A DNA stretch of 32,000 nucleotides from Promethearchaeota archaeon (lineage in GTDB: Archaea > Asgardarchaeota > Thorarchaeia > Thorarchaeales > Thorarchaeaceae), in the NCBI GenBank assembly GCA_027031765.1, contig JALVPN010000144.1, positions 43,724-75,723 on the forward strand. Direction: 5' to 3'. Made by a program: the position numbers and the translations under genes. Under the pieces are notes generated by a model. The model was not told the DNA's origin. It worked only from the letters and a program-made list of their open reading frames with translations, and did no database searches. This document shows positions 1 through 32,000 of this stretch, one piece after another. Each line of letters begins with the position of its first letter. The stretch's first letter is position 1.

Positions 1-648
1 TTTGGGGTGAGCCGGCTCCGACTGGTCGGCAATGACTGTCGAAACGAGGAGGAGGCGAGGAGGTTCGCTGTCCATGCCGTGAACGTACTAGAGTCAGCCA
101 CGGTACACGAAGACCTCAGGGGGGCACTACATGACACCGTAGCCGCGTGGGCTGCAACAGCACGGGTGGGTAGCAACCTCAGCGTAACCAGGGCAGTTGT
201 CCCACTCCAGAGGCTGCCAGACCCGACATCGCTCGTCGGAGATGTAGCGCTGGTCTTTGGTAGGGAGAGCTCTGGACTCACGAACAACGAGATCGACCTA
301 TGCGACCTTGCTTTTTCCATCCCGACCTCACCAGCATATGCGAGTATGAACCTGAGTCATGCGGTAGCAGTGGTGTTGTACCACATCTACTCAAAGTATG
401 CCCCACGACCACCGAGGAGGCCCACACAACAAAGGGCCGCCACAAGAGAAGAACGAGAGCAGGTCTGTAAGTTCTTCGACGAAGTTGTAGACATGTTGGG
501 CTTCAAGGAGTTCAAGGTCCCGATTGCAAAGCGGGTGTTCAGAAACCTGGTCGGACGTGCGTATATGACGGGTCGTGAGGTCACGACACTGACAGGAACG
601 GTGCGCAGGATTCGCGACACGGTGGCGGGGCGCAGGCCGCAGGACTAG
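1..648 (+). CDS. trmJ: TrmJ/TrmH-family SPOUT tRNA/rRNA 2'-O-methyltransferase, 5'-truncated by the window edge
   Basis: The frame is open from base 1 (FGVSRLRLV, matching the 'NFG..L.LV' TrmJ N-terminal motif). The SPOUT knot motif ALVFGRESSGLTNNEIDLCD...IPTSPAYASMNLSHAVAVVLY and a TrmJ-like helical C-terminal domain are present. Confidence 0.88.
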   Translation, partial: FGVSRLRLVGNDCRNEEEARRFAVHAVNVLESATVHEDLRGALHDTVAAWAATARVGSNLSVTRAVVPLQRLPDPTSLVGDVALVFGRESSGLTNNEIDLCDLAFSIPTSPAYASMNLSHAVAVVLYHIYSKYAPRPPRRPTQQRAATREEREQVCKFFDEVVDMLGFKEFKVPIAKRVFRNLVGRAYMTGREVTTLTGTVRRIRDTVAGRRPQD

Positions 649-1187
649 TCTATCCCGTAGCCCAACCTGCGTTTCAGTTCAGGGTCGATTTTCTCGAAAC
701 GCAGCAGACATGGGGTCGGCATCTTGGGGGCAGCCTTCTTCAGGGCCCTGCGTGCAATCTCAACGTGCTCCCTGTTGCAACGGATGGTGATAAGTGGCTG
801 ACCTGCACGCACACGTGCAGCAAGGCCGATGGTCTTACCGAACGCCTTCCGCATCCCGTCCTGGACACGGTCGCTGCCGGCCCCGGTCAGCATCTTGTTC
901 TCACGGAGATAGTGGAACGGCTTGACCCGGATCCGGAGGTGATACTTTGACCTCGGTACGCGCTTGCTCATATGTCGGTTCGATGCGATCCGTGCTGCCT
1001 CAAGCGCCTGATGTCGGATCTGACACTTCTCAAGTGCAACAAGTGAGATGGCAATCTCAAAGTCCCCTGCAGGGTTGCCCATGTCGAAGCTGACAATTCG
1101 GCTTGCTGGTTGACGGTGGATGTACTTCTTCCGAGTGTAGGGTGGACGGTCTTGCAGACGATAACAGTGACCCGGTCGCTTTCCCAT
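645..1187 (-). CDS. rpl10e: 50S ribosomal protein L10e (uL16)
   Basis: MGKRPGHCYR...PYTRKKYI, EAARIASNR, LRENKMLTGAGSDRVQDGMRKAFGK and A..KMP are typical L10e motifs. An SD-like GGTGGTGA precedes the ATG. Confidence 0.97.
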   Translation of the reverse strand: MGKRPGHCYRLQDRPPYTRKKYIHRQPASRIVSFDMGNPAGDFEIAISLVALEKCQIRHQALEAARIASNRHMSKRVPRSKYHLRIRVKPFHYLRENKMLTGAGSDRVQDGMRKAFGKTIGLAARVRAGQPLITIRCNREHVEIARRALKKAAPKMPTPCLLRFEKIDPELKRRLGYGID

Positions 1188-1242
1188 TGCTCACCACCAA
1201 ATCCGGCAGCTTGATGTGTTCTGTGGCAAGCCGGTCAGTGCG

Positions 1243-1250
1243 AATAAAAG
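1243..1250 (-). promoter_or_regulatory. Putative TATA box (CTTTTATT) of rpl10e with adjacent GTGGC-N4-GCCAC palindrome
   Basis: T-rich octamer about 55 nt upstream of the rpl10e ATG; a near-identical element occurs at 11181-11212. Confidence 0.55.
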
Positions 1251-1487
1251 GCTTGTGGCATGGGCCACAGGTTGGAGCAATGGAGTATCGCCACTCGGAC
1301 CGGGTAATCCCAGTGTATCGGTCACAGAGGCACTGAAAGCAGTCCATTCAACTCTTGTTAAGATAGTGTGTGGCACGGATTTGGGGCCACATCAAAGGCC
1401 CATGTCGCTGGCGGGTAGGAGTGGGGATCAGTCCTGAGGAAGACGCGGACTGACCAACACGACTACAACACCGGACTGAGACCGCGT

Positions 1488-2405
1488 TCAACGGGGCATG
1501 CTTGCAAGCACAATCAGTGGAAATAGGGCTGTCGCATCACCAATCACGGTCTCGAAGTCCGCCCCGCTCTGGACTTTCTGCCATGAAACACCTTCTTGGA
1601 GAGGGGCACCACTCAGACTGCCCGCCTCCGGCCTGTCAAGAGTCATCTGGACAGCCAGGTCCAGTCCACCCTTGAGGATGGTGCTGCCCATGGTGAAGTG
1701 CTTGGTAAGACCACCCCCGAGGATTATGGCCCCGGTCTTCTTGGCCTCGGCCACCAAAGTGCCCAAGAAACGCAGGTCCTTGACAAAGTCGAGAGCGAAA
1801 CGCTGCTGAGTGCTGAACGTGTAGAGGTGGAACCCGAGCATGGAGTCCATCAGGCCCGGGGAGAACACCGGGATGTCATTGAGAGAGGCCTGCCTGAGGA
1901 TAGAGGAGTCATCGGAGAGGCTGGTGCCAAGTGCATGTAGGAACTCGCTTGGCGACATGCTGGTGCGCTGTTCGGACGAGAGGCTGTCAAGAAACCTGTA
2001 GATGTTCTCCTCAAGCACCTCAAAGTCATGGTTGTTAACAACGATGTCGGCTATCCGGCCCAGTCCGGCCGTACGGAGGGCCCCGTCACCAGTCATTGGT
2101 GGCACATGATAGTGTGCCCCCCCATATGCTTCTATGAGGTCATGTACTATGTTTGCGCCACTTGTTACGACGACATCCACAAGGCGCTCCCGGACAAGGT
2201 GGCATATAATCCGACGCAGACCACCGGGCACCATGGGGCCAGATAGGGAGAGGAACGTCAGACAGTCCGGGTCGTCGAACATCCTCCGGACAATTGATGC
2301 TGCCCGGCCAATACGACCGCAACCAAGTACACCGACCTCAGACATCGCGGCAACCAAGTCGCCGATAGAGGTTATGGAGGGAGGGATGTGGGTCACGCGT
2401 TCCAT
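1488..2405 (-). CDS. dys: Deoxyhypusine synthase
   Basis: Motifs FLSLSGPMVPGGLR, VVTSGANIVHD, GGGLTKHF and RPEAGSLSGAPLQEGVSWQK (catalytic Lys retained). Start re-picked to ATG 2405 (MERVTHI, 305 aa), with a TTATGTA TATA-like box about 30 nt upstream; the 2657 extension is not DHS-like. Confidence 0.93.
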   Translation of the reverse strand: MERVTHIPPSITSIGDLVAAMSEVGVLGCGRIGRAASIVRRMFDDPDCLTFLSLSGPMVPGGLRRIICHLVRERLVDVVVTSGANIVHDLIEAYGGAHYHVPPMTGDGALRTAGLGRIADIVVNNHDFEVLEENIYRFLDSLSSEQRTSMSPSEFLHALGTSLSDDSSILRQASLNDIPVFSPGLMDSMLGFHLYTFSTQQRFALDFVKDLRFLGTLVAEAKKTGAIILGGGLTKHFTMGSTILKGGLDLAVQMTLDRPEAGSLSGAPLQEGVSWQKVQSGADFETVIGDATALFPLIVLASMPR

Positions 2406-2726
2406 GGGGCACCACGGCGCCCGCTGTGTGCCGGTACATAAGTCATTCGCAAGAAAGGAGGTGGGGAGGCTCAGGTCAGTTCCGGGAGGGCAAGACCCGA
2501 GCACCCAGGGCCGCAAACGACCCGAGAGTACACCGTAGTGTGTTGATTGATAGTTTTCTCTCGTTGACAGTCCGACCGGGAGTACGTCTGAGGCGTGGAG
2601 GGGGATGGCCGAAACTATTCGGCCGGTGATGTGGCCTCGCCAGCCCGTGATGACCACACCGGCTGGTGGGTGGCAGGAGCAAGTACCACCAGCATTAATA
2701 GAAAGGACACATAGAGTTGAAACGTT

Positions 2727-3308
2727 ATGGGGTCGCTGCTCGATGCTTTAGCATTTGAAGTGGTCATGATTGGGCTCCTGTTCCATTTCCTCTGGGTACT
2801 TGTGATGCGGTCAGCACGTGAGAAGTACCTACATGACCTGAAACTGCTCCGGCCCCCATCGTCTCGTCTTGCAAGGTACTACTCTTGGCGCATAGCTAGC
2901 AAGACAAACATTGTGATAGAGGCGGCTACATTTCTTGTGATGATGACGTCCTGCATCGTGGGAATAATGCAGCTGGTAGTCGGGTATGAGCGCATGGTGG
3001 AAGCATTCCATGTGGTGCTACTAGTGCTGGCGATATCGTGCCTTACAGTCATCCAGAACATCCGTCAGGTTGCAGATGTTGCCACTGGCGAGTCGGAACT
3101 GTTGGCGGAGATTGAGGGGGGCGACACACAGGACGGAGTTGTACGGGGGCTGTTGGAGAGCCTTGGGAACATGACCGCCAGCGACAAGAAACGGGTGCTG
3201 TTCATACTGTTCAGGCTTGCTATGACAGACAGCAGGGCTGGTCGCGTGATCAGGGACGCCCTACGTGAGGCCATGCACCAACCAATGATTGACTGGGACA
3301 ATCAGTAA
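2727..3308 (+). CDS. Hypothetical membrane protein (about 3 TM helices plus C-terminal helical soluble domain)
   Basis: Three hydrophobic segments; ATTAATA TATA-like box at about 2694-2700, about 26 nt before the ATG, consistent with a leaderless transcript. Confidence 0.75.
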   Translation: MGSLLDALAFEVVMIGLLFHFLWVLVMRSAREKYLHDLKLLRPPSSRLARYYSWRIASKTNIVIEAATFLVMMTSCIVGIMQLVVGYERMVEAFHVVLLVLAISCLTVIQNIRQVADVATGESELLAEIEGGDTQDGVVRGLLESLGNMTASDKKRVLFILFRLAMTDSRAGRVIRDALREAMHQPMIDWDNQ

Positions 3309-3310
3309 GT

Positions 3311-3318
3311 CTTATATG
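3311..3318 (+). promoter_or_regulatory. Putative TATA box of rpl35ae
   Basis: CTTATATG about 52 nt before the ATG; SD-like GGAGTGA just before the start. Confidence 0.5.
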
Positions 3319-3369
3319 ATGTCTGGGAGGCGTGAGTCCGAACCCAGTTACAAGTAGGAGTGACACTGC

Positions 3370-3654
3370 ATGTCGGAGAGCGAGGCCAAAAAGGGCCTAA
3401 AAGGCGTTGTGACCAGCTACCGTAGAGGAAAGCACAAACAGAACCCGAACCAAGTACTCCTTGTCTTCGATGGTGTCACGACTAGGGCACAGGCGGCAGC
3501 GCTCGCTGGACGGAGGGTGCGGTGGGTATCACCTGTAGGGCGTGAGGTGCTGGGAAAGATCTTGGGGCCACATGGCAACAGTGGGGCAGTACGTGCCAAG
3601 TTCAGGACAAACCTCCCAGGACAGGCACTGGGGACACCGGTGTACATAGTCTAG
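3370..3654 (+). CDS. rpl35ae: 50S ribosomal protein L35Ae (eL33)
   Basis: G.V.SYRRGKHKQNPNQVLL, GKILGPHGNSGAVRAKFRTNLPGQALG. Confidence 0.96.
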   Translation: MSESEAKKGLKGVVTSYRRGKHKQNPNQVLLVFDGVTTRAQAAALAGRRVRWVSPVGREVLGKILGPHGNSGAVRAKFRTNLPGQALGTPVYIV

Positions 3655-3680
3655 AGTAGAGGGGTCCGACGAGTAACAAC

Positions 3681-3687
3681 TTTTTAT
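3681..3687 (+). promoter_or_regulatory. TATA box (TTTTTAT) of the C/D sRNA
   Basis: Lies 22 nt upstream of the first base of the sRNA terminal stem; purine-rich BRE-like AACAAC upstream. Confidence 0.7.
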
Positions 3688-3708
3688 CCGGGTCTGCTGA
3701 GAGCTGAT

Positions 3709-3786
3709 GTGGCTCCAATGATGGAGAATGGCTATCGTTAGGGCGTCAGGCCCGATGACGAGTCATAGTTAGACTGAGGGGCCCAC
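3709..3786 (+). ncRNA. Box C/D methylation guide sRNA, predicted to target LSU rRNA helix 69 (A1913, E. coli numbering)
   Basis: Terminal stem GTGGCTCC/GGGG(C)CCAC; K-turn geometry with AAT bulge; box C ATGATGG (3718-3724); C'-like CGATGA (3753-3758); box D CTGA (3774-3777). The D guide GAGTCATAGTTA is the exact reverse complement of the conserved LSU sequence UAACUAUGACUC. Confidence 0.8.
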
Positions 3787-3810
3787 CAGTGGTGACACAT
3801 GTCCATGTCA

Positions 3811-3834
3811 AGCACACTCTGGGAGCACACTCTG
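3811..3834 (+). repeat. Direct repeat AGCACACTCTG x2 (2-nt spacer)
   Basis: Exact 11-nt copies at 3811-3821 and 3824-3834. Confidence 0.85.
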
Positions 3835-3854
3835 AGTCTTGGGGCCAGCAATAG

Positions 3855-4403
3855 TTGAACACAGTAGTCTACACGTTGACATATCTGGTGGCCGGTCTGA
3901 CGCTGAAGACCGGTGACGATGTACTCGACGAGCTCGACATGCCATGGCTAGCATGGACCCCGCTGGTCCTGTCAGGACTGATGTTCGGACTCATAATGAC
4001 CGTTTCACAGTGGGATTTTGCACTGATGACCGCAATAGTGATAGGGGTCACACTCGCGGGCAAGGTGAACAGGGTGGAGTTCGCTGGCGGGTTCATTGCA
4101 CTAGTGGCTGTGCTGGTCTTCGTCGGCCCGCCAACAGTCACCGACCTGGGGGGCTGGGTCACCTTGGTCATTGTGCTGCTCATTGCAGCAGCTGCAGACG
4201 AGGCCGCTGGTAACTGGACCGAGGGGCGGGGTACTTCACCCCTCACATGGCTCCTTGAACACCGTTTCGTACTGAAAGCATGCGCATTGTCGGTCATACC
4301 AATATGGCCACAGTTCCTCCCAGCCGGTCTTGGACTCTGGGTGTTCGATGCAGGGTATGAGATGGCCGGGACACTGGTGAAACGGGCTCAGTCAAGGAGC
4401 TGA
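3855..4403 (+). CDS. Hypothetical polytopic membrane protein
   Basis: TTG start; about 6 hydrophobic segments; acidic motifs KTGDDVLDE, AAADE and DAGYE. Confidence 0.75.
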   Translation: MNTVVYTLTYLVAGLTLKTGDDVLDELDMPWLAWTPLVLSGLMFGLIMTVSQWDFALMTAIVIGVTLAGKVNRVEFAGGFIALVAVLVFVGPPTVTDLGGWVTLVIVLLIAAAADEAAGNWTEGRGTSPLTWLLEHRFVLKACALSVIPIWPQFLPAGLGLWVFDAGYEMAGTLVKRAQSRS

Positions 4404-5398
4404 TATGCCAGGCTGCAGCACACATCAAAGAACTCCGGTACAAGGCCCATCGCCACTGCGGTATCGACCCCCTCCTGGCTCACGTAGGCAATCCCGTTGA
4501 CCCCGGCACGGACAGCAAACTTGTCGGTCTCGACCTTGTGTTGCCCGAGTGGCCGTGCACAGCCCAAGAGTAGCGGGACATCGGCAAGGCCGAGACGTGC
4601 TATGACCATGAGGCGTGCAATGTCCTCAGGCGAAGGGGGGTTGACGTGCGCCATTGGAGTGTGACGGAGAGGGCTCAGTACAATCAGGACTACAGCAGCA
4701 GGATGGGTCTCGGATATGATGTGGAGGGCTTGGAGCTCGCCGTTCAGGCGACCATAGTCCAGGCCGACCAAGACATGTGGGACAACAGGGACACCAGCAC
4801 GTTGCAGGTACAATAGTGACTCCCGCATCAGACGAGGGCCGTCATCCAAGTGGTACACAGAACGGGACACACTACTGCTGCCTATCACGTCGAGCATCGC
4901 TGCATCGACACCCGCCCTCGCAAGGCCCTCGGCAGTCTGGCGTGTGACCAGACCCGTATGTACGACTACCCTCAGGCCGAGTTCGTGTCTGGCCGCTGAT
5001 ATGGTATCGATGAAGCGTGCAAGCGGTACATGACCCGCAATGTCAGCCCCCCCACTGATTAGGACGCCCTCGCCGCCAGCCTCTGCGACCTGTCTGCAGG
5101 CCTCTAGGAGTTCCTTGGGAGTTGGCGCGGGTATCATGGCCCCTAGGAGGCGCCCTCTACAGTGGTCACACTGGAGGGCACACGATGTACCAGTGATGCT
5201 CAGGGACACAAAGTTGTGGCGGCTCTTCTGCTGGTGTGATAGGATCTGATACGGATAGCCCGTGGGGCTGAAACAGAGGAGCCTGTGCCCATGACGCGAA
5301 GTGCGGAGAGAGAATGCTCGTTCCATCCATCGTTGGAAGTCTGTTGGAGAGGCGCCAAGGACTAGGGGGCCCTGCTCAAGGATGTTGAAGCCGGTCAT
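4388..5398 (-). CDS. lipS1: Radical SAM protein, archaeal lipoyl synthase subunit LipS1 type (biotin-synthase-related)
   Basis: CxxxCxxC (CALQCDHC) plus C-terminal GCAR and CC motifs, the auxiliary-cluster motifs described for Thermococcus LipS1. Confidence 0.78.
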   Translation of the reverse strand: MTGFNILEQGPLVLGASPTDFQRWMERAFSLRTSRHGHRLLCFSPTGYPYQILSHQQKSRHNFVSLSITGTSCALQCDHCRGRLLGAMIPAPTPKELLEACRQVAEAGGEGVLISGGADIAGHVPLARFIDTISAARHELGLRVVVHTGLVTRQTAEGLARAGVDAAMLDVIGSSSVSRSVYHLDDGPRLMRESLLYLQRAGVPVVPHVLVGLDYGRLNGELQALHIISETHPAAVVLIVLSPLRHTPMAHVNPPSPEDIARLMVIARLGLADVPLLLGCARPLGQHKVETDKFAVRAGVNGIAYVSQEGVDTAVAMGLVPEFFDVCCSLAYQLLD

Positions 5399-5466
5399 GG
5401 TGCGTGGGCTGCTGGTCTAAGAAACGCTATTAGGGTTATGATGTCAGTGTACGACAACTACAAGTA

Positions 5467-6954
5467 GTGGTAGGAAAACGGGTCGGTGAACAACAACAGG
5501 AGGACGAACGCTTGTCTGGGTGTGACACTTCCGGCCTCGACGTGTTCTTCAATGCCAAGAGCGTAGCAGTCTACGGTGCATCAGCAACACCCAACAGTGT
5601 TGGTCAAGCAATCATCCAGAACTTCATCAAACCCCAGTATGAGGGCAAGGTCTTCGGTGTGAACCCGAAGTACAGGACAGTCCTGGGTGTGGACTGCTAC
5701 CCGACACTGCAGGACATCCCGGACGAGGTCGACCTAGTGATAGTTGCAGTGCCGGCCAGGATAACGCCACGGGTGTTCGAGGACATTGCAGCAAAGGGAG
5801 TGAGAGCGGCCATTGTAATATCAGGCGGGTTCTCGGAAACCGGCCCACGGGGTGCCATGCTTGAAGACGAGATTGTCAGGATTGGCAAAGAGCACGGGAT
5901 CAGGATAATCGGGCCCAACTGCATAGGTGTTGTTGACACGCACACACATATTGACACGTTCTTTCTGCCGGAGTACCGCTGTGGGCGGCCCAAGGCCAGC
6001 AGTACTGCGAACATATCGTTGGTGTCACAGTCAGGTGCCTTTGCAGCAGCAATATCAGACTGGACATCCGAACTCGGGATTGGTGTGAGCAAGATTATCA
6101 GTCTTGGCAACAAGTGCGATGTGGATGATGACGACCTCCTATGCTATCTGGGAAACGACCCGTCAACCCAGGTGATATGTTTCTATACGGAGGGCTATGA
6201 CCTTGGGAAGGGACGCACCTTCTTCGAGACCGCAAGAAGGGTCACACAACAGAAGCCGGTGATTGTTGTCAAGTCAGGACGCAGTGAAAGAGCAAAGGAG
6301 GCCGCAAGCTCGCACACCGGGTCACTTGCTGGGCTGGACAGCATTGCTGACGCAGCATATCGTCAGGCCGGGGTAATCCGGGCCACAGAGTTCGAGGAGA
6401 TGTTTGTGATGGCGAAGGCACTGGCGATGCAACCACCAGCAAAAGGGGACCGGGTGCTCATCGTCACAAACGGAGGGGGACTGGGAGTAATGACCACAGA
6501 TGCGCTCGAGTCGCTGGGCCTGGCGGTGCCACACCCCTCGGGCGAGCTCAGGGCGCGACTGGAAGAACGGCTCCCCTCGTACTGCGCACTGGGAAACCCG
6601 TGCGATGTTGTGGGTGACACTGATGCTGGACGGTATGACGTAGTCTTCGAGGAGGCAATCCGCAGTGGAGAGTACGACCTCTTTGTGGTGGGAATGCTGC
6701 TACAGACACCAAGCCTCGGAATGGAGATTACGAACCACATTGCTAACTATCAGAAACAGTCTGGGCTCCCGTTCGTGGTGGTATCAATGGGTGGTAGCTT
6801 CACGAGGAAGGCCGGTGAAATCCTTGAGCTCATGGGTGTCCCCACCTATTCCACAGGCGAGAAGGGCGCGCTTGCAGCAAAGGCGCTCGTCAGATACGGT
6901 GAGATAAGGTACGGCAACGAGTTCCACAGGACTGTTACAAGCGAGAAACCATAA
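5467..6954 (+). CDS. acdA: ADP-forming acetyl/acyl-CoA synthetase alpha subunit
   Basis: CoA-binding domain (SVAVYGASATPNSVG, RIIGPNCIG), SQSGA, phospho-His motif AASSHTGSLAG, TNGGGLGV, NPCDVVGD. The start codon is uncertain. Confidence 0.93.
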   Translation: MVGKRVGEQQQEDERLSGCDTSGLDVFFNAKSVAVYGASATPNSVGQAIIQNFIKPQYEGKVFGVNPKYRTVLGVDCYPTLQDIPDEVDLVIVAVPARITPRVFEDIAAKGVRAAIVISGGFSETGPRGAMLEDEIVRIGKEHGIRIIGPNCIGVVDTHTHIDTFFLPEYRCGRPKASSTANISLVSQSGAFAAAISDWTSELGIGVSKIISLGNKCDVDDDDLLCYLGNDPSTQVICFYTEGYDLGKGRTFFETARRVTQQKPVIVVKSGRSERAKEAASSHTGSLAGLDSIADAAYRQAGVIRATEFEEMFVMAKALAMQPPAKGDRVLIVTNGGGLGVMTTDALESLGLAVPHPSGELRARLEERLPSYCALGNPCDVVGDTDAGRYDVVFEEAIRSGEYDLFVVGMLLQTPSLGMEITNHIANYQKQSGLPFVVVSMGGSFTRKAGEILELMGVPTYSTGEKGALAAKALVRYGEIRYGNEFHRTVTSEKP

Positions 6955-6998
6955 ATACGAGCGTCAGACCGACTATGCGCACACGAGGCCTGATATTC

Positions 6999-7730
6999 AT
7001 GAAGACCGTCAAGAAGATCTTCAAGACAGCCCTTGATGAAGGGCGGACATTCGTCCTGGAGGACGAGGCAAAGAGAGTAATGAGGGAGTATGGGATTCCG
7101 GTCCCACCATTCGCCCCGGCGGCGACGGAAGACGAGGCCGTAGCGAGAGCAAATGAGATTGGATACCCCGTCGTGCTCAAGATACTCTCGAAAGACATCA
7201 TGCACAAGTCGGATGCCGGTGGTGTCAAAGTCAACCTGAACAGCGACGAGGAAGTGAGGAGGGCATTCCAGGAGATCATGGAAAATGCCACGCAGTATGG
7301 AAAGGAGAAAGGTATTGATGTCGACCTGAGCCGCGGGGTCATTGTCACACGTTTTGTTGAGATGGGGACAGAGACCATTGTTGGTGTGACGAAAGACCCT
7401 CAGTTTGGCCATGCGCTGATGTTTGGACTCGGCGGGATATTTGTCGAAGTGCTAAAAGATGTCACATTCCGACTGATACCACTTACAGAAATCGATGCCC
7501 GCGAGATGGTCTACGAGATAAAGGCCAAGAAGATACTGGAGGGGATACGTGGACAGCCACCACGCGACATTGACGCCCTCGTGGAGATAATGCTCACAGT
7601 ATCAAAGATGGTCGAGGAAAACCCTGAGATTGTAGAGATGGACTGCAATCCCACCATCGTATATGAACAGGGGAAGGGTGCGGTCGTTGTCGATGCACGC
7701 ATGGTAATTGAGAGTGCCTCTAGTGACTGA
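6999..7730 (+). CDS. acdB: ADP-forming acetyl/acyl-CoA synthetase beta subunit (ATP-grasp)
   Basis: E.EAK....EYGIPVP, GYPVVLKILSKDIMHKSDAGGV, DPQFGHALMFGLGGIFVEVLKDV, EMDCNP. ATG 6999 preferred; alternative ATG at 6975. Confidence 0.93.
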   Translation: MKTVKKIFKTALDEGRTFVLEDEAKRVMREYGIPVPPFAPAATEDEAVARANEIGYPVVLKILSKDIMHKSDAGGVKVNLNSDEEVRRAFQEIMENATQYGKEKGIDVDLSRGVIVTRFVEMGTETIVGVTKDPQFGHALMFGLGGIFVEVLKDVTFRLIPLTEIDAREMVYEIKAKKILEGIRGQPPRDIDALVEIMLTVSKMVEENPEIVEMDCNPTIVYEQGKGAVVVDARMVIESASSD

Positions 7731-8907
7731 GCAGTGAGCCCAGCAGGCGGCTCAAGAGTATCAGGCCTCTCCTCAAGTCTGATGGGCTGATGCGTCCGGA
7801 CGCAGCGGGGCCCGTCGCGATGGCGAGCAGTAGGAGGAGCGACATGAGCCGAGTCACAAACAGGGTGTGCTCTAGGTGGAAGTCGCGGTTGCCACTCGCA
7901 TCGACTATCAGGAGTTCGAGGCGTCTCATCAGCGGCTCAAGGTAGTCTGCCAGCCCCGAGGTGTTGTGTAGTCTTTTCAGGGCCTGCGTCACAGCCTGCG
8001 GGTCTTGCAGGAAGTCCAGTGGGACTCCAACCGCCCCCAGCAGTGCGAGGCCCCTGTGGGTCACTCGCTCGTAGTCTGACGCGCCAAGCTGTTCCATGGC
8101 CGAGGCAGCCGCATGACATTGTGCGAGTATCCGGAGTGAGCCAGTGAGCACCTCCCGGACGATGCGCGGTCGCGTCGGGACAACTGGTGAGATGTGGACT
8201 GCATGTGACCGTTCAAGATGAGCTGCCATTGAAGAGTCGAGCTGTGACTCGAAGTCTGGAGCCAGGATGACATCAGCAGCCTTGAGGAGTATGGGATGGG
8301 TGCCTACACGGCGGACGGCGACTAATGCCCTGAACTCGTCCGGGTCGACATGGAAGAGCAGGACGCGTGTGACATCATAGGCCCGTTCAAAGTCGTTCTC
8401 TGTAGTGGAGCTGCGTCCCCGGAGAAATGAGAGCAGAGAACACAGTATCGTCCAGATAGATACCAGCGACTCGCACATACCATCACATGCTGCCCGGTCG
8501 TTGACCTCATGTTCATCAAGGAAACGGGCAAGCCGGTCGACCGCACCGCCGAGGCGGCTCATGGTCGGCCCATCAATGGTGACCGCCGCGAGGGAGTCGA
8601 GGGACTCGCGAGGACTGCGTGTTGGCGGCCGCAGCACGAAGAACGGTTGGCGCCGGTCAAGTGACCACCACCTTGATGTCGAGGCGAAGTAGTCAAGGAG
8701 GTCTATGCTCGCGGTCAAGTCGTCCATGCCAGTGGTGTTGCGTCCGTCCAGATAGGCCAAGAGGCGTGAGAAGAGCGAGAGAAACCGTGCGACATGGACG
8801 CGGACCGGGGTGCCGGCCAGTTTTGCGTCTGTGAAGTGGCCCGAAATCGTATTGATATGGGCCAGACATCCTTCATCTAGGGAGGTCGCAATGATGCCAC
8901 GGTACAC
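7720..8907 (-). CDS. Hypothetical all-helical protein with four ~105-aa lid/histone-fold-like repeats
   Basis: Long ORF filling the gap between acdB and uppS; repeated 'A..xGR.tt..D+..A' helical motif near aa 51-70, 160-180, 265-285 and 362-385. Confidence 0.75.
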   Translation of the reverse strand: MYRGIIATSLDEGCLAHINTISGHFTDAKLAGTPVRVHVARFLSLFSRLLAYLDGRNTTGMDDLTASIDLLDYFASTSRWWSLDRRQPFFVLRPPTRSPRESLDSLAAVTIDGPTMSRLGGAVDRLARFLDEHEVNDRAACDGMCESLVSIWTILCSLLSFLRGRSSTTENDFERAYDVTRVLLFHVDPDEFRALVAVRRVGTHPILLKAADVILAPDFESQLDSSMAAHLERSHAVHISPVVPTRPRIVREVLTGSLRILAQCHAAASAMEQLGASDYERVTHRGLALLGAVGVPLDFLQDPQAVTQALKRLHNTSGLADYLEPLMRRLELLIVDASGNRDFHLEHTLFVTRLMSLLLLLAIATGPAASGRISPSDLRRGLILLSRLLGSLLSH

Positions 8908-9055
8908 ATCGATTGGTCTTCTAGCCAGCGTCTGTGCCTCCTAGAGTGGAGAGGTGATGCTCATGACGGACGCGCGAGGAGTGAACGGGGGGAGGGATAA
9001 CAGTGTCCAGTAAAAACAGTGTGTATTGCGTGGGGTGGTGGGGACCGACCAGAAC

Positions 9056-9835
9056 CTACTTGCCAAAACGACGGGTCCTGTGCTCGTAGGACCGCAACGC
9101 ACGCCAGATGTCAATCCGTCGGACTGCTGGCCAATAGACCTGGGCGAAGTACAGTTCGGAGTATGCAGACTGCCACAGGAGGAACCCGGAGAGGCGTTCC
9201 TCGCCGGATGTGCGGATGATCAGGTCGGGGTCGGGGATGCCACTTGTGTAGAGGTGGCGTTCAATGACCTGCTCGTCGATGTCGGAGGGAGCAAGCTCCC
9301 CAACGGCAATCTTCTCACCAATAGCCCTGACAGCATCGACCAGCTCAGTGCGTCCTGAGTAGCCAATGGCAACGTTGAGGATGTGGTCGCTGTAGGCCGC
9401 GGTCTCTGCTTCTGCCATCCGTATGGCCTCCTGCACATCGGGGGGGAGGAGGTCCACCCGACCTATGGCATTGATACGGACGCGGTGCTTGTGTACATCA
9501 GGGTTTCCAACGACCTCTCTGAACTTCTCCTTTGCAATATGCATGATGTGAGAGACCTCTTCTCTGGAACGCCGGAAGTTCTCAACGGAGAAGGCATAGA
9601 GCGTGCAGACCTTGACGCCAGCTTCCCACAGGATACGGAGCACTTCCATGACCTTCTGAGCACCCTTCTGGTGACCGAACCATGGGGCGTCTACACCGTG
9701 CTCGCGGGCGTATCGTCTGTTGCCGTCGAGGATTATGCCCACATGCCGGGGCGCCCTTTCTTTGTTCAGTTGCCTGTGCAACCAGAACTCATAGAGCCGG
9801 TAGACCGGACCAGTGAGGTTCAATGCTCCGCGCAC
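9056..9835 (-). CDS. uppS: cis-Prenyltransferase (undecaprenyl/polyprenyl diphosphate synthase)
   Basis: HVGIILDGNRRYA, GHQKG, YAFSVENFRR, DPDLIIRTSGEERLSGFLLWQSAYSELYF. Confidence 0.96.
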   Translation of the reverse strand: MRGALNLTGPVYRLYEFWLHRQLNKERAPRHVGIILDGNRRYAREHGVDAPWFGHQKGAQKVMEVLRILWEAGVKVCTLYAFSVENFRRSREEVSHIMHIAKEKFREVVGNPDVHKHRVRINAIGRVDLLPPDVQEAIRMAEAETAAYSDHILNVAIGYSGRTELVDAVRAIGEKIAVGELAPSDIDEQVIERHLYTSGIPDPDLIIRTSGEERLSGFLLWQSAYSELYFAQVYWPAVRRIDIWRALRSYEHRTRRFGK

Positions 9836-10049
9836 CTCTCTTCATTCAAGATGTGAGTGCTCGACATCAGCAGCTGACTGGAAAACGGCTGGGCCTCCGA
9901 GGACGGGACTCGACACAGCCCGGCCGGCCTTCATTGAGAGGCCAAGGCAGTGGGAGCTGCCAGTTTCACGTCAGCACATGACAGCCACATCTCTCACAGA
10001 ATAGGTTCCAATGATGCCCTAATAGGCTTGATGCTCCGGAAACGGCAGA

Positions 10050-10421
10050 CTATATCATCTTGGCAATCTTGTCGGCCGCCCGTTTCATGTCTAGGAAGAT
10101 GAGGCCGAGCTTTGCATTTGCAGTTGTGGACACTGTAAGGCACGCATTCATCCCGGCCTGGACCACAAGCAGCCAGCCGTCGGCCCCCTTGATGTTCACC
10201 TGTTCAAGAGTGCCCTTGCCGAGTTCGATGGCAGCCTTCTCACCCAAGGTCAGCATGGCTGCCGTCATGGCGGCCACCTTTGCTTCGTCCACATCAGTGG
10301 GCAGGGCAGACACGATTGGCAGCCCCTCAACACTCACAATGGCACATGCCTCAATCTCAGGAATACTTCCCTGTAGCTCGTTGAGCACACCTTCAAGAGT
10401 ATCTTCGCGTGTTTCACTCAA
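10050..10421 (-). CDS. Roadblock/LC7 domain protein
   Basis: IEACAIVSVEGLPIVSALP, KVAAMTAAML.LGEKAA.ELGKG.LEQV.IKG..G, LGLIFLDMKRAA. TTG start with SD TGAGGTGG. Confidence 0.93.
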   Translation of the reverse strand: MSETREDTLEGVLNELQGSIPEIEACAIVSVEGLPIVSALPTDVDEAKVAAMTAAMLTLGEKAAIELGKGTLEQVNIKGADGWLLVVQAGMNACLTVSTTANAKLGLIFLDMKRAADKIAKMI

Positions 10422-10432
10422 TTAGCCCCACC

Positions 10433-11005
10433 TCACTTGTACAACCGCTTGAGGATTACCTCGCGCGCTATCGCTTGGAATGCGCGCTTCACACCCACAC
10501 CTTGGACAGCGATGGTCTCGTAGATTGGGACGTTCCCGCCAAGTCCCAGCAGGTCAAGCATCTCCTCGCGGGACATCCGGTTTGGCAAGTCCCGCTTGTT
10601 GAGCATCACCACAATGGGGATTTCGCGCCCCAACGCATCCCCGAGGAACAGTTTGAGTTCCTCAAAGCTCTCGACGTTCTCCTCGCGTTGATCCGGGGAC
10701 GAGTCGGCAACAAAGAGGATGCCATCCGCTCCTTGTAGGACGACCTTCCTCTGATGGCGGTGTCTCTTCTGACCGGCAACCGTGAACACATCAAAGAGCA
10801 CGCGACCACCGGCACTCATCGGGACATAGTCAAAGAACAGAGTCCGGTTCGTTTCGTCCTCAATCGCAGTGAACTCGCCCTTCTGTAACCCCTCGACCTT
10901 GCCATACAGCCATCTCAGTGCAGTGGTCTTTCCACCCAGCGAGGGGCCATAGAAGACCAGTTTGAGATGGATGCGACCTTCGGTATCACGCCGTATTGTA
11001 AACAC
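10433..11005 (-). CDS. mglA: MglA-family small GTPase
   Basis: G1 FYGPSLGGKTT; switch I NRTLFFDYVP (intrinsic Arg finger); G3 TVAGQ; VADS...ENVES; G4 NKRD; G5 TIA..GVGV. GTG start with SD GTGAGG. Confidence 0.9.
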   Translation of the reverse strand: MFTIRRDTEGRIHLKLVFYGPSLGGKTTALRWLYGKVEGLQKGEFTAIEDETNRTLFFDYVPMSAGGRVLFDVFTVAGQKRHRHQRKVVLQGADGILFVADSSPDQREENVESFEELKLFLGDALGREIPIVVMLNKRDLPNRMSREEMLDLLGLGGNVPIYETIAVQGVGVKRAFQAIAREVILKRLYK

Positions 11006-11180
11006 CTCACTGTTCCACTGCGTTGTTAGTCACCGGGACAGGGCCCGGAGAGATCATCGAGAGATGCGGACTCCATGCCACTAAGGACGCGCGACTGATA
11101 CGGGCCTCGCGGCCCGGCAGGATGGTCAGGACCCAGTGTGATGGCCAGAGTCCGGGGTTGAGTGTTCTAGATTTCAGTCC

Positions 11181-11188
11181 AATAAAAG
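11181..11188 (-). promoter_or_regulatory. Putative TATA box (CTTTTATT) upstream of mglA with GTGGC-N4-GCCAC palindrome
   Basis: Near-identical to the element at 1243-1275; it implies a leader of about 150 nt. Confidence 0.45.
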
Positions 11189-11410
11189 CCTTTGTGGCAC
11201 AGGCCACTGTTGGTGTGTCGAACCAAGGACAGCTTGGGACAGACAGGGCCATTGTAAGTGGCAGGTGGAAGTTGACAGATGACTCGTTGGACATTGTTCC
11301 GGCCACACTATCGCATGCTCTCATCCGCCAGCAGTGGGCACTATGACCATATTGGGTAGCTGTGACCCGTACGGTCGGGACGATACCAGCGCCCCTACTG
11401 GAATAGAGGC

Positions 11411-11881
11411 TCACACGCGCTCCAACTTTGCCAGAGCTGACCGCAGGTCTTCCTCGTCGATGTCCTTGTCCTTGCCAGGGGCCTCAACACCCTCGACCGA
11501 GAGGAACTCGTCCAGCTCGCGGGCAAGCTGTGCGCCCTGCTTCTTCATTACAAGACGGATGAGCCCAATGTTGACCTCGGCTTCCGACACAACGCACAGC
11601 ACACCTTTCCCGCAGGCGGAGGCGAAAATCTTGCCCTGAGAGAACTCTGAGGTGACAATCTCAAGCTCACCGATCTGTAGGTTCTTGCCCTGTTCCTCAC
11701 TGGCACAGAAGACGGCACTGGCAATCGCACCGATAGAGTCAACATCAACGGGGTAGTAGCTCAACTTTGACACGTTGGCAATTGTGAGTCCCGTCTTGTC
11801 AACCAGGATTACTTTCTTGATACCTTTGTCTTGCTTGATTATCTCGGTAAGGATCTTGTCGAAAGCCTTTGGATCAGTCAT
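11411..11881 (-). CDS. Roadblock/LC7 (MglB-like) protein with acidic linker and C-terminal helix
   Basis: VILVDKTGLTIA, IGAIASAVF.ASEEQGK.L.IGELE.V..EF..GKI, NIGLIRL; about 30-aa tail ending DEEDLRSALAKLERV. Confidence 0.88.
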   Translation of the reverse strand: MTDPKAFDKILTEIIKQDKGIKKVILVDKTGLTIANVSKLSYYPVDVDSIGAIASAVFCASEEQGKNLQIGELEIVTSEFSQGKIFASACGKGVLCVVSEAEVNIGLIRLVMKKQGAQLARELDEFLSVEGVEAPGKDKDIDEEDLRSALAKLERV

Positions 11882-11895
11882 GATGTCAACCCCAC

Positions 11896-12192
11896 TTATG
11901 CATTCTTCAGAACCACTAGTATCAGGCCTTCTCGTGGTTCCGGTGCGATGTTTATCTGTCCTTTGGAAGTGTCAAGAGTGAGGAACGAGAGGCTCCCCTC
12001 TTTCAACTCCCTCACGGCGTCAAGGGCCTTGCCGACCAGAGAAGTGATTATTGCAGCAACACTCTCGGTGGTCTCTGGGTCGAGGTCGCTACTCAAGGGT
12101 AGGCCTTCCATCGTGGTGACCACTACTCCACGGACGCCCTCTTGAGCCTTAATCTTGTTGAGGATTCCCTCAAGTTTCTCTTGGCTAATCAA
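11896..12192 (-). CDS. Dynein light chain roadblock (DYNLRB)-like protein
   Basis: Start re-picked to TTG 12192 (SD GCGGTGAT 7 nt upstream), 98 aa: [38 protein letters not shown]...[17 protein letters not shown]...LILVVLKN. The ORF-track 5' extension is not protein-like. Confidence 0.85.
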
Positions 12193-12352
12193 CGATGGTA
12201 TCACCGCTGCTGTCAATGGTGCTTCCAACGCATTTTTCGTACTCTTTCTGGGTATTTGAGAGTTGTGATTATTATCTCTGCGTATCGGCTGCACGCTGCA
12301 CGTAGTAGCAGCCTGTACACTGCAAAGGGAGTGGCCAGAAATAAAGCTGCTC

Positions 12353-14017
12353 CTACTCGTCGTCATCGTCCTCCTCGTCGTCCTCACGCACCAGTTCATC
12401 AAGTCGTGCACGCATCTTTGAGATGTTCATGGACGCCATCATATCCCTGGCCATTGCGGCCCGGAATGGTGGGGCTGCTGCAGCCTCTGCCTGCACCTGA
12501 ATCTGCTCCTCAAGGTCTTCTTCCTGTTCGGCCATTATGCGGTCGGCCGTTTCAAAGGACTCACGTGCATGAGAGGGCGCAGCAGCAGCCATGGCACGCA
12601 GGACATGTCGCAATTCCCGGATTTTTGATGCTCCGGCCTCTTGGTGCCCATGAAATGCCTCCTCCCCCGCCTTCTGTACAGCAAAGGCTGCTGAGAGGGT
12701 CGGGTCAAACGATGCGAGGAGTTCATCCTCCCGGCGTGCAACTTTCAGTTCCGTGGTGACGGCCCGGAGATGGCGCGCACCCTCATCGTCGGTGTATTCG
12801 ACCTGTATCTGGATTGGGACTGTTTCGGACTCGATTTCGTGTGTTGGTTCCATGGAGAGATAGATCTCATGGGTATCGGCTACAGCACCGATACGGCTGC
12901 TCCGTGCCCCCGCCAGTGAGCGGGCCGCCTCAGGGGAAAGGCCGGACACTTCGCCAACACGCACCCCGGGTGGTGTGATGACCCGGACTTCGACATCGCG
13001 ACCGAGAATGCTGGCCCCAGACAGACGGGCCATGTACTTGTCCAGTTCCGAGGGCGTGACGTAGTACATCTGTCCGCCCGTTATCTCAGGAATGAGTCCG
13101 ATGGTCTGTAGTTCCATTCCTGACCCTGATGCGATGCCCACCACATCGAAGATGACACCCACATCATTGAACATCCGGGCAATCTGCTCATAGAACTCCT
13201 TGGCCGGGGTGACCTGATAGCCCTCCAATGCGCCAACGCCCTCATTTGCAAGCCCATCGGTAAGGAGCACCACACGGCCCACTCCGCGGTGTTTCGCAAT
13301 GACATATGCTGCGGCGACAGCGGGTCCAAGGGCTGTGCCACCCTTGTCACGCAGTTGCCGGACATGGTGCTTCAGGCGGTCTGCATTGGTACCCACAGGG
13401 ATCATCTTCACACGGTCCAGGAGCCTGCGGGTGGCGTCCATGACCCGTTCCAAGCTGGCATAACTGCCAGGGGGTATCTGGATGGGCGCCCCGGTCTCAA
13501 GGTCACGTATCACCACGCTGCTCTCGAACTCAATAAGACCGAACATGGTCTCGGGAGAGTTTGCGGCAAGGCTGTCAATGGAGTTACTTAGACTGCGCTT
13601 CACAGCTGCAAGATTGGCGCCGGCCATGGAACCAGAAACATCAATCACTGCAAGGAATGCCTTTCCAGCTGCGGGCGCAGGCTGTGTCTCAGTGGTAGTG
13701 GTCTCCTTGGGTGGCGGACTGACAACAAAGTCGGTATCGCTACCAGCCGAAACTATCTCGCCCTCTATCACGTTCAGCGTGCCACAGAAGGAGCACACAA
13801 AGTGACGCCCTATGCGTGAGTCTTCCTTTATCTGGTCTGCACTGAGCAGGACTGCGCCACATTTGTGACATGCAATCGGGCGGCCTACAATGCGGCGTGG
13901 CTCCCGGGCCAGTTCTGAGAAGTCGATACGGACTACGTAGGGGAGGCCACGGGTCACATCCCGGGATGCTGGAAACATATCCGAGCTTGTCCGTAGCATG
14001 GGCATATACAGAACCAC
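12353..14017 (-). CDS. Sec23/Sec24-like protein (Zn finger + vWA trunk + beta-sandwich + helical region)
   Basis: CHKC...CSFC zinc finger preceded by P; vWA with [19 protein letters not shown] and TGGQMYY; beta-sandwich [17 protein letters not shown]; acidic tail. Start is GTG 14017 or ATG 14005. Confidence 0.82.
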
Positions 14018-14309
14018 CGTCAGTCCAATTGTCTGGAGAGCCTATACATGAACCGTATTAAGTGAATCGTAGATGGGGGAGGGTCAAAAGGCGAGTGGGT
14101 ATGGGCTCGAAAGCCACAACGTCCACAGCTGGGGGAACACGGAAAGGGTGGGGACAGCGAGGTGTACACCGTGCATACCGGTCGGGCTCCATAACTAGCT
14201 GCGAACACTAGCCCACAGGAAACCAGACAAGGGGCAGGGACTGGACGAGTGAACTGTGGAACAGCGTGCGGCACAGCACCAACGGCATGGAGGCCGCCCA
14301 CCAACACAA

Positions 14310-14317
14310 GATATAAG
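14310..14317 (+). promoter_or_regulatory. Putative TATA box (GATATAAG) of the plus-strand roadblock gene
   Basis: Preceded by BRE-like ACACAA; about 50 nt before the start. Confidence 0.5.
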
Positions 14318-14365
14318 GAGTGAGTAATCCAAACCTAGTAACGAATAGACCGCTACGGGGACTGA

Positions 14366-14737
14366 TTGACAGTGGTTGACAAGGCCAAGATTGAGAAGAT
14401 AGTTGCTGATACAATGGCAGCTAATACCGACCTCGAGGGAATTGTGGTCTGTGAGCCGACCGGCAAAGTGATCTTTGGGCACATGATTGCCGGGGGCATA
14501 AGACATGTGGACGTCGCGGGTCTTGCAGTCAAGATAGCAGCTGACGCGTCCCAGCTTGTGAAGACTCTTGAGAAGGGCGGACTGAGAGAGGTCACAATTG
14601 CATCGGAGCTAGGAGTCGTTGTGATTCTTGGTGACGTGAAGATGGTCGTGGCAGGAATAGCCGGGAAGAGCGCGCACGAGTCCATAGGGCTACTACGGAT
14701 GGCCCTCAAGCGTGCGTTGCTAGAGATGGTGGAGTAG
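14366..14737 (+). CDS. Divergent roadblock/LC7-fold protein
   Basis: About 120 aa; LEGIVVCEPTGKVI, GLREVTIASELGVVVI and SIGLLRMALKR fit the roadblock alpha-beta pattern. Start TTG 14366 or GTG 14372. Confidence 0.75.
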   Translation: MTVVDKAKIEKIVADTMAANTDLEGIVVCEPTGKVIFGHMIAGGIRHVDVAGLAVKIAADASQLVKTLEKGGLREVTIASELGVVVILGDVKMVVAGIAGKSAHESIGLLRMALKRALLEMVE

Positions 14738-14944
14738 GCAGTCAAGAAACTGTATGAGGGGCTATGGCGCAGTACAGCAGTGTATTGGCAGACCAAGACA
14801 GCACGCCGTCACCCACCCGTATTCCGACAGTATTATCTGGGTATTACCAATGATGATATTTAACCCAGTGTGTCTTCCGAATAATGTTGACACGCCAGCA
14901 CATGGTATCAGTGATAACGCTCCAGAGGCAGAAGGGAGTCCGTC

Positions 14945-17900
14945 TTGGTCTACATTGAGAAGATTGTGGTCAAAGGGTTCAAGTCGTTTGGTCGCGAAAC
15001 GGTGACCATCAGGCTGAGCCCGGGATTCACATGTGTTGTTGGACCTAACGGCTCCGGCAAGTCCAATGTGATTGATGCGATACTGTTCGTCTTGGGGCAA
15101 CTCAGTGCAAAGACGCTGCGTGCTACTGTGTTCTCGGACCTGCTCTATAAGCCACCAAAACCAGGTATGCCACCGGGCGCAAGGAAGGCGGTCGTGGAAC
15201 TGCACTTCAACAACCAGGACCGCAAGCTGAAGGTCGATGCAGACAAGGTGGTCATTGCAAGAGAACTGGACGAGTCGGGCAAGTCGGTCTGCAGGGTTAA
15301 CGGCAAGGTCGTTACAAGGGCGACTGTACTGGATGTGCTAGGGAGCATAGGTGTCGACCCAAACGGGTACAACCTTGTGCTGCAGGGTGAGATAGCACAG
15401 ATGGTGAAGGTGAGCCCGAACGACCGTCGCAAGTTGATTGAAGAGATTGCTGGAATCTCGGCGTACGACGAACAGAAAGAACGTGCCCTGAAGAAGCTAG
15501 CGGAAAGCGAGGCTAATCTTGGCAAGGTGGAGGCACAGCTGCAAGAACGGCGCCGACAGCTCGAACGACTCGAGCTGGAGAGAGAGGATGCGCTCAAATA
15601 TACCGAGATCCAGTCGAGGATGCAACAGATACGGGTTGACAGGCTGGCGTGGACCATCCTCAAGGCGCAGAGTAGGACTAGAACCATAAAGGAGAACCTC
15701 GTTGAGCGTGCGGAGAGGGCCAGACAGCTGGAGGAGAGGGTCAGGGAAGTCGAGAAGGCCATAGACACCGCCGAAACAGAAATTGAAGAGATTGACCGGG
15801 CCATTGACCAGATCACAGGCAGCGAGTCTGCACGGGTGTCAGAACAACTGGGAAAGGCCTCAGCAGCACTCGAACATGTGAGAAGAGAGTTTGAGGGGCG
15901 AGCCAAGGAGCTTGAGGGCAAGAGGGCACTGCTCACCGTGACGCAGGAACAGATTGCCGGCTTGGGTCGCGAGATTGAGGAGGCCACCCGACAGATTGAG
16001 GAGAAGGAGAACAGGCTCAAAGAGGTGGTCGCCGAGGTCGAGGGCTGTGAGGACAGTATCCGACGACTTGAGACAGTTTCCGAACGGGAGCAAGCCCAGT
16101 TCCTCGAAACGACACAGAAGCTCCAAGAGCTCAACAGACTGGTCGCTGCGCTTGACGAACAAATCTCAGAAGCCCGTTCCCAAGTCAGGTCGAACAAGAG
16201 GGACATAAGGCTCCTGTACGAGGACATAGAGGACGCCAAGGGCGCCCTTGAGAGGGCCGAGGCCGAGCGTGAGGAACTGGAGAGGACAGTTCCGGAGAAG
16301 CGCCAGGAGTTGGAAGTCCTTGAGCGTGAGGAGGAGGACACCCAGGACCAGCTGGTACGTGTCCGTGAGCAGCTGTCCAGAGTCGGTGCCGAGGTGGCCG
16401 AAACAAGCAAGATTGTCAGCGAGACCCGGGAGGAGCTCGTCAAGATACGTGCCCGGCAGGATGCACTTAGAGAGGCTGAAGAGGCATTTCTGAGGAGGAA
16501 ACGAGCTGTTGCACGAGTGCTACAGCTGAGGGACACGGGAGAAGTGGACGGGATCTATGGCACCGTTGCGGAGCTGGGCAAGATCAATCCAGACTACGCG
16601 GTCGCAATGGAGGTGGCCGGTGGAAACAGGCTCTCTTACATCGTCGTGGAAGACGAAGATGTCGCGACCAAGTGCATAAGAGTCCTGAAACAGGAGCGTG
16701 TTGGTCGTGCGTCATTCATCCCGCTGAACAAGATCAGGACACGCGCGCCCGGAAAGCTGCCCGATGATGACGGTGTGATTGGTTTTGCACTAGACCTCGT
16801 CAGTTTCGACAAGCGACTACAGCCCGCATTCGAGTTCGTCTTCTCGGACACCATTGTTACCGAGGACTTTGAGGCGGCCAAGCGCATCGGCTTCAGGGGC
16901 AACCGTGCGGTCTCGCTGGATGGGGACCTTGTTGAGCGTTCGGGACTGGTCACGGGAGGACACTACCAGAGGCAGACGGCCGGGCTCACACTGCAGATTG
17001 AAGACACAACACCGGAGGTCATCACCCGCCTCGAAGGCCTTGAAAACATACTGGCTGGGCTGCTGCAGAAACAGGAGGAACTAGAAGCAACAAGACAACG
17101 TCTTGAGAAGCAGGCCCAAGACCTGTCGAAGAAGCTGTATGTTGGACGGATGGAACTCGAACGGCTCGAGGAACGGCTTGGAGACCGTCAGACCCGTGTG
17201 TCTATGTTGACCGAGAGAATAGAGGAGAACGGACAACGTGTTGCAGCCCTAGAGAGAGAGACCCACGAACTGGAAGAGGAGATGGACAGGCTAATAGCGG
17301 AGAAGGAACGTATTCAGGAGGAACGGGACGCCTGCAACGAGATACTTGCACGGTCGGATGTTGCAAGGGTCAACCAAGAGATACGCGATTTGAAAGTGGT
17401 GCTTGAACGCAAGGCCCGTGAGAGAGATGAGATAAAGGACGCGTTGTCTAGGCTGAGAACCAGCGTTGAGGAGAGGTTTAGACCGCGTGTCCACGAACTC
17501 CAGAGAAGACTTGATGCCACGGAGAGAGAGATACCAACACTGGAGGCCCAAGTACGTGAGTTGGAGCAGGAACTTAAGGAAAAAGAGGCCCAGTACGAAA
17601 CGCTCAGAAGCGAACATGCCCGGATAGAGGCTTCTGTGAAGGACAGACGTATCCGTCAGGCCGAGTTGAAGAGAAAACTTGCCGACCTGCGACGCGCGCT
17701 CGATGAAACAAAGGACGAGCGGACCCAGAACGACAAGGCGATATACCGGCTGCAGACCGAACAGGCACGTCTGGAGAACGAGCTGGTCGGAGTGGAGGCC
17801 GAACTGGCCAACCTAGCCGATGTCAGAGAGGAACTGGAGAAGAGGCGGTCGATGCGGGAGGTGACATACAGGGAGCTCGACGAGATGACGGAGAAGATCA

Positions 17901-18535
17901 GGGAACTTGAGCGGGAACTCGATGAGATGGGGCCGGTCAACATGAAGTCGCTGACAGACTATGAGGCTGAACGTGAGAGGTACGAGGAGATTGTTGACAG
18001 GAAGGTCAAACTGGAGGAGGAACACAAGGAAATCCTGCGGTTCATGGAGGAGCTGGAGGCTGAGAAGACGCGGAAGTTCCTCAGGGTGTATAATGAGATA
18101 GCGGACAACTTCTCAAGGGTGTTTGCCAAGCTCTCACCGGGTGGAGAAGCACATCTGATGCTTGAGAACCCTGAGCACCCGCTCATGGGGGGGATAATTG
18201 TAAAGTCAAAGCCGCAGGGCAAGGATGTCGTCACGCTGGATGCCATGAGCGGTGGGGAGAAGACGCTCACAGGGCTGGCCCTGATATTTGCAGTGCAGAT
18301 GTACAGCCCCGCAAGCTTCTACGTCTTTGATGAGATTGATGCAGCCCTTGATGATGTAAACGCACACAATGTTGCGACTCTCATCTCAGAGATGTCGAAG
18401 TCATCGCAGTTCATTGTGGTATCCCTGAGGGAGGCCACCGTTAGCAAGGCAGACCTGTTAATCGGAGTTTCGAACCAAGACGGTATCTCACGGATCGTTT
18501 CGGTCGACCTGGAGGGGGTGACGAGCACTGCATGA
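14945..18535 (+). CDS. smc: Chromosome segregation protein SMC
   Basis: Walker A GPNGSGKSN; long coiled coils; hinge GIYGTVAEL...GRASFIPLNKI...SGLVTGG; signature MSGGEK; Walker B VFDEID. Confidence 0.97.
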   Translation: MVYIEKIVVKGFKSFGRETVTIRLSPGFTCVVGPNGSGKSNVIDAILFVLGQLSAKTLRATVFSDLLYKPPKPGMPPGARKAVVELHFNNQDRKLKVDADKVVIARELDESGKSVCRVNGKVVTRATVLDVLGSIGVDPNGYNLVLQGEIAQMVKVSPNDRRKLIEEIAGISAYDEQKERALKKLAESEANLGKVEAQLQERRRQLERLELEREDALKYTEIQSRMQQIRVDRLAWTILKAQSRTRTIKENLVERAERARQLEERVREVEKAIDTAETEIEEIDRAIDQITGSESARVSEQLGKASAALEHVRREFEGRAKELEGKRALLTVTQEQIAGLGREIEEATRQIEEKENRLKEVVAEVEGCEDSIRRLETVSEREQAQFLETTQKLQELNRLVAALDEQISEARSQVRSNKRDIRLLYEDIEDAKGALERAEAEREELERTVPEKRQELEVLEREEEDTQDQLVRVREQLSRVGAEVAETSKIVSETREELVKIRARQDALREAEEAFLRRKRAVARVLQLRDTGEVDGIYGTVAELGKINPDYAVAMEVAGGNRLSYIVVEDEDVATKCIRVLKQERVGRASFIPLNKIRTRAPGKLPDDDGVIGFALDLVSFDKRLQPAFEFVFSDTIVTEDFEAAKRIGFRGNRAVSLDGDLVERSGLVTGGHYQRQTAGLTLQIEDTTPEVITRLEGLENILAGLLQKQEELEATRQRLEKQAQDLSKKLYVGRMELERLEERLGDRQTRVSMLTERIEENGQRVAALERETHELEEEMDRLIAEKERIQEERDACNEILARSDVARVNQEIRDLKVVLERKARERDEIKDALSRLRTSVEERFRPRVHELQRRLDATEREIPTLEAQVRELEQELKEKEAQYETLRSEHARIEASVKDRRIRQAELKRKLADLRRALDETKDERTQNDKAIYRLQTEQARLENELVGVEAELANLADVREELEKRRSMREVTYRELDEMTEKIRELERELDEMGPVNMKSLTDYEAERERYEEIVDRKVKLEEEHKEILRFMEELEAEKTRKFLRVYNEIADNFSRVFAKLSPGGEAHLMLENPEHPLMGGIIVKSKPQGKDVVTLDAMSGGEKTLTGLALIFAVQMYSPASFYVFDEIDAALDDVNAHNVATLISEMSKSSQFIVVSLREATVSKADLLIGVSNQDGISRIVSVDLEGVTSTA

Positions 18536-19245
18536 GTGATGACAACACCCCCTTCTGGGCCACGCCCCCGTATATACTGTTGACCGACGTGCTCCAACTT
18601 GACAAGGTCGACCCCTGGAACGTCGATGTCGGAAAGCTTGTGAGGGAGTTCCTTGAGGAGATGAAACGACTTGGTGACATCGATTTCAGGGTCTCTGGCA
18701 GTGCGTTGTACTCTGCATCAGTCATATTCATGCGCAAGACACGGGATCTCGTGAAGATGGGGGTGCTACCACCGGAGGAGGACGAGGAGGAGGAGCTCGA
18801 AATCCCACTGATTAGACCCCCGTTCAGACTCACGAACCGGCGTGTGACCATTGAGGAACTGCTCGTCGCGATGGACAGAGTCCTCTCCCGAGGCATCAGA
18901 GGACGGCCGTCACCTAGCAGACGGAAGAGGGGCTCACAGGTGGCACCCCCGACCTTGAAGATGGAGGTAAGCGAAACAAATGTGGAGGAAACAATAGCAG
19001 AAGTGTATGCAGACCTCCGGCAGATGATGGGAGTTGGCAGTACCTGTCGATTTGAAGACCTGCTCGTCAACAACACCAGACGTGAGATTGTACGTGTGTT
19101 CTTCTCCCTGCTGTACTTGTATGCAAGGGGGTACATTGACCTGTGGATGGACGAGGAGCAGACAATCTGGGTCAGGCTTCTCGCACCGCCAGTCAGCGGA
19201 CACGAACAGCTCGCACAGGTCGAACAACAACACGGGCCCAGGTGA
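18532..19245 (+). CDS. scpA: Segregation/condensation protein A (kleisin)
   Basis: DKVDPWNVDV, IDFRVSG..L..AS, C-terminal IVRVFFSLLYL...GYIDL; overlaps the smc stop codon (ATGA). Confidence 0.9.
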   Translation: MSDDNTPFWATPPYILLTDVLQLDKVDPWNVDVGKLVREFLEEMKRLGDIDFRVSGSALYSASVIFMRKTRDLVKMGVLPPEEDEEEELEIPLIRPPFRLTNRRVTIEELLVAMDRVLSRGIRGRPSPSRRKRGSQVAPPTLKMEVSETNVEETIAEVYADLRQMMGVGSTCRFEDLLVNNTRREIVRVFFSLLYLYARGYIDLWMDEEQTIWVRLLAPPVSGHEQLAQVEQQHGPR

Positions 19246-19248
19246 GGA

Positions 19249-19791
19249 TTGTTGGACGAGGACATGGTGACACTTGAGGCTGCACTGTATGTCACCGGTC
19301 GGCCGATGGCCTTGGAGGAACTCGCATCGCTCATTGGGAAGGCCGAGTCCACGACCAGGAAGCTGCTTGAAGAGCTCGCATTCGAGTATGACAGGCGTGG
19401 CGGGGCTCTCGAGGTAGTTGCACTCCCGCGTGACCGCTACGTACTGCAACTGAAGCCAGAACTGACGCCCCGTGTTGGAAAGCTGATCCCAGGTGGCCTG
19501 CTGTCATTTGCGACGCTGCAGACCCTCGTGTACATTGCGCTGAAGCAGCCAATCCTTCAGTCAGAACTTGTGTTGCAACGTGGGACACAGGCATACGAAC
19601 ATGTGAGAGAACTTGTAGACAAGAAGTTCGTACAGGCGACTCCCGAGCGGCGCACCCAACGGCAGGAAACAACACCACTGTTTGCAGACTACTTTGGGTT
19701 TGACCACGACAAGGTGAAGATGAAAGCACAGCTGCGACATAGGATGAGGAAAATCCTTGAGGAGCAACGACTGGCAGAACAGAACTCCTAA
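19249..19791 (+). CDS. scpB: Segregation/condensation protein B (KITE)
   Basis: LEAALYVTGRPM, tandem wHTH, TL..IA.KQPI, TT..F..YFG; follows scpA. Confidence 0.92.
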   Translation: MLDEDMVTLEAALYVTGRPMALEELASLIGKAESTTRKLLEELAFEYDRRGGALEVVALPRDRYVLQLKPELTPRVGKLIPGGLLSFATLQTLVYIALKQPILQSELVLQRGTQAYEHVRELVDKKFVQATPERRTQRQETTPLFADYFGFDHDKVKMKAQLRHRMRKILEEQRLAEQNS

Positions 19792-20804
19792 CACACACGG
19801 GGGACAGGCTCACCATAGGGGACTTGGATGAGCTTCCGACCACCAATGGCAGTCTTCATGGTGACACGTGGTGGGCCCTGACGGATAGTGCCTACTACAC
19901 AGGCGTTTCTCGTAGTACTGTGCTCTGCGAGTGCCTCAAGTATGGCATCTGTCCTCTCATGGTCGACTGCCATCACGGCAACCCCCTCACAGCTCATCTC
20001 GAACGGGTTCAGACCAAGGATTTCACACAGTGAGTAGACCTCAGGTCTGACTGGCACCTTGTCCTCTACGAGCTCGATTTCCACATGCGACTTGTAGGCA
20101 ATCTCGTTCAGCGCAACTGCAGTGCCCCCACGGGTCGGGTCTTTCATCGCATGGACACCACCGACATCCAGGCAGTCTTTGATGGGATGCCAGAGGGGGG
20201 CAACATCGCTTGTGAGGGACGTTGAGAACTCAAGCCCCTCACGGTGGGCAAGCAGTGTGGTGCCATGGCTCCCAATGGGGCCGGTCACTATGAGGTCGTC
20301 ACCAATACAGGCCCCGCTATCGGTGACGGGTGCGTCGAGATAAAGACGACCAATCCCGGTGGTAGACATGATGAGGCCGTCAATAGTGCCGGGTGGCATG
20401 ACCTTTGTATCGCCGGCAATCATGGCCACATCTAGACTCTCAAGGACACTGTTCAGCGACTCCAAGATGCGACGCAGGGTGTCAATCTCAAAGCCCTCCT
20501 CCACCACGATTGTGTTGGTCATGGCGATGGGCTCAGCACCCATGACTGCAAGGTCGTTGATGGTGCCACAGGCGGTCAGGGTACCGAGGTCGCCACCCGG
20601 AAAGAAGAGGGGCTGCACGGTATGAGCGTCGGTACAGACCACCAAGTGACCTGAAGGGGGGACTGGGAGTGTGGCGCCGTCATCCATCTCATCAAGACCG
20701 ACCCGGCCCAAGGACCGCTTCGAGAAGGAGGGGATGACCACCTGTTCGAGTAGACGCTGCATCAGCTTGCCGCCACCACCATGTGCGGCCTCAATCCGGT
20801 CCAT
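19788..20804 (-). CDS. hypE: Hydrogenase maturation carbamoyl dehydratase HypE
   Basis: AHGGGG, DDGA, TD.HTV.PLFFPGGDLG, MKDPTRGG, C-terminal PRVC. Confidence 0.96.
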   Translation of the reverse strand: MDRIEAAHGGGGKLMQRLLEQVVIPSFSKRSLGRVGLDEMDDGATLPVPPSGHLVVCTDAHTVQPLFFPGGDLGTLTACGTINDLAVMGAEPIAMTNTIVVEEGFEIDTLRRILESLNSVLESLDVAMIAGDTKVMPPGTIDGLIMSTTGIGRLYLDAPVTDSGACIGDDLIVTGPIGSHGTTLLAHREGLEFSTSLTSDVAPLWHPIKDCLDVGGVHAMKDPTRGGTAVALNEIAYKSHVEIELVEDKVPVRPEVYSLCEILGLNPFEMSCEGVAVMAVDHERTDAILEALAEHSTTRNACVVGTIRQGPPRVTMKTAIGGRKLIQVPYGEPVPRVC

Positions 20805-21077
20805 ATGACATATCTCCGAAGAGCACTATATGCTATCATCACCTCACGACCACTAGGGAGTATATGAAGTGGACGATAGGGTGGCAGACAACAGGGCTGC
20901 GGGCATCAGTCCGACAACAGTTCTGCCGGGCATGCGACCATGACCTGACGGGCTGTTGTGTACATGGTGTGACTCAGCGGTGCCCGGTACAGTTGGCCTA
21001 GCGTGCACTATTCTATTACATAATGCTTAAAACCACAGTACAGTGGTCGACATTGACTGAAAGATGAGGTCATAGAG

Positions 21078-21455
21078 ATGGGTGTATGGCACAGGAGATC
21101 TCGCCGGTCACCAACTGGGGCAAAACGAAAGCCCTTCCGGAGCAAGAGAAAGTTCGAGATGGGACGTGTGCCCACTGAAACCCTTGTTGGCGAGCCCAAG
21201 CTGTTGAGGGTTGACAGTAAGGGCACACGGAAGAAGACGCCGGCGCTGAGGCTCAACATGGTGAATGTGACAGACCCGAAGAAGAACGTGACCTACCGGG
21301 CGGAAATCCTTGACGTTGAAGAGAACAAGGCGAACATGGACTATCAGCGCAGAAAGGTCATTACACGGGGCACCATAATCAAGACATCAAAGGGTAGAGC
21401 GAGAGTCACCAGCAGGCCGGGACAGGACGGCGTGCTAAATGCAGTGCTCATCTAG
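21078..21455 (+). CDS. rps8e: 30S ribosomal protein S8e (eS8)
   Basis: RRSPTGAKRKPFRSKRKFEMGR, VITRGTIIKT..G.ARVTSRPGQDGVLNAVL. Confidence 0.97.
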   Translation: MGVWHRRSRRSPTGAKRKPFRSKRKFEMGRVPTETLVGEPKLLRVDSKGTRKKTPALRLNMVNVTDPKKNVTYRAEILDVEENKANMDYQRRKVITRGTIIKTSKGRARVTSRPGQDGVLNAVLI

Positions 21456-21892
21456 GTGTGGGCCTGTCCGCCGCACTGGGCTGGCTCTGTGGGGCATATC
21501 TGGTCGTCCGGCCCCTCCATCTCGACCTCTATGTTGGTCACAATAAACTCCTTGCCACCTACAATCACAGTGGCACTGCTGCCGCAACTCGGGCACTGCA
21601 TTGGCGCAAACATGGCAATCTCTGGTGATAGACCACCAGGTGTCTGTGCGACACCTTCGTAGCCGCACTCCTGACACTGGATACGACCATGGACGATATC
21701 AATGTTCAGCGTGGCGCCCTCCAGCAGGGTGCCCTTCGATGCAACTTCAAAGTTGAACTCCAGTTGTTCTGGTATTAGGAATGTGAACTCGCCCACCTGT
21801 ACATTTACGGCAACGACACGTCGCACGTTGTGCTGTGTTGCAGTTTCCAGTGCGGCCTCCACAATCGAACACGCAGCCGAGAACTCGTGCAT
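21452..21892 (-). CDS. hypA: Hydrogenase nickel insertion protein HypA
   Basis: Start re-picked to ATG 21892 (MHE nickel motif); CQEC and CPSC zinc ligands; GGKEF. Confidence 0.94.
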   Translation of the reverse strand: MHEFSAACSIVEAALETATQHNVRRVVAVNVQVGEFTFLIPEQLEFNFEVASKGTLLEGATLNIDIVHGRIQCQECGYEGVAQTPGGLSPEIAMFAPMQCPSCGSSATVIVGGKEFIVTNIEVEMEGPDDQICPTEPAQCGGQAHT

Positions 21893-22129
21893 TGGGTACC
21901 GACCGTGTGACACCGGACGACTGGCATTAAGTGGTTTTTGATACAGGCTGGGCTGGTGCGACCCTTTATATGAACGTGCGGTGTCAATATAACGTGATGG
22001 CCGTGCCGCAACTTGACTGCAAGACGCAAATCGTCGACAACTTGTACGAAGAGCCGACCAAGGACTGGGTGCGAGTGTCTACTGTATCTGTCGCGGAAAC
22101 CGGTGGTACGGAGCAAGCAGGTGAGGCCA

Positions 22130-22528
22130 TTGAGCAGGACGCATGACGAGGAGAGCCAGACGCTGGAGCTCGAAGACCTCCTCAAGGAGCTCGAGAGCGA
22201 CGACGAACAGGTACTGATTGGGGCAATAGACAGACTTGCGATGCTCGACGACCCGCGGGCCACAGAATACCTCATACGATGTTTGAAGGACGGACGCTAC
22301 ATTGTAAGGATATTTGCTGCGGCACAGCTTGGTGAACGGAAGGACGAGGCTGCAATCGAACCCCTCATAGAAACGCTCAGGGATGAGTCCCTGTTTGTCC
22401 GGCAGACAGCAGCGGGTGCACTGGAGAACATAGGAGGGCAGAGGGCACTGGAGGCAGTGCGCAAGGCGGAGGAGGAAGGACGGCTCCTAGACGAGCTGCC
22501 GGAGGGCAAACGCCTCGACCCTGATTGA
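22130..22528 (+). CDS. HEAT/PBS-lyase-like repeat protein
   Basis: Repeats such as VRIFAAAQLGE and VRQTAAGALENIG. TTG 22130 chosen for the SD CAGGTGAGG; the ORF track starts at 22013. Confidence 0.82.
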   Translation: MSRTHDEESQTLELEDLLKELESDDEQVLIGAIDRLAMLDDPRATEYLIRCLKDGRYIVRIFAAAQLGERKDEAAIEPLIETLRDESLFVRQTAAGALENIGGQRALEAVRKAEEEGRLLDELPEGKRLDPD

Positions 22529-22544
22529 AATACAGCGTAGGGCA

Positions 22545-23681
22545 TCAGTCCTCAACTATGTACACGATGTTCTCGCGTCCTTCGCGGAACCGTTTGATGA
22601 GGCCGTGTGCTTCGAGAGCCGTCAGAATCATACTTACGCGGGACTGCGAGAGGCCCAGTCCGGTATACAGCTCCTTCTGGAAGCAGGAACCGCCCCGGTT
22701 GCGGATTGCACCAAGTACTTCCTGTTCATCTTCAGTCAGGCCAACAAGCCGTACTGGTCGGGCCCTCCGTGCAAGTCTAGTGATGCGGGGCCACGAAATG
22801 CCAAGTCCGACCCCCAGAGCGAAACAGATGGCGGCCAGTCCCAAGCTGACCGGCCCTATGACTGGTGCTCCGGGAGTGCCAAGGTTGGGCACCTGATAGC
22901 GGACTATGAAGACGCGTTCCTGACCGGGCTCGAGGACTGGTATCCGCCACTCGAAGACTAGAGACATCCCATCCGTCGAGTTTTCATAGCCACGGGGATA
23001 GACCGGTGACACAGATGTCGGGGACAGAGTGGCCTCCGGAGGGAGCACGACCACAAGCGACAGGTTTTGGACACTGGTTGTCGGACGTACATAGAACAGG
23101 AAGTCTACATGGGAGTGCGTCCCATCGGGGGTGAGTTGTGGCGGCGACTGGAGGTCGTCTGCGGAGAGCTCCAGGTGGACGGAGGCCATACCACCCGGGT
23201 CGATTGGACGGACAAGGTTGAGGAGGACGTCCGTCTGACGCCCAGCCATGACAACATTGGCCTCGGCTGCGGAGTTGTTCACAAGGGCACTCCGGAGGCG
23301 CAGCGACATGGAGTCTATACTGATTGCCACAGACTCCACCGGTTCGGCCCCGTGATTGACAATGCGTGTGTCCACCGCCATTGTACTGTGACCATCGCTC
23401 TGGAGCCAGATACGGATGGTCAAGGGATTGAGCACAAGGGCCTGTCCAGTAGCCTCAGAAGGAACGATACGGACAGACGGTGGTGGGGATGCGACTATGG
23501 AGCGTGTGCGTGCTACTGCCCCCAGATCAGACCATGGGAGGGCCATTTGAGACCCGGGTTGTTGTACACCGCAGGATATGGGATAGAAAGCCCCAGCTGT
23601 TAGTATCTGAGAGAGGAGGAACAGGAACAGGGTGGCAGTGGCTGTGTGGAAAGAGGTATTGGGCCGTAGCACTGTTGTCAC
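22545..23681 (-). CDS. Membrane-anchored protein with extracellular beta-sandwich and C-terminal cytoplasmic winged HTH (COG2512-like)
   Basis: N-terminal hydrophobic signal; beta-rich domain; TM helix (GPVSLGLAAICFALGVGLGI); wHTH LTEDEQEVL..I...GG...QKEL...GLSQSRVSMIL..LE..GLIKR.REGREN.V. Confidence 0.8.
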   Translation of the reverse strand: MTTVLRPNTSFHTATATLFLFLLSQILTAGAFYPISCGVQQPGSQMALPWSDLGAVARTRSIVASPPPSVRIVPSEATGQALVLNPLTIRIWLQSDGHSTMAVDTRIVNHGAEPVESVAISIDSMSLRLRSALVNNSAAEANVVMAGRQTDVLLNLVRPIDPGGMASVHLELSADDLQSPPQLTPDGTHSHVDFLFYVRPTTSVQNLSLVVVLPPEATLSPTSVSPVYPRGYENSTDGMSLVFEWRIPVLEPGQERVFIVRYQVPNLGTPGAPVIGPVSLGLAAICFALGVGLGISWPRITRLARRARPVRLVGLTEDEQEVLGAIRNRGGSCFQKELYTGLGLSQSRVSMILTALEAHGLIKRFREGRENIVYIVED

Positions 23682-23745
23682 CGGAACTGTTCATCTGAGG
23701 AGCAGGACACAGCAGGACAGTTGAGGGATATCACAAAATAAAGGA

Positions 23746-23767
23746 GATGGCGGGTGTTTCCGCCATC
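23746..23767 (-). terminator. Perfect 8-bp hairpin followed by a T-rich tract
   Basis: GATGGCGG-aaacac-CCGCCATC then TCCTTTATTTTG on the minus strand, 22 nt after the stop at 23790. The T-tract may double as the TATA box of the next gene. Confidence 0.55.
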
Positions 23768-23789
23768 ACCGTGCACTAGGCCAGACAGA

Positions 23790-24998
23790 CTACCTCCGAC
23801 GTCGGACTGCACCGGCTATTGCAACAAGGACAACAACCACAACAATACCGCCGATGACCAGTGGACTGAGGAGTGGCTCCACGAGCGGGGCCCCATCTTC
23901 GAAGAGACCGATAGAGGGGTCATGCATCAGTGTGCCATCATCAAAGTGCGGGTACGCGAGGTACAGCACCAGTCCGTTGTCAGACGGGGTATACGAGGCT
24001 GTGACGTTGACTATTTCCGAGGCGCCACCCGGCCAAGTAATGAGCGCCTTGTCGACCCACCTGAAGAAGCCTTGGGTCACATTTGACTCGTCAATCAGGT
24101 CGACTTGCTGCAAATGGGCTTCGTGTCTGCGCTCAAAACGCGTTTCGGACTGGTTGTGATCGGGCCACGCGGAGGAGTCGCCGATGAATGTCCGGTTGTG
24201 CTCTCGAGTCATGTATCGGTGCCGGTTGTGAGACTGATCCATGTGGGCCACGTTCTCTCGCAGGAGCGTCTGAAGGGCGACCATTGATGTGTTCGTTGAG
24301 AACGGGAAGTTGCCGATGATGATGTCCATCTTCAGCTCGCTTCCGCCCGCCACCGTGTAGTTCAGGTGGACACCGCGTGAGTCAGAAACATTGCCGTGAT
24401 AGTCATTGAGGTAGATGTGGGCTAGGACTTGGATACTGACATCCTCGAAGGCCTTGGGCGTGCCATGCCGGTAGAGGGCAGGGGTAGGTGCACCCGGGAC
24501 TGGCCCTTCTGTACGCAGGCCACCCTTAGTGTAGGAGATCCACACCTCGGTTGTTACACCGTCCTCCACAACACTCCCGGTCTGGACAACCCACTCATAT
24601 GTTGCAAGAGAGGCAAACCGCAGGGTCTCGTTCCGCTGGAACGCACCATCACCGTTCAGGTCTTCGAACTCGGCAATGCCCGGATAGGCGAGAATGAACC
24701 GCGCCATGGAACCGTTATTGTCAGTGGTGTACCAGAAGTGGAACATTGGGAACTGCGGAGTGGCCATGACCGTGATGATGTCCGTACTTATCCAGACAAC
24801 ACCCTGGTTGTCAACAGTACGATGGGGCATGCGTCTCGGGTCATGCGTTGTGGTCGGCATTGACGGGTGTTCTGTTGGCTCTGTGTGCCCTGGAGACCCC
24901 GGCGCAGAGGTGCCTTGGGCACTCACATTGGAGACCATCGGTATGGCAAGTGCCAGCACAATAATCAGGCTGAGTGCAAGGCGTGTCTTTACTTTCAT
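23790..24998 (-). CDS. Type I membrane surface glycoprotein (signal peptide, beta-rich ectodomain, C-terminal TM + RRRR)
   Basis: Start re-picked to ATG 24998 (MKVKTRLALSLIIVLALAIP, signal peptide); TATA-like TTATAAG at about 25033-25039; 9 N-x-S/T sequons in the mature region; EF-hand-like DLNGDG; 402 aa. Confidence 0.82.
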   Translation of the reverse strand: MKVKTRLALSLIIVLALAIPMVSNVSAQGTSAPGSPGHTEPTEHPSMPTTTHDPRRMPHRTVDNQGVVWISTDIITVMATPQFPMFHFWYTTDNNGSMARFILAYPGIAEFEDLNGDGAFQRNETLRFASLATYEWVVQTGSVVEDGVTTEVWISYTKGGLRTEGPVPGAPTPALYRHGTPKAFEDVSIQVLAHIYLNDYHGNVSDSRGVHLNYTVAGGSELKMDIIIGNFPFSTNTSMVALQTLLRENVAHMDQSHNRHRYMTREHNRTFIGDSSAWPDHNQSETRFERRHEAHLQQVDLIDESNVTQGFFRWVDKALITWPGGASEIVNVTASYTPSDNGLVLYLAYPHFDDGTLMHDPSIGLFEDGAPLVEPLLSPLVIGGIVVVVVLVAIAGAVRRRR

Positions 24999-25313
24999 TC
25001 GTATATCACCGAAAACCATCACGCAACGTGTGCTTATAATGAGTCTTGAAAACGGTGTGCCCGGCGTGATATGATAGCCGATATGCATGCCGGGAGGTGC
25101 CCGGAAATATTTATGGACGCTTTGAACGGTGCTACAAGGAGGAATACGTGCCAGACCCATGTCCGGGAGGGGGCGGACATGCTGGCCACGGTGGCACATA
25201 GTGCACATGATGCTGGACTGCAATACAGGGGACGGGAGAGGCCTCACGGGTGCGCACTGCCACTGACCAGAAAGGAGAAGTAATGGAAAGGTGTAAGAAG
25301 GATGTGATTGTAG

Positions 25314-26522
25314 ATGACGTACGATGTGATAGTGGTCGGCGGAGGGCCGGCTGGGGCAACCTGTGCACGGCATGCAGCAAGACTTGGGCTTGATGTCCTG
25401 CTCATTGAGAAGAGGGTACACCCGCGCAGAAAGGCCTGCGGTGGGGGTATCACTCTCCGTGTGGTCGATGTACTTGATTTTAGCATCGGCTCCGTAATCG
25501 AGCGTGAACAGTGCGGGCTGAGATTACACGCACCATCTGGGATAGAAGTGGTTGAGAAGAGGAGCACACCCACAGGATACACGATTCGCAGAGAAGACTT
25601 TGACAACCTGCTACTCCGCCAAGCGGAGAGTGCGGACGCAGAGGTGATTGAGGGGGTGCGAGTGGTGGACGTGATAGAGGGGAGTGATGCCGTCGAGGTA
25701 ATCACGGATGACCGAAACTACCGCGGGCAAGTGCTTGTAGGTGCCGATGGCGTCAATAGCACTGTCGCACGGAAGACGGGCATCAAGACCCGATGGGAGG
25801 ACGATGAGGTCTGCCTCTGCATTGAGGCATCAGTGCCGATGGGCCCTGAGGACATAGTACGCCTGTTTGGTGACCCTGAGGAGCATGGCAACAGAATCCT
25901 CATTGAGATCTACTTTGGTGCACTGGTACACGGGTATGCATGGGCCTTCGCTAAGAGAGCGGAGGTGAGCCTCGGAATCGGTGCACTTGTCAGCGAGTTG
26001 CACGACTTGCGTGGTGCGTGGAAGAAGTTCGTCGGGGTCATTGAGGAGCGTGGTGGAGTGAAGTGCGACCTCTCATCCGAGACCGCAGCACGGGTGCCAC
26101 TTGCAGGGCCTATCAAGAGGATGTACTCATCACATACGCTCCTTGCAGGCGATGCTGCGGGCTTTGTTTCGCCGGCCACCGGGGAGGGGATATACTATGC
26201 CATAGAGTCAGGGAGGATTGCAGCCGAGACCGCCAACGACATTGTTTCTGGCATCCGTGGAGTTGACACCAGGACGTACCAAGAGCGGTGTGACAAGGCC
26301 CTCGGAAAGGACCTGAGGGTTGCAAAGTCGCTTGCGGACATGATGTTCCACTCCATTGAGAACATGGAACGCGTGTGTCAGATGGCCTACGATGACGAAG
26401 TGATGAGACATTACACGATGGAACTGGTCATGGGCCTAAGGTCATACAGGGAGTCGAGGAACAGGGTAATCAGGAGGATGTTGAGAAAGCACCTGCGTAC
26501 TGCACTCAGAATGGTGTTCTGA
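25314..26522 (+). CDS. Geranylgeranyl reductase family FAD-dependent oxidoreductase
   Basis: GGGPAG FAD motif, KACGGGI, RREDFD..L, GADGVNS, GYAWAF, LAGDAAGFVSPATGEGIYYAIESG. Confidence 0.9.
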   Translation: MTYDVIVVGGGPAGATCARHAARLGLDVLLIEKRVHPRRKACGGGITLRVVDVLDFSIGSVIEREQCGLRLHAPSGIEVVEKRSTPTGYTIRREDFDNLLLRQAESADAEVIEGVRVVDVIEGSDAVEVITDDRNYRGQVLVGADGVNSTVARKTGIKTRWEDDEVCLCIEASVPMGPEDIVRLFGDPEEHGNRILIEIYFGALVHGYAWAFAKRAEVSLGIGALVSELHDLRGAWKKFVGVIEERGGVKCDLSSETAARVPLAGPIKRMYSSHTLLAGDAAGFVSPATGEGIYYAIESGRIAAETANDIVSGIRGVDTRTYQERCDKALGKDLRVAKSLADMMFHSIENMERVCQMAYDDEVMRHYTMELVMGLRSYRESRNRVIRRMLRKHLRTALRMVF

Positions 26523-26788
26523 GCAGCGGGAGGCAGTCCACACAGGGAGGGCTGACACCCCCGCAGGCGGCCTGCCATTTCGAGGACAGCGGACAACAGG
26601 GCAGTCCTCACCCCCGGGCGGGCCCGACAGTCACGCAGGCACCACCAGCACCCAAGTGCTCCTTAGAGGGAGCGGTTGCCGCGGGCGGAAAGGCATGCAT
26701 TCACGATGTCCGCACTGGCCTCACATTGCTGTGGGGGTGTGACAGTGATAGGGGGCGACTGGGTGGTGGAGTGCGAACAACTACCCGG

Positions 26789-28360
26789 CTACGTCTCTTC
26801 GTCGCCCTTCCTGTACGACTCTGCGAGTAGGTCGGGCAGGTATCGCACCTTCACGTCGAGGCCCTTCATCATGTCACCAATCTGGATGGTACAGAACGGA
26901 CACTCTGTTGCGACCATGTCCGCACCAGTGGCGAGTATCTGCTCCTTGCGAGTTGTTGCAATCTTCATTGAGAGGTCGCGTCTTCCAGCACGGACGCCAC
27001 CACCAGCACCACAGCATCGGTTCTTGTAGGGGTCATCTATGTACTTCACACCCGGAATCATCTTGAGGAGTTCGATGGGCTGGTCGACAACGCCCTGTCC
27101 GCGGCCGAGATGACATGGCTCATGGTAGGTGACTTCAAGGTCAAGCTCGCCCTTTGGCGGGACTATGTTCTCCTTGCCTATGACATCAATCAGGTACTCG
27201 GCCAGGTCGTACACCTTGAAACGTGGTGGCTCACCTCGTTCCTCAGCGATGAAGGGTCGGTGATCCTCACGGAGAGTCTTGCCACAGCCAGCACAGGCGA
27301 CCACAACCGTATCCAGGCCGTACTTGTCAGCCACATCCTCGAATATCTTCGTGACACGCCTAGCAGCATCGTGTGCGGTCTTCAAATCACCAGTCCTGAA
27401 TGCAGGGCTCGCACAGCACCACTGCTGCTTGGGCACGATTACGTCAATGCCATTCCGGTTTAGCACCTCGATGAGAGAGCGTCCGGTCCCCTGCATGCGG
27501 TAGTCAATAAGACAGCCGGTGAAGAATGCCACGCGTCCACGGGGGTTATCTACCAAGAACTCTTCGGACTCCAGACTCCTCAGTAGAGGGGTGTCCTTCT
27601 CCGGGACTGACCGACCAGTCTTGTTAATCTGGTCTATGAACCCCTGCTGACCCTCGGCCAGCGGGTATCCGGCCTCGACAGCCTTTGCACGCAACAGCTC
27701 TACTGCGAGGGCGGGGATCTTTATACTCTTTGGACAGATGTCCTCACACATCTTACAGGTCGTACAAGCATAGACAGACTCGTCCAGTGCAATTGCAATA
27801 CGATCCTCGACATCACGGGGATCGAGCTCGAGACGGGCAATCTGGCGGATTATCATCGGCCCAGCATAGTCCCAGGTCTCACGGAGGGCCGGGCAGTTTG
27901 ACAGACAAGCATAGCACTCTATGCACTTCCGGATTTCGCGTAGTGTTTCAATCTCCTCAGCGTGTACAATCTCCGGACGTGGGGCAGGCTTGTCCCGTAC
28001 AACATATGGACGGATCCGACGAACCCGCTCTTTCACACGGCTCATATCGGTGACGAGGTCTTTGATGACGGGCATCTTCTCGAGGGGTTCAAGTACAAGG
28101 GGGCCGTCGTCCGGGTCGACCTTGGCCCGGCAGGCAATCCTAGCGGTGCCATTCACTTTGACCGCACAGGAACCGCACTGGCCGCCCCGGCACTCCCATC
28201 TGAAGGCAAGACTCGAGTCATACTTGTCCTGGATATACAGGAGCGTATCGAGCACTGTCATGCCGGGCTCGTAAGCGACATCGAACTCTTCGAAGTGTGG
28301 TGCATCATCAGTGTCCGGGTTGTACCTGAACACGCGGGCCTTGAACATCTTTGTAGCCAT
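26789..28360 (-). CDS. tfrB: Thiol:fumarate reductase-type Fe-S subunit (SdhB/FrdB domains fused to two CCG domains)
   Basis: Start re-picked to ATG 28360 (SD GAGGAGG). CRGGQCGSC..C [2Fe-2S]; CIECYACLSNCP and CTTCKMCEDICP [4Fe-4S]; CCG motifs WCCASP/CAGC and HEPCHL/RCCGAGGG/ECPFC. Confidence 0.88.
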   Translation of the reverse strand: MATKMFKARVFRYNPDTDDAPHFEEFDVAYEPGMTVLDTLLYIQDKYDSSLAFRWECRGGQCGSCAVKVNGTARIACRAKVDPDDGPLVLEPLEKMPVIKDLVTDMSRVKERVRRIRPYVVRDKPAPRPEIVHAEEIETLREIRKCIECYACLSNCPALRETWDYAGPMIIRQIARLELDPRDVEDRIAIALDESVYACTTCKMCEDICPKSIKIPALAVELLRAKAVEAGYPLAEGQQGFIDQINKTGRSVPEKDTPLLRSLESEEFLVDNPRGRVAFFTGCLIDYRMQGTGRSLIEVLNRNGIDVIVPKQQWCCASPAFRTGDLKTAHDAARRVTKIFEDVADKYGLDTVVVACAGCGKTLREDHRPFIAEERGEPPRFKVYDLAEYLIDVIGKENIVPPKGELDLEVTYHEPCHLGRGQGVVDQPIELLKMIPGVKYIDDPYKNRCCGAGGGVRAGRRDLSMKIATTRKEQILATGADMVATECPFCTIQIGDMMKGLDVKVRYLPDLLAESYRKGDEET

Positions 28361-28373
28361 CGTATCGACCTCC

Positions 28374-30071
28374 TCATGGTGGCGGGATCTTGGTGATGAC
28401 CAGGTCACGCTTCTCGAGCACCATCTCCCCGTCGTCGCCTTTCCGAATGACGATGTTGTAGAGACCGTCATCATTTGGATCAGCATCTGTCCGGAAGTGC
28501 GCGCCTCTGCTACCCTTCCGCATGAGGGCGGCCTCCGCCACCATCCGGGCTGTTATGACCATATGTCCGAACTCAATGGCCTGGTGCCAGCCGGGGTTGA
28601 ACCGCTTCACCTGGATGTCCACTTTGATGTTCGGTACGACCTCCTTCTCAATCCGGCGGAGCTCCTTCACGGCACGAGAAAGACCCTCCTCATTCCTGAA
28701 AATCTGTACATCGTTCCACATCAGCGTGGTGAGCTCTTCACGGGCATCTGCAGGGGAGATGCCAGACTCCCGCAACAGCATCGCCTCTAGGCGTACGAAC
28801 TCGTCCCGGATTTCGTCGCGGTCAACTGGTGGGAGACCGTGTTCCTTGGCGAACTCGGCTGCATTCTTCCCGGCCAGTGCCCCAAACACTTGGGTATCTG
28901 CGAGCGCGTTGCCCCCCAGTCTGTTGCCGCCATGCACACCACCAGTGCACTCACCTGCAGCAAACAGCCCCGGGATTGTTGACTGGGCATCCGTATCAAT
29001 CAAGATACCACCCATGAAGTGATGGGCGGTCGGTGAAACCTGCATCGGCTCGTTGCGGATGTCAACACCAGCATCTGCGAACTGCTCAATCATGCTCTCA
29101 AGCCTAAACTCTATGACAGACCGGGGCAGGTGTGCAATGCTGAGGTACACACCCCCATCAGGTGAGCCGCGGCCCTCAAGTACCTCGGTCATGATTGACC
29201 TTGCAACCTGGTCGCGACCGGCAAGCTCCATCACTTGAGGGTAGTACCTTGCCATGAAGCGTTCGCCACGGTTATTCAGGAGGATACCGCCCTCACCACG
29301 GACTGCCTCTGTTACCAGCCGACCCCTAGCAGACTCGGGACGTACCATGCCAGTTGGATGGAACTGTATCATCTCCATGTCGATGAGTGCGGCCCCGGCC
29401 TCATAGGCCATTGCATAGCCGTCACCAACATCGAGCTGCGCATTACTGGTTACCTTGAAGATCCGACCGGCCCCGCCAGTTGCCATGACAACGGCCTTGG
29501 CACGGAAAACAAGGTAATCACCATACTTGAGGTCAACAGCACACACACCGGCAGCACGGCCATCATGTACGAGGATCTTGGTCGCAAAGACCTCATCAAA
29601 GACTCTAACTGAGGACTTGCGTATTGCCTCAGTCAGTGTGACCATAATCTCAGACCCGGTTCGGTCAGAGGCATATGCGGTGCGCCTCCAGCTCTGTTTC
29701 CCGAAGGGTCGCTGCGCAATCTTCCCCTCTGGGGTGCGGTCAAAGACTGCGCCCACCTCTTCGAGATCAAAAATCCGTTCGGCAGCATCCGTGACCAGTA
29801 TCTCGACGAGTTCCTGGTTATTGAGGTATGCGCCACCAACAACAGTGTCCTTGAAGTGGGTCTCAACATCATCGAGAGGATCTACGTTTCCAAGGCTAAC
29901 ATTGTAGCCGCCCTCGGCCATTGAGGTGTGGGCCTTTCCGAGCAGTTCCTTGCTGATTATGACGACATCGAGGTTATGCTTTGCTGCCTCAATCGCAGCA
30001 CGACAGCCGGCGCCGCCAGCACCCACAACAAGAACGTCGCACAAGATGGTCTTGTAGGGTAGTTGACTCAA
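28374..30071 (-). CDS. tfrA: Fumarate reductase/succinate dehydrogenase flavoprotein subunit (TfrA-type)
   Basis: GAGGAG, KAHTSMAEGG, QFHPTG, TEAVRGEGG, HHFMGG, HGGNRLGGNAL, SRGAHFR. Confidence 0.9.
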   Translation of the reverse strand: MSQLPYKTILCDVLVVGAGGAGCRAAIEAAKHNLDVVIISKELLGKAHTSMAEGGYNVSLGNVDPLDDVETHFKDTVVGGAYLNNQELVEILVTDAAERIFDLEEVGAVFDRTPEGKIAQRPFGKQSWRRTAYASDRTGSEIMVTLTEAIRKSSVRVFDEVFATKILVHDGRAAGVCAVDLKYGDYLVFRAKAVVMATGGAGRIFKVTSNAQLDVGDGYAMAYEAGAALIDMEMIQFHPTGMVRPESARGRLVTEAVRGEGGILLNNRGERFMARYYPQVMELAGRDQVARSIMTEVLEGRGSPDGGVYLSIAHLPRSVIEFRLESMIEQFADAGVDIRNEPMQVSPTAHHFMGGILIDTDAQSTIPGLFAAGECTGGVHGGNRLGGNALADTQVFGALAGKNAAEFAKEHGLPPVDRDEIRDEFVRLEAMLLRESGISPADAREELTTLMWNDVQIFRNEEGLSRAVKELRRIEKEVVPNIKVDIQVKRFNPGWHQAIEFGHMVITARMVAEAALMRKGSRGAHFRTDADPNDDGLYNIVIRKGDDGEMVLEKRDLVITKIPPP

Positions 30072-30129
30072 CTGCAGTCCTCCGGTGGAGAGGGTACTCT
30101 GTACTGTGCCGCAGGGTCAGCGAGAGCGG

Positions 30130-30135
30130 TTTATA
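30130..30135 (-). promoter_or_regulatory. Putative TATA box (TATAAA) of tfrAB
   Basis: About 60 nt upstream of the tfrA TTG start; SD GGAGG present. Confidence 0.5.
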
Positions 30136-30277
30136 CCTTACGGTTGCGGTTTGTACGGGGCTGCACAGGGGTGCACATCGGACATGGCACTCTCAAGTGC
30201 AAGCACGCTATGAGCGTACCAAGGACAGGGGAGTCCAGACGATAAAGGCCTATATTCTATTGCTGAGAGAATAGCAT

Positions 30278-30400
30278 ATGAACGCCGGGGGTAGAGAGAG
30301 AAGAATCGGCGACATACTACTCATCTTGGTGGTCCTCATCCTCGTAGTCATGTCGATATACGGGATAACCAAGCCAGTACTCACTGCGTTGGGGTCATGA
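30278..30400 (+). CDS. 40-aa single-pass membrane microprotein (not in ORF track)
   Basis: MNAGGRERRIGDILLILVVLILVVMSIYGITKPVLTALGS; BRE/TATA GATAAAGGCC-TATATT ends 21 nt before the ATG, consistent with a leaderless transcript. Confidence 0.6.
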   Translation: MNAGGRERRIGDILLILVVLILVVMSIYGITKPVLTALGS

Positions 30401-30484
30401 TGGGGACACGGAGAACCCCGTGTTAGGCGGGCCCTCCGTATCACAATGATAGAGGAGAGTCCAACAGGCCACACTGCACACCTA

Positions 30485-31090
30485 TCAGGTGGCCCCAATC
30501 TTGGCATAGACAGTGGGCCTTCGCTCGCCAACCGCATGCTCAATCTCATCATGCAGGCTACGTCCATGTGAGTCCATTGTCACGAGAAGCGGGCCGAACT
30601 CCTCTGCTGTGATTACCCACAGGGCTTCGGGCATGCCCAGGTCCGGCCACTCAAGGGCCCGTACCTCCTTCAGCCCCTTTGCAGCAAGGGCACCACACCC
30701 GCCTGTGAAACTACAGTACACGGCCCCGACCTCCTGGAGTGCAGCCAGTGTCTTCGAGCCCATTCCACCTTTCCCGATGATGATCCGTGGGCGGAACCTG
30801 CGCAGGAACTCGTCCTCGAAGAGTTCCATCCGGATGCTGGTGGTAGGCCCAGCAGATACAATCTCCCACTTCCCCTCTCGCTGCCACGCGACAGGACCCA
30901 CATGGTAGACCACCCCACCCTCGAAGTTGACCGGGGGGCTCTCGCCACGTTCGTGCATCTCAAGTGCACGTTTGTGGGCCTCATCGCGCGCCGTGTACAC
31001 ATGCTGTCCGCTCACATAGACTATGTCGCCAACCCTGAGCCTGCGGGCATCTTCCTCTGAAATGGGGGTTTCAAGATGATACTCAGCCAT
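30485..31090 (-). CDS. Class I Fe-S fumarate hydratase (tartrate/fumarate family) beta subunit
   Basis: L.VGD.VY.SG...TARDEAHKR, YHVGP, AGPTTSIRME, IIGKGGMG, LGMPEALW, FGPLLVTMDSHG. ATG 31090 lies directly after the alpha stop. Confidence 0.92.
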   Translation of the reverse strand: MAEYHLETPISEEDARRLRVGDIVYVSGQHVYTARDEAHKRALEMHERGESPPVNFEGGVVYHVGPVAWQREGKWEIVSAGPTTSIRMELFEDEFLRRFRPRIIIGKGGMGSKTLAALQEVGAVYCSFTGGCGALAAKGLKEVRALEWPDLGMPEALWVITAEEFGPLLVTMDSHGRSLHDEIEHAVGERRPTVYAKIGAT

Positions 31091-31091
31091 G

Positions 31092-31928
31092 CTACTCAAC
31101 CTCCGGATGAGTGATGTACTTCACCTCAAGGTCGTGGGTTATTGTGGCGGTACTGTACCGTGCAGCCCAGCACTGTACGGCGACTCCAACGGGAAGACTC
31201 GCCGGATGACGCATTGCATAGTCCACTTTGACACCGAGCACAGTAGTGTCACCACCAAGGCCCATGGGGCCAATGCCAGTCGCATTGAGGGCTTCAAAGA
31301 GCTCCTCCTCAATCTGGGCGACCTGTGGCTCGGGATGGTGGTCTGTGAGTGGTCGGAGGAGCTGTTGTTTGGCAATCTTGATTGCGATGTCTGCACCGCC
31401 ACCAATGCCAACACCGATTATGTTGGGGGCGCATGCCTTCCCCATATAGCTCATTGCATTGTCAACGACCAGCTTCTTGACGCCGGTCAGGCCGACGCCG
31501 GGCTTGAGCATCCCGATGATGCTCACATTCTCGCAGCCGCCACCCTTTGGGAATGCCGCGATTTCCAGCGAGCCGCCGGACACCAGTTCCCAGTTGATCC
31601 ATGGGATCATCCGGCCAGTATTGTCACCGCTGTTGCCACCAAAGGGGTCTACAGCATTCGGCCTCAGTGGGACCTCGGCGGTGGCCTTCCGTACAGCGGC
31701 TGTCACAGCATCCCTGATGACGCCCACATGTGGGAAGTCCTCGCCCACCTTGACATAGAATATCATTATGCCGGTGTCCTGGCACATTGGAATGCCCTGG
31801 CGTGCAATGTCTAGGTTCTTCAGGATTGCAGCGAGCTGAGTCTTGGCGGTCTCGTTGGTCTCCCGCTCATATGCAGCCCGCAGAGCATCCTCGACATCCT
31901 TGGGCAGCCTTGTCACGGCCATTTTCAA
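31092..31928 (-). CDS. Class I Fe-S fumarate hydratase alpha subunit (true start uncertain; frame open to window edge)
   Basis: PMCQDTG, LRPNAVDP, KGGGCEN, ACAP..IGVGIGG, IGPMGLGGDTTVL, HPASLPV.V..QCWA.R. Confidence 0.92.
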   Translation of the reverse strand: MKMAVTRLPKDVEDALRAAYERETNETAKTQLAAILKNLDIARQGIPMCQDTGIMIFYVKVGEDFPHVGVIRDAVTAAVRKATAEVPLRPNAVDPFGGNSGDNTGRMIPWINWELVSGGSLEIAAFPKGGGCENVSIIGMLKPGVGLTGVKKLVVDNAMSYMGKACAPNIIGVGIGGGADIAIKIAKQQLLRPLTDHHPEPQVAQIEEELFEALNATGIGPMGLGGDTTVLGVKVDYAMRHPASLPVGVAVQCWAARYSTATITHDLEVKYITHPEVE

Positions 31929-32000
31929 TAGCCGAAAGGTCGTATTCGCCCCAATCGGAAATATCAGCCGAATGACGTGCCGTAATTTGGAAAACGCCTT

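Follow-up and report, generated by a model that had tools for sequence, protein, structure and literature searches.

The window, by which we mean the whole stretch of 32,000 nucleotides that was analysed, carries at positions 3711-3783 of its forward strand what is, judged by comparison with its relatives, a real, unannotated box C/D sRNA gene of a Thor-group Asgard archaeon (Table 1). The gene starts 56 nt past the stop codon of rpl35ae, on the same strand. The neighbourhood further includes genes for deoxyhypusine synthase, whose true start probably lies later than in the listed ORF, and for a radical SAM protein, as well as two flanking membrane-protein ORFs (2727-3308 and 3855-4403) that had no Pfam match. 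Rfam at its gathering thresholds returned no match anywhere in the whole window, and a search of sequencing runs found the locus in one study, of hydrothermal-vent metagenomic DNA, and listed no RNA run with it. A literature search returned no paper combining Asgard archaea with box C/D sRNAs.

Table 1. Features of the sRNA gene and its neighbours, in window positions.
Feature	Position	Strand	Basis or remark
Deoxyhypusine synthase, N-terminal extension of ~100 aa in listed ORF	1488-2657	-	
rpl35ae (ribosomal protein L35Ae)	3370-3654	+	Pfam PF01247, E 1.4e-22; upstream of sRNA
TATA-like promoter element CTTTTTATC	3680-3688	+	window sequence; family motif A[G/C]TTTTATC
Terminal stem, 5' arm GGCUCC	3711-3716	+	pairs with 3778-3783 (6 bp)
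C box AUGAUGG	3718-3724	+	window sequence
D' spacer AGAAUGGCUAU, 11 nt, putative second guide	3725-3735	+	faces 23S GUAGCCA, E. coli 1930-1936
D' box, degenerate: CGUUA instead of CUGA	3736-3740	+	comparison with 50 homologues
Internal hairpin GGGC-GUCAG-GCCC, between D' and C'	3741-3753	+	4 bp
C' box variant UGACGA, non-consensus	3756-3761	+	alignment to homologues
D spacer GUCAUAGUUAGA, 12 nt	3762-3773	+	positions 2-11 pair with 23S CUAACUAUGA; position 5 = U3769
D box CUGA	3774-3777	+	window sequence
Terminal stem, 3' arm GGGGCC	3778-3783	+	pairs with 3711-3716
Radical SAM protein	4388-5398	-	

The hallmarks of a C/D sRNA are present: a C box, a D box and a terminal stem for a K-turn, all conserved and covarying in homologues, together with a D spacer that forms 10 contiguous base pairs with helix 69 (H69) of the organism's own 23S rRNA. 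The terminal stem and the internal hairpin account for the length of the RNA, 73-76 nt, and of the internal boxes C' is a variant and D' degenerate. As the fold of the single sequence is only slightly better than that of shuffles (z -2.0), the case for an sRNA rests on comparison with relatives. An earlier note on this DNA had described a TATA box, a terminal stem, C and D boxes and an internal stem, and had taken the whole for a box C/D guide RNA of an Asgard archaeon; all of these elements are confirmed in the sequence, including the string GAGTCATAGTTA at 3760-3771, and the family members are labelled Thorarchaeota.

BLAST recovered 13 clear homologues among 40 relatives, and a covariance model built from 14 sequences and then run on 151 genomes of the phylum matched 47 of them. 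The sRNA is found in 24 of the 26 sampled genomes of the organism's own family and in the single genome of a sister family, whose 66-nt version is without the internal hairpin; six further families give weaker but clear matches, in genomes titled Heimdallarchaeota (including the closed genome of Heimdallarchaeum endolithica), Njordarchaeota, Hermodarchaeota and Promethearchaeota. Boxes, stems and spacer lengths are conserved in successive sets of 14, 35 and about 50 homologues; the last set, of distinct sequences from genomes labelled Thorarchaeota, retains both the boxes and the guide. Within the 14-sequence alignment the UGAU of the C box is invariant, and among 50 homologues this box reads AUGAUGN, GUGAUGN or AUGACGA, the D box is CUGA in 45, and the C' position holds CGACGA in 29 and UGAUGA in 4. 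The D' box is CUGA in 33/50, CCGA in 7/50 and CGUU in the window alone (1/50), and the core of the D guide, UCAUAGUUA, is invariant across the family. Double compensatory changes affect 9 of 11 stem pairs (5 of the 7 aligned pairs of the terminal stem and all 4 of the internal hairpin), a figure equalled in 0 of 500 shuffles, and slid controls collapse. The TATA motif is present at 53 of 59 homologous loci, with a fixed 29-nt offset in 43 of them. By these comparisons, the boxes, stems and guide of the window are far beyond chance. One relative (G015; L019:2160-2300 (-) and L019:1496-1570 (-)) has, directly 3' of rpl35ae, a remnant with the D guide and CUGA and no recognisable C box, and a complete copy of the sRNA about 700 nt beyond it, which suggests that the gene was duplicated and that one copy then decayed.

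The target can be read from the organism's own 23S gene (C103:9-2154, L001), which is cut at the contig end and stops soon after H69-H71, at E. coli ~2000. Its H69 region reads GGGAC-UAACUAUGAGUC-UCUUAAGGUAGCCAAAUGCC, and since 23S matches were obtained in 14 family genomes and 13 of these show the identical H69 string, the 23S contig is no binning error. The 16S gene (C48:5221-6067, L211) is also cut at a contig end, with model positions 4-828 present. By the D+5 rule, position 5 of the D spacer faces the second A of UAAC, the equivalent of A1913 (E. coli positions as given by the Dennis alignment). The duplex has a computed energy of -12.8 kcal/mol, with spacer positions 1 and 12 mismatched, and in the 2.95-Mb assembly the target 10-mer occurs in the 23S gene and, in antisense, in the sRNA gene itself, and nowhere else. 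The archaeal C/D RNP is said, in work by Yang, Lin and Ye in PNAS in 2016, to accommodate a maximum of 10 bp at positions 2-11; if so, the pairing of the D guide lacks nothing. A1913 lies two nucleotides before yeast psi2258 (E. coli 1915) and thus corresponds to yeast Am2256, which in H69 is guided by snR63 (PMC2794176). Judged by pairing and register, the sRNA most likely directs sugar methylation of the A1913-equivalent adenosine of H69.

The earlier note had already aimed the D guide at this adenosine and equated it with the yeast snR63 site, which holds; the Rfam SNORD46 consensus has the same guide. The details need correction. Its 12-nt guide was begun two letters early, the first GA being the end of the C' box in the alignment; the spacer proper is the canonical 12 nt, GUCAUAGUUAGA, and set against the organism's own 23S it gives 10 contiguous pairs at positions 2-11 and not 12 of 12. 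Nor does the guide need a eukaryote-type GACUC stem, as had been supposed, since H69 of this organism has GAGUC and the extra GA is C' sequence. The closing pair of H69 is flipped in the Thor family (C1910-G1920) relative to E. coli and eukaryotes, and in two other Asgard families (G031, G033) H69 is of the eukaryote type, GACUC.

Guide and target change together. Spacer position 2 is G where the 23S has C1910, as in Thor and Heimdall genomes, and C in the relative G048, whose 23S has G1910, in Thermoproteota guides and in the SNORD46 consensus; G1910 is also the letter of the published crenarchaeal 23S alignment (Dennis 2015, PMC4644070). In G048, with A1918 in its H69, position 10 is U; Thermoproteota guides have G at position 8, which fits the UAACUCUGA of crenarchaeal H69 in the same alignment. 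The register relative to the D box is thus fixed across lineages and the letters track the local rRNA, a covariation that is the strongest in-silico evidence for functional guide-target pairing.

The second spacer is less clear-cut. Its GGCUA is invariant in the 14-sequence alignment, and in relatives a normal D' box comes right after GGCUAU. The in-register duplex with GGUAGCCAAAUG, the strand immediately 3' of H69, spans 4-10 bp (mode 8) in 50 homologues and 7 bp (-9.7 kcal/mol) in the window, with spacer position 5 facing the C1934 equivalent. The target was sought in the organism's own 23S up to E. coli ~2000, and the missing 3' part could hold another one. With a 7-bp duplex and a uniquely degenerate D' box, a second methylation is doubtful in this species; asymmetric assembly, as reported by Tran et al. 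in 2003, is said to lower activity in characterised archaeal systems. The earlier note had let the 5' segment pair with UUAAGG. This pairing, UGGCUAUC-g-UUAG with UUAAGGUAGCCA, does fold in silico; it is not conserved, its 3' part being the D' box CUGA in relatives, where the guide extends toward GCCAAA instead, and we reject it because its letters are box sequence there. We also discarded two contigs, C67 and C211, which carry the exact 11-mer of the D' spacer and, 1-2 kb off, a one-mismatch D target (or its complement) in unrelated coding or repetitive sequence.

The genome encodes all three core proteins of a C/D RNP: fibrillarin (295.6 bits) and Nop5 (221.8 bits), whose genes adjoin on contig C217, and L7Ae, whose family is represented by two genes (94.9 and 69.2 bits). 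By analogy with archaeal C/D RNPs that have been characterised, we infer that the sRNA is transcribed, assembled into an RNP and used for methylation. The terminal stem would unite the C and D boxes into a K-turn, which L7Ae would bind, recruiting Nop5 and fibrillarin; the C'-D spacer would pair with the loop and 5' strand of H69 over its 10 bp, and fibrillarin would then 2'-O-methylate the adenosine that faces position 5 of the spacer. As to the upstream spacer, it may act as a guide for the strand just 3' of H69 or only tether the RNP there, a role made doubtful here by the degenerate D' box.

The location of the RNA invites another reading, namely that it is a structured 3'-UTR or a regulatory K-turn element of the rpl35ae mRNA and no separate gene. 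Its same-strand position shortly after the rpl35ae stop is conserved in the Thor family: wherever a Thor-type locus extends far enough in the 5' direction, a same-strand L35Ae gene immediately precedes the sRNA. However, a conserved TATA motif stands at a fixed distance between stop codon and RNA, a K-turn with a regulatory task would have no use for 10 nt complementary to rRNA, and homologous RNAs of other Asgard families and of Thermoproteota have no rpl35ae nearby, all of which leaves this reading highly improbable. A different doubt concerns function: the RNP could be mainly an rRNA folding chaperone or tether for H69-H71 that leaves one of the sites, or both, hardly methylated or unmethylated. 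The target sites of the two spacers are ~20 nt apart, an arrangement that Lui et al. (PMC6009581) read as chaperone-like, and the D' duplex is short, with a degenerate D' box in the window. Yet the D+5 register is exact across phyla while the letters covary with the target, as selection on the methylated nucleotide itself would predict, and fibrillarin is present; we consider a mainly chaperone-like role very unlikely and retain the reading of a separate sRNA gene that would guide methylation.

The same D guide in the same register is found in Asgard sRNAs beyond the Thor type, namely in those of Heimdall type and f17/f18 type, which often have an internal hairpin, are not linked to rpl35ae and carry a partner guide against the neighbouring 23S strand. 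This partner guide is UUGGCUAU in the Thor type (against ~1930-1937), ACAAGGCAUU in the Heimdall type (~1937-1946) and AACCCGGCAAG in the f17/f18 type (~1943-1953). At f17-type loci (L074:14-69, L082:151-206, L089, L096) a second C/D sRNA, AUGAUGA-AAGCYUGGAGC-CUGA..., lies directly upstream as a tandem pair; in Rfam it matches sR families of Pyrococcus type below threshold. When the whole collection was scanned for the exact string of the Thor and Heimdall types, 96 stretches were found, and among the 80 matches listed nearly all are Asgard; this enrichment mirrors the distribution of UAACUAUGA in H69 among lineages and does not make the function exclusive. Three archaeal matches (L087, L088, L109) and seven bacterial ones among those listed are without C/D architecture and were put down to chance.

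Our guide survey covered the Asgard phylum, 401 Thermoproteota genomes and one small non-Asgard GTDB phylum. In a like-for-like pattern search, 34 of the 401 Thermoproteota genomes matched, against ~6 control hits, 25 of them with a crenarchaeal-type core, and on inspection the matches are mostly complete C/D sRNAs. Their partner guides face the same neighbouring 23S strand (AAGGCAUU... or ...CGGCAAG...) as those of the Heimdall-type and f17-type Asgard sRNAs, the order sometimes being swapped. For example, the loci L180, L182, L183, L188-L199, L204, L207 and L208 carry, beside an H69-A1913 guide, a partner directed at the adjoining strand (AAAUGCCUU or CUUGCCGG), and in L188-L199 the guides are swapped, with the H69 guide in the D' slot. 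Position 5 of several of these partner guides faces the A1938 equivalent, which is yeast 2281 by the +343 offset of the Am2256 mapping and which we take to be the snR13 site Am2281. Among the 66 genomes of the small non-Asgard phylum only one matched, a MAG named 'Thermococci archaeon B88_G9' (G157; L130:1540-1640 (-)), with a compact sRNA, GGCC-...-GGCC, that has the identical core in the D' slot, matching H69, and a second guide, UACGGAUCGGCU.

A guide of this kind has also been described before. Sac-sR113 of S. acidocaldarius (PMC4644070) is a dual-box sRNA with the D spacer CUCAGAGUUACU before CUGA, and its core, UCA-N-AGUUA plus two nucleotides, stands in the same register as that of the window. 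The identical register on the H69 loop means that the same A1913-equivalent adenosine is selected, and a sequence identical to Sac-sR113 was recovered in our Thermoproteota sample (L209). The literal guide strings are absent from the supplements of Dennis 2015 because crenarchaeal H69 differs by one letter, and the variant string finds Sac-sR113. NeqsR22 and MmasR107 touch H69 as well and were set aside, as they select other nucleotides. Helices 68, 69 and 71 are methylation hotspots in hyperthermophilic archaea (Dennis 2015, PMC4644070).

The guide is therefore no Asgard innovation, and the specificity to Asgard archaea and eukaryotes considered in the earlier note is unsupported by the note's own yardstick, given that the same register occurs in Thermoproteota sRNAs and in the MAG labelled 'Thermococci'. 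Taking all comparisons together, we hold it very probable that an archaeal box C/D sRNA, with a predicted Am at the A1913 equivalent, is transcribed independently from 3711-3783 (+) and belongs to an old group of H69-A1913 guides found in several Asgard families and in Thermoproteota.

A further question is that of descent: is the RNA the specifically Asgard-derived ancestor or orthologue of snR63/SNORD46, handed from Asgard archaea to eukaryotes? The predicted site equals yeast Am2256, the SNORD46 consensus has GUCAUAGUUA two nucleotides before CUGA, as in the window, and the guide recurs widely among Asgard families (47 of 151 genomes), which supply most archaeal matches among those listed for the collection-wide scan. 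A permissive Rfam search of the window (E<=10), moreover, lists just two snoRNA families, of which SNORD46 (RF00218) is one. SNORD46 reaches 13.4 bits, however, where the threshold is 40 (E 3.9 for 281 nt searched), and yeast snR63, which has only the predicted target nucleotide in common with the window, is not among the Rfam matches at E<=10; both results speak against such a descent. The earlier note had given the 3' end of SNORD46 correctly, the Rfam consensus ending in GUCAUAGUUACACUGA, and had pointed to AGAAU...UUAGGCG after box C as a second likeness, which also matches the consensus. This second likeness, AGAAU...UUAGGGCG, is confined to the window and absent from all 49 other family members, relatives reading GGCUAU-CUGA-GGG there; it arises from a private D'-box mutation plus the hairpin stem and is thus a coincidence. 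The degenerate D' box, which had been read as snoRNA-like, is likewise private to the window genome (1 of 50 homologues), so that neither feature is a snoRNA-like trait of the family.

Beyond the boxes and the guide we found no derived feature shared with SNORD46 or snR63. As the likeness to SNORD46 ends there and the guide is dictated by a conserved target, sequence gives no means of showing homology at the level of the gene, and with the same register in Thermoproteota, in Sac-sR113 and in one non-Asgard MAG, a handover specifically from Asgard archaea strikes us as quite unlikely. Somewhat less unlikely, though still improbable, is that the H69-A1913 guide with its H70/H71 partner guide constitutes one orthologous sRNA lineage, older than the split of Asgard archaea and Thermoproteota, that continues as snR63/SNORD46. 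A possible lead comes from an f17-type homologue (L074:122-167 (+)), which Rfam matches to snoR442 (RF01232) at 20.5 bits (threshold 50), with letters outside the H69 guide included (GCAAGCC...GGCG-UGA), and to sR19 at 22.2 bits (threshold 45); both sub-threshold matches are to this homologue and not to the window, and a literature search returned no paper on snoR442. The snoR442 match may be a lead to a eukaryotic relative, or a coincidence.

Asgard C/D sRNAs are essentially unannotated, and the present locus yields a concrete prediction: the residue of H69 in bridge B2a should be an adenosine with a 2'-O-methyl group. That the guide register recurs, with covariation, in several Asgard families and in Thermoproteota suggests that methylation of the A1913 equivalent is unusually ancient among archaeal sites, which in turn tempers claims about the transition from Asgard archaea to eukaryotes. 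Were a single lineage the true explanation, this would be among the very few methylation guides traceable through eukaryogenesis, and it would depart from what has been published, namely that the exact methylation sites of archaea are as a rule not shared between groups. The relevance of our results lies mainly in genome annotation and in the choice of sites for RiboMeth-seq on cultured Asgard archaea.

Among known systems, Sac-sR113 is the archaeal counterpart that shares the register. It differs in one guide letter (G for U), which fits the crenarchaeal H69, in its D' spacer, which is without a predicted target, and in having no long terminal stem, no internal hairpin and no linkage to rpl35ae. 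The eukaryotic SNORD46 and snR63 are box C/D guides for a 2'-O-methyl adenosine of the H69 loop, the very site predicted here; they are longer and without a second rRNA guide, and SNORD46 has C at spacer position 2 (for G1910) where the window has G (for C1910). With the site of methylation predicted from the guide, the sRNA described here is a functional counterpart of snR63/SNORD46.

Follow-up and report, generated by a model that had tools for sequence, protein, structure and literature searches.

The locus raises the question of whether a gene for a Sec23/24-like protein, standing beside an MglA-type GTPase and four roadblock proteins, belongs with them to a single trafficking device, or whether a coat-like gene has come to lie next to an independent GTPase module. 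An earlier note on this DNA had proposed the former, with one locus coupling a GTPase switch, its roadblock regulators and a coat-like effector. The window is the whole Thorarchaeial stretch of 32,000 nucleotides that was analysed, in which we confirmed all six genes of that proposal in position and identity: the Sec23/24-like gene, three co-oriented roadblock genes, mglA and a divergent fourth roadblock gene (Table 1).

Gene content of the locus

Table 1. Features of the locus, in positions of the window.
Feature	Position	Strand	Basis or remark
RoblD, divergent fourth roadblock, 123 aa, points away from the array	14366-14737	+	profile-profile comparison
Promoter-like box CACTTAATAC	14055..14064	-	50-59 nt upstream of the Sec24-like ATG
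Sec23/24-like (Sec24-like) protein, 550 aa	12353-14005	-	Pfam, AF2, Foldseek, profile vs PDB
Promoter-like box CACAACTCTCAAATAC	12252..12267	-	upstream of RoblA
RoblA, short roadblock, 98 aa, DYNLRB/LAMTOR5 type	11896-12192	-	Pfam Robl_LC7 and LAMTOR5
RoblB, MglB-like roadblock, 156 aa	11411-11881	-	Pfam Robl_LC7 and MAPKK1_Int; solved MglB nearest
Non-coding spacer RoblB/MglA, 405 bp	11006-11410	.	variable insertion point in relatives
Promoter-like box CCACAAAGGCTTTTATTGGAC	11177..11197	-	upstream of MglA
MglA-family small GTPase, 190 aa counted from GTG	10433-11005	-	phmmer, invariant residues
RoblC, classical roadblock, 123 aa	10050-10421	-	Robl_LC7 5.6e-17
cis-Prenyltransferase (UPPS type), conserved neighbour downstream of RoblC	9056-9835	-	Pfam Prenyltransf 4e-77
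395-aa all-helical protein, last gene of the co-oriented array	7720-8907	-	AF2 pLDDT 90.9

In Myxococcus xanthus and Thermus thermophilus a polarity switch is built from MglA and MglB, together with which MglC and RomY act as additional partners of roadblock or accessory type, and the MglA family is marked by an intrinsic switch-I arginine (R53 in Thermus) and by TxxGQ instead of DxxGQ. We found that residues 11-185 of the GTPase of the locus align with MglA proteins of solved structure from Myxococcus and Thermus (phmmer; 138 bits, 2e-39), whereas the best Arf reaches 47 bits (1e-11). Its P-loop GPSLGGKT and its NKRD conform to GxxxxGK[ST] and NKxD, and across 28 Asgard orthologues G20, G25, K26, T27, N136, K137 and D139 are invariant, as are the switch-I R54 and T75-x-x-G78-Q79; opposite RTLFFD and TVAGQ in the alignment, Myxococcus MglA has the identical motif and TVPGQ, respectively. 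Judged by these residues and scores, the GTPase is a true MglA-family member, as the earlier note had it. It has no extra domain, a C-terminal roadblock domain being absent, and is 88-97% identical inside the class and 56-68% across the phylum. Translation probably starts at an ATA (10996-10994) rather than at the GTG, because a conserved GAGGTG lies six nucleotides upstream of it. The arrangement also recalls mglBA, with an MglB-like roadblock gene that encodes a C-terminal helix just upstream of mglA. In contrast to the systems of Myxococcus and Thermus, the host is an archaeon, the locus encodes four different roadblock paralogues where those systems have a single homodimeric MglB, and RomR/RomX, motility and Frz genes are not in it.

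Upon examining the roadblock proteins, we observed that RoblA, whose start was placed by alignment with orthologues, exceeds the Pfam cut-offs for both Robl_LC7 (4e-15) and LAMTOR5 (27.9 bits), resembles the dynein light chain roadblock (human DYNLRB, 4e-13) and has no C-terminal helix. RoblB passes Robl_LC7 (6.7e-10) and MAPKK1_Int, and its best solved relatives are MglB (4.5e-5); because the NCBIfam equivalog model for MglB gives 22 bits (1.4e-4) against a cut-off of 200, it is not an equivalog of bacterial MglB. It is of MglB type in having a Robl_LC7 fold, a gene next to mglA and a C-terminal helix extension, in which a variable linker is followed by a conserved motif of the DEEDLKSAL type, and it is 55-67% identical across Asgard classes. 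RoblC, whose orthologues come after MglA in most Asgard loci, matches PDB 9jue (1.4e-17) and 7f8m (5.6e-24), the latter being a paralogue and not the SMTZ1-45 orthologue of RoblC; 7f8m and a structure matched by RoblA, 7f8f (4e-26), are Asgard roadblock structures and close relatives of the proteins described here (Tran et al. 2024, PMC10933270). RoblD has no match in Pfam, and profile comparison relates it to the RoblC family (hhalign probability 98.4%), to the RoblB family (94.6%) and to the solved roadblock 9jq8 (E 1.4e-22); its orthologues are divergent to RoblA in families f4, f8, f12, f15 and f18. By these comparisons RoblA to RoblD are distinct paralogues, and orthologues of all four occur across Asgard classes, in agreement with the four distinct roadblocks first proposed.

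Next to these genes, the co-oriented array runs past position 10,050. The cis-prenyltransferase gene is directly or closely 3' of RoblC in Thor, Baldr and families f4, f12, f13, f15 and f18, and the 395-aa protein, without a match in Pfam or NCBIfam, is found only in Thorarchaeial relatives, where its gene follows UPPS in all Thor loci. Gaps of 14 nt and 11 nt separate RoblA from RoblB and MglA from RoblC, respectively. No ORF, Rfam match or tRNA match was found in the spacer between RoblB and MglA (fold z-score -1.4), which in relatives measures from 4 bp to 3.9 kb.

Regarding the Sec23/24-like protein, Pfam reports Sec23_trunk (4.9e-10; 39.8 bits, cut-off 27), with Sec23_BS (22.3, cut-off 33.5) and zf-Sec23_Sec24 below their cut-offs. 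Its parts are beta-barrel strands, a Cys4 zinc finger, a vWA trunk with a full MIDAS, a beta-sandwich, a helical domain and an acidic tail, and in the AF2 model (pLDDT 90.8) the zinc finger, vWA trunk, beta-sandwich and helical domains appear in the same order and arrangement as in COPII Sec23/Sec24. All of the 46 best fold matches in the PDB are to Sec23 or Sec24 (Foldseek; E 1e-27 to 1e-19, 540-640 columns, TM 0.61-0.72), and on this evidence the modelled protein and the COPII inner coat are true structural homologues, which upholds the first identification. Both the zinc-finger cysteines C46/C49/C71/C74 and the complete MIDAS (D122-x-S124-x-S126...T224...D250) are invariant in 27 homologues, whereas yeast Sec24 has a serine at the last aspartate position in the alignment. 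Sec24 is the cargo subunit of COPII and Sec23 the Sar1-binding subunit, whose C-terminal gelsolin-like domain bears the GAP arginine. The analogy with a Sar1-binding coat fits poorly here, the sequence profile being nearer to Sec24 (3.6e-24, aligned from the zinc finger into the helical domain) than to Sec23 (8.5e-9). Unlike COPII, with its Sec23/Sec24 pair, the locus has one such gene, which is single-copy per genome, and its product lacks a recognisable gelsolin domain (no Pfam match; the model ends in helices at residue 550). Identity is 46-64% inside the class and 30-38% across the phylum. The 'SEC24 family transport protein' of Thorarchaeote SMTZ1-45 (P0031) is 60% identical, and the Asgard Sec23-like proteins of a recent study, also reported without a gelsolin domain, belong to the same family (Nat Commun 2025, PMC11914678).

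Distribution of the module and of the Sec24-like linkage

Across Asgard archaea, we observe a conserved unit composed of a divergent RoblD, the pair RoblA-RoblB, the pair MglA-RoblC and usually a cis-prenyltransferase. MglA orthologues occur in 188 of 251 genomes (26 of 27 families) and Sec23/24-like genes in 99 of 251 (9 families), and the phyletic patterns of the module and the Sec23/24-like gene are independent. The module, complete or reduced, is present in 24 loci of other Asgard families, with a Sec23/24-like gene within 8 kb in none of them; it stands without a Sec24-like gene on Frey, Baldr, Jord and Heimdall contigs and in 20 further loci (14 families), and several lineages retain just one or two roadblock genes beside MglA. 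In one large Asgard family the module was mostly not found (5 of 61 genomes), and absences count as 'not found' because many of the surveyed genomes are incomplete MAGs. When starting from the Sec23/24-like gene in 20 non-Thor loci, family HMMs detected no roadblock or MglA gene within 10 kb; the neighbours were metabolic or transport genes, and on a complete Freyarchaeial chromosome module and Sec23/24-like gene are 860 kb apart. For Lokiarchaeon MK-D1, GTPase genes were described as generally not in operons with roadblock genes (PMC10933270), whereas elsewhere in Asgard the MglA and roadblock module is widespread.

The gene order of the window is repeated in about 28 named Thorarchaeial loci, and this recurrence goes back to one ancestral event. 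A Sec24-like gene in the gap between RoblD and RoblA is confined to a single Thorarchaeial family (f1), where, counting a genome as linked if one contig carries the two genes no more than 5 kb apart, 46 of the 49 resolved genomes have the linkage, 8 more being unresolved. The three exceptions all have an intact module: the Sec24-like gene is translocated in G005, absent in G079 and deleted in G082, in which its last 18 codons remain and are identical to the C-terminus in close relatives. The linkage was thus undone three times with the module kept each time, and in the sister family (G001) the module is likewise intact and the Sec24-like gene unlinked. In the protein tree the copies of f1 and f2 are sisters and the translocated copy of G005 falls inside f1, which suggests that a resident gene was relocated rather than imported. 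No insertions were seen between the Sec24-like gene and RoblA in Thor loci, and the neighbouring gaps accept them. The synteny expected by the earlier note holds across Asgard for MglA and the roadblock genes, and for the Sec24-like gene in one Thorarchaeial family. A point against the reading preferred below is that nearly every f1 member retains the Sec24-like gene at this site, a pattern that selection for co-expression would also yield.

A description of either arrangement, the module or the Sec24-like linkage, was not found in the searchable literature, as the earlier note had supposed for the linkage. The addition made here to PMC11914678, which has no neighbourhood analysis (neighbo-, operon and synten- are absent from its text), is the Sec24-like linkage and its limits.

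Promoter-like elements and transcription units

In most Thor loci ACTTAAAAC/ACTTAATAC stands at an equal distance before the Sec24-like gene, with a GGAGG-type Shine-Dalgarno sequence next, and we infer that this box acts as a promoter. The CACAACTCTCAAATAC box is conserved about 65 nt before RoblA in Thor loci, also in G005, where no Sec24-like gene precedes RoblA. The CCACAAAGGCTTTTATTGGAC box occurs once in the window and 0 times in 100 shuffles, and in many Thor loci it is 93-100% identical at 70-185 nt before MglA. A single operon would have no internal promoters and would be uninterrupted in relatives; we observed three conserved promoter-like boxes, and the gap between RoblB and MglA holds unrelated genes in relatives, often on the opposite strand. 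This conservation suggests three separately promoted units, with a box before the Sec24-like gene, before RoblA and before MglA, across which read-through transcription may occur.

A probable ancient module with a relocated neighbour

The reading we prefer, at a probability of roughly 0.7, is that of an ancient Asgard module of MglA with up to four distinct roadblock paralogues, present across Asgard archaea, into whose RoblD/RoblA gap a resident Sec24-like gene moved in the ancestor of one Thorarchaeial family and was mostly retained. MglA most likely works as a nucleotide switch relying on an arginine in switch I and a glutamine in switch II of its own, as its invariant residues show, and by comparison with MglA/MglB and Ragulator the roadblock dimers would form a platform setting its nucleotide state and location. 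RoblB, with its conserved C-terminal helix, probably has RoblA as its partner; the dimers of the platform would further include RoblC, either together with RoblD or without it. The output could be a signal, spatial or marking a membrane site. The Sec24-like protein, with its zinc finger and complete metal site, would be made from its own promoter-like element and would serve the switch at most as an accessory or client particular to this lineage, neither requiring the other.

It is conceivable, though we hold it only tentatively, that the four roadblocks assemble as two heterodimers into a platform at the membrane that serves MglA, which would correspond in prokaryotes to LAMTOR2/3 and LAMTOR4/5 with the Rag GTPases and not to a GAP made of a plain MglB homodimer. 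Long and short roadblock subunits beside a small GTPase recall Ragulator, as do the LAMTOR5 match of RoblA and the MAPKK1_Int (LAMTOR3) match of RoblB, which are also recorded for their orthologues at six other places; RoblA lacks a C-terminal helix like LAMTOR4/5 and DYNLRB, the paralogues are each conserved across classes, and the tight gene pairs suggest co-translated partners. However, the GTPase is MglA without the roadblock domain of its Rag counterparts, neither a LAMTOR1-like scaffold gene nor dynein was seen in the locus, and lineages with one or two roadblock genes beside MglA do not fit.

A functional link of the Sec24-like protein with the MglA/roadblock switch is possible but doubtful, since the adjacency arose once, in one family. 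In its fullest form, an integrated proto-coat, the Sec24-like protein would be an MglA-GTP effector, with MglA playing Sar1, assembled or regulated on roadblock dimers and binding membrane or cargo. We consider this unlikely. A small GTPase gene near a Sec24-like gene does recall COPII with Sar1, the fold is that of the inner coat, the adjacency is retained in nearly all resolved f1 genomes across a short, insertion-free gap, the titles of PDB 1m2o and 2nut record a small GTPase and the longin-domain SNARE Sec22 as binding partners of eukaryotic Sec23/24, and an Asgard Arf binds yeast Sec23 in a GTP-dependent manner (PMC11914678). However, the neighbouring GTPase is MglA and not Sar1 or Arf, the link is missing in the sister family and in 44 of 44 loci examined in other Asgard lineages, the module outlives loss or removal of the Sec24-like gene, and the promoter-like boxes are separate, so that the coupling first proposed is not borne out as a general feature. 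The missing gelsolin domain and the closeness to Sec24 also count against it; Asgard Sec23-like proteins are reported to lack the Sar1-contact residues and to have co-precipitated with an Asgard Arf, a GTPase other than MglA, just weakly and independently of its nucleotide state (PMC11914678).

Finally, an ArnB-type vWA regulator acting in metal-site, ligand-binding signalling, unrelated to coats and to MglA, is improbable for the Sec24-like protein: the invariant MIDAS, the metabolic or transport surroundings in other lineages, the next-best fold matches after Sec23/24 (a bacterial vWA protein; the Sulfolobus ArnA/ArnB complex, E 1.6e-15) and the vWA, beta-sandwich and helical arrangement described for ArnB, which equals the Sec23/24 core (PMC12852372), favour it, but neither an FHA partner nor a kinase gene was observed in the vicinity and the Sec23/24 match is far stronger (E 1e-27, TM 0.64-0.72, about 600 columns, with the zinc finger in one chain).

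The gene array and its proteins

In the window we found seven minus-strand genes running from 14005 to 7720, on a contig whose Thorarchaeial host genome is 95% complete. Two gene pairs are tightly spaced, with 14 nt separating RoblA from RoblB and 11 nt separating MglA from RoblC. Just past RoblD, smc-scpA(-scpB) is found in Thorarchaeia and also in the Asgard families f12 and f18 (loci L085, L123, L130 and L133), the adjacency thus spanning classes. The 395-aa protein has Thorarchaeial relatives only and a predicted all-helical fold (pLDDT 90.9); a Foldseek search of the PDB yielded no match meeting E 0.001, the VIA-align matches, to helical pieces of AAA+ lid and histone-like kind, did not rise above Z 6.5, which is noise level for helical proteins, and the protein atlas provided no lead.

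Features of the array and its surroundings in the window
Feature	Position	Strand	Remark
395-aa protein	7720-8907	-	no family assigned
cis-prenyltransferase	9056-9835	-	
RoblC	10050-10421	-	
MglA GTPase	10433-11005	-	190 aa
RoblB to MglA spacer	11006-11410		405 bp; without ORF, tRNA or Rfam match
21-nt box	11177-11197		unique in the window
RoblB	11411-11881	-	
RoblA	11896-12192	-	
second box	12252-12267		
Sec23/24-like protein	12353-14005	-	550 aa
third box	14055-14064		
RoblD	14366-14737	+	divergent from the array; followed by smc-scpA-scpB
smc-scpA(-scpB)	14945-19791		

Judged by its sequence, the GTPase is a bona fide MglA, matching the solved Myxococcus and Thermus MglA proteins at 2e-39 versus 1e-11 for the best Arf. 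The switch-I arginine motif (RTLFFD) and NKRD are present, as is TVAGQ, which replaces DxxGQ, and none of these residues varies among 28 Asgard orthologues. The MglA start is probably ATA at 10996-10994, the codon before RRD, rather than GTG at 11005; a conserved GAGGTG precedes this likely start by six nt, and relatives carry ATG, GTG, TTG or an Ile codon there.

Among the roadblock proteins, RoblA is of the short type and its match to the dynein light chain roadblock of humans reaches 4e-13; among archaeal proteins, the one closest to that light chain is a roadblock of this module. The nearest solved relatives of RoblB are MglB proteins (4.5e-5), and, as in MglB, a conserved C-terminal helix motif follows a variable linker. 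Two of the module roadblocks match Ragulator-type Pfam models, RoblA above the LAMTOR5 cut-off and RoblB above that of MAPKK1_Int (LAMTOR3). RoblC is a classical roadblock. RoblD has no Pfam match; its identity as a roadblock comes from profile comparison with RoblC (98.4%) and from a profile that matches the solved entry 9jq8 at 1.4e-22. The solved entries named 'Roadblock/LC7 domain protein' include 9jq8 near RoblD, 7f8m and 9jue near RoblC, and 7f8f near RoblA; no paper accompanying 9jq8 or 9jue was found in the searched literature.

The model of the Sec24-like protein is confident (pLDDT 90.8, pTM 0.90) and proceeds from beta-barrel strands through a zinc finger, a vWA trunk and a beta-sandwich to a helical domain, where it ends. 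Sec23 and Sec24 chains make up the entire top 46 of its PDB fold matches (E 1e-27 to 1e-19, TM 0.61-0.72), after which come a bacterial vWA protein and Sulfolobus ArnA/ArnB. The sequence profile matches Sec24 (3.6e-24, 88 bits) far above Sec23 (8.5e-9, 38 bits), and across 27 diverse homologues neither the four zinc cysteines nor the residues of a complete MIDAS (DxSxS...T...D) vary. The protein lacks a gelsolin domain, as Asgard Sec23-like proteins in general are reported to do (2025 paper, PMC11914678). A phmmer search of the single sequence against PDB sequences gave nothing at E 0.001, the profile alone matching, and therefore we do not call the 700-900-aa matches eukaryotic. For the locus search a 9-row alignment was used, the 27-homologue alignment being too diverse.

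Thorarchaeial Sec24-like orthologues mostly share a C-terminal tail, LAQMKRSSK-x-LF plus an acidic run (e.g. L002:7944-9620, L013:6451-8112); the tail in the window (12353-12430) is divergent and terminates in a longer acidic run. On the contig of protein P0134 (ENA ERZ24794648), a Sec23/24-like gene (31% identity) overlaps by 14 nt the gene after it, which encodes a 481-aa WD40 beta-propeller; this pairing, which recalls coat architecture, was seen in none of the other loci.

The earlier note had described a Sec23/24-like gene, three roadblocks and MglA on the minus strand with a divergent fourth roadblock, and all are present at the tabulated positions. Its assignment of MglA holds, as does that of four distinct roadblocks, RoblA, RoblB and RoblC by family and structure matches and RoblD by profile. 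Its Sec23/24-like label is borne out by the fold, but the profile lies nearer to Sec24 than to Sec23 and the gelsolin domain is absent.

Conservation of the module and of the Sec24-like linkage

We observe an MglA orthologue (56-68% identical) in 188 of the 251 sampled Asgard genomes and in 26 of 27 families, with one large family mostly devoid of it (5 of 61 genomes). Upon examining 24 MglA loci outside Thorarchaeia, the full set of divergent RoblD, RoblA, RoblB, MglA and RoblC was found in seven, from five families, often with the prenyltransferase and often with smc-scpA past RoblD. The remaining loci carry RoblA-RoblB-MglA-RoblC in some cases and reduced sets in others. All 24 are free of Sec23/24-like genes within 8 kb. 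Sec23/24-like genes are found in 99 of the 251 genomes and in nine families, six of these genomes belonging to the family in which MglA is mostly missing. Around 20 such loci from Hermod-, Frey-, Jord-, Heimdall- and other Asgard bins, family HMMs detected no roadblock or MglA within 10 kb, and the neighbours display lineage-local synteny only. Since the module is widespread and has no Sec23/24-like neighbour in these loci, the conserved entity is MglA with its four roadblocks.

Within Thorarchaeia, the order RoblD, Sec24-like gene, RoblA, RoblB, gap, MglA, RoblC, prenyltransferase, 395-aa protein recurs, RoblD being divergent, in about 28 named species-level loci. By coordinate comparison, the Sec24-like gene and MglA lie at most 5 kb apart on one contig in 46 genomes of a single family, with 8 further genomes counted neither way because the contig ends at the locus. 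Three exceptions in this family were checked on DNA. In G005 the module is intact and RoblD adjoins RoblA, the Sec24-like gene lying on another contig amid unrelated genes. In G082 the gene has been lost, and the 630-bp gap between RoblD and RoblA still carries the gene's final 18 codons, which match the C-terminus of close relatives exactly. In G079, a 98%-complete genome, no Sec24-like copy was found and the DNA upstream of RoblA has undergone rearrangement. A genome of the sister family, G001, has a complete module and the Sec24-like gene on a separate contig. In the Sec24-like protein tree the copies of the two families are sisters and the G005 copy falls within the first family, which argues for a resident gene that moved inside the genome. 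The Sec24-like link is thus a single family-level event; the synteny check proposed in the earlier note bears out a conserved order within Thorarchaeia, but the link is absent from the other Asgard loci examined.

Promoter-like boxes and transcription units

The 21-nt box is 93-100% identical in many Thorarchaeial loci, 70-185 nt upstream of MglA, and is the only conserved part of the 405-bp spacer. A second box lies about 65 nt upstream of RoblA and is present in G005 too, with no Sec24-like gene ahead of it, and a third lies about 55 nt upstream of the Sec24-like ATG. All three resemble BRE/TATA elements and are putative promoters. A regulatory motif specific to these units was rejected, the CCACAA-N4-A/T box also preceding an unrelated gene near 1258(-); it looks like the general promoter form of the organism, and the boxes are therefore no evidence of co-regulation. 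In relatives, the gap between RoblB and MglA ranges from 4 bp to 3.9 kb; unrelated genes lie in it, several of them in opposite orientation, encoding a CLC channel, a TetR regulator with a methyltransferase, and NosD-like, arrestin-like and zinc-ribbon proteins. Given the boxes and these insertions, the array probably comprises at least three units and not one operon.

The junction between RoblB and MglA is a Thorarchaeial insertion hot spot (L012:12576-16496, L011:12604-14906, L024:12601-14896, L023:12614-14204), the L023 insert including an arrestin-N/C-like protein (E 2.5e-20). An RNA gene in the spacer was dismissed, since Rfam gave nothing even at E 1, no tRNA was detected and the fold z-score is -1.4, and an ORF at 11007-11414(-) of 135 aa, with no family and an implausible composition, was treated as non-coding. 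A conserved AATGCGCAAA element is found about 125 nt upstream of RoblA, after the Sec24-like stop, in most Thorarchaeial loci (e.g. L003, L009, L012) and is absent from the window.

A probable composite locus

We read the locus as a composite of an ancient MglA and roadblock part and a Sec24-like gene. By analogy with MglA/MglB and Ragulator-type assemblies, the ancient part would be an MglA switch served by roadblock dimers, in which RoblB may act as an MglB-like regulator, probably paired with RoblA, and RoblC and RoblD may be additional platform subunits. That the Sec24-like protein became, in one family, an effector or client of the switch is possible but unlikely, because a single relocation underlies the link, because synteny tends to be high locally at such depth, and because the gene and the module each exist and persist without the other. 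A four-chain complex prediction, in which the Sec24-like protein was the partner of RoblA, RoblB and MglA and every chain had a separate alignment, scored 0.30 and 0.25 with the mark at 0.32, which speaks neither for nor against such a link. Less probable still is a prototype of the COPII pre-budding complex, in which the ancestral MglA and four-roadblock switch would have recruited the resident Sec24-like protein in one Thorarchaeial family into a GTPase-controlled membrane- or cargo-binding assembly, with MglA in place of Sar1 and roadblock dimers regulating it. The coupling of switch, regulators and coat-like effector proposed earlier therefore stands in part: the MglA and roadblock module is conserved across Asgard archaea, but the Sec24-like link is confined to one family, with three exceptions.

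All components are already known in Asgard archaea, in agreement with the earlier note. A Thorarchaeial MglA-MglB pair was modelled in the discussion of a 2026 paper, and a 2024 paper reports that GTPase genes of Lokiarchaeon MK-D1 lie generally outside operons with roadblock genes. According to the Liu et al. preprint, the Asgard genes that bear eukaryotic signatures are mostly scattered, which makes it hard to assign GTPases to regulators and effectors; the only conserved ESP neighbourhoods it names are an ESCRT cluster and a DENN cluster. Neither the MglA and four-roadblock cluster nor the Thorarchaeial Sec24-like insertion was described in the searched literature, consistent with the earlier claim of a linkage without known description; an earlier mention is possible in Zaremba-Niedzwiedzka 2017 or the journal version of Liu 2021, which lay outside this scope.

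In most Asgard families genome context ties one GTPase, MglA, to four particular paralogues of the roadblock type, and the module offers five small soluble proteins, a defined set in which GAP, GEF and scaffold activity can be sought. The Sec24-like insertion bears on whether an Asgard coat-protein relative contacts any GTPase, with relatives in which the gene was lost or moved as natural controls; if the link is merely positional, it cautions against over-reading the locus as 'proto-trafficking'.

The host genome, G000, holds 14 Robl_LC7 matches in total and encodes two more MglA-like paralogues, G000:C31:30533-31075 (55% identical) and G000:C40:81780-82295 (38%), with a Robl_LC7 match 8 kb and 1.6 kb away, respectively.
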